A stretch of 64,000 nucleotides of DNA from a virus, in the IMG/VR virus record IMGVR_UViG_3300037247_001890, positions 96,001 through 160,000 of that record, one strand, 5' to 3'. How positions within the stretch are numbered: position 1 is the first letter of the stretch; each line of letters starts with the position of its first letter. This document shows positions 1-64,000 of the stretch, piece by piece. The translations under genes and the position numbers were made by a program. The notes under the pieces are model-generated. The model worked only from the letters and a program-made list of their open reading frames with translations, had not been told where the DNA came from and ran no database searches.

Positions 1-3000
1 TGGATTGCTATTTCTTACTATACAATAAGAGATAAAAATCTCACTGGCCTCTGTATTACTCCACGGTATGGTAATAGGTTCCCTAAATGTTGCTGAACTG
101 CTTGGAGATGAATCTATTTGCAATCCTTCAATTCTAATACATGCTTCCAAAATATTTATTACATCACTATTTGCCTCTATTCTAAATTTATTTCCAGTTT
201 GCCATGTGCCATTATGTCGATAAGATTCAGTAGGGTCAGTCCACATTTTTATGTAATTAGTAGTAGTAGATGTCCATCCGTCCAAAGTAAATGCAGTAGA
301 ATCAGCCGTCCCACCAGTACATCTACAAGTTGCAATTGAAGCTTTATATAAACCAGTAGCATCTAAATCAGCTTGCTCAGTTGATTCCCATGTATTTAAA
401 TCAGTATAATCATAGCCTGCTCCTGAATCCGGATCAATAACATGTGCTACAGAATCTGAATAGAAAGCACCGATATCAAAATTATCAGTAGTAGACGCTC
501 CTCTCGATACACCCTTGACATCATCTGTAATAGCTATATTAGAATCAGTATAAAGATTTGTCCCATACAAAAGACCACCATCATCCTTCGGGTCTAGCTC
601 ATAATTTTCAATACCAGAATCAACAAATGTAAAAGTCTGGCTTGCCCTATTTCCAGTTCCACCATGAGCAGTGGCGGTTGTATCTTCAGACGCACAATAA
701 TTTAAATCTAAAGTACCAGCAGTTTCAACAAAAGCAGTTCCAGAATTTTGATCATTACATAATATATTTTTACAATAAGTAGTTCCCGTACCAATCGCTC
801 TACGAATACCATAATAGCTTCCTATAATAGTAGTATTATGAATATACCACGATTCATCTGATTCGACTCTAATGGCAACATTTTGATTACTAGCATTTTT
901 ATGTCCATCAAAAAATAAACAATTACTAACATAAGCCTTGGAATCAAGATCCATTGATCTAAGTGAATATTGCCAATAAGAAATATTTGAATTACATTTA
1001 AATACACAATTTTTTATTTCTATTTTATTGTCACTATTTACAGTCCGAATTTCTATAAGTCCTTTTCCATTAGATACAGGAATATTACTTAATTGTATTC
1101 CATCAAACACAATATAATCCTCATCAGTAGTTAAAGCATGTGCATCTCCAGATATTCTTCTATAATAATCAGTATTCCAAATCCCTGAATGTCTATAACT
1201 TTCAGCCGGATCTGTCCAAATTTTAATATAATTTGCAGAGGATGTCGTCCATCCCTGAATTACAGTTCCAGTAGAAGTATCATCAGCCCCGCCACTCGTT
1301 GCTCTACAACAAGCAACTGAAGCTTTATATAAACCAGTGGTACCTAAATCGCCTTGTTCAGTTGATTCCCATGTATTTAAATCAGTATAGTCATAACCAG
1401 CTCCTGAATCGGGATCGACTACCTTACCATATTCTAAAGAGTGATGTGCTCCTACATCATAAAAGTCAGTCGTTGATGCTCCTCTTGAATTACTAAGAAT
1501 ATCGTCTATAATTGGATGGTTACTATCTGTATAAAGATTAGTACCTTCAAATATTGCTACTTCATCTAGATAATTAAGAAGGTATGTACTCCCTTCAAAA
1601 TCTACAGTACCCACTTTATTTGTAAAAATAGAATAATCCTCAGTTCCAGCAAATATATTATCATTCAAGGATAATTGGATATCACTATCAACTGCTGTTA
1701 CATAAGAATAAGCAGTGTCTGATGTATCTTTGACAACTGAACCAATCGGAATTGATGATAACCCTCCCCCAGAATCAATTAATTTATCAGTGGCACCTGA
1801 AGTTACAGTTCCAGTTTTCCATGTTGAACCATAAGCAGTTCTAGTATCTGCCTCTTCAACAATATTAAAACCGGTATTAGAGGTTGTTTGTCCAAAAAAA
1901 CTTCTGGTTCCAGCACCATCACATATATTATTTATAAGAGTTGAAGAAGATGTTCCACGAATAGTATATAGTCCACCTATACATGTATTATTATAAATAT
2001 AACCCGACCCATCATCCAAAATACAATAATTTGCGACAGTCCCATTTATATCATAAATAATATTATTCCCAATTTTTACAATAGCATCTGCATCAGCAAC
2101 ACTTATTCCATTTTGAGTATAAGTACCATTATTAGCACCTCTAATAATACATTTTTCAATCCTTATATCATTACTAACATCAATAATAGCAACTCGAATA
2201 ACATGATCGCTATTATCATTAATAGATGGTGTTCTTATTTGTAACCCTTTTAATCTAACATAATTTTCTCTAATATTTAAACCAGCTATACCAGCATCAG
2301 TTATTTCATATCTATAATAATTTCCAGTTAGCCACGTTCCATTATGTCTATAGCTTTCAGTAGGATCAGTCCAGATTTTTATATAATTTGCTGCCTCGGT
2401 AGTCCATCCATCAACACTTGTAACAGTTGTATCTGCTGTACCGCCCGTACATCTGCATACTGCAACAGAAGCTTTATTTAATGCTGAAACCTGTAAATCA
2501 GCTTCCTCGTTTGATTCCCAAGTATTAAGAGAAGTATAATCAAACCCTGCACCACTATCAGGATCAATAACGTTGCCATATTCAAGGGAATGATGTGCTC
2601 CTACATCAAAGTTATCCGTGTCAACAGAACCTCTTGAGTTTCCTAGTATATCATCTGTTATTGGGAGTTCAGTACCTGAGTAAAGATTAGTTCCTTTAAA
2701 AATTGCCACTGTGTCTAAATAATTAAGAGTAAAATCATTACCAGCTTCATCATTGAATACTGGGTTGCCATACATATTTTCTTTTATTGTATATGCTTCA
2801 CTCGTACTAAAATGATCATCATTAATTGATAGTTGAATATCAGAATCAATAGCAGTAACATATGTCCAATCAACACCAGCATTTACTAATGATCCAATTC
2901 TGATTGATGCTAATCCACCGCCAGAATCAATTAATTTATTTGTTGCTTGACCAGTGGTTGTTCCGGTTTTTTGATCTGCTCCAAAATTACCATCACTGGT

Positions 3001-6000
3001 AGCATCAGGATCTAAATCAGTAATATTCCAACCTGAAAGAGAATTATATGTACTTCCATAAAAATTATCCGCTCCACCAACCGATATATTATTTATAACA
3101 ATACCCCAATCACCAGTAAGGCGAAATCCCCTTGTACAATCCACCATTGTATTATTATAACATCTTACACTACCAGCATCTCCAGCATTTATTCTAACTC
3201 CATAAAAACAATCATAAGTGATGTTGTTAGAAAAATAGATTTTTTCACCCGCACTTAATGAGTCATTAAACCATGCATAGCATTCTTCTGCTCCACCACC
3301 ATCTTTAAGAATACATTTCTCAATTCTTAAATCAACTGTCCCTGTTAAAGCCATCAGCGACTGAGTAGCGGTATCTAGGGTAGTAGAAAAAGCAATACCC
3401 TCAAAACGAACATGGTCTTCTTGAATTATGACTGACTCAGCAGAACCAGTATACTCAAATCTATACTTATTTCCAGTTGGGTAAACTCCAGCATGTCTGT
3501 AGCTTTCAGTAGGATCAGTCCATATTTTTATGTAATTAGCAGATTCTGTAGTCCAACCAGCTATGCTAAAAGTATCCGTATCTGCAGTACCACCAGTACA
3601 TCTACAAGTAGCAACAGAAGCCTTATACAATCCTACTGCAGTTAAATCAGTTTCCTCGTTTGATTCCCATACATTTAATGAACTATAATCAAATCCTGCA
3701 CCTGAATCAGGATCAACTATTCTATTGTATTCTAGAGAATGATGAGCACCAATATCAAAATTATCAGTAGATGAAGACCCGCGAGAATTTCCTAGAACAT
3801 CATCTGTAACAGGAGAGTTAGCGTCTGCATAAAGATTAGTACCATGGAACATGGCTAAAGTATCTTCAGCAGTTAAAAAATAATTTCCAGGTTGAAAATC
3901 AGGAGTTCCAAAAATATTAGAGGTTACACGATAGGCTTCATTACCTGTATCAAATGCGTCAGAACTTAAAGTTAATTGAGTGTCTGAATCAACCACCGTC
4001 ACATAAGCATAACTTGAATCAGTTGTATTAGCTACAACGGAACCAACTATTGCAGCACTTAACCCACCACCAGAATCATTTAATTGATTTGCACCGTAAG
4101 AAGTTGCTGTACCAGTCGTTAAATCAGTATTAATCCCACCTAAAGAATTTGCAACTAGTGTTCCGTCTTCAATTATATTATAGCCAGTGTCGTCATTTGT
4201 TGAATCAGTTGCTCTATCAGTTTGATCTTGATATATATTATTGATTTGTATTGTAGTTCCGGCATTTCTATCAACTCCAAGATTTCCTCCAATAAGGACA
4301 TTATTATAGACATAAACCGTTCCAGATGAAGTCATATAAATACATAATGCCGATGCATGTGCAGAAATATCATAAAATATATTATTATGTATTTTAACGA
4401 CTTGATTTGTAAGACCACCACCCTCAATATCAATACCAGTTTGATAATAAGTAGAACCACCGTTTCCTCTAATTAAATTATGGGAAAATATAAACTCACC
4501 AGTATCATCAGCCTGGCTATTCATGTTGATAATATGCCTATTATCCGTAGTTTGATTTCCTAAGAGTTGTATTCCAATAACTCTAAAATGTTCAACGGTA
4601 GTGGCAAGGGTGGAAGAACCAGCAGTTCCCTCAAGCCTGTATTCGTTAGTATCCCATGAACCTCTGTGGCCATAATCTGGATCTAGCAATCCATTGACTT
4701 CAACATAATTATCAGGATCAGTAGTCCATCCATCAAAAGCCATAGTACCATCAGCGGTTCCTGCTGTAGCATAGCATTCTACAATTGCTGTTTTATACAA
4801 TCCTGTAGCAGTTAAATCAGCTTGTTCAGTCGATTCATAACTACTTAAAGAAGTGTAATCATATCCCGGGTATGAAGAATCCGTATCGACTACCTTACCA
4901 TATTCTAGACTGTGATGTGCTCCTACATCAAAGAAATCTGTAGTTGATGCTCCTCTTGAATTTCCTAATACGTCGTCAGTAACAGGAAGATCAGAGTCTG
5001 CATAAAGATTTGTTCCTTTAAATATTGCTACTTCATCAAAATAATTAAGAGTAAAATCATCGCTTTCTTCTGCATTAAAATCAACCGTACCATACATATT
5101 AGTATATACAAAATAATCTTCATTACCGGTATCAAAAATATCATCAGCTAAAGTCAATTGAGTATCTGAATCAACAACAGTTACATAAGAATAAGTTGAA
5201 TCAGTATCATTTTCTACTATACTTCCTACTTGAGCCGCAGATAAACCACCACCCGAATCATTTAATTTGTTAGCACCATAAGATGTTGCAGTTCCCGTAG
5301 CATGGGTAGAACCAAACGTCCCCAAGGCACTAGTTGTATTAATTACATTATATCCTGCTTCAGAACCAAAATTACCATCAAAATCATCAGTACAATTATT
5401 AACTATATTATTTATAGCGATAGTATCACCAGCGGAAGTATCTATTCCCGTGTAACAATTAACTATTGTATTATTATAAAAATAAGCTTTACCACTTGTA
5501 CTATCCTCACCATGCATTCCATTATTATCACCATCATCTCCTATATCATATATTATATTATTAGAAGCATAATTATTACCAGACCCCGTATTATTAGACA
5601 TGTAAATACCCGTCCCACCTCCACCAGCCGTATCATGTCTAACTATACATTTTTCAATTCTATTCTCTCTAGAAGCTCTACATCTAATATTAATAGCACT
5701 TGCTACATTTACCGCAGTAATTTGTAAACCGATTATCCGAGTATAATTTTGTTCAACGGTGACTGTATTAGAGCCTGCATTTATAGAAGTTATCCTATAC
5801 TCACTATCATCCCACTTACCGCGATGTCCATAAGAAGAATCTAATAGACAATTAACTTCAACATAATTTCCGTCCTCTGTTGTCCATCCATCTATAGTTG
5901 TTCCACTACCCTGTGAATCAATAGTACCAGATGTAGCATAACATTCAAAAACTACGTACTCGTCCGAACCAGAAGTGAGAGTTATATCACCCTGTTCAGT

Positions 6001-6084
6001 TGATTCAGCGGTAGCAAGATTATTATAATCATATCCCGGGTATGAAGAATCCGTATCAACTATAATTTGTCTTAAAGTTGCCAA
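1..6084 (-). CDS. Giant tandem-repeat virion protein (>=2028 aa, runs off the left edge); about 5.4 repeats of a ~330-390 aa beta-helix-like module; candidate tailspike/adhesin/depolymerase
   Basis: Absent from the ORF track because there is no stop in the window. TTG start at 6084 after GGGGA gives MATLRQIIVDTDSSYPGYDY. The same frame was open in the lines spot-checked (1-60, 421-480). The junction motif FD(V/I)GAHHSLEY..V(V/I)DPDSG.G(Y/F)DY recurs near 4890, 3720, 2570 and 1420, with a variant near 440. Confidence 0.85.
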   Translation of the reverse strand, partial: MATLRQIIVDTDSSYPGYDYNNLATAESTEQGDITLTSGSDEYVVFECYATSGTIDSQGSGTTIDGWTTEDGNYVEVNCLLDSSYGHRGKWDDSEYRITSINAGSNTVTVEQNYTRIIGLQITAVNVASAINIRCRASRENRIEKCIVRHDTAGGGGTGIYMSNNTGSGNNYASNNIIYDIGDDGDNNGMHGEDSTSGKAYFYNNTIVNCYTGIDTSAGDTIAINNIVNNCTDDFDGNFGSEAGYNVINTTSALGTFGSTHATGTATSYGANKLNDSGGGLSAAQVGSIVENDTDSTYSYVTVVDSDTQLTLADDIFDTGNEDYFVYTNMYGTVDFNAEESDDFTLNYFDEVAIFKGTNLYADSDLPVTDDVLGNSRGASTTDFFDVGAHHSLEYGKVVDTDSSYPGYDYTSLSSYESTEQADLTATGLYKTAIVECYATAGTADGTMAFDGWTTDPDNYVEVNGLLDPDYGHRGSWDTNEYRLEGTAGSSTLATTVEHFRVIGIQLLGNQTTDNRHIINMNSQADDTGEFIFSHNLIRGNGGSTYYQTGIDIEGGGLTNQVVKIHNNIFYDISAHASALCIYMTSSGTVYVYNNVLIGGNLGVDRNAGTTIQINNIYQDQTDRATDSTNDDTGYNIIEDGTLVANSLGGINTDLTTGTATSYGANQLNDSGGGLSAAIVGSVVANTTDSSYAYVTVVDSDTQLTLSSDAFDTGNEAYRVTSNIFGTPDFQPGNYFLTAEDTLAMFHGTNLYADANSPVTDDVLGNSRGSSSTDNFDIGAHHSLEYNRIVDPDSGAGFDYSSLNVWESNEETDLTAVGLYKASVATCRCTGGTADTDTFSIAGWTTESANYIKIWTDPTESYRHAGVYPTGNKYRFEYTGSAESVIIQEDHVRFEGIAFSTTLDTATQSLMALTGTVDLRIEKCILKDGGGAEECYAWFNDSLSAGEKIYFSNNITYDCFYGVRINAGDAGSVRCYNNTMVDCTRGFRLTGDWGIVINNISVGGADNFYGSTYNSLSGWNITDLDPDATSDGNFGADQKTGTTTGQATNKLIDSGGGLASIRIGSLVNAGVDWTYVTAIDSDIQLSINDDHFSTSEAYTIKENMYGNPVFNDEAGNDFTLNYLDTVAIFKGTNLYSGTELPITDDILGNSRGSVDTDNFDVGAHHSLEYGNVIDPDSGAGFDYTSLNTWESNEEADLQVSALNKASVAVCRCTGGTADTTVTSVDGWTTEAANYIKIWTDPTESYRHNGTWLTGNYYRYEITDAGIAGLNIRENYVRLKGLQIRTPSINDNSDHVIRVAIIDVSNDIRIEKCIIRGANNGTYTQNGISVADADAIVKIGNNIIYDINGTVANYCILDDGSGYIYNNTCIGGLYTIRGTSSSTLINNICDGAGTRSFFGQTTSNTGFNIVEEADTRTAYGSTWKTGTVTSGATDKLIDSGGGLSSIPIGSVVKDTSDTAYSYVTAVDSDIQLSLNDNIFAGTEDYSIFTNKVGTVDFEGSTYLLNYLDEVAIFEGTNLYTDSNHPIIDDILSNSRGASTTDFYDVGAHHSLEYGKVVDPDSGAGYDYTDLNTWESTEQGDLGTTGLYKASVACCRATSGGADDTSTGTVIQGWTTSSANYIKIWTDPAESYRHSGIWNTDYYRRISGDAHALTTDEDYIVFDGIQLSNIPVSNGKGLIEIRTVNSDNKIEIKNCVFKCNSNISYWQYSLRSMDLDSKAYVSNCLFFDGHKNASNQNVAIRVESDESWYIHNTTIIGSYYGIRRAIGTGTTYCKNILCNDQNSGTAFVETAGTLDLNYCASEDTTATAHGGTGNRASQTFTFVDSGIENYELDPKDDGGLLYGTNLYTDSNIAITDDVKGVSRGASTTDNFDIGAFYSDSVAHVIDPDSGAGYDYTDLNTWESTEQADLDATGLYKASIATCRCTGGTADSTAFTLDGWTSTTTNYIKMWTDPTESYRHNGTWQTGNKFRIEANSDVINILEACIRIEGLQIDSSPSSSATFREPITIPWSNTEASEIFISYCIVRNSNP

Positions 6085-6111
6085 TTACAATCCCCAATTT
6101 ATTGTAGTTGT

Positions 6112-7053
6112 TTATAGAATTTCGTCGAGTCTGTTAATTAAAAAAGCCTCAACTTGTGCTAAAGTTCTGTCTAGAACTCTATATTCAACCTGTCCTCTAA
6201 ATTGAGTTTGTTCGACATCCTTATAATGATCAACTAATATTTGAGTTCCGGTGGAAATTATATTGTCTACAGTAGCTTCAGGAATTCTGAACTGTCTACG
6301 ATACATTGTATTTTCAAGGGCATCTCTTACCTCTCCTTGAAACCATTGAAAAACATCAGTTCTATTTATAGTGAATGTAACTACATCGCCAACATCAGAA
6401 GAAATAGACCCGCCTCGATCTTCAATACGATCAAGAATTTGTTCAGGATCAAACGTAGAAAGTGAATAATCGGCTTCAATAGTATGCACACCAGTTCCTT
6501 CTACATAAGAAGTTTCGTTAAAAGAAACGTCAGTGGGAACAACACCCCAGAAGCCTTCAGATTGTAATGCCCCGGGGACCTGTGATCCATCTTCGTAAAT
6601 AGCAACATCAAAAACAACTTCATTTGTTGTAGTAGAATAAACGTCTCCATTCCACTTAGTCAAATAATTCTCTACCATTACTTGAGTAATGCCAGCAAAA
6701 TTATTGGCTCCAGGATTTGTAGTAAAAACTCTAATTCTCCAGCCATCAATTGATGTATTATTATTAACAGTAGCAAAATCAATTTTCCGATCCCAAGTCT
6801 GATTAAGATCAATTCCAGAAAAAGTAGTAGCAATCATTGCATCTACTTCTGCTACACCAGCATCTGTCACATTTATAGCACATGAATAAGGTAACCCTTC
6901 TTTAAATCCCCTGTGTACTCTGGGGGAATCAAACATACTAACCGGATATCCTTTTTTATACACACCCCTTTTATCCTTTTCAGAATCGGGGTGTGTATAA
7001 TCTACTCTTCCGCCGCTGTGAACGTTAGTTCTTATTAAAATTTCACAAGCCAT
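6112..7053 (-). CDS. Hypothetical virion-associated protein
   Basis: 313-aa ORF in the tail gene run; no recognised motif. Confidence 0.6.
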   Translation of the reverse strand: MACEILIRTNVHSGGRVDYTHPDSEKDKRGVYKKGYPVSMFDSPRVHRGFKEGLPYSCAINVTDAGVAEVDAMIATTFSGIDLNQTWDRKIDFATVNNNTSIDGWRIRVFTTNPGANNFAGITQVMVENYLTKWNGDVYSTTTNEVVFDVAIYEDGSQVPGALQSEGFWGVVPTDVSFNETSYVEGTGVHTIEADYSLSTFDPEQILDRIEDRGGSISSDVGDVVTFTINRTDVFQWFQGEVRDALENTMYRRQFRIPEATVDNIISTGTQILVDHYKDVEQTQFRGQVEYRVLDRTLAQVEAFLINRLDEIL

Positions 7054-7056
7054 CTA

Positions 7057-7515
7057 TTATGTCTCCTGTAATCTTATCTCCAGATCCTGGAGCGTTAAAT
7101 CTTGACCGTTAGACACGGTGCGGTCTGATTCCAGATCCCACCATCCTAGGACTTCACGATCGGCTACTACGCCGTCATCATCTATTAGAACAGCATATCT
7201 GGCGCCATCTCCGGAATCCGGAATACTTCCGCCGGCAGCAGACCATGTAACATCTTTAATCTGCATATCGGCGCGGTCAGATGCATCAACTTCCGTGAGA
7301 ACGTCAAAATCAGTATCGTTTGGTGTTAATTGATAGCCGCCGGTTGTGTAACCATTTCCGGCCGCTATTTCGGTTAATTGACCAAATGTATTTGTATCGG
7401 GATCAGGTGCCACTGCACTAGTAACTAATGCTACATACAAATTAGTAGGCGTACTTGCAGTTCGAAAGCACCAATCTAGGGTATTATATTTACCCTTATT
7501 TGTTAATCCAGCCAT
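7057..7515 (-). CDS. Small phage tail/fibre-associated structural protein
   Basis: LYVALVT...TEIAAGNGYTTGG pattern typical of small tail proteins found beside fibre genes; SD AAGGAG upstream. Confidence 0.6.
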   Translation of the reverse strand: MAGLTNKGKYNTLDWCFRTASTPTNLYVALVTSAVAPDPDTNTFGQLTEIAAGNGYTTGGYQLTPNDTDFDVLTEVDASDRADMQIKDVTWSAAGGSIPDSGDGARYAVLIDDDGVVADREVLGWWDLESDRTVSNGQDLTLQDLEIRLQET

Positions 7516-7572
7516 TTTTTATTGTCTCCTTATTTTTAGCTGTGTGTTTTATTTTTTAATTATGTTTATTTT

Positions 7573-8502
7573 TTAGCTTTTTGCATATAAATTGTACTTA
7601 GCTTTTTCAATTATGTCAGTATCAGATTCGCCACTAGTAAGCCGAATAACAGCTCCAACCCAAAAACAGATCTTGTCTGCTTTAGGGCAGTCAACTTCTG
7701 AAAAACTATCCTGTGTTTCGCCAACTAAGTACCAAGTACCATTAGCTGGATCTTCATTTGGATCCGGAAATTCACTGTCCGGAATCGACCCAGTAACTGG
7801 TACAGCAATGTACATAAATACTTTGTAACCTACAATATTTTTCCATTGCTCTACTGTAACAGTATCAGTACTTCCATCTGCAAACGGATGGATTGCTATA
7901 TCTACCGCTTGAGTCTTCATATCTTTCCATGACAACCGAATAATACCATTTCCTGGTATTACGGCCGGGCTTGCAAATGTACCTCCTTCCGTAGAGGAAG
8001 CGTTGTCTGCTACCAGATTAAGAACCGAAGGATATTCAGCAAGGTCATCAAATCCATTAAAATCTACAATGGTATCTTCTACAAAGACGTCTATACCAAT
8101 AACTTGATCATCGGAGTCTTGTATCGCTAGTTGCCCATCAGCGTTTTGGAAGTATGCTCTGAAATCATGTTCAATACCACTTATACTCCAAGAGACTGGA
8201 CCGAAAACAAATTTATCAGTATTGTCAAGACCATACCATTGAACATTATAAGAACCAACATTATCATATGCACTCACTGGATCTGTTACTAACCTGTGTT
8301 GAATTACAACCTCTGTAATTGCTGCTCCACTGGTAAGAATATCCACATTACTTATATCTATAATAGCATTAGAAGTTGTACCTGTTGCATTTTGTACAGC
8401 ATCTTCCAATACTTCCATTGTCATATTGGAGGCATCATTGGTGTAAGGAATTATTGCCCCAGCTTCTGGAACTCTAAACATCCCTATATAGCCATCACCC
8501 AT
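7573..8502 (-). CDS. Virion structural protein with FN3/Ig-like C-terminal domain (paralog of 10282-11424)
   Basis: Acidic and beta-rich; IRLSWKDM...VGYKVFMY...WYLVG...CFWVG aligns by eye with the C-terminus of 10282-11424. Confidence 0.55.
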   Translation of the reverse strand: MGDGYIGMFRVPEAGAIIPYTNDASNMTMEVLEDAVQNATGTTSNAIIDISNVDILTSGAAITEVVIQHRLVTDPVSAYDNVGSYNVQWYGLDNTDKFVFGPVSWSISGIEHDFRAYFQNADGQLAIQDSDDQVIGIDVFVEDTIVDFNGFDDLAEYPSVLNLVADNASSTEGGTFASPAVIPGNGIIRLSWKDMKTQAVDIAIHPFADGSTDTVTVEQWKNIVGYKVFMYIAVPVTGSIPDSEFPDPNEDPANGTWYLVGETQDSFSEVDCPKADKICFWVGAVIRLTSGESDTDIIEKAKYNLYAKS

Positions 8503-8545
8503 TTTTTATTATCTCCTTGTTAATTTTTTAATTTTGTTTTGGATC

Positions 8546-9445
8546 TTAGCTCTCATCCGAGACCTCTGCTATAATAAATAGATTAATAGTAACCGGATTA
8601 GAAACATCTAAATTAATTATGCGAATATGAAGTTCTGAAGTCCAATCTAAGTCCTCATAGTAAAAACTACTTTGTTCTCGATTTACTGCTACGGCTTTAT
8701 AACTCGTATCATATGTATTTTCCAAGTTATCATAGGCTTCAAGCCTATCTCCTGCCACTATACTTTCTACCATTGCAAATTCGTCTGGACCTGTATCTTC
8801 GTCTGTTATATACACCATCTCTTCAGTTGAAAAACCAACAGTAGAGGTGATATAAATGTTTTTTTGACCAGATCCCGAACTCTGATCCACATCAGATTCC
8901 GTCCCGCTTAATTGTAAAGTTTCAAATAATCGTTCTTTACCTTTAAACAAATTAGTACTATATAATTCTATTTTAAAAGCAGTACTACCATCTGTAGCAA
9001 TGATTCTAAAATCATGAATCAACGCTCTTGATACAAACCCAGTTATATCTTGATTATCGACTGTATCAGCAGCTACCTGAGCACATGATAAACTATATTC
9101 TTTTCTTTTTTTAACGGCTGTCATAAGAGCATTAAATGCACCCGCATTTATACGTTGTTCAACTCCAGCACCGGCATCATGTGAAGCTGCTACGCTATCA
9201 TCTGTTCCACGTGTTACAGGATTTGAACCATCCCCTAATGCTTGTGAACCAGAATCTATAAAATCATAATAAATATGTTCTGTATCAACTGAAATCCAAC
9301 CTTTTTCTGATAATTCATTGACAGAAGCTAAAGAAATAATTTGTGCTCCTGAAGTTATATCACTGGTTAAACTAGTATTCCAATTATTTTTTGCCGTATA
9401 ATAATCTTGGAAATCAGTGGAGTGCGTAAAATCTATGATGGCCAT
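8546..9445 (-). CDS. Tail/baseplate-associated structural protein
   Basis: TSLTSDITSG..IISLAS...EHIYY...TRGTDDSVAASHDAGA motif common in phage tail proteins. Confidence 0.55.
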   Translation of the reverse strand: MAIIDFTHSTDFQDYYTAKNNWNTSLTSDITSGAQIISLASVNELSEKGWISVDTEHIYYDFIDSGSQALGDGSNPVTRGTDDSVAASHDAGAGVEQRINAGAFNALMTAVKKRKEYSLSCAQVAADTVDNQDITGFVSRALIHDFRIIATDGSTAFKIELYSTNLFKGKERLFETLQLSGTESDVDQSSGSGQKNIYITSTVGFSTEEMVYITDEDTGPDEFAMVESIVAGDRLEAYDNLENTYDTSYKAVAVNREQSSFYYEDLDWTSELHIRIINLDVSNPVTINLFIIAEVSDES

Positions 9446-9454
9446 CTAGTTTTC

Positions 9455-9673
9455 CTATATTTTTGTTTTATCCCAGGGAATGATGTTATAATCTACAACA
9501 TCGCCTTTCGTTATTCTGTCCACTGCTTTATTATAAGCAGCTATTTTTGCTACATTAGCATCTTTAGCAAAGAAACCGTGAGTTAGAAAACTACGATTTT
9601 CTTTTCTAATAGTATCTATCTCCAAAGGAGATATATCAATTTCTACTTCAAATGTTACTTTAAATTTTTTCAT
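9455..9673 (-). CDS. Hypothetical protein
   Basis: 72-aa ORF tightly packed in the operon. Confidence 0.55.
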   Translation of the reverse strand: MKKFKVTFEVEIDISPLEIDTIRKENRSFLTHGFFAKDANVAKIAAYNKAVDRITKGDVVDYNIIPWDKTKI

Positions 9674-9675
9674 TT

Positions 9676-10005
9676 TTATTTATTGGTTAAGTTACTCATA
9701 GCTAAAATAATTAATGCTGAATACGCAGTTAACAACATAAAGATAATTGCAATAGTCCATTTAAGATTATTAGACAATTTTTCTTGAACTTTATCAATGA
9801 AATTGTCAAACTTTTCGCCGAGAGAGTTTATATCATTATTCTGTTGCTCGACTTTATTTTGTACAATCTTCATATCACTGCTAAATTCAATAAGACCTTT
9901 ATCTGCGTGTCTGGCTAAAATTGAAGCCTCACTAGCTATCTTGGTTGTGTCGTCCAACTTCTTCCACAGGGCATCCAGTTGTCTCTGTGTTTCTTTTTGA
10001 TCCAT
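9676..10005 (-). CDS. Coiled-coil protein with C-terminal TM helix (XhlA/holin-like)
   Basis: Heptad-rich N-terminus followed by LKWTIAIIFMLLTAYSALIILAM. Confidence 0.5.
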   Translation of the reverse strand: MDQKETQRQLDALWKKLDDTTKIASEASILARHADKGLIEFSSDMKIVQNKVEQQNNDINSLGEKFDNFIDKVQEKLSNNLKWTIAIIFMLLTAYSALIILAMSNLTNK

Positions 10006-10270
10006 TATTTACTTTATCTGATAAATCGTTCAGATCTCCTCTTAGTATAGTTACGGTGTTGATGAAAAATTGTTCTGCTTTTATTCTTTGGTCCGAAAAC
10101 TTGCTGAATTTTGATTTCAATACATTTTGATTTTGATCTAATTTATCTAAATGACTGTGAATTTCCTTCAAACTAGATTTCATATATCCAGAAGATGTTT
10201 TTAATTCCTCTATAGAGTCTTTTATTGATATTAGGACTGCAAAGCTATCTTCTTCATTTTTTTCTGTCAT
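9932..10270 (-). CDS. Coiled-coil hypothetical protein
   Basis: 112 aa with SD AAGGA upstream; overlaps the next gene by 74 nt. Confidence 0.55.
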   Translation of the reverse strand: MTEKNEEDSFAVLISIKDSIEELKTSSGYMKSSLKEIHSHLDKLDQNQNVLKSKFSKFSDQRIKAEQFFINTVTILRGDLNDLSDKVNNGSKRNTETTGCPVEEVGRHNQDS

Positions 10271-10281
10271 TTTTTTCCTTA

Positions 10282-11424
10282 TTAGTAAACATATTTCTCC
10301 AATGGAATTTGTGAGTTAGTTTTATAAGTCTTGAAGCCGACCCAAAAAGCTACCCAAACATCTCTTGGTAAGGTAAATTCCGAACTACCTGTAGCAAAAT
10401 CACCCATGTAGACCCACTTCTTACCAGCAATTGGTTGTTGTATATCTTTGAAAGCCCATTGTAGAGTTCCAAATGGTATTGCTCCATACAAGGCTGTTAA
10501 TCCTGGATATTGTCTTATAGGCCCATCCTCGGTATCTGACACATACATAAAAACAACATAGGTTATTATACGTTGTGCCATTTCGTACGTAACTGTAATA
10601 TTTCTACCAAAAGCATCCTTACTCTCTATAGGAAATGCCGTTTTACTCAATTCTCTTAAATCAGTCCATGATAATTTTATGATATCCCCTGTTATCACTC
10701 CACTTTCTGGGTTCGGAGTATTCGTGGCTTCAAGATCAATTCCTTCAACATACTCATAAACATCCGGAACACCATCTAATTTAACATTGGTGTCATATGC
10801 AGAATATACTACACCAGCCTCTTTATAAGGAATGCTTAAACCATCAAAAAATATAGCTTGAAAATCAAAATAGTCTGGTTTCGCTTCCAAATCTATTTCT
10901 GCTCTCACATTTAAAGCTGATATTTCATCATCGGCTATGGCTATTGATTTGAAGGGCGCATAATCAACGGCGTCTTCTGTCCTCTTAGAATAAACTTCTA
11001 TACTCCTTAAATCTCCTATATCCGGAGTTAAATTAGAAAATGCTATTTGTATGACCGCTTTTTCAGCTCTATTGATATCTACCTTACTGGTCAATTCATT
11101 GATAGATATAATAGGCTGAATAGAATACTCAAGTGGATTATAATCTGTGCCCGCAGCAGAATATTCCAGATCAATTATATTTATAAAATTTTCTGGAATA
11201 GCCCCGCCACCGTAAAATTTTACAGTGTAAAAACCACTTTCTGTTATACCAAATTCCCAGCTACCATCTTTATCAGTAGTATCATAATCTATCTGAGCAA
11301 GTAAAGTTCCGTTTGCTGCGACTTTCCATAGCACAACACCCATGCCAGCTATTTTGATACCTTTGGTGGAAGCTACCGCCCCATAAAGTTTATTGTCGTT
11401 ATATATCCAAGGAAATATTGCCAT
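10282..11424 (-). CDS. Virion structural protein with Ig/FN3-like domains
   Basis: N-terminal TTDKDGSWEF...GFYTVKF (prealbumin/Cna-like) and a C-terminal FN3-like region shared with 7573-8502. Confidence 0.55.
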   Translation of the reverse strand: MAIFPWIYNDNKLYGAVASTKGIKIAGMGVVLWKVAANGTLLAQIDYDTTDKDGSWEFGITESGFYTVKFYGGGAIPENFINIIDLEYSAAGTDYNPLEYSIQPIISINELTSKVDINRAEKAVIQIAFSNLTPDIGDLRSIEVYSKRTEDAVDYAPFKSIAIADDEISALNVRAEIDLEAKPDYFDFQAIFFDGLSIPYKEAGVVYSAYDTNVKLDGVPDVYEYVEGIDLEATNTPNPESGVITGDIIKLSWTDLRELSKTAFPIESKDAFGRNITVTYEMAQRIITYVVFMYVSDTEDGPIRQYPGLTALYGAIPFGTLQWAFKDIQQPIAGKKWVYMGDFATGSSEFTLPRDVWVAFWVGFKTYKTNSQIPLEKYVY

Positions 11425-11426
11425 TT

Positions 11427-13751
11427 TTAACTGCTTGGTGGATAATAAATATCTCTATAGTGAATTGTTAAAATACCACTTACGTGCTTGAAATTTCCAA
11501 TTCCAGCTGGATCCCAAGTATCTACGACTAATCGTCTTGCACCTCTGGAACTTAAAATAGACAGATTAATTATCTGGTCTGCAAAGAAATAATCAGATGC
11601 TGTTACTTCTACTTCTTTTCCCAAAGACTCATTACTATATTGATAAAATCTTAATATAGCAGGTTCTTGATCTGTGCCGTCAGTAATATCACAGTCGAAA
11701 TCAATACGGGTTATTATTACATCCTGACTAAAATTATGTTGATAAATGAATTTTTGTCGTTTGAGATATTCATCCATAGCAGCTAACTCTGTAATTCCAG
11801 AAACATTAGGTGCAACATTCCCAAGATAAACCGTAGCTGATACATCTATATCGGCTATATCCCAAGTTGTTGAAAGCTGGTAAAGTATAGCCCTATCATC
11901 TTGTGTTCTTATTTCAATCATTTTATATTTATTTCTATTAGGAGAATCCGAATCCAAAATATTTTTTCCCTGTAATCTCATAGGAAATTGCAATCCTGAA
12001 TATGCATAATCCACTACAGCAAAGCCTGGTGCGTCAACATATATTAAATCCATGCCTGTAACAGCTTCACCATAAATATCAACAGTTACATAAGGTAATA
12101 ATTTTTCGTTAGGCAATGCACCACCGGCACCACCAACAATGCTTGTTTCTACATAAGGTACTCCTGATGTAGAAGCAACCCAGCCACCACGTAAAGGTCT
12201 AACTTTTATATTGTATTCACGAATTCCTAAAGCTGATACATTTACAACACGATCATTAGTTACAATTCTTTGGTGATTTGCATTAGTAAAATCCGCTCCA
12301 GTGTTGTCAGTTGTGTAAACAATTTCGAAGTCGGTTGCGTCGTCCATTCCAATAATAGTAATTTTAAAACCAGCATCATCAGCTGTCGCTGTTACAGCAG
12401 CCCCAGTCATATCAATTTCTGGTATTACTACTATAAAAGGCGAAGCATAAGTTTCTTCATTAACACCAAGATCCATATATTTTCCAACAGGCATCGTTAT
12501 TATGGGCGATTTTTCTTCATCATTTGATGCTTGAACTCTGAAGTCGTATTTCCAGCCAAGGTTAAGTAATAATGCAACACTTTGTTCCGGAGGAGTGGCT
12601 CCTAAGCCAACTTCTGTTTGCACGGATCCATATGCTCTCATCATACCACCACCAGCACCTATATGTTGTGCTTTTACTTTATATTTATCTGCATTATGAT
12701 GAAGTTTGGCCGGATTAGATGAATTCGCATCTGGGACAGTTCCGGCACCAGCACCGTTAGGAAGTGTCAAATCAAGTCGCGTATAATTACTACCATCTGT
12801 GACATCATTAGAAACAATCAAATAATCAACGCTGTCTACTCGGAAGTAATAACCTATTAATTCGTCCACACTAAATTGAATAGTATCTGTGTGTACAGTT
12901 GAGTCATAACCTTCCATAGTAAATTCGCTGCTCCCACCAGTTCCTGTTACATAATCAAAACCCCATTCAAATTCTACCTTTGCTTGTGGAACCCTGTAAC
13001 TTTTGCGTAAATAAAAAGGAATATAATTTTGTGCTGAAACTTCTACATCATCCCATAAGCTAACCGGTGATATGTCTTTAATTCTTATTCTTATCGGATC
13101 TAGTGGCGTTTCTGGTACTAGTTTAACTGACAGTCCAAGACCGTTTCCATAATCTTCATGACCTACCCCAACTTTAAAATCTATGTTAGTAGTATACCAA
13201 TCAGTGTTTTGGAAGTGAGATAGTTGGTCATAGAACTCTAATTTATTTTCACCTCTGAGATCAGTTATGTATACGTTTGATCCATCGCGATGCACAGTTG
13301 CCAATTCTATTCCGGAATTTCCTGGATCGTTTACAGTCAAACCATAGTAAGGAAATTGCATACTATCCTCGAATTGTGTTCCGGAAGCTAGCCAGGCAAA
13401 TCCATCCAAAATTTGAACAGGATCTGTTGTAAAAGGAATATATGAAATCCACGCACTACCGCTGTAGCCATCAGTTATTGTTAATCGCCTATCTTGTACA
13501 GGATCATTGCTAGACACCACAATAGGATGGCCAGCTGGTACGATAGCTATTCCAGGACTTACTTCAATACTATCAGTAGAATATTGGGATATTTCCATAT
13601 TCGTGTCAGTTACACCAGAATAGAGAACACCAAACGTTTTGAAGATTGAATCCATAAAGTCCTTTGTATTATTGGAAGCAACGTTTTGTATACTGTCTAT
13701 TAATACAGAGAGATCAACTTTAGATCCTTTTGGAGCTATAATTTTTTCCAT
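11427..13751 (-). CDS. Large baseplate/tail-fibre attachment protein with FN3-like segments
   Basis: 774 aa; SIEVSPGIAIVPAGHPIVV...IELATV...ITDLR N-terminal pattern; YDFRVQASN and YNIKVRP FN3-like strands. Confidence 0.55.
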   Translation of the reverse strand: MEKIIAPKGSKVDLSVLIDSIQNVASNNTKDFMDSIFKTFGVLYSGVTDTNMEISQYSTDSIEVSPGIAIVPAGHPIVVSSNDPVQDRRLTITDGYSGSAWISYIPFTTDPVQILDGFAWLASGTQFEDSMQFPYYGLTVNDPGNSGIELATVHRDGSNVYITDLRGENKLEFYDQLSHFQNTDWYTTNIDFKVGVGHEDYGNGLGLSVKLVPETPLDPIRIRIKDISPVSLWDDVEVSAQNYIPFYLRKSYRVPQAKVEFEWGFDYVTGTGGSSEFTMEGYDSTVHTDTIQFSVDELIGYYFRVDSVDYLIVSNDVTDGSNYTRLDLTLPNGAGAGTVPDANSSNPAKLHHNADKYKVKAQHIGAGGGMMRAYGSVQTEVGLGATPPEQSVALLLNLGWKYDFRVQASNDEEKSPIITMPVGKYMDLGVNEETYASPFIVVIPEIDMTGAAVTATADDAGFKITIIGMDDATDFEIVYTTDNTGADFTNANHQRIVTNDRVVNVSALGIREYNIKVRPLRGGWVASTSGVPYVETSIVGGAGGALPNEKLLPYVTVDIYGEAVTGMDLIYVDAPGFAVVDYAYSGLQFPMRLQGKNILDSDSPNRNKYKMIEIRTQDDRAILYQLSTTWDIADIDVSATVYLGNVAPNVSGITELAAMDEYLKRQKFIYQHNFSQDVIITRIDFDCDITDGTDQEPAILRFYQYSNESLGKEVEVTASDYFFADQIINLSILSSRGARRLVVDTWDPAGIGNFKHVSGILTIHYRDIYYPPSS

Positions 13752-13778
13752 CTTTTATTTTTCTTTCAAATTTTAATA

Positions 13779-13807
13779 AATTTAACGAATTTTTTTGTTT
13801 AAAGCAA
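13779..13807 (-). promoter_or_regulatory. Sigma70-type promoter TTGCTT-17-TAAATT
   Basis: Exact 17-nt spacer, upstream of the start at 13751. Confidence 0.55.
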
Positions 13808-14833
13808 GGTTGTTGTCTTATTAAATGCTTTATCTATGAAGTCATCTTCATAATTATTTATAAAATCATTGTTATAATTACTTCTAGCAGAAGCAGTAAC
13901 TTCCAATATGAAAGCATTTGCATCCTTTAATGTTCCAAATTCGGTTTCAATATCTGCAGGATCCGTTAGTCTGTCTTTTATTTCTATGCCATCAGTCAAT
14001 GGTTGGAATCTGTTAACCTCAACACCGTCGCCTATACTCCAGTTCTCACCGCCAGGCAAGTAATAAGTATAATCCCCTATCATGCATTCTTGTCCGGAAA
14101 TACTAGAGGTTCCTGCCTCATATGCAAAAGGAAGATTATACAAAATATTGTATAAATATTCTAAATTACCGATAGAGGGCATTTGTATTCTATAATAAAA
14201 TACTCCCCAAGTCATATATTTTAGTAACTTCGCCTGTTCCACTAAATATGTATGATCTGTCTCTAACCCGGAGGCATATACACCATCATAAGTAAACGGA
14301 AAATAAATCTCTTGTCCAGGCACTAATATATCTGTATCTGCCATTGTACGCATTAAATGAAAAGTCATAGGATCTATTCGGTACAAATTATCAGCAAACA
14401 TTGAAACTTTTTTTTGCTCGATGTATCTTGTATCCGGATCTAATCCTGATGAAATGTCATAAACGTATAATTTGTTTGCGTCAACTATTTCAAAATCCGT
14501 TCCCTGTGTCAACACTTGTCCAGTATTGATGCCACTTAGAACGGGTATTGAGAATGCGCCAACATATTCATCTGGTAAAGAGAAATAATTGGTTTCATTT
14601 ATTCTATTATCTTCTACACCAGACCACACCAAATCAATACTAACGTATTGATGATTCCACACATCTGGGCTATGTTCCGGAAATTTTCCTATCGCAACTT
14701 TATATAAATTTTTGTGACTTTCTTTTAAAGCTGTTAGCATTCCATCCCAAAATGCTTCCAAATCTGACCTATTTTCGAAATGCAGCCAGAAACTGCCAAG
14801 TCCTTTCCAAAAATCTTGTGCTGTATTAAACAA
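13799..14833 (-). CDS. Baseplate wedge-like protein
   Basis: Position after the baseplate J-like genes; FWKGLGSFW and ILYNLPFAYE patterns. Confidence 0.45.
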   Translation of the reverse strand: MFNTAQDFWKGLGSFWLHFENRSDLEAFWDGMLTALKESHKNLYKVAIGKFPEHSPDVWNHQYVSIDLVWSGVEDNRINETNYFSLPDEYVGAFSIPVLSGINTGQVLTQGTDFEIVDANKLYVYDISSGLDPDTRYIEQKKVSMFADNLYRIDPMTFHLMRTMADTDILVPGQEIYFPFTYDGVYASGLETDHTYLVEQAKLLKYMTWGVFYYRIQMPSIGNLEYLYNILYNLPFAYEAGTSSISGQECMIGDYTYYLPGGENWSIGDGVEVNRFQPLTDGIEIKDRLTDPADIETEFGTLKDANAFILEVTASARSNYNNDFINNYEDDFIDKAFNKTTTLL

Positions 14834-16538
14834 CCTTAGTCACTCCAAGTAAGTCGTTGTTATGTGTATAAAAACTTCCAATACCAGAAAAAGAATAAGA
14901 ACTAGACACCGCGATACCACTTCCGCTTGTTCTAATATTTTTATAATTATAAGATCTTATTTTTATATCAAGCGTATTTAAATTGACATAAGTAACACCT
15001 TGCGTATATATGTATGATAGTAGATCAGTTACTTCAAAGACCGAATCTGTTATACTATGAACAAAATCTTTTATATGTTCAATTACTTGAGCTTCCGTTA
15101 ACAATCCCCTAAATTCCAAATTATCTATTTGTATTACATGAGGAGGTTTTATTTTCACAGTATTAACCGCCCCGGGTGCTCTATACTCATTAGAATTTAA
15201 CAAGGTTTGCACAGCAACGCCATCTTGGTAATATCTAGATCTAATGGTGAAGGTTTCACTAACACCGGTATAGGAACCACCTAAAGTTATATATTGCAAC
15301 GGCTCCGTAGAGAAAGCTGACCATACCACAGTAGTCATAGTCCAATCTGAATAATCTAATGAAGAATCTCCGGAATCTACTATTTCTGCTATTTCTTGTA
15401 TTGGTACACTAAAATCAACATCTGTAACATTAATAATACCATCAACTGAGTCTATTTCAAATTCTTCTTCAACTATCTTTTCAGGCGAATCTACCCATAC
15501 ATCAATCATGTTTCCAGTATGAATTCCGGATGGCATTACGTTTTCTAAGGAGGTATAATAACTATTTAAATTCTTTTCACCTACGGTACCATCTGGTCTT
15601 GCCGCAGCATACACGTATCCGTCTGCATTTCTATAAGTACCTATATCCTCTATCTCATACATAATTTCTGTATCTTCTACTTGCGTAGCTCCTGTAGAAG
15701 TATTGGTTCCAGCTACTACCCATTGCTCTCCGGAAGTCAATAAAAAAGAAGTTAAGCCGTAGTTTGTATCTTGATCATAAGCATATCCGTAATATTTAAA
15801 TGTGGCCGGTCCGGTAAATGAACTTGGTGTAGCTTTGAATTTAAATAGCGAATAAGGATATGCGGAATCTATGGCTAATATTTGAAGATCATCAAAGAAC
15901 CATTCCCCACCATTTGTATTATGTACTCCTATTCCAAATTGGTAATCTTCTTCTGTGCCATCTCTAAATGTTCCTGTCATAGCACCACTTTTTACTATAA
16001 CATAAGCCGCGCCAGGCCCATCATCATCACCAGGTTCTCCACTTCCATTGTTCCAAACTTTGACTATAATCGAATTATCACTTTTTATTTTTAATGAAAA
16101 TTCATACCAAGTGTCTATTAAAATTTCCTTTTTACCAGCAGCAATAAATTTATTTATACCTAAATCTTCCCTAACAATACTATTTCCTATATTGATTTCG
16201 TCACTTAACACATCATTGTCCACAATATAAACATTATAGGTATTTTCGTCACCTTTTATCCACGCCATTCCCACACCATCATGAGGAATTGCGTAATTTT
16301 CGCTTCTCCAAAAAGTAGTATAACACATATTTCCGTTGTCACTGGGATCACTTGTTTTAAATTTTCCATTAAATTTGACACCTGTGTGTATCCCCATATA
16401 CCGATGCAATATGGGGGAAAAATTATAAGCTACGTCGGTGCTAATCAAATCTTCGAAAATTGCTCTTACATCATTCAATAATTTATTTTTTAGATTGTAC
16501 CAACTATCAAATACATCACCTTTAAAATTTCTTGCCAT
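14826..16538 (-). CDS. Baseplate protein (J-like C-terminal part with lectin/jelly-roll-like insert)
   Basis: IHTGNMIDVWV, VQTLLNSNEYR and IKDFVHSI...FEVTDL resemble the distal part of J-like proteins; WYEFSLKI...IIVKVW...FFDDLQI is lectin-like. Confidence 0.5.
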   Translation of the reverse strand: MARNFKGDVFDSWYNLKNKLLNDVRAIFEDLISTDVAYNFSPILHRYMGIHTGVKFNGKFKTSDPSDNGNMCYTTFWRSENYAIPHDGVGMAWIKGDENTYNVYIVDNDVLSDEINIGNSIVREDLGINKFIAAGKKEILIDTWYEFSLKIKSDNSIIVKVWNNGSGEPGDDDGPGAAYVIVKSGAMTGTFRDGTEEDYQFGIGVHNTNGGEWFFDDLQILAIDSAYPYSLFKFKATPSSFTGPATFKYYGYAYDQDTNYGLTSFLLTSGEQWVVAGTNTSTGATQVEDTEIMYEIEDIGTYRNADGYVYAAARPDGTVGEKNLNSYYTSLENVMPSGIHTGNMIDVWVDSPEKIVEEEFEIDSVDGIINVTDVDFSVPIQEIAEIVDSGDSSLDYSDWTMTTVVWSAFSTEPLQYITLGGSYTGVSETFTIRSRYYQDGVAVQTLLNSNEYRAPGAVNTVKIKPPHVIQIDNLEFRGLLTEAQVIEHIKDFVHSITDSVFEVTDLLSYIYTQGVTYVNLNTLDIKIRSYNYKNIRTSGSGIAVSSSYSFSGIGSFYTHNNDLLGVTKVV

Positions 16539-17710
16539 TATGAAATTCCTTGTCCTAATGATTGAATAACACGAGTTATCTGAGCTATTATTTCATCAAG
16601 TTTTTTCTGATTTAATACTACTTGAATATCAGGTTCTGTGTCTTCCGCAATTCCAAGCCTAACTGTACTACTTATTACAGTTATTTCTTCCGGAACTTTT
16701 AATTTAGAATACCCGAGTTCTCCATCAGATGTAAGCCAATTACTACTTAACGTTGCTTCACTAAAAGTCTCATTTAACAAATTTGTAGAAACCGTATTAG
16801 CATATAATGCATCATCTAGTCTATATAAACCCTCGTATTGTACATCGTCAAATTCATTCAAAGAAATATTTTGGAAGTCCGGTGGTTGTTGCCCACTCAA
16901 TATAAAAGCACCACCTATATTTCGATTATATGGTAAAGAGTCGTATCCCTGCAATTTGCCAAAAAAATCTAAGATTTTATAATCATCAAAATCGAAACCT
17001 TCATAATTGATATCTCTAACCATTTCCACATCTCCAAAACCTCTTACATCAAGATCTTTGATATCATAATGATCACTAATTATTTTTTTGAAGCTCAGCT
17101 TAGATAATGATGTGTCTGAAGTTACTGAGTTAACTAATCTTTCGTAGAAGTCTTCGTTAGTCTCATCATCCACGCCTCTAGAAAAACTATTAGAATTAAA
17201 AACTTTCAAATAAACAAAGGGAGCATTAACTATTTCATTGATTTCATCAGGACCGATCGTGTAGTCATCGCCAGGTTGCATTGACTCAACAGGAATGGCA
17301 CCAGTAAGAAAATAAGCATTTTCTGGATTTAAACTCATTTGGGAAGAAGTAATTGAGTATTGCCTTGTCGCTTGAAATATTTTGCCGTCACTTGTTTGAA
17401 ATTGTAATCCTTTTTGAATTGTCAAGTTTACAGCGGAAGAAAAGCCTATCTTAACATATCCTGTTGCTAGTGCACCGGATCGCCTAGTTAAAAGGAAAGT
17501 TGATGCGATCGCATCTAAATCTCCCTGAGACAACGCAGTCAAATCAACTACAGATAGAAAATTTTCTAACTCTTGTAAAACAGTCTGATAATATTCTAAT
17601 ACATTACTCAAAGGATTTATTAATATATCAGTCACCCCAGAACCTTCGGATACGTCAACATCCGGATCATTCTGTGTAATTATATTTTTTACTAATTGCT
17701 TAATATCCAT
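16538..17710 (-). CDS. Baseplate J/gp6-like protein (N-terminal part)
   Basis: DVSEGSGVTDILINP...LDAIASTFLLTRRSG.LATG.V...G.QFQT.DG...GDDYTIG...GVDDETNEDFYER. Confidence 0.8.
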   Translation of the reverse strand: MDIKQLVKNIITQNDPDVDVSEGSGVTDILINPLSNVLEYYQTVLQELENFLSVVDLTALSQGDLDAIASTFLLTRRSGALATGYVKIGFSSAVNLTIQKGLQFQTSDGKIFQATRQYSITSSQMSLNPENAYFLTGAIPVESMQPGDDYTIGPDEINEIVNAPFVYLKVFNSNSFSRGVDDETNEDFYERLVNSVTSDTSLSKLSFKKIISDHYDIKDLDVRGFGDVEMVRDINYEGFDFDDYKILDFFGKLQGYDSLPYNRNIGGAFILSGQQPPDFQNISLNEFDDVQYEGLYRLDDALYANTVSTNLLNETFSEATLSSNWLTSDGELGYSKLKVPEEITVISSTVRLGIAEDTEPDIQVVLNQKKLDEIIAQITRVIQSLGQGIS

Positions 17711-17711
17711 T

Positions 17712-18128
17712 CTATATCCTTAAAAGATAAGTTTCATTACTTGCCGTCTGAACAAATATTTCTATTTCCCAGTCATTGCCACCAATTTTGTTTACTGATT
17801 GTAACATTAAGTCTATTAACCTTTCTGAATCATCCAAATCTTTATCTAATTGATCTGTAATTATTAAATCTTCTGCTTGACTCACAGCCATGCTTACATA
17901 TGAAGACATCTCCTGCTCATGTTGTGGACCATACGAAAGAAAAACTTGTAAATTACTTCCATAATTTGGATTGTATAAATCACTGCCAAGGACTGTAAAA
18001 AGTATTTTTGATATCTTTTGTAATAAAGTTTCTATTCCTCTTACTATCCCGGAATTTTTCGACCCGAAACCTCTATAGGTTCTGTCATCAAGATCATTGA
18101 CGTACAAAAGTTTTATATCTTTTTTCAT
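17712..18128 (-). CDS. gp25/GPW-like baseplate wedge protein
   Basis: RGIETLLQKISKILFTVLGSDLYNPNYGSNL; directly upstream of the J-like gene. Confidence 0.75.
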   Translation of the reverse strand: MKKDIKLLYVNDLDDRTYRGFGSKNSGIVRGIETLLQKISKILFTVLGSDLYNPNYGSNLQVFLSYGPQHEQEMSSYVSMAVSQAEDLIITDQLDKDLDDSERLIDLMLQSVNKIGGNDWEIEIFVQTASNETYLLRI

Positions 18129-19883
18129 TTATGCGCCCAACACGTCTATACCAAAATTATCTTTGATTGCTTTTTTTGGATCTTCTATCACAGCCATTTT
18201 TTTAATTAATGCTTTTGTATAATTTATTTTTCTCTGATTTTGGCTTAGATCCATTTCGGATCTACTTTCTGCTAATTCACCTATTGCCACTTTTCCTGCA
18301 CATCTATCATCAGTTCTTTTTGGCCAGAGAATATCTTTGAGTCCTGTAAAATCTAATCCAATCAAAGCATTCAATGCTGGTGTATTTCCTACTTGCTCAA
18401 GTAAATTGATGACGTTTCCAATATTATTATTATAAATTTTTAAGGCTTCCGAAACAAGAGCATTGTCCCAAACATCAAATTGGTTGCAAATGTCTATTAA
18501 ATATTGATCATTTCGTAAAGCTACATTTATTCTTCTTCTGATGTTCCCTATCTTTATTAGGGCTTGTCTAGATCCGCCTTCAGAAAAGAAACCAAAAATA
18601 ATTGCTTCATAACTTTCCAATATAAGATCTGGAACTGTTTCAGCAGGGTGTTCTCCCGAATCGGGATATTGCCTTGCTTCGGTGACTAGTATTTCTAATC
18701 CTACAAAGTCACTTAAAATATCATCATATTCAGTAACAATCTCTTTTTTTACAAGCAACTTTGTATATAAAGCGCGTAGTTGTATTAAATACATTGCATT
18801 TTTTGCCGCTAATTTAACTTCAGACGGAACAGTTATATAAGCATCGGTTTCCATCTGTTCTTGTATTGTGCTTATTTCATTCAAAGAATCTTCAAGATCT
18901 GTAGATAAAATACCTGCAAATTTTTTCATGCCTTCCCAGGTAGTGTCAAGATCCCTAATTTCTTCAAGACTTTTTCTTATAAGTCTATTTACCGGAATTA
19001 GTTCTTTACCTTTAAATATCCTGTTAATTTCTTTTCTTGCAAAATCTTGCAACCAAGTGGCACTAATTCCTTCATTTGGTTTTTCTGTAATAAAACGCAA
19101 GGACATTAAAGTATATATAGAAACCCACTCAGGAAAAATATCATCCAATATTTTTTTGTCTGCTGGTATTAAACTTAATACATCCAACGAAGTTTCGGCA
19201 AATTTTATCAAATCATCTTCTACCTTATCCCACCATTTTTTCCAGTAAACAAATAAATCAGGACGATTTATGTCTACATATCTGGTCTCTAAAACATCTC
19301 CTGCAGATTTAACATCTTCAGTAGATGCTCTATATGATGTAGAAGAAAAACTTTGAAAAGTTTTAAACATTTTATAAGCTCTTTTCATCTTTGCCTTAGC
19401 TCCTTTCATATATCTTTCTGATGCTCTCAGTTTTCTTAACTCAAAGTTTGCCACTTCATAGTAATCCCATGCGCGTATAAAGATAGTCATGTCTGCAAGT
19501 TTATCATATAATGTGTTTAAAACATTTATTCTGCTTTGTAAATCAGTTTTTAAATTTTGTACCAAAAGATAAGTAACTGCCAATTTCATTTGTGGTGCAC
19601 TGGTCAAAGTTATAGAGATATAATCTTGTGCCCTTTCTATAACTTCTGATACTATATCATTTTCCAATAGACCTTCTACCAAACCAGTACTAAAGAGAGT
19701 AGTAGCAGCACCTAAAATTTGAGAAATACCAGCAGTAATAAGAGGGTTTCCCCAAATTCTACTGTTTTTCAATGTATTGCTGAATTCACCAAGTTCTCGT
19801 TCAAGATCTTTTTCCAACTTACTTATGAGATCTGTAGGATCACAAGGAACATCAACATTTATTTCTGGTAAATATACCGGCAT
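18129..19883 (-). CDS. Large alpha-helical hypothetical protein
   Basis: 584 aa, translationally coupled to the sigma gene. Confidence 0.6.
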   Translation of the reverse strand: MPVYLPEINVDVPCDPTDLISKLEKDLERELGEFSNTLKNSRIWGNPLITAGISQILGAATTLFSTGLVEGLLENDIVSEVIERAQDYISITLTSAPQMKLAVTYLLVQNLKTDLQSRINVLNTLYDKLADMTIFIRAWDYYEVANFELRKLRASERYMKGAKAKMKRAYKMFKTFQSFSSTSYRASTEDVKSAGDVLETRYVDINRPDLFVYWKKWWDKVEDDLIKFAETSLDVLSLIPADKKILDDIFPEWVSIYTLMSLRFITEKPNEGISATWLQDFARKEINRIFKGKELIPVNRLIRKSLEEIRDLDTTWEGMKKFAGILSTDLEDSLNEISTIQEQMETDAYITVPSEVKLAAKNAMYLIQLRALYTKLLVKKEIVTEYDDILSDFVGLEILVTEARQYPDSGEHPAETVPDLILESYEAIIFGFFSEGGSRQALIKIGNIRRRINVALRNDQYLIDICNQFDVWDNALVSEALKIYNNNIGNVINLLEQVGNTPALNALIGLDFTGLKDILWPKRTDDRCAGKVAIGELAESRSEMDLSQNQRKINYTKALIKKMAVIEDPKKAIKDNFGIDVLGA

Positions 19884-20605
19884 TATATAATACCCATTCT
19901 TTTAGCTTTATTTACTTTTTCTGCAAATTTTATTCTTTTCCTGCGTACATAAACTTCCGGTTTTCCTATACGTAATGCTATATCTTTTACATCCAATTTA
20001 GGTTTTCCACCCCAACCAAAAGAATATTCAAAGATTAATTTTTCTTCTTGATCCGCTTCATAATAAGCAAAGAAAAGTATTTCTGATGTGGTATCCGTAC
20101 TGAACATTATGTTTTCAAAGAATGCTTCTTCTTCGCCACCAGTAGTTATTGCTAAATCTTTTCTCAATTCATTTTCCATACGCTCAACTTCTCTTGGAGC
20201 CCATGTCAAAGAGTCTGCTAACTCTACTGTATTAGGTTCCCTACCTAAATCTTCCATTAAATTCTGTTTTATTTTTTGAAATTTTCCAACAGCCAATGCA
20301 CGATTTTCTGGTATTTTTCCTATGTTAACATAATTCAAAACATACCTTTGCAGATGTTTCTGATGATTTGTCACATGTGTCCCAAGTTGTGCTTTGGAGG
20401 GATCATATGTTTTGAAAGCTTCTAAAGCCAGTTTACGAGCCTCTGCTTCCAAAGCAGACCGAGGAATGCTTGGATGTTGATAACGGTTGATTTGACTCTG
20501 TAATAAAGGGTCTAAACTTTTTATAAGTTTATTTTGTGCTACTTTGCTTCCTAATTTCCAGTCTCCCCAAAGCTTTAGTTCCTCTTCTTTTGAATACGTT
20601 TTCAT
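19883..20605 (-). CDS. Phage sigma70-family sigma factor (FliA/SigF-like)
   Basis: AQNKLIKSL.PL...EAFKTYDPSK...LGTHV (region 2), LGREPNTVELAD (region 3), C-terminal HTH KDIALRIGKPEVYV. Confidence 0.8.
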   Translation of the reverse strand: MKTYSKEEELKLWGDWKLGSKVAQNKLIKSLDPLLQSQINRYQHPSIPRSALEAEARKLALEAFKTYDPSKAQLGTHVTNHQKHLQRYVLNYVNIGKIPENRALAVGKFQKIKQNLMEDLGREPNTVELADSLTWAPREVERMENELRKDLAITTGGEEEAFFENIMFSTDTTSEILFFAYYEADQEEKLIFEYSFGWGGKPKLDVKDIALRIGKPEVYVRRKRIKFAEKVNKAKRMGII

Positions 20606-20613
20606 ATGTTTTA

Positions 20614-20642
20614 AATATAAATAAAATTAACAGTTATATCAA
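20614..20642 (-). promoter_or_regulatory. Sigma70-type promoter TTGATA-17-TATATT, near-leaderless, for the sigma gene
   Basis: The -10 box ends 8 nt before the ATG; no SD is present. Confidence 0.55.
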
Positions 20643-21563
20643 GCGTGTACTTGTTGGAAATGCTATTGCTGATTGTACTAATTGTAAAACATTTAAATAA
20701 GTAGTTTCTGTATCAGCATATTTTTTGCTTATTTTTGTTTCCAGATCTGCTAAATCATCCTTGCTTAGACCTGAAACAACTCCTTTTTCATACTGATCAT
20801 GTAGTATTTTCAAAGAATTTTCCTGATCTTGAAGAGATTTCATTCCTATATCAAACAATTCTCTTTGTTTTTTGGTCATAAATAATTTAATATTAAGAAA
20901 GGTATTACTTACACCTTCGAGTTTGTGTTTTTTAACAATCATATTAAAAGAAAAGGCGGCTGTAAAAGGTTGACGAGAATCTGTTTGAATTGACAAATTC
21001 ACCGGATAACCATATATAATGGTCTTTTTGAAAGCTATTGCAGCTATCTTATTATTTTCTATTAGCTTCGTACCTCTGATTTCAGTTTCCCATAATTGCC
21101 TAAATTCATTTGCCCAACTGGTTTTATCATCAGGCTCAACTCCTGGACGAGTCTCATCTTTGTGCTCGGAATCAATTAAAAAACCTGAAAAACTGTATAT
21201 AGGAGTTTTTTTGTCGAAAAAAAATAGGGCAGGATCCCCAAAAGTCTCAAATATTTGAAACTTCTCTCTTCGATCTTCCTGAACACTGGTCAATATAAAG
21301 TTAGTAAAAGATTGAGGTATAGCTTTTTCTGTATTACCTTCCGTAATGTTAGGTAATATGAAAATAGTCGCCGGCAATTCATTGTCAAAATCAAAACTGT
21401 GAATTCTATTCCTCTGCAATTTATTGAGTGACACCATACCCAAAAATTCCTGCATTCTTGATGTATGGCTTTCATAGGAAGTGATATCAGTCCCTATTGG
21501 AATATTCGGATTTTTCTCTAAGTCTGCCAGTTCTTCTGGATTTAATTCATTCCCGTTTGGCAT
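20634..21563 (-). CDS. Tail tube initiator/hub-associated protein (putative)
   Basis: FTNFILTSVQEDRREKFQIFETFG...YSFSGFL...GYPVNLSI...FSFNMIV beta-rich tube-like pattern; position after the hub gene. Confidence 0.45.
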   Translation of the reverse strand: MPNGNELNPEELADLEKNPNIPIGTDITSYESHTSRMQEFLGMVSLNKLQRNRIHSFDFDNELPATIFILPNITEGNTEKAIPQSFTNFILTSVQEDRREKFQIFETFGDPALFFFDKKTPIYSFSGFLIDSEHKDETRPGVEPDDKTSWANEFRQLWETEIRGTKLIENNKIAAIAFKKTIIYGYPVNLSIQTDSRQPFTAAFSFNMIVKKHKLEGVSNTFLNIKLFMTKKQRELFDIGMKSLQDQENSLKILHDQYEKGVVSGLSKDDLADLETKISKKYADTETTYLNVLQLVQSAIAFPTSTRLI

Positions 21564-21564
21564 A

Positions 21565-23601
21565 TTATTTAGCCTCTAATACTTTCTGTCTTCTTTCTTT
21601 GACAAATACTTTTGGGATATATGTTAGTTTTCTCTCGATATGGTTATACGTAATATCATCAGTGGTATAAGATTTGTAATCTTTATCTTCAAAATAATTA
21701 GGTTTATCTGAGTCAATTAAAAATTTCCAAAAATCTGTTTCCGTCATCAAATTTCGTCTAGTTTCTTTTTCAATGAATGGATGCTTTTCTTGATACATGT
21801 TATATTTCTTTTTTAAATTATAAATCGATTTAGCTATGATATTTACATTTGTTTTAGAAATATTGGTCTCATCCATTGGAAGATCTCCTGCATGAAAATC
21901 AACTGTGACCTTATCAGTTTTATCTCCCTGGCCTGTGGCTACAGCTTTAACTGCAGGTTTAAGCGTATGACCAATTTGATCTGCTCCATATGTTTCATCT
22001 ATCCAAAAAGGAGTTCCAGGCCATTCATCTACCATTTCATCAAATATGCCCTCTGCTCCCCATGGGTCTACATTTGTTGAGAAATCATATTCCTTATATG
22101 ATCTTGGTGCCATAAACTGTACTGTGGATGTTCCATTACCATTAGCATCTAAACTGGAATTTATGGACACAATTTTCCCAACCACAGAAGGTAGTTCTTT
22201 ATCAAGCACCAAGCCTGGAAATCCAACTAATCTATGTGGTGTATAAGTAGTAGTCACTGAAAAATTTCGCACTGAATATTTCCTTTTCAAGTATTGCCAC
22301 ATATTAACTGCTAAAATATATTGACCCAGCTCATGTGTACGAAACTTATTAAAAAATGCTTTATAAGCCTCATCTGGATTAGTTATATTTCCATTATCAT
22401 TTTTATTAATATATGTACTCCAAAAACTAGTATAAGCTTTTTGTGCATCATTAAATGTATGCATATAAGGATTAATTCCTCGAAGTTTTTCTTCTGGCAT
22501 CATTCCTACAGCAGGAATTAAATTTTTTTCAAACTTTATTTCAAAGAAATCTTTTTGAGGTGCAATAAATTTGGCCTGCATAGTATAAGCAGATACTGAT
22601 TCCGAATGGGGAAGAGCTATTGGTGGAGTACTTGTTACTAATCTTGTAATCTCATTGCTATAATCATGTGAATAACTAGACTGCAAAATCTGATCCGGAA
22701 ATATAGTATTACAACGAAGAGGCATGAAAAACATCGTTTGAGGTACAAACATTATAGAGCGTGGATGATTATTCTCATCCTTAGTAGGGGCTGACGGTTC
22801 TAAATATTCATACTCTATTTTATTCAATAATGTGGCGACTATTTGAGAACCATCTACCGTATTATTTAATTGGTCCAAACTTCTTAATATAATCTCACTA
22901 ACGACTTCGCCTCTTAAAGTAGACAATGCTTTAGTATTATTAAATGCATACATTCTTTCATTTATCCTTAATATATCATGTATCATTCCGTAGTAAGGGT
23001 TAGAATCACTTAAATTATTAACCAATGCTTTAAAAGTTCTGTCTAAAGCCTTGTCTGGCTCATCTCCTAAATCATCTTTTGTAAATATTTGAACAGCTTG
23101 TTTAAGTCTTGCTGTAATATTAGTTCCCGGGAATGTAGATATTAGAAAATTTGCATGATCTTTTGCAGTAGGATCTTCATCATGAACTTGGTATTTCTTT
23201 GATTGTGTCGCTTCTGCACTAGCGCCTACAAGAAGAAAATGCCCTTTCATAAAAGAATCCATGGAAAAATCCACAATACCTTTATAAGTATTTTTCCAAT
23301 TATTTGTTAAACCAACAAACGTTAGTTGACACCCAGCACCAGTTTGACTACGTCCAAAATTAATGGTAGTAAGTTCACCTTCAAAAATTAAATAATAATC
23401 TTCTTCTTCTACTTGTGGTGGTTTCATTTTATAAAATACATGAGCTAAAGTTTTAGGCATCAATCTGCTGAATTCCGCTTTAGGTGGTATGTTTACCATT
23501 GCAATTGGCGCAGAACCTAAACTTTCCTGAATATTTATTGATATAAAATTAACAGGAACGCCTTCTAAATATAATTTTAACTCTATTGATTGGGTTTTCA
23601 T
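21565..23601 (-). CDS. Baseplate hub-like protein (putative)
   Basis: KLYLEGVPV...IFEGEL...YTPHRLVGFPGLV; directly follows the tape measure gene. Confidence 0.5.
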   Translation of the reverse strand: MKTQSIELKLYLEGVPVNFISINIQESLGSAPIAMVNIPPKAEFSRLMPKTLAHVFYKMKPPQVEEEDYYLIFEGELTTINFGRSQTGAGCQLTFVGLTNNWKNTYKGIVDFSMDSFMKGHFLLVGASAEATQSKKYQVHDEDPTAKDHANFLISTFPGTNITARLKQAVQIFTKDDLGDEPDKALDRTFKALVNNLSDSNPYYGMIHDILRINERMYAFNNTKALSTLRGEVVSEIILRSLDQLNNTVDGSQIVATLLNKIEYEYLEPSAPTKDENNHPRSIMFVPQTMFFMPLRCNTIFPDQILQSSYSHDYSNEITRLVTSTPPIALPHSESVSAYTMQAKFIAPQKDFFEIKFEKNLIPAVGMMPEEKLRGINPYMHTFNDAQKAYTSFWSTYINKNDNGNITNPDEAYKAFFNKFRTHELGQYILAVNMWQYLKRKYSVRNFSVTTTYTPHRLVGFPGLVLDKELPSVVGKIVSINSSLDANGNGTSTVQFMAPRSYKEYDFSTNVDPWGAEGIFDEMVDEWPGTPFWIDETYGADQIGHTLKPAVKAVATGQGDKTDKVTVDFHAGDLPMDETNISKTNVNIIAKSIYNLKKKYNMYQEKHPFIEKETRRNLMTETDFWKFLIDSDKPNYFEDKDYKSYTTDDITYNHIERKLTYIPKVFVKERRQKVLEAK

Positions 23602-23602
23602 T

Positions 23603-26600
23603 TTATCCTACTGATTCACCCTCTTCATTTACTTGAAGTACTCTCATATAGGAATTAGTACCAGCGTTTATAACACTTGTGATTGCTTCCGACATAAGTA
23701 CGATACTCTTGTCAGCGGCTACTCTCATAGATGCTTCGTCAAAAACAGTACCTCCCGCTTCATTTGTTCTTTCGAATCCTTTAAATCTAGTGTCCATACT
23801 TTTGGCAAAAAATTCCCCGTATTTTTGTCCTGCTTTTTGTCGGGCTAGCATTTCTTCTTTAGTAGTTTCTAATAGATAGGCTGTCACATCAGCAGGTCCT
23901 ACATCTGCCAGTTCTAGGTCTCCTTCATCTGCAATTTTTTGCCGCATTGTCTCATAATCTTCTCCTTCTTCTCTTTTCAAGCCCATACCTTGACCAATTA
24001 TTGCAGATATAGCTTCCTCAGGCATACCCATTATCGCCACTTCTAGTTGTTTTTGTCCCTCTTTTCCGTATACTTTTTTCCATGGTTTAGTCCATTCTAA
24101 AACCCTTCTCTTAACGAATACATCTCGAGTTTCTCCGGGTCTTTTCCTTTCTGTATATTCTCCCGCAGCCATATAAGCTAATCTTGCTAAATTAGCTTGA
24201 ACTCCTTCTCTGGTCACATCAGGACCAAGAGCTTGAGCAATTTCTGTTATAGCCCCACTTGCCTCAGATTCAAATCCAAGCCAGTCTAAAATGTTTTTAC
24301 CTGTACCTACAAGAGGAGCTAGTGGTCCTAAAAGAGTCTTTGTAATAAAACTTCCTGGATCAAACATTTCACCTATATCGAATGATTCTCTTCCCATATT
24401 TTCTAAATATTCTTCTACTCGTATCCTTCCTTCCTTAACATCTAATTCGCTAATTCCAACTTGTTCTAATATACGTTTTCTGTCCGCGCCTAAAGATCCT
24501 ATACCACCAGCGGCTAATCCACGTTGTCTCCTTTCTTCTTCAGTACGTGCAATAAATCTATATTTTCCTACTTTTAATTGTGAATCTCCCATGTCTTTAA
24601 TAATTTGTGCATCAACTTGTGCTAATTGTTCCTCATTCATAGTCATCAAAACATTATGTCGTTCGGCATAATCACCACTAAGTTGATATGCAAGTTCTAA
24701 TCCCGCTAATTTAGTAGTTCTCATAGCAAATGCTCCCTGGGTTATATCATATGTGAACCTTCCAAATGCTTCTCCACCAACTCTCATTCCTTGTTCAATT
24801 CCTGTATACAGTTTTTCAGCTCTTCCTGTAATTGGTTTCCATACTTCACTTTCAACCAATGCTCCGACTTCTCGCAGCCACTTACCGGCGGGAGTTTCTC
24901 CTTCTTCTGCCCGTTGGCGTAGTGCCTCTGCTGCTACAGCATTATTTTTATCGGCCATGCTAGTGAGATTATTTGCCCAGTAATCGCGAGTTGCAACTAA
25001 TCCCTTGGCCTCCTGCATACCAAGTCCTTGTGTAATATAAAAATCAAGCAAATCTTCACTACCAATTTTTTGCCCACCTACCATCTGTGCCCGTTGTAAC
25101 CACATTTTTGCTCTCTCTGCATTCAGTAACTCTGGGCCCATTGCATCTACGAAACGTCGTTGTCCCCCAACTAACCGAATAAGATCCATTGGAGTCCTGA
25201 TTGCGCCAGCAGTAGCAGCAAGTTGTTCACCTATTCCCATTCCAGCTACTCCTTCTACTCCCCCACCGCCAAGTTGTGCTGCCATTAATGCCCCATGACC
25301 AACAATACCAATAGGACTACCAGCATAATTCATCGCAGATCGCGCCATATTTAAACTAATATTCTCAGCTCCGCCAAACTGTCTCAAATCTTCATCAGAA
25401 ATAATTCCTGCTCCTGCCATATTCCTAACATCTTGTAGCAGTCTTCCAGCACCATAAGCAAAACCTTTCAATTCATATCCAGTGCCTTTTACCATTTCTG
25501 CAGATTTCATCATAAAACTTGCAGCCTCTGTACGGGTTAATCCGGCACGTTCAGATAGTACCCCCACCTCTGCAGAAAATGCTCTGTAATCTTCTACTCC
25601 GAGATCTCTCGACAATTGACCCATTAATGCTACCGCTTCTTTAGAACTAACGTGCAATGTATGCATCAATTCTCTATGGCCCTCAAAAAGCTGTTTGGTT
25701 TTTTCTTTGTAGTCTTGTGCAGTTCTTACATAATCAAATCCTCCAGCCTCAGTAAATGTGCCCAGCATTTCATCTATTTCTGAACGACCATAGCCTCTAG
25801 CAGCAATATCTGGTTGATCAGGAAGTTCTCTTAAATATTCTCCCAATCCTTCGGCATCTTCTCTATTAAATTGACCGCTCAAGAATCTCCAACTGGTACC
25901 GCGCACATATTTTTCTAAAGCTCTTTGATGTCGTAGTTCAGATGTAAATGGATATAAAGCTGCTTTGGCACCTAATGCTACAGCAGGTATGGCAGCTGCT
26001 GTCCACCCAATCGGGCCAGCTCCAAATGCTGCAGCCGCGGCAAAGCCAAGCGCGACTCCACCAGCCTCACCCCAACTAGGTTCCATGAAATCTTCCATAG
26101 CTTGATTTCTATAAGCCCTGGTATATTCTTTTTTGGACATTGGCATCGTGGGGGAATATCCTACACCCATTCCTCCTGTAATATCGCCTAGCCAATCATC
26201 CTGCTTTATTTGTTGCATGAGTTCGCCATATGCCATAGGTTGTGGAGCCCCACGCATGCCGCCGGTCATAAGACCAGCCATTTCTAAATCACGTGTAAAT
26301 TTAGAATACCCTAATCGGCCTGTTTCACGAATACTATTGAATATATTTTGAACATCACCAAAAGTACTTCGAGCCATCTGCACGCCTTCCCGGGCAGATG
26401 TCATGGCCGTAGTGAGGCTTTCAGGAACTCCAAAGCTTATTGGTGCAGCGCCTGTAAGATTTGTCAAAGCAGAACTTTGAAATAATTCTCTGAAAGGATA
26501 AATATCTGGTCCTGCCGCATTAAAAGCTTGCGCCCCAAATGCCACATCCATTGCGTTTTTTACTTCCGAAAGCTTTTGAGCCACTTCGGAAGTATCAAAC

Positions 26601-26632
26601 GTGACTTTATATTCTAAAGGCTCTGTTGCCAT
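23603..26632 (-). CDS. Tape measure protein (putative)
   Basis: 1009 aa, Ala/Gly/Met-rich and helical with a hydrophobic stretch; immediately downstream of a frameshifting chaperone pair. Confidence 0.7.
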   Translation of the reverse strand: MATEPLEYKVTFDTSEVAQKLSEVKNAMDVAFGAQAFNAAGPDIYPFRELFQSSALTNLTGAAPISFGVPESLTTAMTSAREGVQMARSTFGDVQNIFNSIRETGRLGYSKFTRDLEMAGLMTGGMRGAPQPMAYGELMQQIKQDDWLGDITGGMGVGYSPTMPMSKKEYTRAYRNQAMEDFMEPSWGEAGGVALGFAAAAAFGAGPIGWTAAAIPAVALGAKAALYPFTSELRHQRALEKYVRGTSWRFLSGQFNREDAEGLGEYLRELPDQPDIAARGYGRSEIDEMLGTFTEAGGFDYVRTAQDYKEKTKQLFEGHRELMHTLHVSSKEAVALMGQLSRDLGVEDYRAFSAEVGVLSERAGLTRTEAASFMMKSAEMVKGTGYELKGFAYGAGRLLQDVRNMAGAGIISDEDLRQFGGAENISLNMARSAMNYAGSPIGIVGHGALMAAQLGGGGVEGVAGMGIGEQLAATAGAIRTPMDLIRLVGGQRRFVDAMGPELLNAERAKMWLQRAQMVGGQKIGSEDLLDFYITQGLGMQEAKGLVATRDYWANNLTSMADKNNAVAAEALRQRAEEGETPAGKWLREVGALVESEVWKPITGRAEKLYTGIEQGMRVGGEAFGRFTYDITQGAFAMRTTKLAGLELAYQLSGDYAERHNVLMTMNEEQLAQVDAQIIKDMGDSQLKVGKYRFIARTEEERRQRGLAAGGIGSLGADRKRILEQVGISELDVKEGRIRVEEYLENMGRESFDIGEMFDPGSFITKTLLGPLAPLVGTGKNILDWLGFESEASGAITEIAQALGPDVTREGVQANLARLAYMAAGEYTERKRPGETRDVFVKRRVLEWTKPWKKVYGKEGQKQLEVAIMGMPEEAISAIIGQGMGLKREEGEDYETMRQKIADEGDLELADVGPADVTAYLLETTKEEMLARQKAGQKYGEFFAKSMDTRFKGFERTNEAGGTVFDEASMRVAADKSIVLMSEAITSVINAGTNSYMRVLQVNEEGESVG

Positions 26633-27042
26633 TAATTAATTTTACCCCAGTTTTTTGTTGTAAGTGTTTTGGAGATGTTGTCTTTATATTTTCTTCCAAG
26701 CTGTAATTTTTTACCACCAAGTAAATCATCCATCGTCTTCCCACTCAAATCCTTTGCTTGTTTTTTGAACGAACGTTCAAATTTCTTTCTATCAGCGATT
26801 TTAGTAGGGTTGATGAGGTTTTGGTATTCACCTAAAAGGTTATTGTACTCATTTACCTGGCTTCTTTTATCTTCCGGATTTTCTGTGCTAGAGGCAAACA
26901 AGGCTTTTGAAATAAGAAAAGTTTCCATGGATCGAATTTTATTTGCCCTATCTTTCATAAAAATAAGAGCCATTTCCTTAGCACTTCCAATCTCTACCTC
27001 TCGCGGACTCCCGGGCGACGAGAGATTTATCCCATCCAACAT
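26632..27042 (-). CDS. Tail assembly chaperone, T-like downstream frame (probably made as a G-T fusion)
   Basis: In the -1 frame relative to 27048-27437 and open back to the slippery site. Confidence 0.65.
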   Translation of the reverse strand: MLDGINLSSPGSPREVEIGSAKEMALIFMKDRANKIRSMETFLISKALFASSTENPEDKRSQVNEYNNLLGEYQNLINPTKIADRKKFERSFKKQAKDLSGKTMDDLLGGKKLQLGRKYKDNISKTLTTKNWGKIN

Positions 27043-27047
27043 TAATT

Positions 27048-27437
27048 CTAGTCGGAGTCTGCTGACTGGGTCTCCGGTAAATTTTCTAATTCTTCCGGAT
27101 TTACACTATCTTTACACTGTTTGTAAAAATCTTTCTGTGACTCAGCAATGAGATCTATAATAGTTGTATCCAGATTTTCTATAAATTCTAATTTTTCTTC
27201 TGGACTTTTGTCTTTAAATTTGTTATCTTGATATGATACCAAACCATAAGCGAGCATGCGTAGAGTAAAATTATGTACCACAAACACAGGAGTTCCTGTA
27301 ACATCCTGCATCCATTTTTCTATAATAAGTTGTTCTTTTCCACTAAGAGTCTTCAGAGTGAATTTAAGTTTACCTTTCAGCAAGTCAAGATCTTTCTGTG
27401 CCACTCCGTTTAAAATCAGTTGTTCTAATATTTCCAT
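27048..27437 (-). CDS. Tail assembly chaperone (gpG-like)
   Basis: FTLKTLSGKEQL pattern; position upstream of the tape measure gene; contains A-AAT-TTA near its 3' end. Confidence 0.65.
   Translation of the reverse strand: MEILEQLILNGVAQKDLDLLKGKLKFTLKTLSGKEQLIIEKWMQDVTGTPVFVVHNFTLRMLAYGLVSYQDNKFKDKSPEEKLEFIENLDTTIIDLIAESQKDFYKQCKDSVNPEELENLPETQSADSD
27078..27084 (-). promoter_or_regulatory. Programmed -1 ribosomal frameshift heptamer A AAT TTA
   Basis: X XXY YYZ in the correct phase; the -1 frame reads FTGDPVSRLRLELMLDG into 26632-27042 with no stop. Confidence 0.75.
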
Positions 27438-27472
27438 AATATTCTATTGGTTTTATGTTTACGTTATAACTA

Positions 27473-27501
27473 AATATACAAATATATCAAACACATGTCA
27501 A
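27473..27501 (-). promoter_or_regulatory. Sigma70-type promoter TTGACA-17-TATATT driving the leftward tail operon
   Basis: Consensus -35 box and 17-nt spacer in the divergent intergenic region. Confidence 0.7.
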
Positions 27502-27574
27502 GATATCACTCTTATTATGGAATAAGAATTCAGGATTATAGATATATCCCCAACATTTTATATAAGGAATAAAA

Positions 27575-27958
27575 ATGATAGTAATATATTCAGATGGTGG
27601 TTCTTATAACAATCAACATGGAGATAAAAGAGACGCATACGGATCTTTTATGGTTGAAACCGAGAAAAAACAACACCGTTTTAAGTACGGCAATAAAACA
27701 AACAACGAGGCAGAATATTTAACTCTGATAAAAGCATTATATTATATAAAGAATAAAAGAACTGAGAAAGAATTTGTATTATTTACGGATTCTCAGTTGA
27801 TAACAAAACAATTAGATGATACGTGGAGATGTAAAAATGAGAAATTACAGCCATTGTATCAAGAAGCGAAAGATTTAATCAATTCTATAAATAGCGGAAA
27901 ACAAATTGTAATTGCTTGGACAAACAATAAAAAAATGAAAAAAATATTAGGTCACTAA
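27575..27958 (+). CDS. rnhA: Ribonuclease HI family protein
   Basis: IYSDGGS, TNNEAEY.TLI.AL, FTDSQLI..QL...WRCKNEKL. Confidence 0.85.
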   Translation: MIVIYSDGGSYNNQHGDKRDAYGSFMVETEKKQHRFKYGNKTNNEAEYLTLIKALYYIKNKRTEKEFVLFTDSQLITKQLDDTWRCKNEKLQPLYQEAKDLINSINSGKQIVIAWTNNKKMKKILGH

Positions 27959-27960
27959 AG

Positions 27961-29358
27961 ATGCCTTTAATAGTAATAAAAAATCAAGCAACTGTGGCTG
28001 GAATTAACGATACACAAAAAAGCATCATCAAAGAAAAATTGACGATACCAAATCCCAGATATGTACAAGTAATTAATCTTGGGAAATCATCATTTGGCAT
28101 AGCTAAGGACATTACTTTTTATGATAAACGTCCCGATAGTCTAATTGTCCCTGTAGGATTCGTGCCAACGCTTTTAAAATTTATCCCGATAAAACCGGGA
28201 GATTTAATAGATGCTAGATTTGAAGCTCCTCCTATTGTCAATTGGAAGTTTAAAGGTAAATTATTAGCCTATCAAGAAAAAGCTGTGACTGCTATGACTG
28301 ACAAAACTATAGGCGTAATACAAGCGCCGACTGGGTCAGGCAAGACGGTAATGATTGTTAATCATGTCATACGCAGAAAACAACCTACTTTGGTCATGGT
28401 TAACACAATAGAGTTGGCTAATCAAATGATTAAAAATTTCGCCAAGTTTACTAATAAGAAAGAAGACGATATAGGTTTCATCGGGAGCGGAATATGGAAA
28501 ATAAGAGGAGTGACTATCACAATATTGCAAACCATGATTCGCCTTAGTAAAACAGAATTTCGTTTTCTTAATAACAGTTTTGGACAAGTTATAGTTGATG
28601 AAGTTCACATTATACCGGCAGTTACTTTCTATGACGTGATAACGAGATTAGATGCTAAATATAAATTTGGGTTTAGCGCGACGCCCGAAAGAGATGATGG
28701 CCTGACAGATGTGATTCATTTTGCCACAGGACCACAAATACACGAACTTTCATTAAATGATGTAAAAGACAAAATACTTATACCAACAGTAAGAAAAATA
28801 AGTACTAGTTATTATTTCCCCTTATGGAATAGCGATGAATATGCAGCCATGGTGGATGATCTGATAGAAGATGGGCAAAGGAATTCGCTCATACTGGACA
28901 CTGTAAATGAGTACAAAGGAAAACAAATGGTAGTGCTTACAACAAGAGTTAAACATGCTACCTTTCTAACAGAACAACTTAACAAAAGAGGTCACAAAGC
29001 AGAATACCTGGTATCAAGATTACCGCATCCTACAAAGCATGGTAAGTTTAAAGCTATGCCTAAAAAGCAACGAGCGGCCGTAATAGAAAATTTAAACAGC
29101 GGTAAAACAAAAATAGTGGTTTCCACTTTCAGTTTATTTTCAACCGGCATTGATATCATTAATTTAGAAGTATTGTTTCTAGCTGGTCCTACACGGTCCA
29201 AAATTAAACTTAAACAATCAATAGGGCGCATTATGAGAAAGGCAACTATTAAAAAAACCCCAGAGATCGTTGACTTTCAAGACAAGCAAATTGATTTATT
29301 AAAGCATCAAGCCTATGCCAGAAATAAAATTTATAAATATTTGAAGAATGTGGAATAA
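27961..29358 (+). CDS. SF2 DExH helicase (UvsW/Rad25-like)
   Basis: APTGSGKT, DEVH, SATPER, STGID, QSIGRIMR. Confidence 0.9.
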   Translation: MPLIVIKNQATVAGINDTQKSIIKEKLTIPNPRYVQVINLGKSSFGIAKDITFYDKRPDSLIVPVGFVPTLLKFIPIKPGDLIDARFEAPPIVNWKFKGKLLAYQEKAVTAMTDKTIGVIQAPTGSGKTVMIVNHVIRRKQPTLVMVNTIELANQMIKNFAKFTNKKEDDIGFIGSGIWKIRGVTITILQTMIRLSKTEFRFLNNSFGQVIVDEVHIIPAVTFYDVITRLDAKYKFGFSATPERDDGLTDVIHFATGPQIHELSLNDVKDKILIPTVRKISTSYYFPLWNSDEYAAMVDDLIEDGQRNSLILDTVNEYKGKQMVVLTTRVKHATFLTEQLNKRGHKAEYLVSRLPHPTKHGKFKAMPKKQRAAVIENLNSGKTKIVVSTFSLFSTGIDIINLEVLFLAGPTRSKIKLKQSIGRIMRKATIKKTPEIVDFQDKQIDLLKHQAYARNKIYKYLKNVE

Positions 29359-29373
29359 GAGGAGTATAGAAGC

Positions 29374-29832
29374 ATGATTTTAGAATTCAACCAAATTTCG
29401 AATCCCGAAGAGAGGAAAATTTTAAAAACTCCTGCTGTAAACATTGACGAGGTCACATTATTTTTATTAATTATGGAAGATCTTAGACACACAGCAGAAG
29501 CTAACCAGGGTAAATGCGTCGGTATTGCAGCTAATCAAATATGGAAAGAAGATACTCCTCCACCTGCCATTTTTATTGCAGGATTACATCAAGTAGGCGA
29601 ATGGAAAATATTTATTAATCCCAAAATTAGGGGAACTGGTAAAAAAGTAAAAATGTATGAAAGCTGCATGTCTCTGGCTGGGAGAAAACCTAAACTAAAA
29701 AGAAGGGATAAAAATGTAATAATTACATATATCGATCCAGTAGATCAAACGGAAAAAACAGAGAAATATTTTAGTTCTGATGCTAGAATTATTCAACACG
29801 AATGTGATCATTTAAAAGGTATTTTAATATGA
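29374..29832 (+). CDS. def: Peptide deformylase
   Basis: VGIAANQI, ESCMS, QHECDHLKG. Confidence 0.9.
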   Translation: MILEFNQISNPEERKILKTPAVNIDEVTLFLLIMEDLRHTAEANQGKCVGIAANQIWKEDTPPPAIFIAGLHQVGEWKIFINPKIRGTGKKVKMYESCMSLAGRKPKLKRRDKNVIITYIDPVDQTEKTEKYFSSDARIIQHECDHLKGILI

Positions 29833-30095
29833 TCGAAGAAGAAAAAAGACTCATGCACAGGCAAGTTAAATGCTGTGGTAATTGCTGGTATTTTAGTTAT
29901 TATAGAGGCAAACAACGTCGCGGTGTTTGTTGGCATGGGGAGAAAAAACCGAAAGTCTTTTATTCAAAGGATCTTTATGAAAAATTAGATCCAACACATG
30001 TAACATGTGTGTGTGATAATCATAAGTTTAAATCCAGAAAAGCACTGGAAAAAGTAAGAAATTGGTGTGGGGCTACATATATAGAAGATCTCTAA
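29829..30095 (+). CDS. Small Cys-rich (Zn-binding?) protein
   Basis: CCGNC...C...CVCDNH. Confidence 0.55.
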   Translation: MIEEEKRLMHRQVKCCGNCWYFSYYRGKQRRGVCWHGEKKPKVFYSKDLYEKLDPTHVTCVCDNHKFKSRKALEKVRNWCGATYIEDL

Positions 30096-30107
30096 AAGGA
30101 GGTTAGG

Positions 30108-30530
30108 TTGGAGAAAAGGAACTTGCGCGGCAATTCCATAAGTATGGAAGTAAGGCACCATATAAATAGTTTCTGTAGCATTCGTGATCCCAAGAAAAAA
30201 CTTTACATTATCCAGAAATTATCCAGAACATTAACCAATACGGCGAAAGCAGAACTTGGAAGAAAACCGGAACAAATAAGTTTTTCATCCGTTTTAGGTT
30301 TAGTAAAAGAATATCTTTCCCGGTTACGTATAGGTTTTTGCATACACGATAAAAGACAAGATGGATATGTCCTACTTAATAGCGAGCTATTAACAATGCA
30401 AAAAAATAAAAATTTTCCACAGGATCTGTGTGAAAAGTGCATAACCCCTCGCGTATGCAAACTAAGGTCGACTATAATAAATGAAAAGCAAATAGCAGGG
30501 CTTTTCATAAACGTAAAGAGATTCGCATAA
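30108..30530 (+). CDS. Hypothetical protein
   Basis: TTG start with SD AGGAGG; contains CxxC. Confidence 0.55.
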   Translation: MEKRNLRGNSISMEVRHHINSFCSIRDPKKKLYIIQKLSRTLTNTAKAELGRKPEQISFSSVLGLVKEYLSRLRIGFCIHDKRQDGYVLLNSELLTMQKNKNFPQDLCEKCITPRVCKLRSTIINEKQIAGLFINVKRFA

Positions 30531-30913
30531 TGCACATTGAAATAGGTTTGGCAGTCATTACTTTAATGGCTGCCTTTTTCTACATTAAGCTTTATAAACA
30601 TACAAAGCAATTAAAATTAGATTTAAATATATCGATAGAAGCACGAACCAAATTAATGTTTCAGAAGAAACAATCAGAGATTGTTACTGGGCAGGTAGCA
30701 GAAAAACTAGCCCCATTTTTAAAAGATTTCAAACATGATCCACAAAATATTCAATTTCTAGGGAATCCAATAGATTTTATAGCTTTTGAAGAAAAAGGAA
30801 TTACTCTTATTGAAATTAAATCAGCCAATTCTCGACTGACACAAAAACAAAAAGACATAAAAAATCAGGTAAAAAATAAAAAAATTTTTTGGGAGGAATT
30901 TAGAATTAAATAA
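30530..30913 (+). CDS. Archaeal-type Holliday junction resolvase-like PD-(D/E)xK endonuclease with N-terminal TM
   Basis: GQVAEKLAPFL...FLGNPIDFIAF...IEIKS..RLTQKQ...WEEFRI. Confidence 0.8.
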   Translation: MHIEIGLAVITLMAAFFYIKLYKHTKQLKLDLNISIEARTKLMFQKKQSEIVTGQVAEKLAPFLKDFKHDPQNIQFLGNPIDFIAFEEKGITLIEIKSANSRLTQKQKDIKNQVKNKKIFWEEFRIK

Positions 30914-30914
30914 C

Positions 30915-30943
30915 TTGATTTGTCTAAAAAATTTTCGTAAATT
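30915..30943 (+). promoter_or_regulatory. Sigma70-type promoter TTGATT-17-TAAATT
   Basis: Intergenic, upstream of the primase gene (SD AAGGAG). Confidence 0.6.
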
Positions 30944-30979
30944 TAATCTCCCACCAACCTCAAAACTCAAGGAGAATAA

Positions 30980-33676
30980 ATGGATATAGAAACACTTAAC
31001 AAATTATTTGTTAATCGCAAAGACGTATATGCTATTCAGAAACCAGACGGCAGTTATTTCCAAAGTGGTACGCCGCTAAGCGACGCGATTTTAGCCACAC
31101 ATTTAAAAGGAAAGCAAACTGTAGGAGTCTATCATTTAGATAAACAAGATGCGGTAAAATTTTCTTGTATAGATATTGATATTAATAAAACAGTCTGGAG
31201 CAAAAAAGATTATGACTTCGATGATTGGAAAGATTTAATATATAAACAAATTAGTGTTATAAAGAATAGATTAGCAAAATATGGAATCACGGGTTATGCA
31301 GAAATATCTGGTATGAAAGGCGCCCACGTATGGTATTTTTTTAGCAATCCTATACCGGCTGGTACCGCAAGAGACGTCAATCAAGTTATTTTCAGTAATG
31401 TTCCTATAGTCGATAAGAATCTTCATCTTGAGCTTTTTCCCAAACAAGATAGCATTGGAGATGGAGGTTACGGAAATCTGATTAAATTGCCATGTGGTAT
31501 GCATCAATTATCGAAAAATTTTTCTCATTTTATGGATGATGTCTTAAAAGATATCAATTATGTAGATCACGCTACTATACAAAAAGTAGTTAATCCTATA
31601 GATGCTATTTTTTTAAATTGTGCTGTAATGGGTGATATAAAAAAACAAGCCGCACTCGGGCATTTGAATCACAGCCAAAGATTAACATTGGGATATATAT
31701 TATTAAATGTTCCTGGTGGAGAGGTGGAGCTGAGAAATCTCATAAAACTACAAGATGATTATGATGAAGGAAGAACAAACTATTTTATAGGAAAATTAAA
31801 ACAACGACATTACAAAGCTATAAATTGTCAAAAACTACAATCTGCAGAGATGGATTATATGTGCCCGGGCCCATGTACGAAGATACGAGGAGGCAAAAAT
31901 CCTACTGTATTTTTTCATCGACATTCAGGAGGATCAGGAAACATTGGTAATGGTGCCAATAACCTGTTAGATTATAAATCTAGAATAGAAATTTATGAAA
32001 AACAAGGAACAGAATTCTTATATAGACCCGATGGAAAAGATCAATATAGACAATTATCAAGTTTTATAATTAATATTACTGATACAACTATACATGATGA
32101 TGGCGAAACAGTAAAAACAACATCTAAGGGACAGCTCGTTAAAGGAGACGAAAGTTATCCTTTCGAAATTAGTAGCAAAGATTTAGGCAACCCAGACAAA
32201 TTGAGATCAGAAATTTATAATGTAGCAGGTAATGAGGGTATTTTCGTTGAGAATTACAATCATTTTATAAACGCTGTCAATAAATTTACCAAAGCAAACA
32301 CAACTGTAATAAAGGAATCTTTTGGATACGAGGGTACAGAAAAAGATCCTCATCAAAGATATATAAGTCCCTCCGTCGTAGTCGATAGTAAAAGCGTGAG
32401 AAAAAACACAGAAATTATTGTTGATTTAAGCAATAGAGGTTCTGCTCAATGGCTTGATTTATCTATTATAGAAGACCCAAAAGAAGAAAAGGCTTTGATA
32501 AAACACATTAATGATGACCTCTTAAATCTAACTGAGTTTGGAATAACGCACGCCTTATTAGGACATACTTTTTCTCCCATAATAGAACCATGGCTATATA
32601 AAAATGATCGTACAAGATACATACTCTTTATAAGAGGAAGTTCTGGAGAAGGTAAATCTTTTATAGCACAAACTATGCAACATTTCTACGGAAAACATTT
32701 TGGAAGATTTGAATCATGGGCATCCACAACCAACAGTTTGGAAACCGCTGGGTTTAATTACAAAGATGTCATATTTCTTATTGATGATTGGAAACGTGGA
32801 AATATAAAAGATCACAGGGGAGCTTTAGGTATTTTACAGAGCTATGCGGATAGAAGCGCCAGAACTCGTCTGAGTAAAGATGCGGAACTTAAAAAAGCAA
32901 AACCAATGCGTGGATCACTTTTGATAACTGGTGAAGATTTAGCTGAGGGCCAAAGTTCAGTCATGGCTCGTACTATTACACTTGATTATACACAACCAGT
33001 GAAGAATATAAATGCTGGTTTAAAAATATTAGATATGAGGCAACATTATAGTGCAATAACTGCAAAATATATTCATCACGTATTAAATTATCCGGATAAA
33101 GAAAACGTATATCATGATTTTCAAAGAAAATTACATGAAGAATTCTATAAATATACAATAGGAAAACATAATGATATTCGGATTGCAAGAAATATGTCTT
33201 TACTTTATACTTCGTATCACTTTTTCGCAGAATGGTTCTGGAATGCAGGGCAAGCAGCAATTTATCAAGACCAATTTAAACAATACTTAATCGATCAAGT
33301 AGATAATCTTATTCGGTTAACCGCAATTCAAAGACCTGCCGAAAAATTCTGGTTTACTTTAAGAGACCTTATTGCTACAGGAAAATTGAGATTACAAAGC
33401 AGTTCAGATGTTGATTTAGACAAAACAATAAGATTAATTCCTATAATAGGGTTCTACGGAACTGGTGGTGAGGATTATTTAATTATGGACACTGCACTAA
33501 GAGAAGTTGAAAAATACCTTCGTAGTGCTGGTGAGAGTCTAGAATTTTCTAAAATTACAATCATAGAGGATCTATATAAAGGACAATACATCAAAAATCC
33601 TGCTCCAATTAAAAAATCATTTAACAATCAATTAATGTATGTCTACCCGGTAGACAAAAGTAAATTATTAAAATGA
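30980..33676 (+). CDS. AEP-family primase fused to a PriL-like Cys domain and a DUF927/SF3-like helicase
   Basis: CIDID, SGMKGAHVW, ELFPKQ, GNLIKLP; C...HLNH.QRL...C...CPGPC; GSSGEGKS, LIDD, ITGE. Confidence 0.85.
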   Translation: MDIETLNKLFVNRKDVYAIQKPDGSYFQSGTPLSDAILATHLKGKQTVGVYHLDKQDAVKFSCIDIDINKTVWSKKDYDFDDWKDLIYKQISVIKNRLAKYGITGYAEISGMKGAHVWYFFSNPIPAGTARDVNQVIFSNVPIVDKNLHLELFPKQDSIGDGGYGNLIKLPCGMHQLSKNFSHFMDDVLKDINYVDHATIQKVVNPIDAIFLNCAVMGDIKKQAALGHLNHSQRLTLGYILLNVPGGEVELRNLIKLQDDYDEGRTNYFIGKLKQRHYKAINCQKLQSAEMDYMCPGPCTKIRGGKNPTVFFHRHSGGSGNIGNGANNLLDYKSRIEIYEKQGTEFLYRPDGKDQYRQLSSFIINITDTTIHDDGETVKTTSKGQLVKGDESYPFEISSKDLGNPDKLRSEIYNVAGNEGIFVENYNHFINAVNKFTKANTTVIKESFGYEGTEKDPHQRYISPSVVVDSKSVRKNTEIIVDLSNRGSAQWLDLSIIEDPKEEKALIKHINDDLLNLTEFGITHALLGHTFSPIIEPWLYKNDRTRYILFIRGSSGEGKSFIAQTMQHFYGKHFGRFESWASTTNSLETAGFNYKDVIFLIDDWKRGNIKDHRGALGILQSYADRSARTRLSKDAELKKAKPMRGSLLITGEDLAEGQSSVMARTITLDYTQPVKNINAGLKILDMRQHYSAITAKYIHHVLNYPDKENVYHDFQRKLHEEFYKYTIGKHNDIRIARNMSLLYTSYHFFAEWFWNAGQAAIYQDQFKQYLIDQVDNLIRLTAIQRPAEKFWFTLRDLIATGKLRLQSSSDVDLDKTIRLIPIIGFYGTGGEDYLIMDTALREVEKYLRSAGESLEFSKITIIEDLYKGQYIKNPAPIKKSFNNQLMYVYPVDKSKLLK

Positions 33677-34329
33677 ATGAAGATTTAGAAAAAAAGTGTG
33701 AAGAAATTCAAAAAAACAATGATGACCTTCTAGATATAAAAAAAATTATAGAAGATTTAGAAAAACGACAGGCACCATCTAGAAATCCATCACAGCAATT
33801 GCAAAAAGTTAGTATGGCAGCGAAACTGCTAAATACGGAAGACATTGAAAAATGTGTTCTTACCGAGCCAACCAGGTCAGAAGTTACAACAATAACTACA
33901 AAAATACATTCTTTCGATAAACCTGTATTTATAACAATGCCTGGGAGTAAGGTATACACCATATTCGGAAAAATTCCAACAATAAGAACTCCCGAAATAT
34001 CAGCAGAAGATATGGAAATACACATCATGAATGATAAAGAAATGGCTTATAGTGTATATTCAGATCTCGACATCGATGATTTTGCTGATATTAGCGAATA
34101 CAAATCTATGCCTCCTGATGGAGTTTTTGTTATTTGTGGTAAAAATTTTGGAACAAGAAAGCTAGACGCGTTAGCATCTATCCTTTTAAAGTTAGATGTA
34201 AATCAAATTATTGTACAGAAATATTCTTATAATAAAAACAACAAGAGTGCCCAATGGGTGCCAGAATATAATAAACAAATGACTAAATTAGAGCACTATA
34301 TTTATAAATTTTTGAGGAAAAATGACTGA
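33673..34329 (+). CDS. Hypothetical protein
   Basis: 218 aa, ATGA overlap with the primase gene. Confidence 0.6.
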   Translation: MNEDLEKKCEEIQKNNDDLLDIKKIIEDLEKRQAPSRNPSQQLQKVSMAAKLLNTEDIEKCVLTEPTRSEVTTITTKIHSFDKPVFITMPGSKVYTIFGKIPTIRTPEISAEDMEIHIMNDKEMAYSVYSDLDIDDFADISEYKSMPPDGVFVICGKNFGTRKLDALASILLKLDVNQIIVQKYSYNKNNKSAQWVPEYNKQMTKLEHYIYKFLRKND

Positions 34330-34792
34330 CAAAAAAGAAGCTCTCGCAGAAAGTTCTACTTCAAAAGAGGTAGAATTCATTACCCCTGAAGAAATTTGGG
34401 CCAAAAACGAATTTATTTTTGTGGCCAAAAAAACTACCATTGAGGTAAAAATTTACAAGATAGACGGTATTACCATCGAAGAAAAAGAATCTGATATGAA
34501 AGTTACAGATTTTGATGTCTATTTTCCAAAACCATCCGAGATTCTATATTTTGTTTTAGATGAGGTGGTTGTTTTATTTGGAAAGGACTTTACTGATGAA
34601 AGTCTTTCCACATTAGTTGGTATTTTAAACAAATTGGATAATATGGTAGTTAACATCTTAAAACCTTCCATAAAAAATGAGCCAGACTGGTTTGCAGACT
34701 ACGAAAAACGTCTTGTGACAGTAGCACAAAACATGGAAACTTTTCTTGGACATGATGTTGACGAGAATCCGGATAAAGAAAAAGAAGCCTAA
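34322..34792 (+). CDS. Hypothetical protein
   Basis: 156-aa acidic ORF in the operon. Confidence 0.6.
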   Translation: MTDKKEALAESSTSKEVEFITPEEIWAKNEFIFVAKKTTIEVKIYKIDGITIEEKESDMKVTDFDVYFPKPSEILYFVLDEVVVLFGKDFTDESLSTLVGILNKLDNMVVNILKPSIKNEPDWFADYEKRLVTVAQNMETFLGHDVDENPDKEKEA

Positions 34793-35082
34793 TGAATTTT
34801 ACGCTTTATATAGGGAGACCTATAGTATTAATAACGAATGAAGTTAATACTCAGAAAGAATTAGAAAATATTAATCTTCCAGGTATTACCTACTTAATGC
34901 ACAGTATCGGCTTCCCAAGAATGAATGTAACAGGCGGCAAGTTCTGCATTGTGCGGAACTTGGTGCCGGAAGATCTTGAGGATGAAGATTTTTTCATATA
35001 TTTAAAAAATATGTGGAAAACCGAAACATTCATTGATCAATACTTACGAACATGCATCGTCATGAAGGAAATATCAACATAG
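34792..35082 (+). CDS. Hypothetical protein
   Basis: TAATG coupling with the previous gene. Confidence 0.55.
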   Translation: MNFTLYIGRPIVLITNEVNTQKELENINLPGITYLMHSIGFPRMNVTGGKFCIVRNLVPEDLEDEDFFIYLKNMWKTETFIDQYLRTCIVMKEIST

Positions 35083-35106
35083 ATTATTAATTTAGATAAA
35101 AAGAGA

Positions 35107-35481
35107 ATGATGAAAAAGAAAAATCAGAAAAGAACGGCTGCTAGAACAGTGATAAAAGCACTGTCAATGCATTACACTAAAGATAAAACAATTATCAGTG
35201 TTGTATACAAACACACTGAGCATACTAGAAATGTTAATCCAAAAGGTAAAACCAACACACTTGGTGATATAACAAATTACACTTTATTGGATCGGGTGCG
35301 TATTCCGAGATTGCAACCAGAGATGGCAAATGAAACGCGCAGAATAATTGATATTTTATCTTATTTAGAAGCGGCCGATATTTCTAAATATTATCAACAG
35401 GTTGATTGGCGGCAAGCTGTCGCATTAAAAGCGTGGCGTACAAGACGCGGACAGGGAAAGCCAATCATACAAGTCACATAA
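35107..35481 (+). CDS. Basic hypothetical protein
   Basis: 124-aa ORF. Confidence 0.55.
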   Translation: MMKKKNQKRTAARTVIKALSMHYTKDKTIISVVYKHTEHTRNVNPKGKTNTLGDITNYTLLDRVRIPRLQPEMANETRRIIDILSYLEAADISKYYQQVDWRQAVALKAWRTRRGQGKPIIQVT

Positions 35482-35487
35482 AAATGA

Positions 35488-36237
35488 ATGAATATACTAC
35501 CTATAGCAAGTTCTTCGTCTGGTAATTGTACTTATATTTCGACAAACGACGCTCACATTTTAATTGATGTGGGTGTCGCTGTCAAAAAGATAATACAAAA
35601 TACAGGACGTACAGAATTCGATGCGATTATAATTTCACACGAGCATTCCGATCATATAAAATCAGCTGGACCAGCGGGTAGAAAATTTGAATGCCCAGTC
35701 TATATGCATGAGTGGAGCTATAACGCCAGACAAGATAAATTTTACAATGTAAATATGATAGATCTAAAACCTTCTGATGTATTAAAATTCGGAGATTTGG
35801 AAATAAAAACATTTAGTACCAAACATGACGCAAAATATACATTTGGGTTTTTAATAAAAGATACAACATATAATAAAACATTGTGTTATGTCACAGATAC
35901 CGGAATCATAACTCCGTTAATGCGACAGTACATGATAGGCGCAGATGCCTACTTAATAGAAACAGATTACGATGTCCAGATGTTAAAGGATTACGAGGAT
36001 TATTCAGATCTTTTAAAAGATCGAATAGCCTCTGCTTATGGGCACTTAAGTACTAATGATGCTTTAGATGGTTTAGAAAAAATAGGAATAGATAAAACAT
36101 CATTTGTAATTTTTGCTCATCTATCGGATAGGACTAACAGACCAGATATAGTTTTAAAAGCAGCAAAAACCAAATTTCCAAATTATGATGGCAATTTTTA
36201 TATTGCTCCAACTTTGGATCCAATAGAATTAAAATGA
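35488..36237 (+). CDS. Metallo-beta-lactamase-fold hydrolase (YycJ/WalJ-like nuclease)
   Basis: ASSSSGNC, ILIDVG, SHEHSDH, KHDA, TDTG, GHLS, AHLS. Confidence 0.9.
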   Translation: MNILPIASSSSGNCTYISTNDAHILIDVGVAVKKIIQNTGRTEFDAIIISHEHSDHIKSAGPAGRKFECPVYMHEWSYNARQDKFYNVNMIDLKPSDVLKFGDLEIKTFSTKHDAKYTFGFLIKDTTYNKTLCYVTDTGIITPLMRQYMIGADAYLIETDYDVQMLKDYEDYSDLLKDRIASAYGHLSTNDALDGLEKIGIDKTSFVIFAHLSDRTNRPDIVLKAAKTKFPNYDGNFYIAPTLDPIELK

Positions 36238-36569
36238 AAATAACGACATATCATAAGAGAGTTTGGAAAGTTAATCACGAAGAAGCCATTCCCGCTGAAA
36301 CTGTTAGACGCTTTGGCAAAGGAACAATGGTAGCCTATAATATAGAGAGTGATTATGTAGCCATTATATATTCAGAAACTGAAAAAAAAATGGAACTCCA
36401 TGTCGGCTATAGAGTTGACGCCGAAAAAACTATTCCAAATATAATAGGACTCGCAGTAAAACTTGAAGTAAAACAAATAGAACTTACAAAATGCGAATTA
36501 CTGAAACACTTAAAAATTTGGGATCACCACATTCAAGTAGTTAATAAAATGCTTGAAAAGGTAGAATAA
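36234..36569 (+). CDS. Hypothetical protein
   Basis: ATGA overlap with the previous gene. Confidence 0.55.
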   Translation: MKITTYHKRVWKVNHEEAIPAETVRRFGKGTMVAYNIESDYVAIIYSETEKKMELHVGYRVDAEKTIPNIIGLAVKLEVKQIELTKCELLKHLKIWDHHIQVVNKMLEKVE

Positions 36570-36600
36570 TCTCAGTATATTAATATCAACCAGGACATTT

Positions 36601-37317
36601 ATGGATAACATCATTGTGTGGGATATTGAAACAATTCCACAAGTTTCACCTTTTAGTGAAATACAAAAAGAAAAAATGGCTAACAAAATAGAGTATTATG
36701 TGGAAAAAGGCCAAGATCCAAAAGAGGCTGAGAGACTAGTTGCAGCTACGAATCCATTTTATGGGCAAGTCATTTGCATATCTATGTATGAAGTTTCAAA
36801 CAGATATCTCACTGGAAATAAAGTAACATTAGTAGCTTCTTCAAAAACACTGGCCAATGGTCTATTAGATCCAGAGGAAAAAAATCTTTTAGATGACTTT
36901 TGGGAATACATCAAAGGTTTTAAAGGAACCTTTGTAGGGTTTAATAGTCTTAGATTTGATACATGGTTTGTACAAGTCAGATCTATGAAGCATCAGGTAA
37001 TTGCTACAAATCAGGATTTTCTTGATTTTAGATTATATCAAAACTACCCACATTATGACATAATGCAACACATGTCTAACTGGACATTTTCATTACGGCC
37101 ATCTTTGGCGTTAGCATGCGACTTCTTCAACATACCATCACCGAAAGATGGCGAAGTGCAAGCAAACACCGTGGCAGAAGCTTATCAACAAGGAAAAATT
37201 AAAGAGATAGCAGAATATGCTATGAAAGATGTTGAGGCAACTTATAAAATCTACAAAATCACCAAAAACTATCTTAAAAGGCCAAACGGAAACTGGAATA
37301 AGAACAAAGATCGGTAG
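36601..37317 (+). CDS. Stand-alone PolB-type 3'-5' exonuclease (DEDDy)
   Basis: WDIETIP, GFNSLRFD, HYDIM, YAMKDV. Confidence 0.85.
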   Translation: MDNIIVWDIETIPQVSPFSEIQKEKMANKIEYYVEKGQDPKEAERLVAATNPFYGQVICISMYEVSNRYLTGNKVTLVASSKTLANGLLDPEEKNLLDDFWEYIKGFKGTFVGFNSLRFDTWFVQVRSMKHQVIATNQDFLDFRLYQNYPHYDIMQHMSNWTFSLRPSLALACDFFNIPSPKDGEVQANTVAEAYQQGKIKEIAEYAMKDVEATYKIYKITKNYLKRPNGNWNKNKDR

Positions 37318-37576
37318 AACTTTTCTTACAATAGATTGGGATACAAGACAATGGATTTACCAATTCGGTAAAACAGGCCCACTATATTTGACTAGTATGG
37401 AAAGTATATATAATCAATTAACTGACGATATGGCCAAATATAAAAAAGCACCTATAGATGTCAAAAAATTGAAACAGACACTGGTGTTGGCAAAACAAGA
37501 AATGCTAAAAATAATAGACGATGTAGGGAGAAAACTGGATGACCAGAGACGCCTACAAGAACCAATAAAAAAATAA
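37229..37576 (+). CDS. Hypothetical protein (true start uncertain)
   Basis: Fills the gap before the AAA gene; its 5' part overlaps the exonuclease. Confidence 0.45.
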   Translation: MLRQLIKSTKSPKTILKGQTETGIRTKIGRTFLTIDWDTRQWIYQFGKTGPLYLTSMESIYNQLTDDMAKYKKAPIDVKKLKQTLVLAKQEMLKIIDDVGRKLDDQRRLQEPIKK

Positions 37577-38512
37577 ATGAGTTTATTTTTAAAGGCTGAG
37601 GCTAAAGCAAACCGCCTCAAAATGTACGTGTATGGACCGTCAGGGTCAGGGAAAACAGTAACTTCCTTGCACTTCCCTACCCCGGCAGTGATAGACACAG
37701 AAAAAGGAACCAATTTCTACGGAGATAAGTTCGATTTCTTTCGTATACAAACACAAGACCACGAAATAGTTGGACAAGCTGTAGATGAGCTATTAGAAGA
37801 TCCAAAAGATTTCAAAACACTCGTAATAGATCCAATCAGACGGATTGACGATAGTATAGTTTTAAGACAATTGAAAAGAATGCGTGTAAAGAAAGATAAT
37901 CCTTCCTATACTTTGGCACCATTGGATTACAAAGTAATTAAAGAAGAACGCAACATTCTTTTCAGAAAAATACTTTCATTGGATATGAATATCATCCTCA
38001 CTGCTCCTACGAAAACCCAATATTCCGAGGACGAAGGAGATTTCATGAAAGTAATCGGCGTACAGCCAGACGGCCCCAAAGATATGCCTTATCTCGTAGA
38101 TATTGTATTAAGATTAGAAGTAGATGCAGAAAATGTGAGATGGGCTATTGTTGAAAAAGACAGAAGTAATCGTCTGCCGGAACGCTTCGAATTCAGTTAT
38201 GCTTCCTTTGTAAAATATCTGGGTGTAGATGGACTGGAAAGAGAAGCAGTACAATTTGACCAGCAAACTTCATTCAATGAAGCAGCAGGTCGCAATAAAG
38301 AAGTGGTATTCCAGGGAACCACTATAAACACAGCTGGTATTACTAGCTTTCAATTAGAGGAACTACAAAAAGTAATTGAACCTCTTGATGAAGCAGCAGT
38401 AAACCACAAACTTCTGGATGATTATGCTGTAACAAGTGCTCTTGACTTAAGAGAAGATGAAGCGGCATTATTCATTAAATCAATACAAGAAGAAACCAAT
38501 GATAACGAATGA
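37577..38512 (+). CDS. AAA_24/Sak4-like recombination ATPase
   Basis: YGPSGSGKT, VIDTEKG, TLVID, YLVDIVLRL, EKDRS. Confidence 0.8.
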   Translation: MSLFLKAEAKANRLKMYVYGPSGSGKTVTSLHFPTPAVIDTEKGTNFYGDKFDFFRIQTQDHEIVGQAVDELLEDPKDFKTLVIDPIRRIDDSIVLRQLKRMRVKKDNPSYTLAPLDYKVIKEERNILFRKILSLDMNIILTAPTKTQYSEDEGDFMKVIGVQPDGPKDMPYLVDIVLRLEVDAENVRWAIVEKDRSNRLPERFEFSYASFVKYLGVDGLEREAVQFDQQTSFNEAAGRNKEVVFQGTTINTAGITSFQLEELQKVIEPLDEAAVNHKLLDDYAVTSALDLREDEAALFIKSIQEETNDNE

Positions 38513-38970
38513 TAGATTTTACTAAAGTTGATACTGGTAGTATCAAATCTGCTTTGCCTGAAGGATGGTATACTGTTCAAGCAGCTAAAGCTGATTTACG
38601 AGAATCTAAAAATGGACCAAAGACTATGATTAACACGGAATTCAACATTCTGTCTCCTGTAAAATATGATAAAAGAAAAGTATGGACTAATTTTAATCTT
38701 GGTACTAATTCCCTTTGGGCATTAAAAACATTTTTGGAAAAAGCAAATTCTGATTTACTTAATAAAGGCGATGTCAATGAGGAAACTATCGCAGCCGGCA
38801 TGCCAGGACTAGTTTGTCAGGCATATCTTGAACCAGACACATCACCTAGCGGCGATCCAAGAAATAGAATTACAAATTGGAAAGAAAGCGAAACAGTTGA
38901 CGCTGAGTCAAGACCATCTGCAGAAGCTCAACCTGCAGAAACTCAACCTAAAAGTCCCTTATTCAAGTAA
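38509..38970 (+). CDS. DUF669-like single-stranded DNA-binding protein
   Basis: LPEGWYTV...SKNG..MIN.EF...RKVW; follows the Sak4-like gene; flexible C-terminal tail. Confidence 0.7.
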   Translation: MIDFTKVDTGSIKSALPEGWYTVQAAKADLRESKNGPKTMINTEFNILSPVKYDKRKVWTNFNLGTNSLWALKTFLEKANSDLLNKGDVNEETIAAGMPGLVCQAYLEPDTSPSGDPRNRITNWKESETVDAESRPSAEAQPAETQPKSPLFK

Positions 38971-38977
38971 TATTTAT

Positions 38978-39024
38978 AGTTCGGTTATGGGCGGACTTTC
39001 GTCCTAACCGGACTTTTTATTTTT
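38978..39024 (+). terminator. Intrinsic terminator
   Basis: agttcggtta...taaccggact stem followed by a T-run. Confidence 0.7.
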
Positions 39025-39041
39025 AAAGGAGAAACATAAAC

Positions 39042-39722
39042 ATGAATTATACAAAAGAAGACCTCGAGGGAAAAGTAAGAAAAGAACTCGTAGAAATTGC
39101 CAAAGACTTAAATCTTACCACCTCTGGCAATAGGACTGATTTAATCAACCGAATTTTCGACCATAAACCATCATTTGAGGATATGATATCGAGTGCGCCT
39201 GTGTCCAAAGATGGGGATATAAACATTTCTATTGAAGAAAAACCTAATCTACCCGACGATGAAGTTGATATAGGAGTAGAAGTAAATGATGCATATCCAG
39301 ATGAAGAACCCGAAGGTGCTACCACTGAAGAGTTATCTCATGCAGAACCTGAAGCTGAAGATAAAGAACCCGAAGCTGAAGATAAAATTGAAAAAGCAAC
39401 AGTAATAACAGCACCTCCTATAGAAGTTGCAGAAACTGCAAAAACTCCAGAAGGAATGGTTCCGGAAAATACGGCACAAGACATTTTAAAAGGCTGGAGA
39501 AATACCATACAGGCTTTTTATACAAGAAATGTGAGTGGTATAGCACCTTCTCGACCATCTTCCGCGGAATTTGTCGCAGAACAATTAGGGCGCACCATAG
39601 CAATCCCAATTCTAAAAAACTGGCAAGCTACTATCATAGCACAATTGCGACCAACACGTGGTTTAGCACCAGGACCACCAAAGTCTGTAAAAGACGTAAT
39701 TCAAATAATTAAAAGTTTGTAA
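39042..39722 (+). CDS. Rho-N/SAP-like HeH domain protein with acidic linker and duplicated C-terminal unit
   Basis: EDLEGKVRKELVEIAKDLNLTTSGNRTDLINRI; EPEAEDK x2. Confidence 0.65.
   Translation: MNYTKEDLEGKVRKELVEIAKDLNLTTSGNRTDLINRIFDHKPSFEDMISSAPVSKDGDINISIEEKPNLPDDEVDIGVEVNDAYPDEEPEGATTEELSHAEPEAEDKEPEAEDKIEKATVITAPPIEVAETAKTPEGMVPENTAQDILKGWRNTIQAFYTRNVSGIAPSRPSSAEFVAEQLGRTIAIPILKNWQATIIAQLRPTRGLAPGPPKSVKDVIQIIKSL
39345..39386 (+). repeat. 21-nt tandem duplication (EPEAEDK x2)
   Basis: gaacctgaagctgaagataaa / gaacccgaagctgaagataaa. Confidence 0.9.
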
Positions 39723-39739
39723 TTCTTAGGAATTAACGA

Positions 39740-40282
39740 ATGACTCAAAAGCTTTATATTCCTATAGGAATACCGGCTTCCGGAAAAACAACTTATTGGA
39801 ACGACCATTTTGATAAGGAACAGGTATTGAGATTATCACGTGATGATATCAATACTATGTTATCTGGTCCTGTTTTTACACAAAACATTAATAGCGTTAT
39901 AAAAGATTCTGAAAATGTTATATTAGAATCGGCTCTTGAAGCTGGTTTTAGTATTTATATTGATAGAGTTAATTTAACTCCTAAATCCAGGAAAAGATTT
40001 ATTAATAAAGCAAAAAGTATAAAACCAAAGTTGTATGTTGTTGGATTATATTTTAAACCTGATTTGAAAAAATCAGTTCTTAGAAACGATAGTAGGACTG
40101 ATAAAACGCTTGACCAAAGGGAAAAATTAGAAGAATTTATTCCGGAAGCAAAACGTATATTAACAGAACCTTCATTTGATGAAAGTTTTGATGAAATCCA
40201 TTTTATAAAACCAGATGGGACAACAGACCGAGTGGAAAAAGTTCGAGAACTCGATCAAGAAGACAAATTACAAGTATCGTAA
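39740..40282 (+). CDS. AAA_33/polynucleotide-kinase-like P-loop kinase
   Basis: IGIPASGKTT, LSRDDI, IDRVNLT..SR, RN..R, PSFDESFD. Confidence 0.8.
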   Translation: MTQKLYIPIGIPASGKTTYWNDHFDKEQVLRLSRDDINTMLSGPVFTQNINSVIKDSENVILESALEAGFSIYIDRVNLTPKSRKRFINKAKSIKPKLYVVGLYFKPDLKKSVLRNDSRTDKTLDQREKLEEFIPEAKRILTEPSFDESFDEIHFIKPDGTTDRVEKVRELDQEDKLQVS

Positions 40283-40700
40283 AGATACATTAGCAGTTAT
40301 CGAGTATCACGAAATACCAGTAAAAGGAAACATCCTGAAACAATCAACAGTTGATTTCACAGGGGTGTATGGACCAAATGGCAAAGGAATAGCATTTGAT
40401 GCGAAACAGACAGGGGAAGCTAAACGTTTCCCCTTGTCTAATATGAAACAACATCAAGTGGAATTCCTACGCTATTGGGATATCGTGGGCGGAGAAGCTT
40501 ACGTATTTATTCAATTTTATAACGTCCAAGGTTTTGAAGAATTCTATATGGCACCAATATCATTAATAACAAATTATTGGGACAAACGAGGCGGAGGACG
40601 CAAATCAATTCCGATAGAAGACTTCAAAGATATTTGGAAAAGACAAACAAAAGATTATTTAAAATTATATGAAAACAATAATAGTGCTAACGGGAAGTAA
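40215..40700 (+). CDS. recU: RecU Holliday junction resolvase
   Basis: STVDFTGV...AFDAKQT...FPLSNMKQHQVEFL...GGRKSIP. Confidence 0.85.
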   Translation: MGQQTEWKKFENSIKKTNYKYRKDTLAVIEYHEIPVKGNILKQSTVDFTGVYGPNGKGIAFDAKQTGEAKRFPLSNMKQHQVEFLRYWDIVGGEAYVFIQFYNVQGFEEFYMAPISLITNYWDKRGGGRKSIPIEDFKDIWKRQTKDYLKLYENNNSANGK

Positions 40701-40920
40701 GTCATTACTTGGACAAACAGAAGATCCTAATGCTAGACCATTGATTCTTCTCCCCATAGAGAATGCTTTATCAGATGATGAGGCAGAAATAATTGAAAGA
40801 AATACAGGAGTCATAGTTATGCCTATTCATTATCCTCACCACATTAAAGATAGTGTAGTAGGTGGAATCATAGATATATCAGACCCTCCTGCCAACCCAT
40901 TACCAAAAGATGAGCAATAA
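40669..40920 (+). CDS. Hypothetical protein
   Basis: 83-aa ORF in the operon. Confidence 0.5.
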   Translation: MKTIIVLTGSKSLLGQTEDPNARPLILLPIENALSDDEAEIIERNTGVIVMPIHYPHHIKDSVVGGIIDISDPPANPLPKDEQ

Positions 40921-41215
40921 AATATTATTTACAACCGGACTTCCGGCAAAAAATCGATTAAGAATAAATGGTCATGGTATACATCAATTTATCACAAGAA
41001 TACCTAGACCAAAGAGTAGTCCAAAAGCATTAGTCATTAGTTCAGAATTCGCAAAGGAAAACAAAATAATGTTATACCCAGATATAGTTACATCCGGGGA
41101 AGTAAAAATAACTATAGTTAATCTAACTCCTTACCCAGTAGATTTGGAAGAGAGAGATCATATAGGAACTTTTGTTGCATTACCACCTTGCGATTGCAAA
41201 ACTAACAATGACTAA
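40910..41215 (+). CDS. Degenerate dUTPase-like protein
   Basis: GEVKITIVNLTPYPVDLEERDHIGTFVALP resembles the trimeric dUTPase C-terminal half; catalytic motifs are not recognisable; lies next to RNR. Confidence 0.45.
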   Translation: MSNKILFTTGLPAKNRLRINGHGIHQFITRIPRPKSSPKALVISSEFAKENKIMLYPDIVTSGEVKITIVNLTPYPVDLEERDHIGTFVALPPCDCKTNND

Positions 41216-43194
41216 TGGAAAAATTTAAATTATCAAAACCATTTATAGAACAATACTCAGGAAAACAACCTAATTGGGGCCCACTGGGATATGTTACCTA
41301 CAAACGATCTTACGCACGTCAAATAGAAAAAGAGCGTAGAACAGAAGAATACTGGGAAACTCTGGAAAGAGTTGCCAATGGCGTCTATTCTATACAGAAG
41401 ATGCACGCTCGCAATCTGCGATTACCTTGGAATGATCAAAAATCACAAAAATCTGCTCAGACAATGTTTAGATTGATGTGGGAATTCAAATTCTTACCGC
41501 CAGGAAGAGGATTATTTCAGTCTGGTACAGATTTTGTATACGAAAGAGGAGGTGCCAGTTTACAAAATTGTGGAGTTATTTCTACCAATGAGTTAGATAC
41601 TGACTTCGCCTACCCCTTTGCATGGATGATGGATATGTTAATGTTAGGAGTAGGGGTATCTGGTGATACCACCGGCGCTGGAAAAGTAACTATACAATTT
41701 CCGGAACAAAGTGATGACCCATTCATAATTGAAGATAGCAGAGAAGGATGGGTAGATGCCCTCACCATGGTATTAGAGTCGTTTATAAATAAGCAAAAAC
41801 TACGACCATTGGACGCATCTCTCGTTAGACCAAAAGGAAGCCCCATAAATGGTTTTGGTGGTCTGGCCAGTGGACCCGGACCACTATTAAATACTTTAGA
41901 TGATATAATACTTATTTTACATCCAAAAAAGAATGGGAATGCTCCTTATAAATTACGATCAGATCAAATAGTAGACATATTTAACTTGGTGGGTCGATGT
42001 GTCGTAGCAGGAGGAGTTCGTAGGACTGCGGAATTGATGCTAGGTGATCCAAATGATGACGTTTTTCTAAAATTAAAACAAGATAAGAAAAAATTAAAAT
42101 CCCATAGATGGGCTAGCAATAATTCCATAATGGGCACAATCGGAATGGATTATACCAAAGTAGCTGAAGCTGCCGCCATTAACGGGGAACCCGGGATACT
42201 CTATTTAGATAATGCTAGAAAATATGGTAGAATGATAGATCCCCCTAATTTTAAGGATCGTAGAATAGTTAATTTTAATCCATGTGCAGAGCAACCGCTC
42301 GAATCTGGAGAAATGTGCACCTTATGTGAAACGTTTCCTTCTAATCATGCTAGTTTAGAAGATTGGATAATGACATTAAAATTTGCATACTTGTATGCAA
42401 AAAGTATCACGTTATTATCATCACATAATGAACGTACAAATGCAATAATGGCAAGAAATAGGCGAATTGGTTTATCAGTTAGTGGTATTATAGATGCTTT
42501 CAATAAATTTGGTCGAAGAAATGTACTAAATGCAATGGATGAAGGTTATAAAAAAGTAGCAGACTGGGATCGAGTCTATTCTGACTGGCTAGCCATACCA
42601 AGATCAATAAAAAAATCAACAGTAAAACCTAGTGGCACTGTTTCTTTACTAGCCGGAGTTAGTCCAGGCATTCATTATCCGCATTCAGAATACTATATAA
42701 GACGCATAAGGATGCGCGATGATAGCCCATTATTAAAAATTTTAAAAGATGCAAATTATAAAATAGAAACTGATTATTATTCCCCGAATACTAAAGTAAT
42801 AGAATTTCCCATGCATGAAAAATATTTCATCAAAGGGAAAAACGAAGTTAGTATATGGGAACAGGTAAAAAATGCTGTAGATCTTCAGTATTATTGGTCA
42901 GATAATTCTGTATCAATTACTGTCACAGTAAAAGAAGAAGAAAAGAAAGATATAAAAACAGTACTGGAAGCTCATGAAGACTCATTAAAATCTATTAGTT
43001 TTTTGCCATTAAATGATCATGGCTATGAGCAACCACCCTATGAGTCAATAGATGAAAAAACATATAAAAAATTAATTGCAAAAATAAAACCATTAAACTA
43101 TGAAAAATTAAATGGAAATGGAACTGTTCACGATCAAGACGAAAAGTTTTGCTCAAATGATAGTTGCGAGATAAAAATACCTAACGAGGAGTAA
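41215..43194 (+). CDS. nrdJ: Class II (adenosylcobalamin) ribonucleotide reductase, monomeric RTPR type
   Basis: FLPPGRGL, QNC, EDSREGW, GGVRRTA, NPCAEQ.L, TVKPSGT, C-terminal CSNDSC. Confidence 0.92.
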   Translation: MEKFKLSKPFIEQYSGKQPNWGPLGYVTYKRSYARQIEKERRTEEYWETLERVANGVYSIQKMHARNLRLPWNDQKSQKSAQTMFRLMWEFKFLPPGRGLFQSGTDFVYERGGASLQNCGVISTNELDTDFAYPFAWMMDMLMLGVGVSGDTTGAGKVTIQFPEQSDDPFIIEDSREGWVDALTMVLESFINKQKLRPLDASLVRPKGSPINGFGGLASGPGPLLNTLDDIILILHPKKNGNAPYKLRSDQIVDIFNLVGRCVVAGGVRRTAELMLGDPNDDVFLKLKQDKKKLKSHRWASNNSIMGTIGMDYTKVAEAAAINGEPGILYLDNARKYGRMIDPPNFKDRRIVNFNPCAEQPLESGEMCTLCETFPSNHASLEDWIMTLKFAYLYAKSITLLSSHNERTNAIMARNRRIGLSVSGIIDAFNKFGRRNVLNAMDEGYKKVADWDRVYSDWLAIPRSIKKSTVKPSGTVSLLAGVSPGIHYPHSEYYIRRIRMRDDSPLLKILKDANYKIETDYYSPNTKVIEFPMHEKYFIKGKNEVSIWEQVKNAVDLQYYWSDNSVSITVTVKEEEKKDIKTVLEAHEDSLKSISFLPLNDHGYEQPPYESIDEKTYKKLIAKIKPLNYEKLNGNGTVHDQDEKFCSNDSCEIKIPNEE

Positions 43195-43197
43195 TAC

Positions 43198-43440
43198 ATG
43201 CGATATGAAAATCGCAAAGAAGGACACTTTAAGTTCTACGAAATTGATTTAATTCCAGGACCACCAAATGACCAAGGAAGGGACACTTACGCTGTTAGGG
43301 CTAGTTGGGGAAAAATTGGAACCGCTAAGCCACGAGCGGAAATAAAAGCAGTTGGTTCATTTGAAAGATGTTTTAAAAGAATGGAAAAATTAATCAAAAG
43401 AAGAGAACAGAGAGGTTACGAAAAAATAACCGATAAATAG
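43198..43440 (+). CDS. WGR domain protein
   Basis: HFKFYEI...VRASWGKIGT...KLIKRREQRGY. Confidence 0.8.
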   Translation: MRYENRKEGHFKFYEIDLIPGPPNDQGRDTYAVRASWGKIGTAKPRAEIKAVGSFERCFKRMEKLIKRREQRGYEKITDK

Positions 43441-43477
43441 GTATAAGATAAATAACAAATTAGCCATCTAACTAAAC

Positions 43478-43849
43478 ATGATAGATCTAAACACACCTTT
43501 AGGAACATATTCCAAAAAAGGTACCATTGAAGACATTCAAGTAGAAACAGTAATGATTCCCATGGAAGGCGACGAACCGGCAAAAGAGAGAGAAAAGATT
43601 TGCTTAATGGTTAAACGGGAAGATGGAAAAATTATCCGAGTAAATGAAGTATTCGTTAAAAATTATAACGGATCAAAAGTACAAAGGGGATTGTGGGCTT
43701 CAACTGATGCTTCCGGATCAGTTAACTTCTTTTCCACACTTGGAAAATTTATGAGAAGATACGGAAAAAACACTATAGAAGATTTAAAAGGTCTGGAAAT
43801 AGATTTGTATATAGGAGAAAAAGATCTTTTAGTTGGAAGTGTTAATTAA
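43478..43849 (+). CDS. Hypothetical protein (possibly OB-fold)
   Basis: 123 aa, beta-rich; followed by its own terminator. Confidence 0.55.
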   Translation: MIDLNTPLGTYSKKGTIEDIQVETVMIPMEGDEPAKEREKICLMVKREDGKIIRVNEVFVKNYNGSKVQRGLWASTDASGSVNFFSTLGKFMRRYGKNTIEDLKGLEIDLYIGEKDLLVGSVN

Positions 43850-43882
43850 TAGAACGGCCAGGTTACTGGCCTTTTCTATTTT
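43848..43882 (+). terminator. Intrinsic terminator
   Basis: ggccag-gtta-ctggcc followed by a T-rich tail. Confidence 0.7.
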
Positions 43883-43913
43883 ATAGACAATAACAGAAAA
43901 CCAGAAAATATAT

Positions 43914-45968
43914 ATGATAACAACATTCCGCAATTTAGAAATTTCCAACCAATTGCTTGGTCTTAATATAACAGAAAATGTTTTTAAAAATATAAAAAAA
44001 GTATTTAAGACTAGTCGTGATGAAAAAGTTTCAAGTAGATTCTATTATTACGTATTAAAGCCTACATACAAAATAGGGGTTTATTTAGGAGCTGGAACTT
44101 ATATGCATAATGGTGACAAAGTTGTAGAACTCACCGAAAGACGTGGAAAAGAAACTGATAATGCTTCTTGGTACCAGATAGACAACACAAAATTTAGTTT
44201 TGTGCCTACAACAGAAGAAATTAGTCACATAAGTTATTTATGTAGTACACTTCAGATGAGTACTACAAAAGACCCTATTTTTAATAGAATACAAAATTTC
44301 AAAAATAATATAATAGACTGTCTTAGAACTAAAGATTCAAAACATACATCCTCCTATGCGACAATAAATACAAATATTAGTGAAGATTCAGAACAATTAG
44401 AAGATTTAATAAATTCTATAAACTGGTTGTATGACACTGATTTTGATAAAACTGGTATCACAGAAAGTCAACTTAAAGCCATGGGAAACAAATATTCCGG
44501 ATTTGATTGGGAACTTGGCCTATTTTTTAAAGTAAGGGACATAAATGATAACAGACGTCTAGTCCTTATGGCAACACTAGGAAGTCATTATAAAGGATAT
44601 AATTATAGATGGAGAAGTTATAGTCCTTTATCATGGAGAATTCTAGATGTTCCTCATGACAATCCTGCATATAACTACATAGACGTTGGAACATACGCAA
44701 CAGAATTCGGAGACCAAATACCTGGTTCTATACAATTTGATCAGACTGTAAATTCATTACCCAAAAGCATAGAGCCAATAAAACATGCTATAGGTCGCAA
44801 AAAAGATATAATCCATATATTCGATCAGAACGCCGTTGATAAAGCTAATAAAAAATATATGCTAAAAATGGCAATGGAAAAAGATGGCGAAGATAAAAAA
44901 GAGCAAGTCAAATTAAAAATAAATTCAAGAATAAAAAACATAGATAAACAATCATTGAAATTGAATGAAGCTACTTTTAGTATTGATCAAATAGAATATT
45001 CCGGACAAATCCTGAAAAGTGACTCGGTAGATATAAGGGAATTGTTAGAAAGCCTATATAGATACCACGATTTGGATGATATCAATTATGATAGAGCTTT
45101 TGAGATGTTTATTTCTACATTAATTGGTAAAGTCATGCAAAATTATAACGACGATATCACTGCCACAATCGGGGATATTGATGTCACATTACTTCAAAAA
45201 CACGGAACGAATAAAACTGGAAGTCGATATGCTGTATATTACATAAATAATATACGAATCAATAAAGATGAGTTTGAGCCAGTATTACAGAGAGGGGCAT
45301 GTTTTGAAGATGTGCCTACATATAATAAATTTTTAAAACAAGTAAGTGAATGTTCGTTAAAAATACATGGATTACTGGATAGAGGTATAGATGTAAAAGT
45401 CAGAAGTCCGTTAAAAAATGAAATGATCATCCTTAAGCTTGAAATGATAAGAAGACACAAAAGGCAACATTTGAAAATAGGCAAAGAAATCTTTCTGATA
45501 AAAAATACTACCAGAATAGCCAACTTGCCTAAGAAGGAATACTTAGACGATGTGATAGATGTCCTTTTGAATCCAGATAATGTAGAAGGTGTAACACCGG
45601 CAAATCTAAAAACACTGGTAATTCAAGCACGTCAAGCTTATACTGATGCTATAGAAAAGTCTAAAATATTATTAGAAACAACGATTGAAAAATTCAATCT
45701 TGAAAAAACGACAGTTACTTCAAAAAATTCAAACTATACAGGCTACATAGTACCTGGAAAGATCAAAACATACTTTGTAGCATATGATAATAATAAACAC
45801 ACAAATGGTTGTGGTGTATACACGTATCCGGATATGAACTATGTTTGCATAGTTGATAAAACACCAAACCAACAAGTTGGCGTAGATAAATTCGTAAACA
45901 GAATATACGCCCTGGCCAATGATAAACTACTGGCCAAACAAATCCACACACTGAATATTCAGAAATAA
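43914..45968 (+). CDS. 684-aa uncharacterised protein, first gene of the Ubl cluster
   Basis: Ends 3 nt upstream of the Ubl gene; C-terminal domain with YVCIVD...DKFVNRIYALAND. Confidence 0.7.
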   Translation: MITTFRNLEISNQLLGLNITENVFKNIKKVFKTSRDEKVSSRFYYYVLKPTYKIGVYLGAGTYMHNGDKVVELTERRGKETDNASWYQIDNTKFSFVPTTEEISHISYLCSTLQMSTTKDPIFNRIQNFKNNIIDCLRTKDSKHTSSYATINTNISEDSEQLEDLINSINWLYDTDFDKTGITESQLKAMGNKYSGFDWELGLFFKVRDINDNRRLVLMATLGSHYKGYNYRWRSYSPLSWRILDVPHDNPAYNYIDVGTYATEFGDQIPGSIQFDQTVNSLPKSIEPIKHAIGRKKDIIHIFDQNAVDKANKKYMLKMAMEKDGEDKKEQVKLKINSRIKNIDKQSLKLNEATFSIDQIEYSGQILKSDSVDIRELLESLYRYHDLDDINYDRAFEMFISTLIGKVMQNYNDDITATIGDIDVTLLQKHGTNKTGSRYAVYYINNIRINKDEFEPVLQRGACFEDVPTYNKFLKQVSECSLKIHGLLDRGIDVKVRSPLKNEMIILKLEMIRRHKRQHLKIGKEIFLIKNTTRIANLPKKEYLDDVIDVLLNPDNVEGVTPANLKTLVIQARQAYTDAIEKSKILLETTIEKFNLEKTTVTSKNSNYTGYIVPGKIKTYFVAYDNNKHTNGCGVYTYPDMNYVCIVDKTPNQQVGVDKFVNRIYALANDKLLAKQIHTLNIQK

Positions 45969-45971
45969 AAA

Positions 45972-46214
45972 ATGATAAAACAGAAACAATTCGAAAAAAA
46001 AGAAATTACTTACCGTGTAGTTTCCCCAAATGGTCATGATGAATGTACATTCGATCATAGTACCGCTTTGACAAATATTCGCGCTTTAGTCAAAGATGAG
46101 GGAAAATGGTTATATATAAATAATGATTATGTTAACCCTGAAACTCTTACAACAAGAGATTTAGATCAGGCAGAAGATATCATTTTAACAAACGCCGTAG
46201 CTGGTGGATGTTGA
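45972..46214 (+). CDS. Ubiquitin-like (beta-grasp) protein ending AVAGG-C
   Basis: 80 aa; WLYINNDYV...IILTNAVAGGC; adjacent to the JAB and E1 genes. Confidence 0.75.
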   Translation: MIKQKQFEKKEITYRVVSPNGHDECTFDHSTALTNIRALVKDEGKWLYINNDYVNPETLTTRDLDQAEDIILTNAVAGGC

Positions 46215-46218
46215 CAAT

Positions 46219-46244
46219 AGGGGAGACTTGTCTCCCCTTTTTTT
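46219..46244 (+). terminator. Intrinsic terminator between Ubl and JAB
   Basis: aggggagac-tt-gtctcccct followed by a T-run. Confidence 0.75.
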
Positions 46245-46259
46245 AAATAGGACACTAAA

Positions 46260-46769
46260 ATGGATAGAATAGACATTGCTTCTGACCTAATGGAGCAATT
46301 AAAAAATTACGGAAAAAAATACTACCCTGGGGAATGTTGTGGCCTTTTAACTGGCATAACTCGACGTATAAACAATAATGTTAGATCGGTACCAGTAGAA
46401 TTTCATCCAATTGATAATGTCAGTAAAGAACCATATAAATGGGATTACGTTATGGATCCAAATCAATACATGAATGTGTTGAAAAATACAACCTTATTTA
46501 ACAAAAAATCTGCAATTGAATTAACTGCAATATTTCACACGCATCCGAATAACCTACCAATTCCCAGTCAGTACGATATTATTGGGGCGGCATGGTATAC
46601 TGCATATTTGATTTACGGGATAGCTACAGATTCTATGGCGGCATGGTTCTGGGATGGTACATTCTTCAAAAGAATACCCATCAATGAAGAAAAAATAACG
46701 CAAGATACCGTCTATGCTGATGGAAAAGAAAGGGATTGGGAATCATGGAAACATGTAGGATCGCTATAG
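46260..46769 (+). CDS. JAB/MPN+ (JAMM) metallopeptidase
   Basis: PGECCGLL and FHTHPNNLPIPSQYD (E...HxH-x7-S-x2-D). Confidence 0.9.
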   Translation: MDRIDIASDLMEQLKNYGKKYYPGECCGLLTGITRRINNNVRSVPVEFHPIDNVSKEPYKWDYVMDPNQYMNVLKNTTLFNKKSAIELTAIFHTHPNNLPIPSQYDIIGAAWYTAYLIYGIATDSMAAWFWDGTFFKRIPINEEKITQDTVYADGKERDWESWKHVGSL

Positions 46770-47347
46770 TTGGAGCAGGCGGTATTGGGAGTTATCTCTG
46801 CAAAGAAATGCACAACTTCCATAAGCACGATCAATTCGGAGCATGCAATGTTGAGATAACTGTATGGGATAATGATACAGTTGATATGAAAAATCTAAAA
46901 TACCAAAATTTCCAAGAGTTTGATTTAGGTGACAACAAAGCAGAAGTGATTGGCATGAGATATGATTTTGATTATGAAATAGAACGGTTAGAAGAAGAAG
47001 CCGCATTTAACAATTATAATGTAATAATCGCAGCAGTAGATAATAGTAAATTTCGCAGATTACTTTATAATTGGGCTGAAAAAAATGCAGAAACATACTG
47101 GATAGATCTAAGATCAGAAGGTAGAGCAGTTGCGTTTTTCACACAACATAGAAGTAATACATTAGAAAAAATGCTTGATACATTAGCCGATACACCAGAG
47201 GAAGGTACCAGTTGTCAATTGGCATTTGAATTGGAAAAAGGCATTATACAACAAGGTAACAAAATAATAGCCGCAATAGGTTCACAATTATTTATCAACT
47301 ACTTGCGACAAGAAAAAAATTCATCTAAATTCATAGCCAGGTTTTAA
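46736..47347 (+). CDS. ThiF/E1-like adenylyltransferase
   Basis: IVGAGGIGS, WDNDTVDMKNL.YQ, NKAE, AVDNSKFR, WIDLR, TSCQ (candidate catalytic Cys). Confidence 0.9.
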   Translation: MGIMETCRIAIVGAGGIGSYLCKEMHNFHKHDQFGACNVEITVWDNDTVDMKNLKYQNFQEFDLGDNKAEVIGMRYDFDYEIERLEEEAAFNNYNVIIAAVDNSKFRRLLYNWAEKNAETYWIDLRSEGRAVAFFTQHRSNTLEKMLDTLADTPEEGTSCQLAFELEKGIIQQGNKIIAAIGSQLFINYLRQEKNSSKFIARF

Positions 47348-47348
47348 A

Positions 47349-47762
47349 ATGAAAAAAAGAAACTTTTTAGTACCCGTATTTAAAGACAGCGGAAAGCTAG
47401 CAAATGGCTGGTATGCTTATCATACGAATCAGGGTAAACACTCCGATCGAACCATGGTTCCTAATTTTGAGATAAATCTTCATTTATTTCTAACAGAGAT
47501 ACGTCCCACAAAAGGTAGCTTCAGGGCCGTTTTTCTAGATTCACATGGACACAATTATTATATGATGGGATCTGATTTTAATGCATTACTGAACCGAGCA
47601 GAGCCAAATCCTGTAAATCCAGCATTTGATGGAACTTTTACTGTCGCGCATAAATCATATGATTATACAATACGCTTAGTGGACCCGACAAATGATGAAC
47701 CATTAAACGAAGCAAAAATGATAGAAATGATGAATGACCCTAGGAGACTTCAACATGTTTGA
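47349..47762 (+). CDS. Hypothetical protein
   Basis: 137 aa, starts 1 nt after the E1 gene. Confidence 0.55.
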   Translation: MKKRNFLVPVFKDSGKLANGWYAYHTNQGKHSDRTMVPNFEINLHLFLTEIRPTKGSFRAVFLDSHGHNYYMMGSDFNALLNRAEPNPVNPAFDGTFTVAHKSYDYTIRLVDPTNDEPLNEAKMIEMMNDPRRLQHV

Positions 47763-48102
47763 AATAAACAATGATCTAAGAAATATAAAATACAAAAGCT
47801 GGCACAACTGGTTTCATCTATGTGCCAGTATTCTTTTTACAATAGGTTTTTACTATTCTTTTGATTTTCAAGCCATTATTTGGGCCGGACTCTCAGCATG
47901 GGCAATTGGCATCCTTTGGGAAATTGGTGATGGATTCAAACCCTGGTTTTATCTATTTAGGTATAGAGACGATCGGCCAACATGGATAAGCTGGGTAGTA
48001 CAAAATTTCTTTTATTCAGATAAATTTTCTCTACAAGACGTTCTTGTATGGGATTTAACCGGATGCGTAATTGGAATATTCATACTCTTAATGATGACTT
48101 AA
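47734..48102 (+). CDS. Membrane protein (start possibly 47755)
   Basis: Three hydrophobic segments; H...WE..D...D pattern. Confidence 0.6.
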   Translation: MTLGDFNMFEINNDLRNIKYKSWHNWFHLCASILFTIGFYYSFDFQAIIWAGLSAWAIGILWEIGDGFKPWFYLFRYRDDRPTWISWVVQNFFYSDKFSLQDVLVWDLTGCVIGIFILLMMT

Positions 48103-48114
48103 TAGGGAGGTCTA

Positions 48115-49332
48115 TTGAAATTTGAAAATTATCTAAAATTTGGAAAAAAATTAATTATTGAAGGTTTTGCAGAAGAAAATTTCATAAAAAATTCTAAAGA
48201 CGATTTAATAGGATTTGGAATAGATAGTGATAACAGAGTTCTTCATATGTTTACAGATACATATGAATTAATTGAATCTACTAGGAAAGGCCTTTTAAAT
48301 ATTGATGGTCAATTTTATACGGATATGCCACCTTATGAGTATGTATTTAAAATAGATAGTCAGTTTTATGCTATTTTCTACACTTTAATTCACGGGGTGG
48401 ATTACAGATACAAAGCTTCTATTGTTAAAAAAGATATGACGCAAGAAGAAGGAATACAAATACTTAGGAAATTGGTAAAAGACTATGTCAATCATAGAAA
48501 ACAAATACAAGCAAACCTGTTTAAAAGAAGTGAAAAAATTCTAGATGACGTCATATTACCCAAAGAACTTAAACAATCCATATTAGGTGATATAAGAAAT
48601 TTCTTAAACAGTAGAAAAAAGTATAAAGAATTTGGAATGGTCTGGAAAAGGGGTTATATTTTTCACGGACCTCCTGGAAATGGTAAAACACTCTTCTTGC
48701 GAAAACTTGGCGGGGCCTTTGGATTAAATATGACTGATATGACTAACAGATTAGATCAAGATGGTACCCTAAGATTGCCACAACATGCAGAACCATACGA
48801 AAACGGCAGTAGTAGTCTCAGTTTAGGTAAATTAGCTTCTGGAGATGATGAAGACAATCCTCCAGAGATTTATTACTTAGAAGATATGGAAAAAGTCATT
48901 GGTAAAAATGATGCTGATTTTGGTAGAATTACACTATCCAATTTCCTAACTGCTATTGACGGTGTTTCACGTTTGGCTGATGGTTTGATAATTATAGGTA
49001 CAACGAATCACAAAGATAGGCTAGAGAGTGCAATTATAGGTCGTCCAGGAAGATTCGATAGGGTTTATGAATTTGCAAGACCTACGAATGCAGAAATATA
49101 CAAATTCTTTGAACGTAGAAATTTTTTGATTGAGAATAAAAAGGTGACTACCGAATATTCGGATTTGATGACGAGAAAAAACTTTAGCATGGCTTTTGTT
49201 GAAGATTTTATACTATCCTGTGTAACAAAAGTCGACAAGCACATAATATCGACATCTATTGCGGATTCAGTAATCAAAGACCTAGAACAATATAACAAAC
49301 TTGAAGTCGAGTCAAACATGGGATTCAAATAA
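48115..49332 (+). CDS. Classic-clade AAA+ ATPase (single module, BCS1/FtsH-like)
   Basis: KRGYIFHGPPGNGKT, YLEDME, FLTAIDG, TTNH, RPGRFD. Confidence 0.9.
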   Translation: MKFENYLKFGKKLIIEGFAEENFIKNSKDDLIGFGIDSDNRVLHMFTDTYELIESTRKGLLNIDGQFYTDMPPYEYVFKIDSQFYAIFYTLIHGVDYRYKASIVKKDMTQEEGIQILRKLVKDYVNHRKQIQANLFKRSEKILDDVILPKELKQSILGDIRNFLNSRKKYKEFGMVWKRGYIFHGPPGNGKTLFLRKLGGAFGLNMTDMTNRLDQDGTLRLPQHAEPYENGSSSLSLGKLASGDDEDNPPEIYYLEDMEKVIGKNDADFGRITLSNFLTAIDGVSRLADGLIIIGTTNHKDRLESAIIGRPGRFDRVYEFARPTNAEIYKFFERRNFLIENKKVTTEYSDLMTRKNFSMAFVEDFILSCVTKVDKHIISTSIADSVIKDLEQYNKLEVESNMGFK

Positions 49333-50012
49333 TGATGTATCATAAAACTTGGAATCCATGGATACGCGAAAATAGTAGTCTTAGGCGCACGTCTAAGACT
49401 ACCTTTTTTCGTCCTCTTACATATAAGAAACCTATTAGAATTTTTGTAGGCACCGAAGCTGATTTCTTTGATCCTGAAGTACCACATGTTTGGAGAAGAG
49501 ATGCAGTAGAAATAATGACAAAGCAAAGAGACCTGACGTTTTTAATTCCAAGTACACAACCAGACCCTACTTGCATTTTACCTAACACATGGATAGGATT
49601 GAAAATTAAAAATGATACGAATCTTATAAAACTCCTTAAATCAATAGAACATTTGCCTTTCGTTAAAAGATGGGTATTATTCGACGGTCTTACAAAGCCA
49701 AAAGATATTATGCCACTATTTAGATGTGACTCAGAGATTCACATTGGAGAAAAAGGCTGGCATCCAGCTTATCCATGTGACAAATGTCTGGGAGACGGAT
49801 ATTTAAATAAATACATGATACAATGGAATGTTGTATCAGGTGATAAGGCAAAATACATGGACATAGACATCGTCCGAAACATACAACATTATTCGGACGT
49901 TTTACATATACCATTTTACTACAAACAAGCCTTGATAGGTGGAAAATTGATAAGGAAACCATATCTAGATGGCAAACAATATGGGCAGCTCCCAAGGGAG
50001 TTCAGTTTATAA
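49332..50012 (+). CDS. DUF5131 / phage Gp37Gp68-like protein, degenerate
   Basis: TWNPW, IFVGTEADFF..EVP..WR, LPNTWIG, IQWNVVSG, IPFYYKQ; lacks the usual CxxxxxxCxxC motif. Confidence 0.7.
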   Translation: MMYHKTWNPWIRENSSLRRTSKTTFFRPLTYKKPIRIFVGTEADFFDPEVPHVWRRDAVEIMTKQRDLTFLIPSTQPDPTCILPNTWIGLKIKNDTNLIKLLKSIEHLPFVKRWVLFDGLTKPKDIMPLFRCDSEIHIGEKGWHPAYPCDKCLGDGYLNKYMIQWNVVSGDKAKYMDIDIVRNIQHYSDVLHIPFYYKQALIGGKLIRKPYLDGKQYGQLPREFSL

Positions 50013-50331
50013 AGCACCTGAATACCCAAGTTCTATCACAGGAGTTGTAAGATATCTAAAAAAAGATCTAAAAGAATCTTTTCAGTTCCTTATAAAAGAC
50101 AAAAACGTCAAAGAAATAAGAATAACAAAAATAGATAGAAAAAAACATATTATATATTTATGGATTTATAAAAAAGATAGGAAATACATAGCAAGAATAA
50201 TGTCGTTATTGAGATTTTATCCATTTAAACATATGATATTTTCGGAAAAATCTGGATCTGGATTTATTTTTAAGTGTACGGTGGAAATCAATCCGACAAT
50301 TATTCCAAAAGGTATTGTAGTATTAAATTGA
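49969..50331 (+). CDS. Hypothetical basic protein
   Basis: 120-aa ORF. Confidence 0.5.
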   Translation: MANNMGSSQGSSVYKAPEYPSSITGVVRYLKKDLKESFQFLIKDKNVKEIRITKIDRKKHIIYLWIYKKDRKYIARIMSLLRFYPFKHMIFSEKSGSGFIFKCTVEINPTIIPKGIVVLN

Positions 50332-50356
50332 CTTTTGTATTTAATTTTATTAAATT
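50328..50356 (+). promoter_or_regulatory. Sigma70-type promoter TTGACT-17-TAAATT
   Basis: Upstream of 50382 and of the sigma/PolA run. Confidence 0.65.
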
Positions 50357-50381
50357 GAATACATAACAACCAATACGAAGC

Positions 50382-50615
50382 ATGAAAGTAAGAATTATAA
50401 AAGCCAATGGGGTAAAAGAATTTAACAAAGGTATTAGTCTAGAAGAGTTTAACAAATTAATAGGACAAAATATGGACTATGTTACTAGCACAGATGGGAC
50501 AACCGGATATTTCAATACTTATACAGACTCTGGCACAAACAAGATGGATTATACATACTCATCGCCAACTGGAACTGAAAATCCATTTTTTGCACATATT
50601 TATTCAACCAGTTAA
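50382..50615 (+). CDS. Hypothetical protein
   Basis: 77-aa ORF after the promoter. Confidence 0.5.
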   Translation: MKVRIIKANGVKEFNKGISLEEFNKLIGQNMDYVTSTDGTTGYFNTYTDSGTNKMDYTYSSPTGTENPFFAHIYSTS

Positions 50616-50876
50616 TTGTTAATGACTAATCAAAAATCATTTGAAGTCGAACTTTATAATGTATTAACGTTTAATTCTGGTGAACCTGACTTTATAGAAA
50701 ATACAAATGATAATCTGAAAATTAAAAATGCAGTAATCATTAGCATGGGATGGAAACCAGACAATCATTGGCAAAGCTTTTTATGGGGAATGCTAAAGCA
50801 TTCTTTTATAAGAACACATTTTGATTATTTCGATCGCGCAGAAAAATATTATAAAGATAAAGATAAAGAAAAATAG
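50616..50876 (+). CDS. Hypothetical protein
   Basis: 86-aa ORF. Confidence 0.5.
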   Translation: MLMTNQKSFEVELYNVLTFNSGEPDFIENTNDNLKIKNAVIISMGWKPDNHWQSFLWGMLKHSFIRTHFDYFDRAEKYYKDKDKEK

Positions 50877-50882
50877 TTTTTC

Positions 50883-51665
50883 GTGGATAAATATTTAAAA
50901 GATGTCGGGAAAACAAAGCTTTTCACAGCTGAAGAAGAGCGTAAAGTAGCTTTACGCGCACAAGCTGGAGATCGAAAAGCTAAAGATGAGCTTATTGTCC
51001 GAAATTTGCGATATGTGATTGACGTCGCAAAAGGCTATCAAAGACAAGGATTACCACTAGAAGAACTAATTGCAGAAGGTAATTTCGGTATTTGTAAAGC
51101 AGCCGATCGATTTGATCCAGGCAAAGGAATGAAATTTATAACCTATGCTGTTTGGTGGATACGACAAAGCATTTTACAAGCTCTCTCCGAAAACACACGT
51201 GTTGTACGCATTCCCATAAACAAAATAAATGAAATACAAAAAATTAGAAAAATAATGGAACGAGAAATGCAAAAGAAAGGAGACTCGTCTCCTTCTGAAT
51301 ACAAAGTAGATCCTGACGTTCTTGAGATGTATTCTGCATTTCCTGTACGATTAGATTCAGAAACTGCTTCCGAACAACCAATGATCGAGTTATTTCCTAA
51401 TAAAGATGCTGTACCACCAGATTCAAAATTTGAGTCTGAATCTTTGAGAATAGATCTAGAAACGATATTGGAAAATTTAGACAATAGAGAAATAGAAATT
51501 CTAAAATATTATCACGGGGTTGATGAATTCCGCCCTTTCACATTAGAGGAAATAGGAAATATTTTAGGTTTGACCAGAGAGAGAATACGACAAATAAAGA
51601 AAAAATCTTTAAAAAAACTACGACGTAATCCCCGTTCTCGCAATTTACTAGACAAATATATCTAA
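50883..51665 (+). CDS. RpoD/SigA-like sigma factor (short, no region 1.1)
   Basis: DKYLKDVGK..L, NLRYV..VAK.YQ.QGLPLEELIAEGN.G, FDP.KG.KFITYAVWWIRQSI, TLEEIG..LGLTRERIRQI. Confidence 0.92.
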   Translation: MDKYLKDVGKTKLFTAEEERKVALRAQAGDRKAKDELIVRNLRYVIDVAKGYQRQGLPLEELIAEGNFGICKAADRFDPGKGMKFITYAVWWIRQSILQALSENTRVVRIPINKINEIQKIRKIMEREMQKKGDSSPSEYKVDPDVLEMYSAFPVRLDSETASEQPMIELFPNKDAVPPDSKFESESLRIDLETILENLDNREIEILKYYHGVDEFRPFTLEEIGNILGLTRERIRQIKKKSLKKLRRNPRSRNLLDKYI

Positions 51666-51677
51666 CCAAAATAATAG

Positions 51678-53516
51678 TTGAGCGTACTATTTATTGACAC
51701 CAAGGATGCTTTCACTGATTTGCTGAAAGCAGTTCGAAGGTTGGGTAATACACCAATAGCTTTAGACACTGAAACTACAGGTCTAGATCCCTTCACTTCA
51801 AAAATATTATTAATACAGCTTGGAACCGAACAAGGTAACCAAGCAGTAATAGATGTGGAAAAAACATTATTTGCACATCCGGATTTACAACCGGAATTCA
51901 AAGAAGTAATGGAAGATCCACAACAAGTTTTCATATTGCATCAAGCAAAATTTGATTACAAAGTACTTAAACATCATCTTAATATAGAACTTTTACATTT
52001 AAGAGACACCATTGTAGCGGCGCATTTGATTAGAGCCGGCATACAAAAAAAGGGGTTCGGATTAGATGATCTCCTAAAGGATTATAATATCGCTGATTTG
52101 TCCAAGTCAGTAAGACAAACTTTTATTAATCACAAAGGACCTTTCACAGACAAACAAATACAGTATTCTGCGGACGACGTGACCTATTTACACAAATTAC
52201 ACAAAGTCTTAATGATGGATATCATAGATTTAAGATTAGATTCAGTTTATAATATGGAATGCGAAGTAATACCAGTCACGGGTGACATGGAATTAAACGG
52301 ACTTCATCTGGATTTTGCAAAATGGAGTGCTCTTGAGGCCATAGCAAAAAAAGAGAGTTTAATAAAAAAAGAAGAATTGGACAAATATTTTCTTCCATAT
52401 TGTGATAAAGATCTGTTTGGAGATCCTATAATTAATTATAATTCTCCTTTACAGCTTAAACCAATATTAGAGAAAATTTTAAAGCGTAGCATTACTGGGA
52501 CTGGAAAAGAAGTTTTAGAAAGAATTCTTAATCCAGCAGTAAGAGCTTTGTTAAAATACAGGGAATATGAAACACGAGTAACCCGCTATGGTAGTGCTTT
52601 TTATAAAGAACATAAGCACTCAGTAACCGGGCGAATACATCCAACCTTCATACAAATAGGAGGTACTGACTCTGGCCGTTACTCTAGCCGTGATCCTAAT
52701 GCCCAAAACATACCACGTGAAACCGCATATCGCGCTGCATTTACTGCGGAACCAGGCCGGAAAATAGTAGGTTCTGATTATGGTAGTATGGAACTGGTCC
52801 TACTTGCAGAATTCTCTAAAGATCCAGAATTTAAGAAGATATTTGATCTGGGGTTAGATGCCCATGGTCACGTAGCCACGATGATTATGAATAAACTGGT
52901 TATCGAAAAAGGCAAAAAATATCTTGATAAAGACGGAGTCGTACAAACAGCAACAGAAGATGTTAACGCTGATTTACGACCTGTCGGAAAAAATATTAAC
53001 TTCGGTGTAGCATACGGATTAGGACCAACCAGATTGGCCAATTCGTTGGAAGTAGAATATGAAGAAGCAAAAGAATTGCTTGCAAAATTCTGGAAAGCAT
53101 TTCCAAAAGTAAGAATATTTTTAGAGGCCAGAGCAACGGAATCTCTAGAAAACGAATGTGTCAGATGTTATATGGACAATCGTTTAAGGTGGCTTAAAGG
53201 CTTTAACCTAAGATTACCTAAGCAGCGAGCACACGCAGCCAATATAGCAAAGAACATGTCTTTACAATCGGGTAATGCAACTATAACCAAAAAAGCATTA
53301 TTTTTAGTGAAACAAGAAATTAACAAAAAAGGATGGGCAGATGATTGTTTGATTATCTCCACTATCCATGATGAAATACTACTAGAAGTAAAAGAATCAA
53401 TAGCCAACGACGCGCGTGATATGCTAAGTTCTAAAATGTTAGAAGCCGCACATTTGTGGATTAAAAATACACCTGTAATAGCAGATGCGTATGTATCTAA
53501 CCACTGGGTAAAATAA
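51678..53516 (+). CDS. polA: Family A DNA polymerase (3'-5' exonuclease + polymerase, no 5' nuclease)
   Basis: LDTETTGLD, HQAKFD, YSADD, SGRYSSRDPNAQNIP, DYGSMEL, R..GKNINFGVAYG, IHDE. Confidence 0.92.
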   Translation: MSVLFIDTKDAFTDLLKAVRRLGNTPIALDTETTGLDPFTSKILLIQLGTEQGNQAVIDVEKTLFAHPDLQPEFKEVMEDPQQVFILHQAKFDYKVLKHHLNIELLHLRDTIVAAHLIRAGIQKKGFGLDDLLKDYNIADLSKSVRQTFINHKGPFTDKQIQYSADDVTYLHKLHKVLMMDIIDLRLDSVYNMECEVIPVTGDMELNGLHLDFAKWSALEAIAKKESLIKKEELDKYFLPYCDKDLFGDPIINYNSPLQLKPILEKILKRSITGTGKEVLERILNPAVRALLKYREYETRVTRYGSAFYKEHKHSVTGRIHPTFIQIGGTDSGRYSSRDPNAQNIPRETAYRAAFTAEPGRKIVGSDYGSMELVLLAEFSKDPEFKKIFDLGLDAHGHVATMIMNKLVIEKGKKYLDKDGVVQTATEDVNADLRPVGKNINFGVAYGLGPTRLANSLEVEYEEAKELLAKFWKAFPKVRIFLEARATESLENECVRCYMDNRLRWLKGFNLRLPKQRAHAANIAKNMSLQSGNATITKKALFLVKQEINKKGWADDCLIISTIHDEILLEVKESIANDARDMLSSKMLEAAHLWIKNTPVIADAYVSNHWVK

Positions 53517-54199
53517 TGAAAAATATAATAATTGTAGGAAAGATGTGCAGCGGCAAAACCACTGTCGCTGACTATCTTATTAAAGAAATCTCTAATGGCA
53601 AAAAACTTACTTTGGCTGGTCCTATATATGATCTGGTTGATAATTTGGAAGACACAGATTGGAAAGTTCTCGTAGATGCATATATTTTGCCTTATTATGA
53701 TCCTCGCGACAGCATACAACAAAAATTGGGTATGGATATTTCTGAGGAATTTTATCTAACATGGAGAAAAATTCTTTTTGAAACAAAATTCATCCCTAAG
53801 GAAAAGCCAAAATCTAGAAAAAGACTGCAATTCCTTGGTACTGATGGCGCGAGAGAACGGATAGATGACAAAATATGGATCAAGATTGCTGCTGAAAAAG
53901 CAAGACAAGAACCAGATACAACTTGGATAATAGAAGATTGTAGATTTAAAAATGAATTTGAATGGTTCGAAAAAGCTGGATGGCAGCCGATATTTTTGCA
54001 TATGTCTAAACAAACACAAGAATCTAGAATTAAACATCTCTATGGCAAATTTAATAAATCCATTCTTGAGCATCCATCGGAAGCGGAAATAGATAATATT
54101 CGGATACCAACTGAATGCATAGTAGATTCTAATCAATGTATAGCAAATATGCTACATGACGTAAGGGACTTCTTATGGAGAAAAAAGATCTTTTCTTAG
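53516..54199 (+). CDS. Deoxynucleoside monophosphate kinase-like
   Basis: GKMCSGKTT, LAGPI, RKRLQFLGTD..R, IEDCRFKNE, HPSE. Confidence 0.8.
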   Translation: MKNIIIVGKMCSGKTTVADYLIKEISNGKKLTLAGPIYDLVDNLEDTDWKVLVDAYILPYYDPRDSIQQKLGMDISEEFYLTWRKILFETKFIPKEKPKSRKRLQFLGTDGARERIDDKIWIKIAAEKARQEPDTTWIIEDCRFKNEFEWFEKAGWQPIFLHMSKQTQESRIKHLYGKFNKSILEHPSEAEIDNIRIPTECIVDSNQCIANMLHDVRDFLWRKKIFS

Positions 54200-54771
54200 A
54201 TGTAGACGGCTGCATATTGGATTTTGAATATGCATATACGCCTATACTCGAAGCAGAAGGTCTTCAATTAAATGATGATGATTACCAACAATGGGATATC
54301 TTAAAAACAAGAGGCTACACAAGGAGACAAGTATATCGACTTGTGGTGAGAACCTGGGAATCTGATTATTTTGAAGATCTTCCATATATTTCTGGTGCCA
54401 AAAATTTCTTAAAATGGGCATCACAAGAATACAACATAATATATAATACTACCGTTCCAGAACTATATCATGAAAAAAGAATAAAAAATTTAAACAAACT
54501 TGGCATTCTTGATGATGTAGGGGCTTACATTCGATTCGCAAAATCACATAGAGACAAATCTAGAATTGTCGGAAGTTCTAATAATAGCATTGCTTTTATA
54601 GATGATAAACCTAAAAATGTTTCTGCTGTAAAAGAAGATTGGCCCAACATACTATCTATTTGGTATAATCATGACGGACTTATGAATGTCTATGATTATG
54701 ACCCTGAACCAGATTATGAAGCACATTCATGGTTAAAAGTAAAAAGAATTCTACAAAAAGAAAATGGCTAA
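54175..54771 (+). CDS. HAD-family 5'(3')-deoxyribonucleotidase-like
   Basis: LDVDGCILDF, FEDLPY..GA, FIDDKPKNV. Confidence 0.8.
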   Translation: MEKKDLFLDVDGCILDFEYAYTPILEAEGLQLNDDDYQQWDILKTRGYTRRQVYRLVVRTWESDYFEDLPYISGAKNFLKWASQEYNIIYNTTVPELYHEKRIKNLNKLGILDDVGAYIRFAKSHRDKSRIVGSSNNSIAFIDDKPKNVSAVKEDWPNILSIWYNHDGLMNVYDYDPEPDYEAHSWLKVKRILQKENG

Positions 54772-55115
54772 TATTTCTTAGGAATCCTCAATTTCAAATG
54801 AAACTCGTTCCTAAATCTCAGCGTATAACAAAAACAGATGAATCATTAATAGGTCAGACAATTATTAATTGCTATGAAGGGAGTCGTTATAAATTAACCA
54901 TCAAAAATATTTATATTGATGAGAAAAAACAACTTTGCATAGAATGCATAGACAATGATCAAAGACTAAGAACACTGTTAGCAAAGGATTGCAAACTTAT
55001 TCAAAAAAATAAAAAACCTGGAATAAGAAAAAAGACTTCTAGGTCTTCTAATTCAAAATCTCCGACAAAGGTAATTAAAAGAAAAAGAAGAAAGACCAAG
55101 AAATCTAATACTTAA
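54729..55115 (+). CDS. Hypothetical protein with Lys/Arg-rich tail (start uncertain)
   Basis: C-terminal KRKRRKTKK. Confidence 0.5.
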   Translation: MVKSKKNSTKRKWLIFLRNPQFQMKLVPKSQRITKTDESLIGQTIINCYEGSRYKLTIKNIYIDEKKQLCIECIDNDQRLRTLLAKDCKLIQKNKKPGIRKKTSRSSNSKSPTKVIKRKRRKTKKSNT

Positions 55116-55143
55116 TATTATGTTTCGTAATAAATAAAGTATT

Positions 55144-55239
55144 CCTGCTCATCACTCCTAGAGCCTTCTGGGCATACGTCCACCTAATAGGGAGCCTATT
55201 AGGCGTACGCTTACCCTTCAGGCCTACGAGATGAGCAGG
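55144..55239 (+). ncRNA. ~96-nt rod-shaped structured element (candidate ncRNA; strand inferred)
   Basis: cctgctcatc/gatgagcagg outer stem and cctaatagg-gag-cctattagg apex; GC-rich intergenic DNA. Confidence 0.55.
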
Positions 55240-55341
55240 CAGAGGCACAAACCAAATGTTTAATTAAGCTGGAAAGATAAAAAAAGAAAAATGTGGGCAA
55301 GTCGGAGAGCCCAACCATTTTTCTCTTACTATCAAAAAACA

Positions 55342-55536
55342 ATGGAAATATTATTTATAAAATTTAATGATATAAATGGAAATAGTTATACAATGAATAT
55401 ATCCGAAATATTGATGATAGCGAATAGAGATAGTGACATAGAAGTAATCACGATATATGAGGATAGTATTATGATAGATCAGGAAACTTACAAATCTATA
55501 GATAATGCATTAGATAACAAGAAATTACTAATTTAA
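55342..55536 (+). CDS. Small acidic hypothetical protein (start moved to MEILFIKF)
   Basis: The upstream 17 codons of the track ORF coincide with a hairpin. Confidence 0.5.
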   Translation: MEILFIKFNDINGNSYTMNISEILMIANRDSDIEVITIYEDSIMIDQETYKSIDNALDNKKLLI

Positions 55537-55551
55537 GGAAAAATTAAGTTA

Positions 55552-56310
55552 ATGGCAGAAACTCAGCTACACCAACACCTGGCGGCCGAGCCCAATATTA
55601 AGGCAAAAGAGCTCGCGCTAGGTAAAGAAACAGAACATACCTTAAGCAAAAAAGCACATCACTTTGTGGGTAATGTTCGTACATACCAGCCAAAAGAGGA
55701 TACTGGTGAAAAATTTCCGGATGAGCTTGAACCTCTCGTAACTACTGTACCGGAAAAATTACAATATTATTTGGATTCTCTTTCAGACCTAATAAGTCAT
55801 TCAGTTGTAAAAGAAGAGACCAATGCTACTGCTATCGCAGATCTTATTTATGATAAGAAAGTCATAAAGAAAGACGTACATGCAACGGCTTTATTGACCC
55901 TGGAAAATAAATTAAAAGGATTAAGATCTAAATTGATGGCCATTCCTACCCTGGATCCAAAATATATGTGGAACTGGAATAAAGATCAAAATTATTACCA
56001 AACAGATCCAATCCAAACTCTGAAATCTAAGAAAGTTCCAACAGTTTTAGTTAAGTATGAAGCGACAGATAAGCATCCGGCACAGACTGAATTGATTCAT
56101 GAGGATCAAACAGTTGGAATATGGACAACAACAAAGCTTTCTGGAGCAATTTCGTCAAAAATGAAATCCGAAATATTGACTCGCTACGACAAGTGGGAAT
56201 TAGCTGTAAAAGATGCCCGTCAAAGAGCCAATAACGCGAAACTTGTTGTTGACGGAAAACTCGGAGTTGTTATTACTGATAGCATTCTCCATGGAACTTT
56301 ACCAATATAA
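55552..56310 (+). CDS. Uncharacterised 252-aa protein; candidate partner of the downstream RNA
   Basis: QLHQHLAAE...GNVRTYQPKED.GE..P...ATALLTLE..L...IPTLDP...YEATDKHPAQ...VG.W....LSGA...AVKDARQRAN. I recall this pattern as a conserved hypothetical family; unverified. Confidence 0.75.
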   Translation: MAETQLHQHLAAEPNIKAKELALGKETEHTLSKKAHHFVGNVRTYQPKEDTGEKFPDELEPLVTTVPEKLQYYLDSLSDLISHSVVKEETNATAIADLIYDKKVIKKDVHATALLTLENKLKGLRSKLMAIPTLDPKYMWNWNKDQNYYQTDPIQTLKSKKVPTVLVKYEATDKHPAQTELIHEDQTVGIWTTTKLSGAISSKMKSEILTRYDKWELAVKDARQRANNAKLVVDGKLGVVITDSILHGTLPI

Positions 56311-56519
56311 ATGACACTAGACTCAAGCTAAGACTCAGACTAAAAATCCTGTTTTTGTTTGTAAGAGGTAAATAGGTAGATCCAGTACCAACTTCCATAT
56401 GGAAGTTCGAAAATTCTAACCGTTAGCTTCTGAAGACAATATAAATCAGTTTTAAACTTAGACTTTGTGTCCAGACTAATACTGCAACACGCCTAAAGTA
56501 ACCGTTTGTATTTTTTTCC

Positions 56520-56604
56520 ATCAAAACAGGGGTTCGATTCCCCTCCGCGCCTCCAGGTATGAACACGTCACATACGGCGCGGTCGTCTAGCGGTAAGACG
56601 TGAT
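56520..56604 (+). ncRNA. Circularly permuted tRNA-like domain (YrlA/Y-RNA-like order: T arm, acceptor, D arm)
   Basis: T arm agggg-TTCGATT-cccct (56528-56544); ccgcgcc-T-CCA (56545-56555); linker hairpin; ggcgcgg (56576-56582); D arm gtct-AGCGGTA-agac (56585-56599); closed by atca/tgat. No anticodon loop. Confidence 0.85.
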
Positions 56605-56709
56605 CGTTTCAGACTAAACAACAAACTGGTGAAAATTCAACTAGACAGGCATAAGCGGTGAGCTCTCAAACATCAACTAACACTTGAAATTTGATTGATT
56701 TCATACTTT

Positions 56710-56751
56710 GCGCGCGGCATACTCGGGGTACGAGCAGCTGCGCGCTTTTTT
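56710..56751 (+). terminator. Intrinsic terminator
   Basis: gcgcgcggc...gctgcgcgc followed by TTTTTT. Confidence 0.75.
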
Positions 56752-56773
56752 ATTTAAAAGGAAACAAATATTA

Positions 56774-57433
56774 ATGGCAAAAACAATAGGTGACACATAC
56801 ATAGCGATCGTTTTAGACGGTAGTGGATCTATGTCAGGAGACATACAGACAACAATTACAGGTGTCAACGAGATCATAGATTTAATGAAAGCTGAAAAAA
56901 CAAAACTTGCTGGAAAAGTGAAAGTATCTTTGGTTGTATTCCGCAACCGTGAAGGCGAAGTAATTTATTTTAATGAAGACGCCGATAAAGCCTCTCATTT
57001 GGACAATGAAAATTATATACCATCAGGATCAACCCCTATGTATGATGGTATAGGACAAGCAATAAAATTAATTGATGGGGTTATCAAAGACGATGATGCA
57101 GCACTTGTCTATATTTTTACAGACGGCTGGGAGAATAGTTCATCAATTTATAATAAAGAAGACATCAATTCTTTGATTGAAGAACGCGAAGAAAGTGGAA
57201 ATTGGACGTTTGTATTTCAAGGGATAGAAGGTCTCGATAAACAATTGGATTTAAATTTTGCTACGAACAATGTTATGTCATATAGCGACTCTGCTGGAGG
57301 ACGTAAATGGGCATACCAAGAAACTGCTAAAGGACTCCAATCATATTTTGATTCAAGACACAAGGGATACACGCAAGTCTCAAATTTTTACGATCCGGAC
57401 AAGCGAACGTTCGAAAATAAGAAAAAGGAATGA
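56774..57433 (+). CDS. Stand-alone vWA domain protein (start moved to MAKTIGD)
   Basis: IVLDGSGSM (MIDAS DxSxS), GSTPMYDGIG, IFTDGWENSS, WTFVF.G; SD AAGGA before 56774. Confidence 0.88.
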   Translation: MAKTIGDTYIAIVLDGSGSMSGDIQTTITGVNEIIDLMKAEKTKLAGKVKVSLVVFRNREGEVIYFNEDADKASHLDNENYIPSGSTPMYDGIGQAIKLIDGVIKDDDAALVYIFTDGWENSSSIYNKEDINSLIEEREESGNWTFVFQGIEGLDKQLDLNFATNNVMSYSDSAGGRKWAYQETAKGLQSYFDSRHKGYTQVSNFYDPDKRTFENKKKE

Positions 57434-57468
57434 AAAGTACTGGTATAATTACCAGTACACCTAACCCA

Positions 57469-57597
57469 CGGGGGTAGTTTAAAAAAGACTAATCAAAAAC
57501 GCAATGCAGTGTAAGCCCTGAAGCTGGGAGCCTATCCGTTAAAAAAGGCAGGTTATACGGCAGCGATGAGACGCGGAGAAGCGTTTTCCGTCCCCCG
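57469..57597 (+). ncRNA. ~130-nt four-arm structured element (degenerate cloverleaf-like)
   Basis: cggggg/cccccg closing stem; tagttt/agacta; long gtgtaa/ttatac arm; gagacgc/gcgtttt. Confidence 0.5.
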
Positions 57598-57626
57598 AAA
57601 GTATAATAATTTATTCTAAGAAACTT

Positions 57627-57838
57627 CAAGCTCGTGGGTATTATGTAGTGCCATTCGAGGTTATCTACGTATACCCTAGAAGTCCGTAATGGTGGTAAAT
57701 TGCTTCAAGAAAAGCACATCCCACGGGTCGGAACCCTGGGCCTCGAAGAGATTCTTACCATGGACATGGTAATCGTCCACCAGTGAATTGAGGGGATCAA
57801 AACTTGTGTGAAGCGGTTAAAATCCGCAAACGAGCTTG
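57627..57838 (+). ncRNA. ~210-nt multi-stem pseudoknotted RNA (raiA-motif-like architecture suspected)
   Basis: P1 caagctcgt/acgagcttg; gggta-tatgtag/ctacgta-taccc; loop ttcgagg pairs with cctcgaa (57741-57747); ggtgg/ccacc encloses three hairpins. Confidence 0.7.
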
Positions 57839-57862
57839 TTTATAATAAGGAGATATTTTTAA

Positions 57863-58084
57863 ATGGGTGCTAAAACACAAAAAGTTGGTGGTGGGAGCAA
57901 AAAACTTGGGCGAGATAAAAAGAAATGCGAACGATATAAGCTTGCAAGAAAAAAGGAAAAGAATAAAGAAAGAAAAAAACTCCGCTATGAGCTAAAAATG
58001 GAAAAGGCAAAAGCAGGCAAATTGAAAAGAAAAAAGAAAAAAGAACGGGCGAAAGCAGAAGCGTCTGTTCCAAAAGAAACATAA
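57863..58084 (+). CDS. Small Lys/Arg-rich basic protein
   Basis: SD AAGGAG; extremely basic 73 aa, flanked by structured RNAs. Confidence 0.65.
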   Translation: MGAKTQKVGGGSKKLGRDKKKCERYKLARKKEKNKERKKLRYELKMEKAKAGKLKRKKKKERAKAEASVPKET

Positions 58085-58089
58085 GATGC

Positions 58090-58805
58090 TAGCGGTTACT
58101 AACCGCTACTAGAACCAGATTGTCGTCTCGACTTTCATTTAATGGTTCTATTTGTTGTAACCTTGACATCCCTGTCTCGTTTACAACAAATCATTCCGCT
58201 CAAGGATGGGATCCTAGTAAGGTAGCCGGCACTGCAGTGTGAAGGAGAGCTCCTTCAGCAGGTCTCGCGATCGCACGCGCAAGAACGCGCAAGCACGCGG
58301 ACGCCTGGTCCCAGAGACGCATGCAGCTGGCAGGTACCTCGACGGGAAGAAACCCGGGGGACTCCGGAAACGACGCATTACAGCGAAGAAGACATGATCG
58401 TATAGCGGCGTATAAAAATGAAGAAATGGGACGCACAGAGTGACGTCCTCTGTCCATTTCTTCTAAGAGTACATGGTATGTGCTTTTAGAAGAGATGGGT
58501 AGAATGATTCGTTTTATCAAGAATCTCCTTTTTTCTCGACCTAGCAGCGAAGGGCAGCTGCAAATCCCGAAGAAAGGTCTACGGGATTTACTGCTCGCCC
58601 ACTCGCAGTCATGTCGGAAAAATAGTAAGTACAGGTGGATATGCAGCTTTATCAGAGCCTACAATATCTGCCTGCCTTCTTACACAAGGTGAGCTGTAGT
58701 AAAAGTTGACATGCAACTTGGCTAGTTGTTACGACTAGCTTTTTAGTAAAATGAATGTATACAAGGAAACGTTTCACTCGCAAGGTGAAAAGTACAGCTT
58801 TTTTT
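58090..58805 (+). ncRNA. ~720-nt array of abutting hairpins with a GC-rich multi-stem domain (one long or several ncRNAs)
   Basis: Hairpins at 58090-58108, 58110-58150 and 58150-58191; GC-rich core 58196-58408; 26-bp G.U-containing stem 58449-58503; rods at ~58529-58622 and ~58625-58683; agctgta/tacagct plus T-run at the end. Confidence 0.65.
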
Positions 58806-58855
58806 ATCTTTAAGTTGGAATAAGAAATATAGAATAAAAAAAGAGGAGATAAAAA

Positions 58856-59065
58856 ATGATTTGTCCAAACAAAGAAAAGTTTTTATCAGAAAAAAGACGC
58901 CTAAAAATACAAATGGGCAATCTTGATAAAGACAAAATTCCTGAAAAGATGTCTAATCGACTTGAGGTTATTAATAAACGATTAGCCGAAATAGAAAAAA
59001 TACAAAAAACAACAGATCCTGCAAATGGTTTAGATGATACAGAATACGCTATGATGGGAGATTAA
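58856..59065 (+). CDS. Small hypothetical protein
   Basis: SD GAGGAG; 69 aa. Confidence 0.6.
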   Translation: MICPNKEKFLSEKRRLKIQMGNLDKDKIPEKMSNRLEVINKRLAEIEKIQKTTDPANGLDDTEYAMMGD

Positions 59066-59096
59066 AATAGGGAGGAATTTTCCCCCCTATTTTTTT
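59064..59096. terminator. Bidirectional terminator between convergent blocks
   Basis: aaaatagggagga-attt-tcccccctatttt with A and T runs on either side. Confidence 0.75.
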
Positions 59097-59100
59097 ACAT

Positions 59101-59751
59101 TTATGCTACAGGGACAGTAGATACGTTTATTGGTTGTATACTATCCGCAATTATATTTACATTCTCCATCACAATTGTTTGATTCGCACCAATATTCATT
59201 TGGTGTGATTGCACCATGCAATTTTGAATTAATATCATTGCTGTTTGGTCATCTTCACTATCATGTACTATCAACGCTAACCCAAAAGGTCTGTTAAAAA
59301 AACTTGATGCTAGATTCAAATAAAAACTTCCTTTGCTTGTACCTGCTGGAATAGTGCTATGATGCCCGGGAGCATCTTCACCAACGTCATCTGACGGTAA
59401 ATCATCTGGATCATATTCTCCATAATACATAGCAGCTAATAAAGAATCACCATTAAAGATTACTCGACTGAGTCCTATTTGAACTCTGGTACGTCCAGGG
59501 ATCATATAGGGTTTTCTTGAACCTATTTCAAACAATTGTTGAATTTGTTTATTCTGTACAACTGCCGCACTTTCAAGAATACCTATTGGATATAATTTGG
59601 CTGCTAAGTCTGTATTAGCTTCTTCTATAAAAGCGGGAGCAGCACAAATAACTATAGATTCAGATGAAACAAAATTTTCATTTTTATCTAATATATCCGG
59701 TTCTACGTGCCCTGTTTTAAATTCCCAGGCATGGTATGTTTCTCTGGCCAT
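59101..59751 (-). CDS. Tail tube protein
   Basis: YPIGILESAAVVQNKQIQQLFEIGS...IPGRT...IQNCMVQS....IGAN...VMENV; directly downstream of the sheath gene. Confidence 0.75.
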   Translation of the reverse strand: MARETYHAWEFKTGHVEPDILDKNENFVSSESIVICAAPAFIEEANTDLAAKLYPIGILESAAVVQNKQIQQLFEIGSRKPYMIPGRTRVQIGLSRVIFNGDSLLAAMYYGEYDPDDLPSDDVGEDAPGHHSTIPAGTSKGSFYLNLASSFFNRPFGLALIVHDSEDDQTAMILIQNCMVQSHQMNIGANQTIVMENVNIIADSIQPINVSTVPVA

Positions 59752-59762
59752 TTAATTCCTCC

Positions 59763-61373
59763 TTAGAACTGTAGTTCTATCTTGATGTAATTGACAGGAT
59801 ATTTGACTAATACATTTAGACTAATTTCTATGGTATCAGGGGCTTCTTCAGCCTGTTCAATCTTAAGAATTTTAATATCATTGACATGGCCGTTTTTAAT
59901 AAGGTATAAAATTTGTGCCTGTAGTGACATAGTAAGCAATTTCAAGAACTGTGGACTAATATTATAACGTCCAATATAACCGGATAATCCATTACGCATG
60001 AATTTTGCTATAAAATCTAAAGTTTTCAAAATACTCAATTCCCGTCTTTCAACAGAAGTCATATCAGTTGTTAATTGATGTCTACAGTAAATTGGTGCTG
60101 TCGAAGAAGTTTGAATTAACAGATAATTACCACCCTCGGCCATAGTATTAAGATCAGATTCGGTAAATTTATCCATTGAATACATCAAACGACTTATTCC
60201 GGTCACAGCTAAATTAGTAAATGGTGTTTCAGGTGGATATCCAGAAATCATACCACCAATAGCTGCTGCACCAATAGTACCAGGTACAGGAGATTCAACT
60301 ATCATAAAAGTATTTTCTGTTGCTAGGTTAGATAACATAGCAGGAGTTAGTATTTCACCTTTTCTGTAAGAATACCTAGTTCCACTTACTGTAACAGTTT
60401 TATTTTCACCTAAATAAAACGGTATGCCCGAAACGCCTTGAACTGCATCACGATAAGCATTTGTCAATGTAGATACATGACGTGATTCAGTTACAAATAT
60501 TGTATCAGGAAAAGAATAGACAAGTCTACGCTCTTGTTGAACATATGCAGCTTCTTTTATCGCTCCAGCTGTAACAGCTGTGTCAGCGCCATCTGCGTCG
60601 GAAGGATCACCACCGGCATCTTTCCAAGGTATACTTGGTGCGGCCACAACCATTCTCTCACGTTTTTCTTCTGGGGCTGAATAAGTAATTGCATGTGTTT
60701 TGCAGGCACTAATAACACCTGCTGTTGTTGTTAAAGGAACCATTGCATAAATTTCTCTGGTCTTTAACGTATCGAATGCTACATCTGAAGAAATGAATTC
60801 ATTAGAAGTTGGCGCTGGTGAATCTTCAGTTACCGGGGATGCGTGTACATACCCGCCAGTATTGAGCATTGCTTTGTGTAATCCTACTCCTAATGGATTG
60901 TAGGATATGGTTGAACCTATTTTTTCTTCTATATCATCCAAATCCGACATAGTCAGAAATGGGTCTAGATCAGTACGAAGTGCACGATATCCAATTTCAA
61001 TTGCTGCACCATCATCTAATCCAACAACTTCAGGATAAGTCGCACCCAAACTCGCATTTATTTGTACAGATGTAGCACCTGCTGTAAAATCCGCAGCAGA
61101 ATCAAGATGTACTCTTGTACCTGCAGAAGCCCCAGTGCCACCAATCAGATCAACATACACACTCGCTGTGTGTACTTCTGCTCCTGATGGTAATCCAGCA
61201 TAATCAACATCTATCTGGACTCCGCTGTATACTTCTATGTAAGAATAATCTCCTACTTCTTCAACAAAAAATGCTTTTCCAATTATAACCGTTCCTAAAT
61301 CAGGAGAGATTAAACTTGGAGAAACCCTTACTTGGGTTTGAGTAACTTCGACACCTGGTTTTACATAACCCAT
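59763..61373 (-). CDS. Contractile tail sheath protein
   Basis: MGYVKPGVEV N-terminus; PFTN, RHQLTT, RELSI.KTLDF.AK, YIGRYNI, VKYPVNYIKIEL C-terminus. Confidence 0.88.
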   Translation of the reverse strand: MGYVKPGVEVTQTQVRVSPSLISPDLGTVIIGKAFFVEEVGDYSYIEVYSGVQIDVDYAGLPSGAEVHTASVYVDLIGGTGASAGTRVHLDSAADFTAGATSVQINASLGATYPEVVGLDDGAAIEIGYRALRTDLDPFLTMSDLDDIEEKIGSTISYNPLGVGLHKAMLNTGGYVHASPVTEDSPAPTSNEFISSDVAFDTLKTREIYAMVPLTTTAGVISACKTHAITYSAPEEKRERMVVAAPSIPWKDAGGDPSDADGADTAVTAGAIKEAAYVQQERRLVYSFPDTIFVTESRHVSTLTNAYRDAVQGVSGIPFYLGENKTVTVSGTRYSYRKGEILTPAMLSNLATENTFMIVESPVPGTIGAAAIGGMISGYPPETPFTNLAVTGISRLMYSMDKFTESDLNTMAEGGNYLLIQTSSTAPIYCRHQLTTDMTSVERRELSILKTLDFIAKFMRNGLSGYIGRYNISPQFLKLLTMSLQAQILYLIKNGHVNDIKILKIEQAEEAPDTIEISLNVLVKYPVNYIKIELQF

Positions 61374-61391
61374 AAAAATACTCCTTAGTAT

Positions 61392-62141
61392 TTAAAAGCC
61401 TTTAATTATATCTTTTGTCATTTTTGGCAATTCTACGGTTGTCATATGAGCCATAGCCAATGGTCTTAGAGGGCCCCAAAGAACTGTTTCTTTAAGTGCA
61501 CCACCTATACGTGACGTTACACCACGTTTTTTTCCTTGATCATCGTACTTGCTCGTAGCTAAAGCCAATCCACCAAAACCTATACCCGTATCAAATACAG
61601 GATTCATAAGTCTTCCTGGCAAAGAACGTTTAGCAATAACATCGTATTGCTTTCCGCCTTTAGCTCCTATTGTCTTTGCGAAATACTGCGTTCTAGCTAG
61701 ATCTTTTTTTACGTATCCCCTAATGCCTTCTTTAGCAATGGTTTTACCCGTAGTTATTAAATTCGCAGTACCTGTTAGCACTGCTTGCCCAACACGCCTA
61801 ACAGGATCTTTCCATGGTATTTTTTTCGATTCTCTAAATCCTAGGGGTTGTCTAGTTTTTCCTAACCACGGTCTCATAGTAGTTTTTTTTGTGGTTGTTT
61901 TCAGAGCTTCCAATCCTTGTTTATAAACTTTTCCAGATTTTGCATACGATGCTGGACTAGTCATTATATCAGAATATTTACTGGCAAAAGTCGAAACTTT
62001 GCCTACCATCTCTTTTGCTATAGGACTTTTAGACATTAGTTTTGCAATTAGCCGACCCAATAACCCATAACCACCTAATTTTTCAAATTCTTCTGTAAAT
62101 GCTTTTCGTCTAACCAAATATTCCTGAGTAGAGTTGGTCAT
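61392..62141 (-). CDS. Basic hypothetical protein (possible internal virion protein)
   Basis: 249 aa, K/R/G-rich; N-terminal AFTEEFEKLG. Confidence 0.55.
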   Translation of the reverse strand: MTNSTQEYLVRRKAFTEEFEKLGGYGLLGRLIAKLMSKSPIAKEMVGKVSTFASKYSDIMTSPASYAKSGKVYKQGLEALKTTTKKTTMRPWLGKTRQPLGFRESKKIPWKDPVRRVGQAVLTGTANLITTGKTIAKEGIRGYVKKDLARTQYFAKTIGAKGGKQYDVIAKRSLPGRLMNPVFDTGIGFGGLALATSKYDDQGKKRGVTSRIGGALKETVLWGPLRPLAMAHMTTVELPKMTKDIIKGF

Positions 62142-62964
62142 AAATTATGAGTCCTGAATATAGTGGATATATGTAATCTACGGGTTCCTGTAATCCATAA
62201 GTATATAATGGATTATCGAAAGGAACATTTACTACCTCGGAATAAGTGGCGTATGTTATGTTTCCCATATATCCAAATGTTAGTTGTACACCACTTGGAA
62301 TAGTTATAAAAGTAATATCTAATCCGCTTATTGTATAATCAATACCTTGTACATAATAACCTTTTCCGAAAGTTCCGGTTATTCCTGTGCCTAATTCAGC
62401 AGTATCTGCACCTGACGAGCTCAGCAAACTGGAATGAATATACATATCTGAAAATGTATCATGAATGTAATCTACATTCCTTTGCATTGCATAATCGACA
62501 GATATCGGAACATTAACAAATTCTATATCAGTTTTATTTTTTAATATTATGGCATCCCCCATAGAAATGCCCCTAATATTATTAATTCCATTTTTACGAA
62601 ATTGATCTCTATATCCAGTCAATTTGGTAAAAAGGTAATCTGCTAATCTTTCTGTTACATACTCTGTCTTTGAAAGAACATTGTATACGACTGTCCCATA
62701 AATGATATCTGAAAACTTTTTATCGAGTGACATCATATCATAAGTCATTCTCTGATCAATCGTATGCTGACCCCATCTAAGAGGTCCACGGCTAAGAATT
62801 ATAGCCGGCTTCATCTCTATTAATGGAGACTCTATAAAATGCTTATCACCTATTAATATAGACGTTGTTTTAGGATCAAGAGTCCATTTCAATGCATAAT
62901 TTTCTGCAAATAAGGATTGTGCAAACCCGATAAAAATCCTTTTTGCATCTATAGTGAATCCCAT
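62110..62964 (-). CDS. Neck/tail-terminator-like structural protein (putative)
   Basis: KPAIILSRG...DIIYGTVVYNVLSKTE...ERLA; upstream of the sheath gene. Confidence 0.45.
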   Translation of the reverse strand: MGFTIDAKRIFIGFAQSLFAENYALKWTLDPKTTSILIGDKHFIESPLIEMKPAIILSRGPLRWGQHTIDQRMTYDMMSLDKKFSDIIYGTVVYNVLSKTEYVTERLADYLFTKLTGYRDQFRKNGINNIRGISMGDAIILKNKTDIEFVNVPISVDYAMQRNVDYIHDTFSDMYIHSSLLSSSGADTAELGTGITGTFGKGYYVQGIDYTISGLDITFITIPSGVQLTFGYMGNITYATYSEVVNVPFDNPLYTYGLQEPVDYIYPLYSGLIIYDQLYSGIFG

Positions 62965-63182
62965 TAAAGCATCCTGATTAGTTCTTTTATCTCTTGCCTT
63001 TTTTCGCGGTTAGTAAAATAATCTTGCATTCGAATCGGTGCAGTTTTAGAAACTACTGTGACTACATCGCCTTCAAATTTAAAAAACAAATTATGGGACA
63101 TTCTTGATAATTTCTGAGAAATCATTTCAACAATTTTTCCACCACTTGATCCTTCTGAAACTCTATAAATTACGGGTCGCAT
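62964..63182 (-). CDS. Hypothetical protein, probably leaderless
   Basis: ATG lies 6 nt after a -10 box. Confidence 0.55.
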   Translation of the reverse strand: MRPVIYRVSEGSSGGKIVEMISQKLSRMSHNLFFKFEGDVVTVVSKTAPIRMQDYFTNREKRQEIKELIRML

Positions 63183-63188
63183 GTTACA

Positions 63189-63217
63189 AATGTAAACTAT
63201 TTATTTCAAATAGTCAA
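63189..63217 (-). promoter_or_regulatory. Sigma70-type promoter TTGACT-17-TACATT
   Basis: Exact 17-nt spacer; intergenic. Confidence 0.65.
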
Positions 63218-63277
63218 CAGCTAATTACATTCCAATTGATACTTTTATATCAAATTCTTCTGTAAGATATTTTACCA

Positions 63278-64000
63278 CTAGAATAGCTCCTCGAATTTGT
63301 TTGTCATATCCTCTGCGGAAAGGTATTTTTTTGCCAACCGTCTATTTATCTGACCATCAGCGGCATCATATTCCTGCAAGAGTTCGGTAAGCTCTTGTAT
63401 GTTTGGAAATGTTTCCCCAGTCCATCCTGAGCAATTCCTGTATAAAAACCCTTCAAAATTTTCAGTTTTTATCCAACCATCTGTTCCAAATGGTCCGTGT
63501 ATCAATACAGGTTTTCCGGAGGCCATGCCCTCATAAGCAGATCGGCCATAACCAATTATTATATCGTATTTTTTTATCTGGTCATCAACGTCTTCAGAAC
63601 CTGCTATATGTTTATATTCTATATCCAAATTTACACAGGATTTATAAATACTATAATTAGGAATACCTCGAAAAATATTTAATGCTTTTTGTGGAGGTGT
63701 TTTGGGAAATTTAGTCGGTCTAAATTTTCTTAAGTCTACCCCATTATGTATAACTACGTCAGCATTTACAGCTTTTTGTGTTCTTTTACTAATAGCTACA
63801 TGTGCATAAACCTTGCCAAATGGGGTAAATGCGTCAAACATTGTACCATGCGATACAAAGATGGTCTTTTCTGGTGATACATATTTTTGATGAATGTTGT
63901 AATTTAAAATAGCGTAGTCGTATGAATCATAATCCGGAAGTGTTTTGCTATATGTAGTGGTCTGTAATTTATCTAAAAAGACATGTATGCCTTCTAAATT
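63278..64000 (-). CDS. GT-B (GT4-like) glycosyltransferase, 5'-partial
   Basis: The frame is open from the window edge (...IFVSHGTMFD); HVAIS, VIHNGVDLRKFRP, GRSAYEGMASGKPV. Confidence 0.85.
   Translation of the reverse strand, partial: NLEGIHVFLDKLQTTTYSKTLPDYDSYDYAILNYNIHQKYVSPEKTIFVSHGTMFDAFTPFGKVYAHVAISKRTQKAVNADVVIHNGVDLRKFRPTKFPKTPPQKALNIFRGIPNYSIYKSCVNLDIEYKHIAGSEDVDDQIKKYDIIIGYGRSAYEGMASGKPVLIHGPFGTDGWIKTENFEGFLYRNCSGWTGETFPNIQELTELLQEYDAADGQINRRLAKKYLSAEDMTNKFEELF

What the first reader, a model, noticed from the sequence alone, without database searches (positions are those of the whole stretch)
43914..47347. Phage-encoded ubiquitin-like conjugation module: 684-aa partner, Ubl(GG-C), JAB peptidase, E1
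Seen: four contiguous genes encoding an unknown 684-aa protein, an 80-aa protein ending AVAGGC, a JAMM peptidase with an intact E/HxH/S/D motif, and a minimal ThiF/E1. The E1 has a candidate catalytic Cys (TSCQ) and no CxxC Zn pairs. No thiamine, Moco, cysteine-synthase or tRNA-thiolation genes are nearby, and no recognisable E2. Knowledge: JAB peptidases trim residues after GG to mature Ubls, and bacterial E1/JAB systems (CBASS Cap2/Cap3, Bil) are host antiviral conjugation machines. Inference: the virus carries its own protein-tagging system. The one-residue Cys cap makes activation JAB-dependent. The 684-aa protein, with C-terminal cysteines in NGCGV and YVCIVD, may be a non-canonical E2/E3 or the substrate. 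Possible roles are counter-defence, tagging host proteins, or virion modification.
Basis: partly seen in the sequence, partly recalled or inferred. Interest (0 to 1): 0.85.

Follow-up and report, generated by a model that had tools for sequence, protein, structure and literature searches.

The report
Phage-encoded ubiquitin-like tagging cassette
A large uncultivated phage, like dozens of related phage contigs, carries its own ubiquitin-style kit (small GG-ended tag, activating enzyme, trimming protease, and a 684-residue protein whose tail looks like a ubiquitin-carrier enzyme); such machinery has so far been studied only as bacterial anti-phage defence, and what the phage tags is unknown.

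Summary
Four tightly packed + strand genes at 43914-47347 encode a 684-aa protein, an 80-aa protein ending GG-C, a JAMM peptidase with an intact E/HxH/S/D motif, and a 200-203-aa ThiF-type E1.

New evidence:
- The 80-aa protein models as a beta-grasp; its best matches are SUMO, NEDD8 and ubiquitin.
- The last ~120 residues of the 684-aa protein model as a UBC/UEV/RWD-like fold, with the invariant Cys645 (YVCIVDK) in the E2 active-site position.
- The E1 is a full-length homologue of plasmid PRTRC ThiF proteins, which sit beside Prok-E2_D, Prok-JAB and Prok_Ub genes.
- The four genes stay together, in order, in every related viral contig found through the 684-aa protein. They are missing together in variants.
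- The family is almost absent from about 185,000 cellular genomes.
- The 169-kb phage record has no sulfur-transfer partners.

Corrections:
- Most homologous tags end exactly at GG, so the JAB is mainly a deconjugase, not an obligatory maturase.
- The NGC cysteine is not conserved.
- The upstream 123-aa gene is only a syntenic neighbour.

The target and the biological role are unknown. I found no paper describing this cassette. This scan has noted the same family, and other phage Ubl cassettes, on other DNA.

The parts
43914..45968 (+). 684-aa multidomain protein, founder of a large virus-only family with no Pfam, PHROG, NCBIfam or PADLOC match
   Evidence: ORF. No family hits. 539 representative clusters at E<=1e-3. 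AlphaFold2 model with pLDDT 86.7 and pTM 0.73. Invariant R215, D257, R513, Y620, C645 and D670 in 82 sequences.
45597..45968 (+). C-terminal UBC/UEV/RWD-like domain (residues ~562-684), proposed E2-like carrier domain
45846..45848 (+). Codon of Cys645 (YVCIVDK), candidate thioester cysteine
   Evidence: Invariant in 82 of 82 family representatives and in all module loci. It lies between the fourth strand and the next helix. It is lost in both paralogues of locus L080, which lacks Ubl, JAB and E1.
45972..46214 (+). 80-aa ubiquitin-like protein ending GG-C
46219..46238 (+). Terminator-like hairpin plus T-run between the Ubl and JAB genes
   Evidence: Eight-pair stem, five of them GC, followed by TTTTTTT. 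Seen only in close relatives; in L002 the Ubl and JAB genes overlap.
46260..46769 (+). JAMM/MPN+ metallopeptidase (Prok-JAB)
   Evidence: Pfam 1.9e-10, above the cut-off. Best NCBIfam hit is the desampylase model, 56.9 bits, below its cut-off of 130. E25, H93, H95, S103 and D106 are invariant. Only copy in the 169-kb record.
46736..47347 (+). Minimal E1-like adenylyltransferase (200-203 aa; likely start ATG 46745), overlapping the JAB gene by 25-34 nt
   Evidence: Pfam ThiF 1.7e-15. hhalign to a plasmid PRTRC ThiF gives probability 98.7%, E 3.8e-16 over 187 columns. The family has 532+ clusters of 179-215 aa. Only copy in the record.
47213..47215 (+). Codon of E1 Cys160 (TSCQ), candidate E1 catalytic cysteine
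   Evidence: Invariant in 121 of 121 sequences. Aligns with the Cys of the DSC motif in PRTRC ThiF. Its equivalence to the MoeB/ThiF crossover-loop Cys rests on my own knowledge and was not tested.
43478..43849 (+). 123-aa conserved upstream neighbour; not a firm member of the cassette
   Evidence: Present upstream in 16 of 17 distinct loci. It is retained where the four genes are absent (L055, L074). A hairpin at 43856-43871 separates it from the cassette. No family or fold assignment.

Best explanation
This is a phage-borne ubiquitin-like protein conjugation cascade.

Proposed steps:
1. The small beta-grasp protein exposes a C-terminal Gly-Gly. In this phage that happens after the JAB peptidase removes one Cys.
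2. The minimal ThiF-type E1 adenylates the Gly-Gly end with ATP and probably takes it onto its invariant Cys160.
3. The tag passes to the invariant Cys645 in the UBC-like C-terminal domain of the 684-aa protein.
4. The roughly 560-residue N-terminal part of that protein, made of domains of unknown function, selects what is tagged. This would be an E2/E3-hybrid design.
5. The JAB mainly reverses or edits conjugates.

The cassette is inherited vertically in the replication and nucleotide-metabolism block of a large clade of uncultivated myovirus-like phages. It therefore most likely acts inside the infected cell, on host or phage proteins that are not yet known.

Shown here: the genes, the motifs, the folds predicted from deep alignments, co-inheritance, E1 homology to PRTRC ThiF, and the absence of sulfur-transfer partners. 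Inferred: adenylation, both thioesters, isopeptide products, the target and the benefit to the phage.
For: - Components: JAB and ThiF score above the Pfam cut-offs. The JAMM motif is intact and invariant. The E1 ATP-site residues and Cys160 are invariant in 121 sequences.
- Tag: the Ubl model has pLDDT 82 and a beta-grasp topology. All 50 best Foldseek hits are Ub-family modifiers. VIA-align hits include the bacterial Bil Ubl. GG is invariant, and 15 of 19 homologues end at GG.
- E2-like domain: the 684-aa model has pLDDT 86.7. Residues ~567-684 give about 20 UBC, UEV or RWD chains among the 50 best of 48,161 chains. These include E2S, Ubc9, Ubc13, UBE2F, UFC1, Ube2W and a CBASS E2. The element order is that of an E2, and Cys645 is invariant in 82 of 82 sequences in the active-site loop position.
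- Linkage: all 30 loci found through the large protein, plus L031, keep the gene order. Sigma-seeded loci either have all four genes or none. L080 has lost Ubl, JAB and E1 and keeps only two degenerate paralogues without C645, C463, C480 or H485.
- Relatives: hhalign of the E1 to PRTRC ThiF gives 98.7%. PRTRC cassettes carry Prok_Ub, Prok-E2_D and Prok-JAB next to ThiF.
- Sulfur route unlikely: no rhodanese, cysteine desulfurase or PP-loop enzyme is in the 169-kb record, while the control genomes gave hits.
Against: - There is no biochemical evidence of any kind.
- Foldseek found nothing for the 684-aa model in the PDB.
- No E2 family or E2 chain matches by sequence. hhalign to two Prok-E2_D proteins is null. 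There is no HPN motif.
- The E1 is unusually stripped down. It is about 200 aa and has no N-terminal helix. An invariant Tyr sits where E1s have the Arg of NLxRQ, so its chemistry could differ.
- PDB E1s align only to its N-terminal half. The crossover-loop position of Cys160 is therefore not shown.
- No target is identified.
- E2-independent conjugation, as in the archaeal SAMP system, would not need Cys645.
Confidence: 0.6

Rival explanations
1. E2-independent tagging. The E1 alone activates the Ubl and passes it directly to lysines, as in archaeal sampylation or Thermus TtuB. The 684-aa protein would then be the dedicated substrate, a scaffold, or a regulated enzyme with a function of its own, not a carrier.
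For: The best NCBIfam hit of the JAB is the desampylase model. No sequence-level E2 is found. Locus L080 keeps two copies of the large protein, and p123, after losing Ubl, JAB and E1. That suggests the large protein has a function that does not need the tag. The large protein also has a second conserved set, C463, C480 and H485, and many invariant polar residues outside the C-terminal domain.
Against: The C-terminal domain resembles UBC/RWD folds more than any other fold class in the PDB representatives. Cys645 is invariant and lies where an E2 cysteine lies. The L080 paralogues lose that Cys together with the Ubl genes. The desampylase hit is far below its cut-off (56.9 against 130 bits).
Confidence: 0.17
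2. Sulfur-carrier pathway. The E1 adenylates the small protein so that it becomes a thiocarboxylate. That thiocarboxylate donates sulfur to a reaction catalysed by the cysteine-bearing 684-aa protein, for example a thio-modification of nucleotides, tRNA or DNA, next to the nucleotide-metabolism genes.
Against: No rhodanese, cysteine desulfurase or PP-loop ATPase is in the 169-kb record, while the control genomes gave hits. The E1 has no rhodanese domain. The small protein matches SUMO, NEDD8 and ubiquitin best. The closest E1 relatives (PRTRC) pair with E2 and JAB proteins. The large protein has no match to any sulfurtransferase family. A host enzyme could still supply the sulfur, so this is not excluded.
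Confidence: 0.12
3. A defence or exclusion module carried by the phage. The cassette would be a Bil-like system used against competing phages, or to strip or swamp host Ubl-based defences, rather than to serve the phage's own replication.
For: All characterised bacterial E1/E2/JAB/Ubl operons are anti-phage systems (PMC11601596; PMC10097602; doi 10.1101/2023.09.04.556158). PADLOC gives weak hits of the JAB and E1 to CBASS JAB and E1-E2 models.
Against: The cassette is a vertically inherited part of a conserved replication block, from ribonucleotide reductase through to the sigma factor and DNA polymerase I, and is not a variable island. The large-protein family has only one hit in about 185,000 cellular genomes, on a 9.9-kb MAG contig. 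No known defence model matches above noise. This rival concerns the role, not the chemistry, and is compatible with the best explanation.
Confidence: 0.08

Closest known systems
PRTRC cassettes of plasmids and ICEs (ParB-related, ThiF-related cassette). By their Pfam make-up they look like the E1 + E2 + JAB-N/JAB + small Ubl + alpha-helical protein operon type described by Iyer et al. 2006 (PMC1779556); no functional study found.
   Same: The phage E1 is a full-length homologue of PRTRC ThiF: about 28% identity over 95% of its length by tblastn, and hhalign probability 98.7%, including the Cys of the SC motif. Both have JAB directly upstream of E1, a small Ubl and a conserved-Cys carrier candidate.
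   Different: The phage E1 scores 69.8 bits against the NCBIfam cut-off of 144.75. It is 50-80 residues shorter and has Tyr for the canonical Arg. The phage Ubl does not match Prok_Ub, the large protein matches neither Prok-E2_D nor alpha-hel2, and the JAB lacks the JAB-N/DUF2016 domain. No ParB gene is present. The phage family is viral only.
Type I/II Bil operons (BilA Ubl, BilB E2, BilC JAB, BilD E1), bacterial anti-phage systems (PMC11601596 introduction; doi 10.1101/2023.09.04.556158)
   Different: [quoted passage not shown] Here the E1 is a single domain of about 200 aa. The E2-like domain is the tail of a 684-aa protein rather than a stand-alone E2. The cassette is encoded by a virus in its replication block. 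No PADLOC model matched beyond weak CBASS JAB and E1-E2 hits.
Type II CBASS Cap2 (E2-E1 fusion) and Cap3 (JAB)
   Different: There is no CD-NTase or effector, and the tag is a separate beta-grasp protein rather than the C-terminus of a cyclase. The E2-like domain is fused to an unknown 560-residue region, not to the E1.
Archaeal SAMP / UbaA / HvJAMM1 and Thermus TtuB / TtuC systems
   Same: A small GG-ended beta-grasp protein, a small ThiF-type E1 and a JAMM peptidase. The best NCBIfam hit of the JAB is the desampylase model.
   Different: Those systems lack an E2 and double as sulfur carriers, with rhodanese domains and thiolation enzymes. None of these partners is found in this phage record. 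An invariant-Cys UBC-like domain is linked here.
Lambda/T1-type tail assembly Ubl (TAPI) with a JAB-NlpC/P60 protein (TAPK) (PMC1779556)
   Same: A phage-encoded Ubl plus JAB pair. The PHROG hits of the JAB are to tail-protein families.
   Different: Those have no E1, sit in the tail module and act in tail assembly. This cassette has an E1 and lies in the replication block, far from the tail genes.

Membership tests
E1-like superfamily (ThiF/MoeB/UBA, Pfam PF00899) | Rossmann-type adenylation domain with a GxGxxG loop, matching the family profile above its cut-off | tested here: met
   ThiF at 1.7e-15, 57.3 bits against a cut-off of 28.1. GAGGIGS is invariant.
E1-like superfamily (ThiF/MoeB/UBA, Pfam PF00899) | Conserved ATP and Mg residues (Asp after strand 2, Arg of NLxRQ, Lys, Asp of the DN..R motif) | tested here: inconclusive
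   D45, K68, D102 and R107 are invariant. The Arg position is an invariant Tyr56 (121 of 121), whereas PRTRC ThiF and the PDB E1s have Arg.
E1-like superfamily (ThiF/MoeB/UBA, Pfam PF00899) | Catalytic cysteine in the crossover loop (in the conjugating E1s) | tested here: inconclusive
   Cys160 is invariant and aligns with a Cys in PRTRC ThiF. PDB E1s align only to residues ~2-108, so the structural position is not shown.
JAMM/MPN+ metallopeptidases (Prok-JAB, PF14464) | Motif E ... HxH-x7-S-x2-D, with a profile match above the cut-off | tested here: met
   41.1 bits against a cut-off of 25. E25, H93, H95, S103 and D106 are present and invariant.
Ubiquitin-like beta-grasp modifiers | Beta-grasp fold with a flexible C-terminal Gly-Gly | tested here: met
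   Model pLDDT 82 with beta-beta-alpha-beta-beta-alpha-beta order. The 50 best Foldseek PDB hits are all Ub-family modifiers. GG is invariant in 18-19 homologues. There is no sequence-level match to Pfam or PDB.
E2 / UBC superfamily (including UEV and RWD) | UBC fold: N-terminal helix, four-stranded antiparallel meander, C-terminal helices | tested here: inconclusive
E2 / UBC superfamily (including UEV and RWD) | Conserved catalytic Cys in the loop after strand 4 | tested here: met
   Cys645 is invariant (82 of 82), 7 residues after strand 635-638 and 12 before helix 657-668.
E2 / UBC superfamily (including UEV and RWD) | HPN motif upstream of the Cys, and a sequence-profile match to UQ_con or a Prok-E2 family | tested here: not met
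   No Pfam E2 family matched even at E<=10 on 18 C-terminal domains. No E2 chain appeared in the PDB profile search. hhalign to two Prok-E2_D proteins gave probability <1%. No conserved H-P-N. Many bacterial E2-like families also lack HPN (PMC1779556).
Bil (BilABCD) | Stand-alone E2 and a multidomain E1 (inactive + active adenylation domains + Cys domain), in bacterial defence contexts | tested here: not met
   The E1 is a single domain of 200-203 aa. The E2-like domain is fused to a 560-residue region. The family is found in viral contigs and in only one MAG contig of about 185,000 genomes.
PRTRC system | ThiF above the TIGR03736 cut-off, with PRTRC proteins A, B, C, F and ParB | tested here: not met
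   69.8 bits against a cut-off of 144.75. The other three phage proteins match no PRTRC model, nor the PRTRC proteins directly.
Type II CBASS (Cap2/Cap3) | E2-E1 fusion with a CD-NTase and an effector | tested here: not met
   Only weak partial PADLOC hits (best 1.8e-6 on 75 residues). No cyclase is among the neighbours.
Sulfur-carrier systems (ThiS/ThiF, MoaD/MoeB, TtuB/TtuC) | Sulfur donor and acceptor enzymes (rhodanese, cysteine desulfurase, PP-loop thiolase, ThiG/MoaE) linked to the pair | tested here: not met
   No rhodanese, Aminotran_5 or ATP_bind_3 in the 169-kb record, while the controls gave hits in 13-14 of 14 genomes. ThiF and MoeB equivalog models score far below their cut-offs. 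Host enzymes cannot be excluded.

The most novel reading that the evidence does not exclude
A virus-only, vertically inherited ubiquitination-like cascade. In it a stripped-down E1 of about 200 aa loads a SUMO-like tag onto a giant E2/E3-hybrid enzyme. That enzyme has a UBC-like tail with Cys645 and a second conserved Cys/Cys/His site, and it tags specific host or phage proteins during infection. This would be the first complete E1-E2-Ubl-DUB pathway shown to be used by bacteriophages rather than against them.
Probability: 0.45. Interest if true: 0.85.

Novelty: new variant of a known kind. Interest (0 to 1): 0.72.

Why it matters
Ubiquitin-like conjugation in bacteria is currently understood as host immunity (CBASS Cap2/Cap3, Bil, Bub). 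Here is a complete cassette that is a stable, core-like part of a widespread clade of environmental phages: 539 clusters at 50% identity for the large protein, and more than 530 clusters for the E1. It is essentially absent from cellular genomes.

If it works as proposed, phages use the same chemistry for their own ends, as eukaryotic viruses exploit ubiquitin. It would also provide:
- a very small E1 (about 200 aa) with an unusual active-site Tyr, useful for defining the minimal requirements of Ubl activation;
- a new E2-like lineage that no sequence method detects;
- a tractable four-gene system in which to look for what a phage needs to tag.

It also shows that 'ThiF/MoeB auxiliary metabolic genes' reported in viral metagenomes (PMC8276007) can belong to conjugation cassettes rather than to cofactor synthesis.

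Tried and rejected
Neighbourhoods came from the search for related loci instead.
- The 684-aa protein, the Ubl and p123 have no match in Pfam, PHROGs, PADLOC or NCBIfam.
- No cultured phage has the 684-aa protein by blastn or tblastn. Cultured phages hold only distant ThiF genes.
- Foldseek of the 684-aa model against the PDB gave nothing. BFVD gave only three unnamed viral homologues.
- The ESM Atlas gave no usable lead for the 684-aa protein. For p123 it gave only a sub-threshold RegA-like lead (0.87), which I do not adopt.
- PDB profile searches with the Ubl, p123 and the C-terminal domain gave only noise.
- A search for stand-alone relatives of the C-terminal domain returned only fragments of the same family.
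- I first counted p123 as a fifth module gene. I rejected that when L055 and L074 were found to keep p123 without the cassette, and a hairpin was found separating it.
- I considered the downstream AAA+ ATPase as a reader of tagged proteins. I dropped this because only the closest relative has it nearby.
- Weak DUF7737 hits on the C-terminal domain (5 of 18 members, best 3.5e-4) were not resolved. No paper mentions that family.
- Six literature searches found no description of this cassette (and the readings).


Full report
**Observation.**
- 43914-45968 encodes 684 aa.
- 45972-46214 encodes 80 aa ending AVAGGC.
- 46260-46769 encodes 169 aa.
- 46736-47347 encodes 203 aa from a TTG. The public gene call is 200 aa from ATG 46745.

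The genes are packed as an operon. There are 3 nt between the first two, and the last two overlap by 25-34 nt. Pfam assigns Prok-JAB (1.9e-10) and ThiF (1.7e-15), both above their cut-offs. The JAMM motif E25/H93/H95/S103/D106 is complete. The window is bases 96001-160000 of a 169,274-bp IMG/VR virus record that CheckV rates 85% complete. It carries tail sheath, baseplate, helicase and primase genes. The cassette lies in the + strand replication and nucleotide-metabolism block: RecU, class II ribonucleotide reductase, then the cassette, then a sigma-70 factor and DNA polymerase I.

**Is it more than chance?** The 684-aa protein has no match in Pfam, PHROGs, PADLOC or NCBIfam. It nevertheless founds a large family. 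Seventeen close homologues were found in the 5.8-billion-protein index. A profile scan of 1.84 billion representatives gave 539 clusters at 50% identity with E<=1e-3, of which 241 had E<=1e-30. A scan of IMG/VR gave 30 loci, about 17 of them distinct, with identity down to 30-35%. Every one has the order large protein, Ubl, JAB, E1.

The wider block is also syntenic: ribonucleotide reductase, a 123-aa gene, the four genes, one to three small genes, sigma factor, DNA polymerase I. The cassette is therefore inherited vertically in a phage clade and is not a mobile island.

I then seeded a second scan with the sigma factor, which is independent of the cassette.
- Eleven further loci carry all four genes.
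- More distant sigma relatives have none of them within 10 kb.
- L055 has reductase, p123, a metallophosphoesterase and sigma, with the four genes absent.
- L074 has p123 right before sigma.
- L080 has lost Ubl, JAB and E1 and keeps two degenerate paralogues of the large protein.

So the four genes are gained and lost as a unit. The 123-aa gene is only a neighbour, and in this window a terminator-like hairpin at 43856-43871 separates it from the cassette.

Fifteen of 19 distinct homologues end exactly at GG. Only this phage (GG-C), two loci with GG-N and one with GG-NAN carry a tail. Cap removal therefore cannot be the general job of the JAB. Deconjugation, as for Cap3 and BilC (PMC11601596), is the more likely conserved role.

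**The E1.** The family is tight: more than 530 clusters at 90% identity, 179-215 aa long. In 121 sequences the following are invariant: the GxGxxG loop, D45, Q57, K68, D102, R107, D124, R126, the S159-C160-Q161 triplet, Q172, G174, N175, N188 and R191. There is no conserved CxxC.

Two oddities stand out. An invariant Tyr56 sits where E1s have the Arg of NLxRQ. The protein also starts only about 8 residues before the Gly loop, so it lacks the N-terminal helix of MoeB-type enzymes. That last comparison comes from my own knowledge of MoeB and was not tested.

PDB E1s (a ThiF-type protein 9egb, MccB, Cap2, UBA3, TcdA, UBA5, UBA1) align only to the N-terminal half. The best NCBIfam model is PRTRC ThiF, at 69.8 bits against a cut-off of 144.75. 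In the plasmid collection the best full-length matches are annotated PRTRC ThiF proteins, at about 28% identity over 95% of the length. hhalign of the phage family to one of them gives probability 98.7%, E 3.8e-16, over 187 columns, with Cys160 aligned to a Cys.

PRTRC cassettes on two plasmids encode Prok_Ub, Prok-E2_D, a DUF2016+Prok-JAB protein and an alpha-hel2 protein beside ThiF. By domain content this corresponds to the fourth E1/E2/JAB/Ubl operon type of Iyer et al. 2006. The phage E1 thus belongs to a branch whose cellular members are wired to an E2 and a JAB, not to cofactor synthesis.

**The 684-aa protein.** An 82-sequence alignment (A2) gave a confident model with pLDDT 86.7 and pTM 0.73. 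Foldseek found no PDB match, and in BFVD only three unnamed viral homologues.

VIA-align against 48,161 PDB representatives gave modest scores. For residues about 567-684, however, roughly 20 of the 50 best rows are UBC-superfamily chains:
- E2S (4.5), Ubc9 (4.1), Ubc13, UBE2F, UFC1 and Ube2W;
- GCN2 and other RWD domains (4.5-3.5), and the kinetochore RWD domains;
- a CBASS E2 (8hsb_B, 3.3).

The element order matches an E2: a long helix (562-593), four strands (598-603, 606-614, 619-623, 635-638), a loop, then helices (657-668, 670-673, 678-681). Cys645 sits in that loop. It is invariant in all 82 representatives and all loci, within the motif Y-[IV]-C-[IM]-V-D-K.

A second conserved set, C463, C480 and H485, lies in a helical region and is unexplained. 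It could be a metal site or a second relay cysteine.

In L080, the locus without Ubl, JAB and E1, both paralogues have lost C645, C463, C480, H485, R215, R513, R663 and D670. They keep N351, Y362, N445 and Y620. This is a single lineage, but it is the pattern expected if those residues serve the Ubl chemistry. The remaining 560 residues gave only weak, scattered matches: a small beta-barrel at about 195-320 and a YkuJ-like piece at 395-464. I leave them unassigned.

**Mechanism and rivals.** The best-supported reading is a conjugation cascade: E1 adenylation of the GG end, transfer to E1 Cys160, transfer to Cys645 of the UBC-like tail, target choice by the large N-terminal region, and reversal by the JAB. 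All the chemical steps are inferred.

The sulfur-carrier rival is weakened in four ways. Rhodanese, cysteine desulfurase and PP-loop enzymes are absent from the whole 169-kb record, with positive controls. The tag is SUMO-like. The E1 belongs to the PRTRC branch. A UBC-like domain is linked to the cassette. Host enzymes could still supply sulfur, so I keep this rival at 0.12.

E2-independent tagging, with the large protein as substrate or scaffold, stays at 0.17, because L080 shows that the large protein can persist without the tag. A defence or exclusion role is a question of biology rather than chemistry. It is disfavoured by the core-like synteny and by the near absence from cellular genomes: one 9.9-kb MAG contig among about 185,000 species genomes, and that contig carries the same cassette.

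**Comparison with what is known.** The component set equals that of Bil (Ubl, E2, JAB, E1). The E1 is not BilD-like, however, the E2-like part is not a stand-alone protein, and the context is viral. The E1 is nearest to PRTRC but fails that family's cut-off, and the other three proteins do not match PRTRC proteins. CBASS Cap2/Cap3 and SAMP/UbaA share single parts only. The lambda-type tail Ubl/JAB pair lacks an E1 and sits in tail modules.

I found no paper describing a phage cassette of this kind. The nearest statements are that ThiF/MoeB genes are frequent in predicted archaeal viruses (PMC8276007) and that an Asgard virus encodes E1-like proteins. Within this scan, the same family was noted by first readers on another genome, and other, unrelated phage Ubl cassettes have been followed up. 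This is therefore a recurring theme of the scan, though not of the literature I could search.

**Verdict.** The feature is real and widespread. It is a new variant of a known kind of system, ubiquitin-like conjugation. It has three unusual traits: viral ownership, a minimal E1, and an E2-like domain that no sequence method sees, fused to a large unknown protein. The target and the benefit to the phage remain open.

Noticed in passing
window 43198-43440 (+): An 80-aa stand-alone WGR-domain protein (Pfam 1e-9) sits between the ribonucleotide reductase and the 123-aa gene. It is present only here and in the closest relative, L001.
   Followed up: partly
window 48115-49332 (+): A 405-aa AAA+ ATPase of the classical clade lies three genes downstream of the E1. 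Its best NCBIfam hits are FtsH, proteasome-activating nucleotidase and Cdc48, all far below their cut-offs; PADLOC gives IetA at 1e-10. A link to tagged proteins is tempting, but only the closest relative keeps this gene nearby.
   Followed up: partly
window 43856-43871 and 46219-46238 (+): Two terminator-like hairpins bracket the large-protein and Ubl gene pair. The second is followed by seven T's, just before the JAB gene. It could set a higher output of large protein and tag than of JAB and E1. It is not conserved in distant relatives, where the Ubl and JAB genes overlap.
   Followed up: partly
L080 5387-9915: A natural variant of the block: reductase, p123, two very AT-rich paralogues of the large protein (643 and 652 aa) with a 78-aa ORF between them, then sigma. 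It has no Ubl, JAB or E1, and the conserved cysteines are lost.
   Followed up: yes
L055 4468-6649: Another variant: the four cassette genes are replaced by a 308-aa calcineurin-like metallophosphoesterase between p123 and the sigma factor.
   Followed up: yes
L007 9817-10497; L009 9754-10575; L017 9650-10429 (and L010, L040, L068): In several relatives an extra ORF of 226-273 aa with no family match is inserted between the Ubl and JAB genes. It could be a mobile endonuclease-type insert or an extra component. The inserts do not cluster into a family shared by three or more loci.
   Followed up: partly
P0012 and L001 (155,895-bp contig); L031 (PWNH01000053.1): Contigs of this phage clade are deposited in bins named Thermoplasmatales archaeon SG8-52-4 and Methanomassiliicoccaceae archaeon. 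Yet the phages encode a sigma-70 factor, a bacterial-type DNA polymerase I and RecU, which points to bacterial hosts and to misbinning. This may bear on reports that ThiF genes are typical of archaeal viruses (PMC8276007).
   Followed up: no
window 45591-45965 and homologues (e.g. L010 9087-9461): Five of 18 C-terminal domains give weak hits to Pfam DUF7737 (best 3.5e-4; profile positions 5-64 of 103). That family gives hits in Deinococcus radiodurans and Bacteroides thetaiotaomicron. I did not look up what DUF7737 proteins are.
   Followed up: partly
L012, L014, L020, L021, L028 upstream of the cassette: The gene in the ribonucleotide reductase position is 850-1419 aa in some relatives, against about 660 aa here. 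This suggests inteins or another reductase class.
   Followed up: no

What the first reader, a model, noticed from the sequence alone, without database searches (positions are those of the whole stretch)
55116..58855. A 3.7-kb island dominated by structured non-coding RNA in an otherwise gene-dense phage
Seen: elsewhere genes abut or overlap. Here roughly half the DNA is non-coding, GC-enriched and foldable (55116-55341, 56311-56773, 57434-57862, 58085-58855). It is interleaved with a conserved-looking unknown protein, a vWA protein and a very basic small protein. No canonical tRNA is present. Inference: a phage ribonucleoprotein locus of several ncRNAs plus candidate RNA-binding proteins, occupying the position where large phages often keep tRNA clusters.
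Basis: partly seen in the sequence, partly recalled or inferred. Interest (0 to 1): 0.8.

Follow-up and report, generated by a model that had tools for sequence, protein, structure and literature searches.

The report
Phage island of structured RNAs, tRNA mimic
Half of this 3.7-kb phage stretch encodes conserved folded RNAs, and one carries a back-to-front tRNA look-alike that follows an unknown protein gene (DUF7873) in about 95% of that gene's relatives, pointing to an undescribed RNA-protein unit related in design to Ro60/Y-RNA particles.

Summary
The four non-coding intervals are exact and make up 1889 of 3740 nt. They are GC-enriched (0.41-0.45 against 0.357) and fold better than shuffles (z -2.6, -4.1 and -8.2 for the three tested). 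They are conserved in six related uncultivated phages, with more compensatory pair changes than controls.

Interval 56311-56773 holds a circularly permuted tRNA-like domain: T-arm, 7-bp acceptor stem closed by a variable loop, encoded UCCA, then D-arm. A covariance model built only from distant loci hits it at 63 bits (E 7e-17). The same element, usually as two tandem copies, follows about 95% of 131 diverse DUF7873 genes on the same strand, often inside phage tRNA arrays.

The architecture is that of YrlA-type Y RNAs. Membership fails: no Ro60 gene nearby, no GNCGAA motif, no Rfam hit.

The vWA gene, the basic 73-aa gene and the other three RNA regions occur only in this small clade, and their roles are open. 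I have no transcript data.

This scan had already found the DUF7873/tRNA-mimic pair on other DNA (at least 79 genomes). New here are the loss of the first tRNA-like head, the extra RNAs, and a separate Ro60-like/YrlA-like locus in the same genome.

The parts
55144..55239 (+). IG-A long hairpin closed by CCUGCUCAUC/GAUGAGCAGG with a variable tip. The strand is uncertain.
   Evidence: Conserved in 7 clade members (A8). 12 pairs change on both sides against 6.1 in shuffles. The reverse strand folds slightly better.
55287..55324 (+). Terminator-like hairpin with a flanking A-run and U-run, possibly bidirectional.
   Evidence: Read from the sequence. Nearly invariant in relatives.
55342..55536 (+). 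Small acidic protein gene (64 aa, pI 4.1), specific to the clade.
   Evidence: tblastn in relatives and the frame break upstream of M18 in L002. pI. No Pfam or PHROG family.
55552..56310 (+). DUF7873 protein gene (252 aa), the conserved partner gene of the tRNA-mimic RNA.
   Evidence: Pfam PF25283, E 5.5e-69. 423 homologues. AF2 model pLDDT 85 with no convincing solved-structure match. No fused longer forms found.
56313..56478 (+). RNA domain 1: a long-range helix rich in AGACU motifs that encloses a plain, covarying hairpin. It stands where relatives carry the first tRNA-like head.
   Evidence: RNAalifold. Homology to the two-headed RNAs of L031, L021 and L118. AGACU occurs 6 times in 463 nt against 0.56 per kb in the window.
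56480..56661 (+). RNA domain 2: a three-segment handle stem (UACUGC/GCAGUG, GCCU/AGGC, ACCGUUUGU/ACAAAC-GGU) capped by the permuted tRNA-like head.
   Evidence: RNAalifold with compensatory changes. Covariance model R1 hit at 56514-56607, 63.1 bits, E 7e-17.
56528..56544 (+). T-arm: AGGGG, loop UUCGAUU, CCCCU.
   Evidence: Sequence, pattern scan, R1.
56545..56555 (+). Acceptor 3' strand CCGCGCC, then discriminator U and an encoded CCA.
   Evidence: Sequence. CCA follows the discriminator in 34 of 83 family members.
56556..56575 (+). Hypervariable closing loop of the acceptor stem. Counted from the end of the acceptor 3' strand to the start of the 5' strand, the intervening stretch is 20 to about 240 nt in relatives. 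This is the likely excised segment.
   Evidence: Alignment A3. The intervening stretch runs 6-243 nt across the family.
56576..56599 (+). Acceptor 5' strand GGCGCGG, then UC, then the D-arm GUCU-AGCGGUA-AGAC.
   Evidence: Sequence. GUCU/AGAC changes to GUCC/GGAC in relatives.
56710..56751 (+). Intrinsic terminator of the RNA: a GC-rich hairpin followed by a U-run.
   Evidence: Sequence. Conserved with one compensatory pair.
56774..57433 (+). Stand-alone vWA (YegL/TerY-like) protein gene of 219 aa, specific to the clade.
   Evidence: Pfam VWA and VWA_2. PHROG 7371, function unknown. 22 homologues, nearly all in the clade. No meaningful similarity to the vWA part of the genome's Ro60-like protein.
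57437..57457 (+). 9-bp hairpin directly after the vWA stop codon.
   Evidence: Three compensatory pairs.
57469..57597 (+). IG-C module C1: a domain closed by a GGGG/CCCC helix with internal hairpins. It is absent from relative L168.
57627..57838 (+). IG-C module C2: a domain closed by the 9-bp helix CAAGCUCGU/ACGAGCUUG. It contains several covarying hairpins and a T-loop hairpin (57813-57827) next to the 3' strand of the closing helix.
   Evidence: Four compensatory pairs in the closing helix. The T-loop stem varies GCGG/CCGC, GUGG/CCAC and GAGG/CCUC, and the loop is UUCGAAU in L165.
57863..58084 (+). Very basic 73-aa protein gene (32 K+R, pI 10.5), specific to the clade.
   Evidence: No Pfam or PHROG family.
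58085..58806 (+). IG-D: an RNA of about 720 nt with many hairpins, conserved 5' and 3' parts and a hypervariable GC-rich centre (about 58195-58415). It ends in the helix 58692-58699/58792-58799 followed by a U-run.
   Evidence: z -8.2. 113 consensus pairs, 28 with compensatory change against 11.4 in shuffles. The forward strand is favoured, -97 against -77 kcal/mol. No relatives outside the clade.
58856..59065 (+). 69-aa protein gene that closes the + strand block. The tail genes on the - strand follow.
   Evidence: tail sheath at 59763-61373 on the - strand.

Best explanation
The island is a phage locus that makes structured non-coding RNAs.

Core module. Its core is found far beyond this phage: the DUF7873 gene (55552-56310) followed on the same strand by an RNA of about 440 nt (56311-56751) that ends at its own terminator. 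The main domain of that RNA is a long handle stem capped by a circularly permuted tRNA mimic. The order is anticodon-stem-like helix, 4-nt variable loop, T-arm, 7-bp acceptor stem, then D-arm. This is the design of YrlA-type Y RNAs.

Inferred mechanism. I infer that DUF7873 binds this RNA, most likely at the single-stranded AGACU repeats or the handle. I also infer that RNase P cuts 5' of G56576 and that 3' trimming stops at the encoded UCCA. That would remove the hypervariable loop and leave a two-piece RNA with a free tRNA-like acceptor end and no anticodon. Such a particle would present a tRNA end to enzymes that act on tRNAs, either tethering them to DUF7873 or diverting them. It would not decode.

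Local variant. In this clade the first of the usual two tRNA-like heads has been replaced by a plain hairpin. The module has also gained clade-specific neighbours of unknown role: a vWA protein, a very basic 73-aa protein and three more structured RNA regions (IG-A, IG-C with two modules, IG-D of about 720 nt).

Shown: the anatomy, the conservation, the covariation, and the gene-RNA co-occurrence. Inferred: transcription, protein binding, processing and function.
For: Anatomy was read from the sequence and confirmed by a weak permuted-tmRNA match over the T-arm and acceptor stem (19.6 bits).

Co-occurrence:
- A strict pattern (T-arm, perfect 7-bp acceptor stem, D-arm) is found within 900 nt downstream of DUF7873 on the same strand in 76 of 131 non-redundant loci. 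It is found 0 times in 1.0 Mb of the opposite strands.
- Covariance model R1, built from 38 distant loci without this clade, hits the window once, at 56514-56607 (63.1 bits, E 7e-17).
- R1 also finds elements downstream of DUF7873 in about 50 of the 55 loci that the pattern missed, usually as two tandem copies.

Covariation in the family: 93.5% of cells are paired against 59% in shuffles, and the score is 0.915 against 0.24 (0 of 500). This includes the anticodon-like helix, which the pattern did not require. That helix is perfect at canonical offsets in 50 of 83 elements against 0 in a slid control.

Processing signals: CCA follows the discriminator in 34 of 83 elements (about 1.3 expected by chance), C74 is nearly universal, and U is common at position -1. 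The acceptor loop is hypervariable, 20 to about 240 nt in the clade. Precedent: M. smegmatis YrlA, which has a 7-bp acceptor stem, is cut by RNase P and receives CCA (PMC4201824).

Neighbours: no protein recurs beside DUF7873 in more than 7 of 152 loci, so the RNA is its only constant companion.

Other gaps: they are conserved, structured and covarying.
Against: - There are no transcript, binding or processing data.
- DUF7873 has no recognisable RNA-binding fold or solved relative and is near neutral (pI 7.8).
- In this clade position -1 is C, and only the window copy encodes the full CCA. Relatives read UCUAA or UCAAG.
- The genome encodes no RNase P RNA at the Rfam gathering score, so processing would depend on the host.
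- The genome also encodes a Ro60-like protein, which could be the true partner in trans.
- The clade alignments hold only 7 sequences, and the structures tested were derived from those same alignments. That inflates the covariation measures for IG-A, IG-C and IG-D.
- An earlier in-scan check priced the claim that DUF7873 binds this RNA and works without Ro60 at only 22/100.
Confidence: 0.55

Rival explanations
1. The RNA is an ordinary Y RNA (YrlA class) that serves the phage's own Ro60-like protein, encoded 93 kb away. On this reading DUF7873 is only a neighbour.
For: The genome encodes a DUF2828/DUF7788 Ro60-like protein (PHROG 850 'RNA-binding protein'). It is followed by a second permuted tRNA-like RNA that scores 34 bits against Rfam YrlA and 47 bits against R1. 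The two elements share a 16-nt acceptor-loop motif that occurs nowhere else in the genome.
Against: The RNA follows DUF7873 in about 95% of 131 loci. tblastn with this genome's Ro60-like protein detects no relative in any of those loci within about 5 kb. The YrlA motif GNCGAAN0-1G is absent here and present in only 1 of 83 family members. Rfam YrlA does not hit the window element even at E up to 5.
Confidence: 0.1
2. IG-A, IG-C and IG-D are not independent RNAs. They would be untranslated leaders, trailers, terminators or attenuators of the flanking genes, or decaying remnants of lost genes or mobile elements.
For: They lie between co-oriented genes and have no relatives outside a 7-member clade. 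Parts are dispensable: C1 is missing in L168, half of C2 in L002, and the GC-rich centre of IG-D in L165. A promoter-like site overlaps the end of C2, just before the basic gene. There are no transcript data.
Against: Their sizes (429 and 771 nt) and z-scores (-4.1 and -8.2) go beyond ordinary UTRs. Closed multi-helix domains carry 24 and 28 compensatory pairs, above both controls. The forward strand is favoured. Cross-frame, both-strand similarity argues against pseudogenes.
Confidence: 0.2
3. The tRNA-like element is a translation RNA: a permuted or split tRNA gene, or a two-piece tmRNA.
For: It has a canonical T-arm, D-arm, 7-bp acceptor stem and encoded CCA. It gives a weak Rfam permuted-tmRNA match. 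The stretch after the D-arm reads like a Glu anticodon loop in the window copy.
Against: That stretch changes from UUUCAG to UUUAAG in close relatives, and the helix continues into a long handle rather than a 7-nt loop. There is no G3:U70 pair. The open frame downstream is not conserved: L004 has a stop and a frame shift (read from A3). ARAGORN, which detects permuted tmRNA, reports nothing. The genome already has a standard tmRNA.
Confidence: 0.03
4. The gaps hide protein genes that are read with a reassigned stop codon.
For: Some large phages recode TAG or TGA (my own knowledge). Reading TGA as Trp gives a 210-codon open run in IG-D.
Against: The rest of the window is densely coding under table 11. 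The vWA gene ends in TGA at a length conserved among its homologues. No reassignment opens a + strand frame across any gap. Indels among relatives are not multiples of three.
Confidence: 0.02

Closest known systems
YrlA-type bacterial and phage Y RNAs with Ro60/Rsr (Rfam RF02553; Chen et al. 2014, PMC4201824; Wang et al. 2018, bioRxiv 10.1101/312249)
   Same: The module order is the same: T-arm, loop-closed acceptor stem, D-arm, with the RNA ends forming a long stem in place of an anticodon loop. It is encoded next to, and on the same strand as, a protein gene. [quoted passage not shown] Tandem RNAs (YrlA/YrlB) also occur there.
   Different: The constant neighbour is DUF7873, an alpha/beta protein with no match to the Ro60 HEAT ring, rather than a TROVE protein. 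The GNCGAAN0-1G Ro-binding motif is absent. Rfam YrlA does not hit. CCA is frequently encoded. AGACU repeats are present. The module usually lies inside phage tRNA arrays.
Two-piece (circularly permuted) tmRNA (Rfam RF04321)
   Same: The gene order is permuted, with the T-arm, acceptor 3' strand and CCA upstream of the acceptor 5' strand, and a variable intervening segment that is removed during maturation.
   Different: There is no G3:U70 alanine identity pair and no conserved tag reading frame or pseudoknots. The D-arm is canonical. The Rfam score is 19.6 against a gathering score of 47.
The DUF7873 / two-headed tRNA-mimic RNA pair reported repeatedly by this scan on other genomes (e.g. e1-2703945, e1-4274050). 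I found no published description.
   Same: Same protein family, same strand and spacing, same permuted tRNA-like head, and sequence homology over both RNA domains to two-headed members.
   Different: In this clade the first head has lost its T-arm, acceptor stem and D-arm, leaving a plain hairpin. The module lies outside the tRNA array. It is followed by clade-specific vWA and basic-protein genes and three further structured RNA regions. The genome also carries a Ro60-like/YrlA-like locus.
Large phage-associated structured RNAs near tRNA genes (GOLLD, ROOL; from my own knowledge of Rfam families)
   Same: IG-D is a long (about 720 nt), highly structured phage RNA with conserved and variable parts.
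   Different: No Rfam match at any threshold tried. It is known only from 7 related phages.

Membership tests
YrlA / Y RNA (RF02553) | T-arm-like and D-arm-like stem-loops separated by an acceptor-like stem-loop, with the RNA termini in a long stem | tested here: met
   Sequence, consensus fold and R1 hit, compared with the description in PMC4201824.
YrlA / Y RNA (RF02553) | GNCGAAN0-1G motif near the 5' end (the proposed Ro60 contact) | tested here: not met
   No match in 56311-56773, and a match in only 1 of 83 DUF7873-associated elements.
YrlA / Y RNA (RF02553) | Encoded within about 4 kb of a Ro60/TROVE gene on the same strand | tested here: not met
   The nearest Ro60-like gene is at genome 57301-58683, 93 kb away. 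tblastn with that protein finds none in the other DUF7873 loci.
YrlA / Y RNA (RF02553) | Rfam covariance model score at or above the gathering score (69 bits) | tested here: not met
   No YrlA hit at E up to 5 in 55000-59100. The genome's other element reaches 34 bits.
YrlA / Y RNA (RF02553) | Bound by Ro60/Rsr | not testable with these tools
   Needs immunoprecipitation.
DUF7873-associated tRNA-mimic RNA (in-scan family, unpublished) | Permuted tRNA-like head within about 1 kb downstream of a DUF7873 gene on the same strand | tested here: met
   Pfam. R1, built without this clade, scores 63.1 bits.
DUF7873-associated tRNA-mimic RNA (in-scan family, unpublished) | Two tandem tRNA-like heads in one RNA | tested here: not met
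   R1 hits the window only once. Domain 1 aligns to head 1 of L031, L021 and L118 but lacks the T-arm and D-arm.
Two-piece tmRNA (RF04321) | G3:U70 pair, conserved tag reading frame, and a score at or above 47 bits | tested here: not met
   Position 3:70 is C:G. The frame is not conserved. The score is 19.6 bits, and ARAGORN finds nothing.
Permuted tRNA genes (as in Cyanidioschyzon; my own knowledge) | A 7-nt anticodon loop restored after circularisation | tested here: not met
   The anticodon-like helix runs on into a covarying handle stem, and the 'anticodon' letters vary among close relatives.
Ro60 (TROVE + vWA) as a split gene pair DUF7873 + vWA | DUF7873 folds as a HEAT-repeat ring like TROVE, and the vWA part is of the Ro60 type | tested here: inconclusive
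   The AF2 model is alpha/beta with long hairpins, and no Ro60 appears among the structural matches. The vWA protein matches the generic VWA and VWA_2 models but not vWA_Ro60, and it shows no similarity to the genome's Ro60-like vWA part.

The most novel reading that the evidence does not exclude
DUF7873 and its RNA form a Ro60-independent tRNA-mimic ribonucleoprotein. After RNase P opens the acceptor loop, the particle presents a real tRNA acceptor end without an anticodon, to capture or divert host enzymes or defence nucleases that act on tRNA ends. In this phage clade the particle has been enlarged into a multi-RNA, multi-protein system. That system adds the vWA protein, the basic 73-aa protein, the T-loop-bearing IG-C RNA and the 720-nt IG-D RNA, and it works alongside a separate Ro60-like/Y-RNA particle in the same virus.
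Probability: 0.2. Interest if true: 0.85.

Novelty: new variant of a known kind. Interest (0 to 1): 0.65.

Why it matters
Y RNAs with tRNA-like domains are known only as partners of Ro60, and what the tRNA-like domain does is still open. This phage, and about 130 other loci, show the same RNA design tied to a different, uncharacterised protein.

The RNA also carries signals of tRNA-type end processing: a 7-bp acceptor stem, an encoded CCA and a disposable loop. That makes two questions directly testable. Which cellular machines read a tRNA shape that lacks an anticodon? Why do large phages carry such mimics beside their tRNA genes?

Cultured carriers exist, including Gordonia phage GodonK, Klebsiella phage FBKp24, Ralstonia phage phiRSL1 and several Rhizobium and Vibrio phages.

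The window adds three points:
- A natural one-headed variant of the RNA.
- Three further structured RNAs with no known family.
- A genome in which the Ro60-type and DUF7873-type systems coexist and share an acceptor-loop motif.

Tried and rejected
- Rfam at gathering and permissive thresholds gave no family for any of the four gaps.
- BLASTN of the island against isolate phages found no match.
- A single-sequence search of viral contigs with DUF7873 found nothing; the alignment was needed.
- DUF7873 fold searches (Foldseek PDB, VIA-align wide, ESM atlas) gave only helical-hairpin look-alikes and a weak DUF6847/DIP1984 neighbour, with no usable assignment. A PDB profile search found nothing.
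- No fused longer forms of DUF7873 were found.
- No conserved protein neighbour of DUF7873 was found.
- The DUF7873 + vWA complex prediction returned no verdict (score 0.00).
- Hidden genes: alternative stop-codon readings and ORF conservation in the gaps were rejected.
- The shared loop motif GGTATGAACAYGTCAC was searched in IMG/VR. It gave 17 hits, none in a tRNA-like context, so it is not a family feature.
- nhmmer profiles of IG-A, IG-C and IG-D found no relatives outside the clade.
- An earlier first-reader note mentions a phage RNase P RNA in this genome. Rfam finds none at the gathering score.

Full report
**Setting.** The window is bases 96001-160000 of a single 169,274-bp phage contig. 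It is densely coding under table 11. The island lies at the end of a + strand block that holds a sigma factor, a family A DNA polymerase and a nucleotide kinase-like gene. Just after it, tail genes begin on the - strand (tail sheath at 59763-61373).

**Observation.**
- Two gene starts needed correcting. The small gene starts at 55342, because its upstream 17 codons are out of frame in a relative. The vWA gene starts at 56774.
- Apart from window-end artefacts, they are the only gaps of 150 nt or more in the 64-kb window.
- They are GC-enriched at 0.41-0.45 against 0.357.
- Three of them were folded singly and beat dinucleotide shuffles, with z -2.6, -4.1 and -8.2.
- There is no canonical tRNA and no Rfam family in the window.
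- Recoded hidden genes and conserved ORFs in the gaps were excluded.

**The key element.**
- Reading 56500-56620 shows, in order: a T-arm (AGGGG-UUCGAUU-CCCCU), the strand CCGCGCC, UCCA, a 20-nt loop, the complementary GGCGCGG, and a canonical D-arm. This is a tRNA turned inside out.
- Rfam gives only a weak permuted-tmRNA match.
- A paralogous element lies elsewhere in the genome, directly after a 460-aa DUF2828/DUF7788 Ro60-like gene. That copy scores 34 bits against Rfam YrlA, which is below threshold.
- The order T-arm, acceptor stem-loop, D-arm is exactly the one described for YrlA Y RNAs. M. smegmatis YrlA, which has a 7-bp acceptor stem, is cut by RNase P and receives CCA (PMC4201824).

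**Association with DUF7873.**
- The gene upstream is a strong DUF7873 match with 423 homologues.
- I fetched 80 viral and 80 metagenomic loci and six close relatives.
- A strict pattern finds the permuted element within 900 nt downstream of DUF7873, on the same strand, in 76 of 131 non-redundant loci. It finds none in 1.0 Mb of the opposite strands.
- The acceptor stems all differ in sequence.
- The anticodon-like helix was not part of the pattern, yet it is perfect at canonical offsets in 50 of 83 elements against 0 in a slid control.
- CCA follows the discriminator in 34 of 83 elements.
- A covariance model was built from 38 distant loci, leaving out this clade and the Ro60-like locus. It hits the window once, at 56514-56607 (63.1 bits, E 7e-17), and hits the Ro60-linked element at 47.3 bits.
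- The model also finds elements downstream of DUF7873 in about 50 of the 55 loci that the pattern missed, usually as two tandem copies about 150 nt apart. Overall about 95% of loci carry the RNA.
- No protein neighbour recurs in more than 7 of 152 loci.
- In isolate phages the gene sits in or beside tRNA arrays.
- No paper in the library mentions DUF7873.
- The scan's own notes show the same pair in at least 79 other genomes. One later check rated the protein-RNA binding claim at 22/100.

**Anatomy of the RNA here.** The consensus fold of the seven clade members gives four parts:
- Domain 1 (56313-56478) is a long-range helix around a plain hairpin, and all six pairs of that hairpin covary.
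- Domain 2 (56480-56661) is a three-segment handle stem capped by the tRNA-like head.
- A small hairpin follows.
- A terminator (56710-56751) ends the RNA.

Further points:
- The acceptor loop ranges from 20 to about 240 nt.
- Domain 1 aligns with the first tRNA-like head of the two-headed relatives L031, L021 and L118, but it has lost the T-arm, acceptor stem and D-arm.
- The linkers carry six AGACU motifs, 23 times the window density, and these are conserved in those relatives.
- The YrlA motif GNCGAAN0-1G is absent.

**The other gaps.**
- IG-A is a 96-nt hairpin followed by a terminator-like hairpin. Its strand is uncertain.
- IG-C holds a hairpin and two closed domains. The second (57627-57838) has a covarying 9-bp closing helix and a T-loop hairpin beside it.
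- IG-D is an RNA of about 720 nt with many hairpins, a hypervariable GC-rich centre and a terminal helix followed by a U-run.
- All three exceed the shuffled and slid controls for compensatory pairs. However, the alignments hold only seven sequences, and the structures tested came from those same alignments.
- None has a relative outside the clade.
- The vWA protein is YegL/TerY-like and restricted to the clade. It shows no likeness to the Ro60-like vWA part.
- The basic protein has no family.

**Reading.**
- Shown: the anatomy, conservation and covariation of four structured regions, and the tight gene-RNA pairing for DUF7873.
- Inferred: transcription, DUF7873 binding, opening of the acceptor loop by RNase P to give a two-piece RNA with a CCA end, and a role as a tRNA-end mimic that tethers or diverts tRNA-acting factors.
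- Rivals: service to the Ro60-like protein in trans (0.1), UTR or remnant status for the clade-specific gaps (0.2), a translation RNA (0.03), and recoded genes (0.02).

**Verdict.** The core is a new variant of the Y-RNA/tRNA-mimic kind, already met by this scan on other DNA. This clade adds local features that remain unexplained.

Noticed in passing
L001:801-2830 (genome 57300-59330, outside the window): A Ro60-like DUF2828/DUF7788 gene (PHROG 850 'RNA-binding protein') sits directly after the tRNA array. It is followed by a YrlA-like permuted tRNA mimic (L001:2296-2389; Rfam YrlA 34 bits, R1 47 bits) and about 440 nt more of non-coding DNA with repeated ACAGCA motifs.
   Followed up: partly
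window 56556-56571 and L001:2337-2352: The two permuted tRNA-like elements of this genome share the acceptor-loop motif GGTATGAACAYGTCAC, although their arms differ. The motif occurs nowhere else in the genome, and close relatives have other loops. In IMG/VR it occurs only in unrelated contexts. Possible causes are gene conversion between the two loci or a shared trans-acting partner. This remains unexplained.
   Followed up: partly
L004:5991-6228 and L167:5496-5738: Two relatives carry an insertion of about 240 nt, partly similar between them, inside the acceptor loop of the tRNA mimic. This suggests the loop tolerates insertions or is excised.
   Followed up: no
L171:5012-5091 (Klebsiella phage vB_KpM_FBKp24, MW394391.1): The record annotates a 'tRNA-Sup-TTA' that overlaps the second permuted tRNA-like head downstream of its DUF7873 gene (R1 hit at 5050-5149). 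The suppressor tRNA call is probably an artefact of the mimic.
   Followed up: partly
L173:16251-16596 (genome 36251-36596): The phage encodes a standard one-piece tmRNA (Rfam 91.8 bits) just upstream of its tRNA array. No RNase P RNA reaches the gathering score anywhere in the genome.
   Followed up: yes
L004:746-3073 against window 51678-53516: The family A DNA polymerase is one 612-aa gene in the window. In the L004 relatives it is split into 429-aa and 176-aa parts by an inserted 166-aa ORF, which may be a mobile insertion.
   Followed up: no
window 54729-55115: The gene just upstream of the island encodes a very basic 128-aa protein (pI 10.6) with a Lys/Arg-rich tail. It is conserved in the clade and matches no family. 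It is another possible nucleic-acid binder.
   Followed up: no
L174:6223-6377 (genome 46223-46377): Two adjacent, similar tRNA-Met genes score 47.8 bits with the permuted-tRNA model. This is the dimeric-tRNA false positive that Chen et al. also warn about, and it is a caution for scans inside tRNA arrays.
   Followed up: yes

What the first reader, a model, noticed from the sequence alone, without database searches (positions are those of the whole stretch)
55552..57433. Candidate new RNP system: unknown protein + RNA with permuted tRNA-mimic domain + stand-alone vWA, with no Ro60
Seen: a ~440-nt non-coding region starts right after the stop of the 252-aa gene. It contains a near-perfect tRNA elbow in permuted order: T arm (TTCGATT loop), 3' acceptor strand ccgcgcc-T-CCA, 20-nt hairpin linker, 5' acceptor strand ggcgcgg, U8, D arm with AGCGGTA loop. 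The anticodon arm is replaced by a stem leading into the rest of the RNA (atca/tgat, then accgtttgt with acaaac-t-ggt). A terminator and a MIDAS vWA gene follow. Knowledge: this permutation characterises YrlA-class bacterial Y RNAs, which normally lie next to Ro60/Rsr (TROVE+vWA); no TROVE gene is visible in this window. Inference: a Ro-independent tRNA-mimic RNP. Because CCA and a mature-like 5' end are both encoded, RNase P cleavage at 56576 plus 3' trimming could give a two-piece RNA with a chargeable end (GGC/GCC with U73 resembles tRNA-Cys or Gly identity). It might act as a decoy for anticodon nucleases or other tRNA-sensing defences, or as a tether to nucleases or the ribosome.
Basis: partly seen in the sequence, partly recalled or inferred. 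Interest (0 to 1): 0.9.

Follow-up and report, generated by a model that had tools for sequence, protein, structure and literature searches.

The report
One-headed tRNA-mimic RNA beside DUF7873
A phage gene of unknown function (DUF7873) is followed by a folded ~440-base RNA carrying a back-to-front tRNA look-alike; the gene-RNA pair recurs in hundreds of phages and bacteria and appears in no paper or RNA library I could search, but the neighbouring vWA gene is not part of it and the phage does carry a Ro60 protein with its own Y RNA elsewhere.

Summary
At 56528-56599 lies a circularly permuted tRNA-like domain. My pattern scanner finds no other in the 64-kb window, and 11 of its 29 base pairs show compensatory changes in relatives. 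It is the core of a ~440-nt RNA that starts at the stop codon of a DUF7873 gene.

The gene-RNA pairing holds widely: 69 of 75 viral loci and 76 of 80 bacterial loci with a DUF7873 gene carry one to three such modules just downstream on the same strand. This scan has reported the pair many times on other DNA. Most relatives have two tRNA-like heads; this lineage has one, and a variable hairpin replaces the first.

- **vWA gene:** it is a neighbour only in this phage lineage.
- **Encoded CCA:** it is unique to this phage. Relatives have CUA, CAG or CAA. C74-Y75 is conserved family-wide.
- **"No Ro60":** true of the window, false of the genome. About 93 kb away the phage encodes a Ro60-fold protein with its own YrlA-like RNA, plus RtcB.

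Best reading: a Ro60-independent RNA-protein particle. A predicted DUF7873 homodimer binds six-base repeats, and the head is built as an RNase P substrate. Binding, processing and function are inferred, not shown.

The parts
55552..56310 (+). DUF7873 gene (252 aa), the conserved protein partner
   Evidence: PF25283 E 5.5e-69. There are 423 homologues at E<=1e-10. AF2 model pLDDT 86.6 with no convincing fold match. Predicted symmetric homodimer.
56318..56341 (+). Hexamer tract 1: four in-phase NARNYU units (UAGACU CAAGCU AAGACU CAGACU), starting 8 nt after the stop codon
   Evidence: The tract is nearly invariant in lineage relatives. Equivalent tracts occur in other phyla.
56346..56445 (+). 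Variable hairpin domain at the place where most relatives carry the first tRNA-like head
   Evidence: Its sequence differs among close relatives while the flanks are conserved. The MFE fold gives stems here. The scanner finds no module.
56447..56477 (+). Hexamer tract 2 (three in-phase units) plus a further AGACU
   Evidence: Conserved in relatives.
56501..56509 (+). 5' strand of the long-range helix; pairs with 56621-56630 with one bulged U
   Evidence: 4 of its 9 pairs change on both sides in relatives.
56520..56523 (+). 3'-side strand of the stem at the anticodon-stem position; pairs with 56601-56604
   Evidence: 3 of 4 pairs are compensatory. Family-wide this stem is 5/5 paired in 132 of 232 modules, against 36 of 232 with shuffled partners.
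56528..56544 (+). T arm: 5-bp stem, loop UUCGAUU
   Evidence: Matches the Rfam tmRNA T-arm segment.
56545..56555 (+). 3' acceptor strand (7 nt), discriminator U at 56552, CCA at 56553-56555
   Evidence: Only this phage has CCA. Relatives have CUA, CAG or CAA. Family-wide, C74 is present in 207 of 232 modules and Y75 in 214 of 232.
56556..56575 (+). Acceptor linker hairpin, the hypervariable site. Its 17-nt core recurs once more in the genome, in the Ro60-linked Y RNA
   Evidence: Relatives L009 and L010 carry roughly 240-nt insertions here.
56576..56582 (+). 5' acceptor strand. The predicted RNase P site is between 56575 and 56576
   Evidence: 7/7 pairs with 56545-56551. Cleavage is inferred from PMC4201824, not shown.
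56585..56599 (+). D arm: 4-bp stem, loop AGCGGUA with GG
56601..56630 (+). 5'-side strand of the anticodon-position stem, an internal loop with AGACU (56611-56615), and the 3' strand of the long-range helix
56631..56709 (+). Conserved 3' region of the RNA; structure not resolved
   Evidence: Conserved in relatives except L174.
56710..56751 (+). Terminator hairpin plus U tract. The loop sequence is almost invariant across the lineage
   Evidence: MFE fold and alignments. The simple terminator scan missed it because the loop is long.
56777..57433 (+). Small stand-alone vWA gene (218 aa, MIDAS DGSGSM). A lineage-specific neighbour, not a core part
   Evidence: PF00092 / PF13519. Adjacent in 8 lineage loci and in none of about 160 other DUF7873 loci.

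Best explanation
55552-56751 is one unit: the DUF7873 gene and, probably on the same transcript (no terminator between them), a ~440-nt structured non-coding RNA ending at a conserved terminator.

The RNA is a lineage variant of a widespread, apparently undescribed family of DUF7873-linked RNAs. That family is built from six-base repeat tracts (NARNYU) and circularly permuted, anticodon-less tRNA-like heads. Most members have two heads. Here the first head has been replaced by a variable hairpin, and only the second type remains (discriminator U).

Proposed mechanism, all inferred:
1. DUF7873, predicted to be a symmetric homodimer, binds the single-stranded hexamer tracts and holds the RNA.
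2. The head has a 7-bp acceptor stem, a T/D elbow and N73-C74-Y75, so it is recognised by host tRNA enzymes. RNase P would cut at 56575/56576 and the 3' end would be trimmed and completed to CCA.
3. This would give a nicked, base-paired, exonuclease-resistant particle, as shown for the M. smegmatis Y RNA YrlA.
4. The particle would then dock on or compete for tRNA-binding machinery during infection.

It acts in parallel with, not through, the phage's own Ro60/YrlA-like RNA/RtcB set, which lies 93 kb away. The vWA gene is a lineage-specific neighbour.
For: **Shown**
- The module is unique in the window.
- Lineage covariation: 96% paired, and 11 of 29 pairs compensatory against 0-1 in slid controls.
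- DUF7873 identity. At least 296 viral contigs and at least 588 bacterial species contigs encode it.
- Modules lie within 800 nt downstream on the same strand in 69/75 viral, 76/80 genome and 12/12 phage-record or close loci. None lie on the opposite strand.
- The anticodon-position stem, which the scanner does not use, pairs far above shuffled partners: mean 4.39 against 3.49, sd 0.05.
- In-phase hexamer runs occur in 58 of 172 loci downstream, and 0 in 125 kb of gene bodies.
- C74 is present in 89% of modules and Y75 in 92%. The acceptor is 7/7 paired in 204 of 232.
- No consistent protein neighbour besides the RNA in Nocardia, Streptomyces or Bacteroidota.
- 18 of 20 near-complete DUF7873 phage genomes lack TROVE and DUF2828.

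**Supportive model only**
- Homodimer ipSAE 0.62 against a best control of 0.00. This mark was reached by 20 of 30 proteins solved as pairs of one chain and by 1 of 23 solved as single chains.
- The runs agree in at least 79% of contacts, and the partner pLDDT is at least 76. My own alignment was used, so these counts hold only roughly.

**Precedent**
- M. smegmatis YrlA has a 7-bp acceptor stem, is cut by RNase P in vivo and in vitro, and gains CA (PMC4201824).

**From my own knowledge**
- C74 and C75 of pre-tRNA pair with two G's in the L15 loop of bacterial RNase P RNA. A U at 75 would still wobble-pair.
Against: - There are no transcript, end-mapping, binding or phenotype data.
- Gene-RNA linkage could reflect co-regulation rather than binding.
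- The DUF7873 fold has no informative match, so RNA binding is unproven.
- Its invariant residues (N, E, K, T, H, Q, D) look as much like an enzyme site as an RNA-binding surface.
- In this phage the linker forms a hairpin that stacks directly on the acceptor stem, which may hinder RNase P.
- Many relatives have very short linkers (median 9 nt), which fits an uncut capped stem.
- The same phage has a Ro60 and shares a linker hairpin between the two RNAs, so cross-talk with Ro60 is not excluded.
- An earlier check in this scan reported that one pre-set word-pattern test found the pairing in only 17.8% of genes. My samples are the best-scoring 80 loci of each collection, not random ones.
Confidence: 0.6

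Rival explanations
1. It is an ordinary Y RNA of the YrlA class that works with the phage's own Ro60, encoded elsewhere in the genome. DUF7873 would be a bystander or accessory.
For: - The genome encodes a Ro60-fold protein: DUF2828 + DUF7788; Foldseek to Ro60 structures E 9e-9, TM 0.54-0.60.
- The module topology is that of YrlA.
- RF02553 gives sub-threshold hits (25-38 bits) on modules of relatives.
- The 17-nt linker hairpin is shared only with the Ro60-linked RNA.
Against: - That Ro60 has its own YrlA-like RNA directly downstream, at 34 bits.
- The window's RNA gives no RF02553 hit even at E<=10, and it lacks the GNCGAAN0-1G Ro-binding motif.
- The RNA follows DUF7873, not Ro60, across hundreds of loci.
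- 18 of 20 near-complete DUF7873 phage genomes have no Ro60-like gene.
Confidence: 0.1
2. It is a chargeable two-piece tRNA or tmRNA analogue. After RNase P and 3' processing, the CCA end is aminoacylated and the RNA acts on the ribosome.
For: - The gene order is permuted, with T arm, acceptor, NCCA, spacer and 5' strand as in permuted tmRNA genes.
- The best Rfam sub-threshold hit is tmRNA_permuted.
- CCA is enriched family-wide: 59 of 232 modules against about 1.6% expected by chance.
Against: - The Rfam score is 19.6 bits against a cut-off of 47, and ARAGORN finds nothing.
- The third acceptor pair is C3:G70, not G3:U70. G3:U70 occurs in only 10 of 211 modules.
- The D arm is canonical, unlike tmRNA.
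- The CCA is lost in the closest relatives.
- There is no anticodon for Cys or Gly identity.
- Gordonia phage Phendrix carries a true tmRNA (89 bits) as well as the DUF7873 RNA.
Confidence: 0.07
3. The RNA works without a dedicated protein. It could be a decoy or sponge for host factors that recognise the tRNA elbow or acceptor end (defence toxins, RNase P, the CCA enzyme), or a self-assembling structured RNA. DUF7873 would be merely co-expressed.
For: - In other phages the locus sits inside tRNA gene clusters.
- The head keeps every feature needed by acceptor- and elbow-reading enzymes.
- The DUF7873 fold shows no known RNA-binding domain.
Against: - The gene order and strand are strict across phyla.
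- No other conserved neighbour exists.
- Conserved single-stranded six-base repeats are hard to explain without a periodic binder.
- With no anticodon loop, anticodon nucleases are excluded as targets.
Confidence: 0.15
4. It is a decayed or rearranged tRNA gene remnant in a long 3' UTR, with no function of its own.
For: The phage has 27 tRNA genes, so tRNA-derived debris is conceivable.
Against: - The permuted order, the compensatory changes in all five helices and the conservation across phyla are incompatible with decay.
- This phage's tRNA cluster is about 95 kb away.
Confidence: 0.02

Closest known systems
YrlA-class bacterial and phage Y RNAs with Ro60/Rsr, especially the Mycobacterium smegmatis form (Rfam RF02553; Chen et al. 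2014, PMC4201824; bioRxiv 10.1101/312249)
   Same: - A permuted tRNA-like domain: T arm, acceptor stem closed at the top, D arm, with the anticodon arm replaced by a stem leading into the rest of the RNA.
- A dedicated adjacent protein gene.
- The M. smegmatis form has a 7-bp acceptor stem, is cut by RNase P and gains CA.
- Tandem RNAs from one precursor.
   Different: - The partner is DUF7873, not a TROVE/vWA ring protein.
- The RNA is three to four times longer, carries six-base repeat tracts and usually has two heads.
- It lacks the Ro-binding motif and falls below the RF02553 cut-off, with no hit at all in this window.
- The same phage has a separate Ro60 with its own YrlA-like RNA.
Two-piece (circularly permuted) tmRNA (Rfam RF04321; Keiler, Shapiro and Williams 2000, cited in PMC11915505)
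   Same: The permuted gene order, in which a spacer between the CCA end and the 5' acceptor strand is removed by tRNA-processing enzymes, leaving pieces held by base pairing.
   Different: No alanine identity pair, a canonical D arm, no conserved tag frame, no pseudoknot set and no SmpB link. It co-exists with a true tmRNA in Gordonia phage Phendrix.
SPFH/Band-7-associated tRNA-like RNA proposed by Burroughs and Aravind 2016 (Nucleic Acids Res 44:8525). Recalled from the abstract; the paper was not held, so this was not checked
   Same: The idea of a Ro60-independent scaffold protein with a cognate tRNA-like non-coding RNA in RNA-repair contexts.
   Different: DUF7873 gives no SPFH/Band-7 Pfam or fold match here. 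I could not compare the RNAs.
Proteins that read RNA in fixed short periods. From my own knowledge: TRAP on spaced GAG/UAG triplets; Cas7 backbones on 6-nt steps of crRNA
   Same: Tracts of 3-6 in-phase six-base units next to an oligomerising protein suggest one protomer or site per repeat.
   Different: This is an analogy only. Foldseek's weak Cas7 hits (E 7.5e-3, TM 0.12) were not confirmed by VIA-align. DUF7873 is predicted to be a dimer, not a ring or filament.

Membership tests
YrlA / Y RNA (RF02553) | Score at or above the Rfam gathering cut-off (69 bits) | tested here: not met
   No RF02553 match at E<=10 on 56250-56800. Modules of relatives score 25-38 bits.
YrlA / Y RNA (RF02553) | Permuted tRNA-like domain: T arm, capped acceptor stem, D arm | tested here: met
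YrlA / Y RNA (RF02553) | Encoded next to a Ro60/Rsr gene | tested here: not met
   The adjacent gene is DUF7873. The genome's Ro60-fold gene lies 93 kb away with its own YrlA-like RNA.
YrlA / Y RNA (RF02553) | Ro-binding helix with the GNCGAAN0-1G motif (PMC4201824) | tested here: not met
   No match to the motif in 56311-56752.
YrlA / Y RNA (RF02553) | Bound by Ro60 in vivo | not testable with these tools
   Needs immunoprecipitation.
Permuted two-piece tmRNA (RF04321) | Score at or above the gathering cut-off (47 bits), or an ARAGORN call | tested here: not met
   19.6 bits. ARAGORN finds 0 genes in the window.
Permuted two-piece tmRNA (RF04321) | G3:U70 alanine identity pair | tested here: not met
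   The third pair is C:G. G3:U70 occurs in 10 of 211 family modules.
Permuted two-piece tmRNA (RF04321) | Conserved tag reading frame | tested here: inconclusive
   I inspected alignment A3 by eye only. The region after the head diverges, with deletions in L174 and L010. No formal frame test was run.
DUF7873-linked tRNA-mimic RNA (defined by this scan; unpublished as far as searched) | DUF7873 gene directly upstream on the same strand | tested here: met
DUF7873-linked tRNA-mimic RNA (defined by this scan; unpublished as far as searched) | Permuted head with a 7-bp acceptor stem followed by N73-C74-Y75 | tested here: met
   U-C-C in the window. C74 in 89% and Y75 in 92% of the family.
DUF7873-linked tRNA-mimic RNA (defined by this scan; unpublished as far as searched) | In-phase six-base repeat tracts (NARNYU) | tested here: met
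   56318-56341 (x4) and 56447-56464 (x3).
DUF7873-linked tRNA-mimic RNA (defined by this scan; unpublished as far as searched) | Two tRNA-like heads | tested here: not met
   One head in the window and in all its lineage relatives. A variable hairpin sits in place of head 1.
Ro60 (TROVE + vWA): the 460-aa protein outside the window, L179:801-2183 | TROVE-type helical ring plus C-terminal vWA fold | tested here: met
   PF05731 itself gives no hit. DUF2828 matches at E 1e-25 and DUF7788 at E 1e-47. AF2 pLDDT is 90. The top 11 listed Foldseek hits are all Ro60/TROVE structures: E 9e-9 to 2e-4, TM 0.41-0.60.
vWA domain (PF00092), 56777-57433 | Pfam score above cut-off and a MIDAS DxSxS motif | tested here: met
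   32.9 bits against a cut-off of 23.8. DGSGS is present in the translation.

The most novel reading that the evidence does not exclude
DUF7873 and its RNA form a new, widespread class of tRNA-mimic ribonucleoprotein that is independent of Ro60.

- A dimeric protein would read six-base repeats on a long RNA.
- The RNA's permuted tRNA heads would be cut and CCA-tailed by the host's own tRNA-maturation enzymes.
- The resulting multi-piece particle would engage tRNA-binding machinery during phage infection and in many Actinomycetes.
- This phage would then run two parallel tRNA-mimic particles (Ro60 type and DUF7873 type) that share an acceptor-linker element.
Probability: 0.45. Interest if true: 0.85.

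Novelty: new variant of a known kind. Interest (0 to 1): 0.75.

Why it matters
Y RNAs with Ro60 are so far the only well-studied bacterial particles built on tRNA mimicry apart from tmRNA. A second protein family with its own, larger tRNA-mimic RNA would show that this design evolved more than once. The family is present in hundreds of phages (often inside their tRNA clusters) and in many Actinomycetes, Chloroflexota and other bacteria. It would give a new handle on how phages and hosts contend over tRNA processing and RNA quality control.

This window adds three specific points:
- A natural one-headed variant, which shows that the second head is the indispensable one.
- A phage that carries both the Ro60 type and the DUF7873 type, so the two are not redundant.
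- A shared linker hairpin and ~240-nt insertions at the top of the acceptor stem. These mark that site as either a spacer that is removed or a free expansion point.

Tried and rejected
- **Close DNA or protein-pattern relatives in public phage collections.** blastn found none, and the single-protein pattern scan of viral contigs found none. Relatives came from the protein databases instead.
- **Known RNA families.** Rfam at gathering thresholds and ARAGORN find nothing in the window.
- **Cas7-like fold for DUF7873.** Foldseek's top rows were Cascade Cas7 chains (E 7.5e-3, prob 0.16, TM 0.12). VIA-align on the same chains and on 48,161 representatives gave only generic helical matches (best Z 8.6, on a designed protein) and no Cas7 row. 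I dropped the idea except as an analogy.
- **Sequence relatives of DUF7873 in the PDB.** None.
- **ESM Atlas.** Only unnamed viral clusters and DIP1984/DUF6847, at TM 0.41-0.60.
- **Group I intron or other known RNA in the ~240-nt acceptor-loop insertions of L009 and L010.** No Rfam hit.
- **Mobile repeat.** The G001 insertion is single-copy in its genome.
- **Small vWA as a split-off Ro60 vWA.** It shares only the MIDAS motif with the phage's Ro60-like protein.
- **Reverse-strand control for the hexamer pattern.** This control is invalid, because NARNYU is nearly its own reverse complement. Gene bodies and upstream regions served as controls instead.
- **Phage-encoded CCA-adding enzyme.** None found in the 85%-complete record.
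- **Burroughs and Aravind 2016.** The paper could not be read.
Full report
**What is in the window.**
- The 252-aa ORF at 55552-56310 is a full-length member of Pfam DUF7873 (E 5.5e-69).
- From its stop codon to the ATG of the next gene (56777) there are 466 nt with no credible ORF.

| Element | Coordinates |
|---|---|
| T arm (loop UUCGAUU) | 56528-56544 |
| 3' acceptor strand | 56545-56551 |
| U73 | 56552 |
| CCA | 56553-56555 |
| Linker hairpin (20 nt) | 56556-56575 |
| 5' acceptor strand | 56576-56582 |
| D arm (loop AGCGGUA) | 56585-56599 |
| Stem at the anticodon-stem position | 56520-56523 with 56601-56604 |
| Bulged 9-bp long-range helix | 56501-56509 with 56621-56630 |
| GC-rich hairpin plus U tract | 56710-56751 |

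- ARAGORN and Rfam at curated thresholds find nothing. The best sub-threshold Rfam match is the permuted tmRNA model at 19.6 bits, against a cut-off of 47.
- A scanner I wrote for the permuted arrangement finds exactly one hit on both strands of the 64-kb window, and it is this one.

**Is it more than chance?**
- The closest relatives of the protein (64-92% identity, from metagenomes) have the same syntenic block: DNA polymerase A, dNMP kinase, three small ORFs, DUF7873, gap, vWA.
- I aligned seven distinct versions of the gap (A3) and scored the structure I derived from the window.
- 96% of cells pair, and 11 of 29 pairs change on both sides. No shuffle out of 500 reaches these values. Sliding the partners by 1-3 columns gives 40-52% paired and 0-1 compensatory pairs. 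All five helices carry at least one compensatory pair.

**The gene-RNA pair is general.**
- tblastn finds DUF7873 in 75 GenBank phage records: Arthrobacter, Rhizobium, Gordonia, Klebsiella and Serratia jumbo phages, Ralstonia RSL1, Vibrio and cyanophages.
- In six records I inspected, the gene is followed by a 250-500-nt stretch with no annotated gene or only small doubtful ORFs. In four of the six it sits amid many tRNA genes, and one or two lie nearby in two others. Each stretch holds one to three permuted modules by my scanner.
- A profile-based scan found at least 296 viral contigs and at least 588 bacterial species contigs encoding the protein. The bacterial ones are mostly Actinomycetes, with Chloroflexota, Armatimonadota and Bacteroidota as well.
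- In the 80 best loci of each set, at least one module lies within 800 nt downstream on the same strand in 69 of 75 viral and 76 of 80 genomic loci. None lies on the opposite strand of the same DNA.
- Upstream, 16 same-strand hits, all in phage and viral loci where tandem tRNA genes can fool the scanner, and none in the genomic loci.
- The stem at the anticodon position is not part of the scanner. It is 5/5 paired in 132 of 232 modules, against 36 of 232 with partners shuffled between loci.
- My samples are top-scoring loci, not random ones. An earlier check in this scan reported a much lower pairing rate by a word-pattern test. The strictness of the rule therefore remains to be measured properly.

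**How this copy differs from the family.**
- In loci where the scanner finds two modules, the first has discriminator A (46 of 58) and the second mostly U (33 of 58).
- The window's head matches the second type in three ways: it lies 218 nt after the stop, it has U73, and it has a 7-nt D loop.
- All members of its lineage have this one head only.
- The place of head 1 (56346-56445) is filled by a hairpin domain whose sequence differs between close relatives, while both flanks are nearly invariant.
- So this is a natural one-headed variant.

**Six-base repeats.**
- Eight nt after the stop codon come four in-phase units of the form NARNYU (56318-56341). Three more lie at 56447-56464, and further AGACU copies at 56473 and 56611.
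- Equivalent in-phase tracts (CAAGCU GAAGCU and the like) precede the heads in Actinomycetes, Chloroflexota, Armatimonadota and phages.
- Strict runs of three or more units occur downstream in 58 of 172 loci, in none of 125 kb of DUF7873 coding sequence, and in 3 upstream regions.
- A periodic single-stranded motif beside an oligomerising protein suggests periodic protein binding. That is inference.

**The protein.**
- AF2 gives a confident model (pLDDT 86.6) made of long helices and a long beta hairpin. The tip of the hairpin carries the family's invariant T-D/K-K/E-H-P-A-Q motif.
- No fold search gave a convincing relative. The weak Cas7 rows from Foldseek were not confirmed.
- A two-copy complex prediction supports a symmetric homodimer:
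  - ipSAE is 0.62 against a best control of 0.00.
  - The mark was reached by 20 of 30 proteins solved as pairs of one chain and by 1 of 23 solved as single chains.
  - The runs agree in at least 79% of contacts, and the partner pLDDT is at least 76.
  - My own alignment was used, so the counts hold only roughly.
- This is model support, not a measurement.

**CCA, processing and charging.**
- The encoded CCA is not conserved. Four close relatives have CUA, and two have CAG or CAA.
- Family-wide, however, the base after the discriminator is C in 207 of 232 modules, and the next is C or U in 214. CCA itself occurs in 59. The acceptor stem is a perfect 7 bp in 204.
- This is the pattern expected if the head is read by bacterial RNase P. 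From my own knowledge, the L15 loop of RNase P RNA pairs two G's with C74 and C75, and a U at 75 still wobble-pairs.
- There is an exact precedent. M. smegmatis YrlA is the only tested Y RNA with a 7-bp acceptor stem. It is cut by RNase P in vivo and in vitro, and its 5' half gains a non-templated CA (PMC4201824).
- The linker is also the most variable part of the RNA. It runs from 3 to over 300 nt, with a median of 9. In relatives L009 and L010 it holds a ~240-nt insertion with no Rfam match. This fits a spacer that is removed, or a free loop.
- I rate cleavage as plausible (about 45%) but not shown. In this phage the linker hairpin stacks directly on the acceptor stem and may impede it.
- Aminoacylation has no support. 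There is no anticodon, the third acceptor pair is C3:G70, and G3:U70 is rare in the family.

**Ro60 after all, but elsewhere.**
- The window is bases 96001-160000 of a 169-kb viral record (35.7% GC) estimated 85% complete. The TROVE model finds nothing in the record.
- Scanning the whole record with my module scanner turned up a second permuted head at genome 58809.
- It lies directly downstream of a 460-aa gene (L179:801-2183), and it hits Rfam YrlA at 34 bits, below the cut-off of 69.
- That protein matches DUF2828 (E 1e-25), DUF7788 (E 1e-47) and PHROG 850 "RNA-binding protein". Its AF2 model (pLDDT 90) has solved Ro60 structures as its top 11 listed Foldseek matches. These include the Ro60 of Thermus phage phiLo (E 9e-9, TM 0.54), Xenopus Ro60 (TM 0.60) and D. 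radiodurans Rsr.
- The gene sits just past the phage's cluster of 27 tRNA genes, which also holds an RtcB ligase gene.
- So this phage has the classical Ro60 / Y RNA / RtcB set, plus the DUF7873 unit 93 kb away among replication genes.
- The relative G001 has both as well.
- Among 30 other DUF7873-bearing viral genomes, TROVE is present in 5 and DUF2828 in 1. Of the 20 that are at least 90% complete, only 2 have either.
- The DUF7873 unit is therefore not generally dependent on a phage Ro60. A host Ro60 cannot be excluded.

**A link between the two RNAs.**
- The 17-nt core of the window's linker hairpin (GGTATGAACAYGTCACA) occurs exactly twice in the genome. Both copies lie at the top of an acceptor stem, one in each RNA.
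- Relatives of the window's RNA have other linkers. The Ro60-linked RNA of relative G001 has a short, unrelated one.
- The flanking acceptor stems differ in sequence, so simple gene conversion is an awkward explanation. A shared trans-acting factor, or a small element that targets this site, are alternatives. I could not discriminate between them.

**The vWA gene.**
- It is a bona fide small vWA with a MIDAS motif. It follows the RNA in all eight lineage loci for which I have DNA, but in none of about 160 other DUF7873 loci within 1.5 kb.
- It shares only the MIDAS motif with the vWA domain of the phage's Ro60-like protein.
- Synteny within one collinear lineage is no evidence of function, so I treat the gene as a neighbour.

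**Comparison and verdict.**
- The head works like, and probably descends from the same stock as, YrlA heads. RF02553 gives sub-threshold hits on relatives' modules.
- The RNA nevertheless fails the membership tests for YrlA: score, Ro60 adjacency and Ro-binding motif. It also fails those for tmRNA: score, identity pair and ARAGORN. In addition, a true tmRNA co-exists with the DUF7873 RNA in Gordonia phage Phendrix.
- I found no paper mentioning DUF7873 or this RNA.
- The nearest idea in print that I recall is Burroughs and Aravind 2016, who proposed a tRNA-like RNA with SPFH/Band-7 scaffolds. I could not read that paper.
- This scan has already reported the DUF7873/tRNA-mimic pair many times on other DNA. 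What this window adds is the one-headed variant, the lineage-specific vWA, the non-conserved CCA, and the co-existence and linker sharing with a Ro60 system.

Noticed in passing
L179:801-2183 and L179:2285-2412 (genome G000:C1 57300-58682 and 58784-58911, outside the window): The same phage encodes a 460-aa Ro60-fold protein (DUF2828 + DUF7788; Foldseek to Ro60 structures E 9e-9). Directly downstream is its own YrlA-like RNA (RF02553, 34 bits) with a terminator. The locus sits just past a cluster of 27 tRNA genes.
   Followed up: yes
Window 56556-56572 and genome G000:C1:58837-58853: The 17-nt linker core GGTATGAACAYGTCACA occurs exactly twice in the 169-kb genome, each time at the top of the acceptor stem of a permuted tRNA-like head (DUF7873-linked and Ro60-linked). 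Relatives have different linkers. The cause is unknown: exchange, a shared factor, or a targeted element.
   Followed up: partly
L009:3491-3732 and L010:3492-3728 (same as L012:2494-2735): Two relatives carry a homologous insertion of about 240 nt exactly between the 3' and 5' acceptor strands. It has no Rfam match and is single-copy in genome G001.
   Followed up: partly
Window 57434-57862: The gap after the vWA gene is a second conserved non-coding region. It has a long-range helix (about 57631 with about 57837) that shows compensatory changes in L010 and L172, and a T-loop-like hairpin just before the RBS of the next ORF. No Rfam hit. It may be another structured RNA or a leader.
   Followed up: partly
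Genome G000:C1:50137-51171 (outside the window): An RtcB RNA ligase gene (E 9e-89) lies inside the tRNA cluster, near the Ro60-like gene. No CCA-adding enzyme gene was found in the record.
   Followed up: partly
L003:1069-1597 (Gordonia phage Phendrix, MN096369.1): Rfam finds a full-length tmRNA (89 bits) in a stretch with no annotated feature between two tRNA genes. It appears to be unannotated in the record.
   Followed up: no
L004:4012-4091 (Klebsiella phage vB_KpM_FBKp24, MW394391.1): The annotated 'tRNA-Sup-TTA' overlaps the T arm and 3' acceptor strand of the second permuted head of the DUF7873 RNA (RF02553 hit at 4056-4149). It is probably a mis-call of the tRNA mimic.
   Followed up: no
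Window 56710-56751: The loop of the terminator hairpin (GGCAUACCCAGGGUAGGGCAG in relatives) is almost invariant down to 69% protein identity. That is more conserved than a plain terminator needs, so it may have a second role.
   Followed up: no
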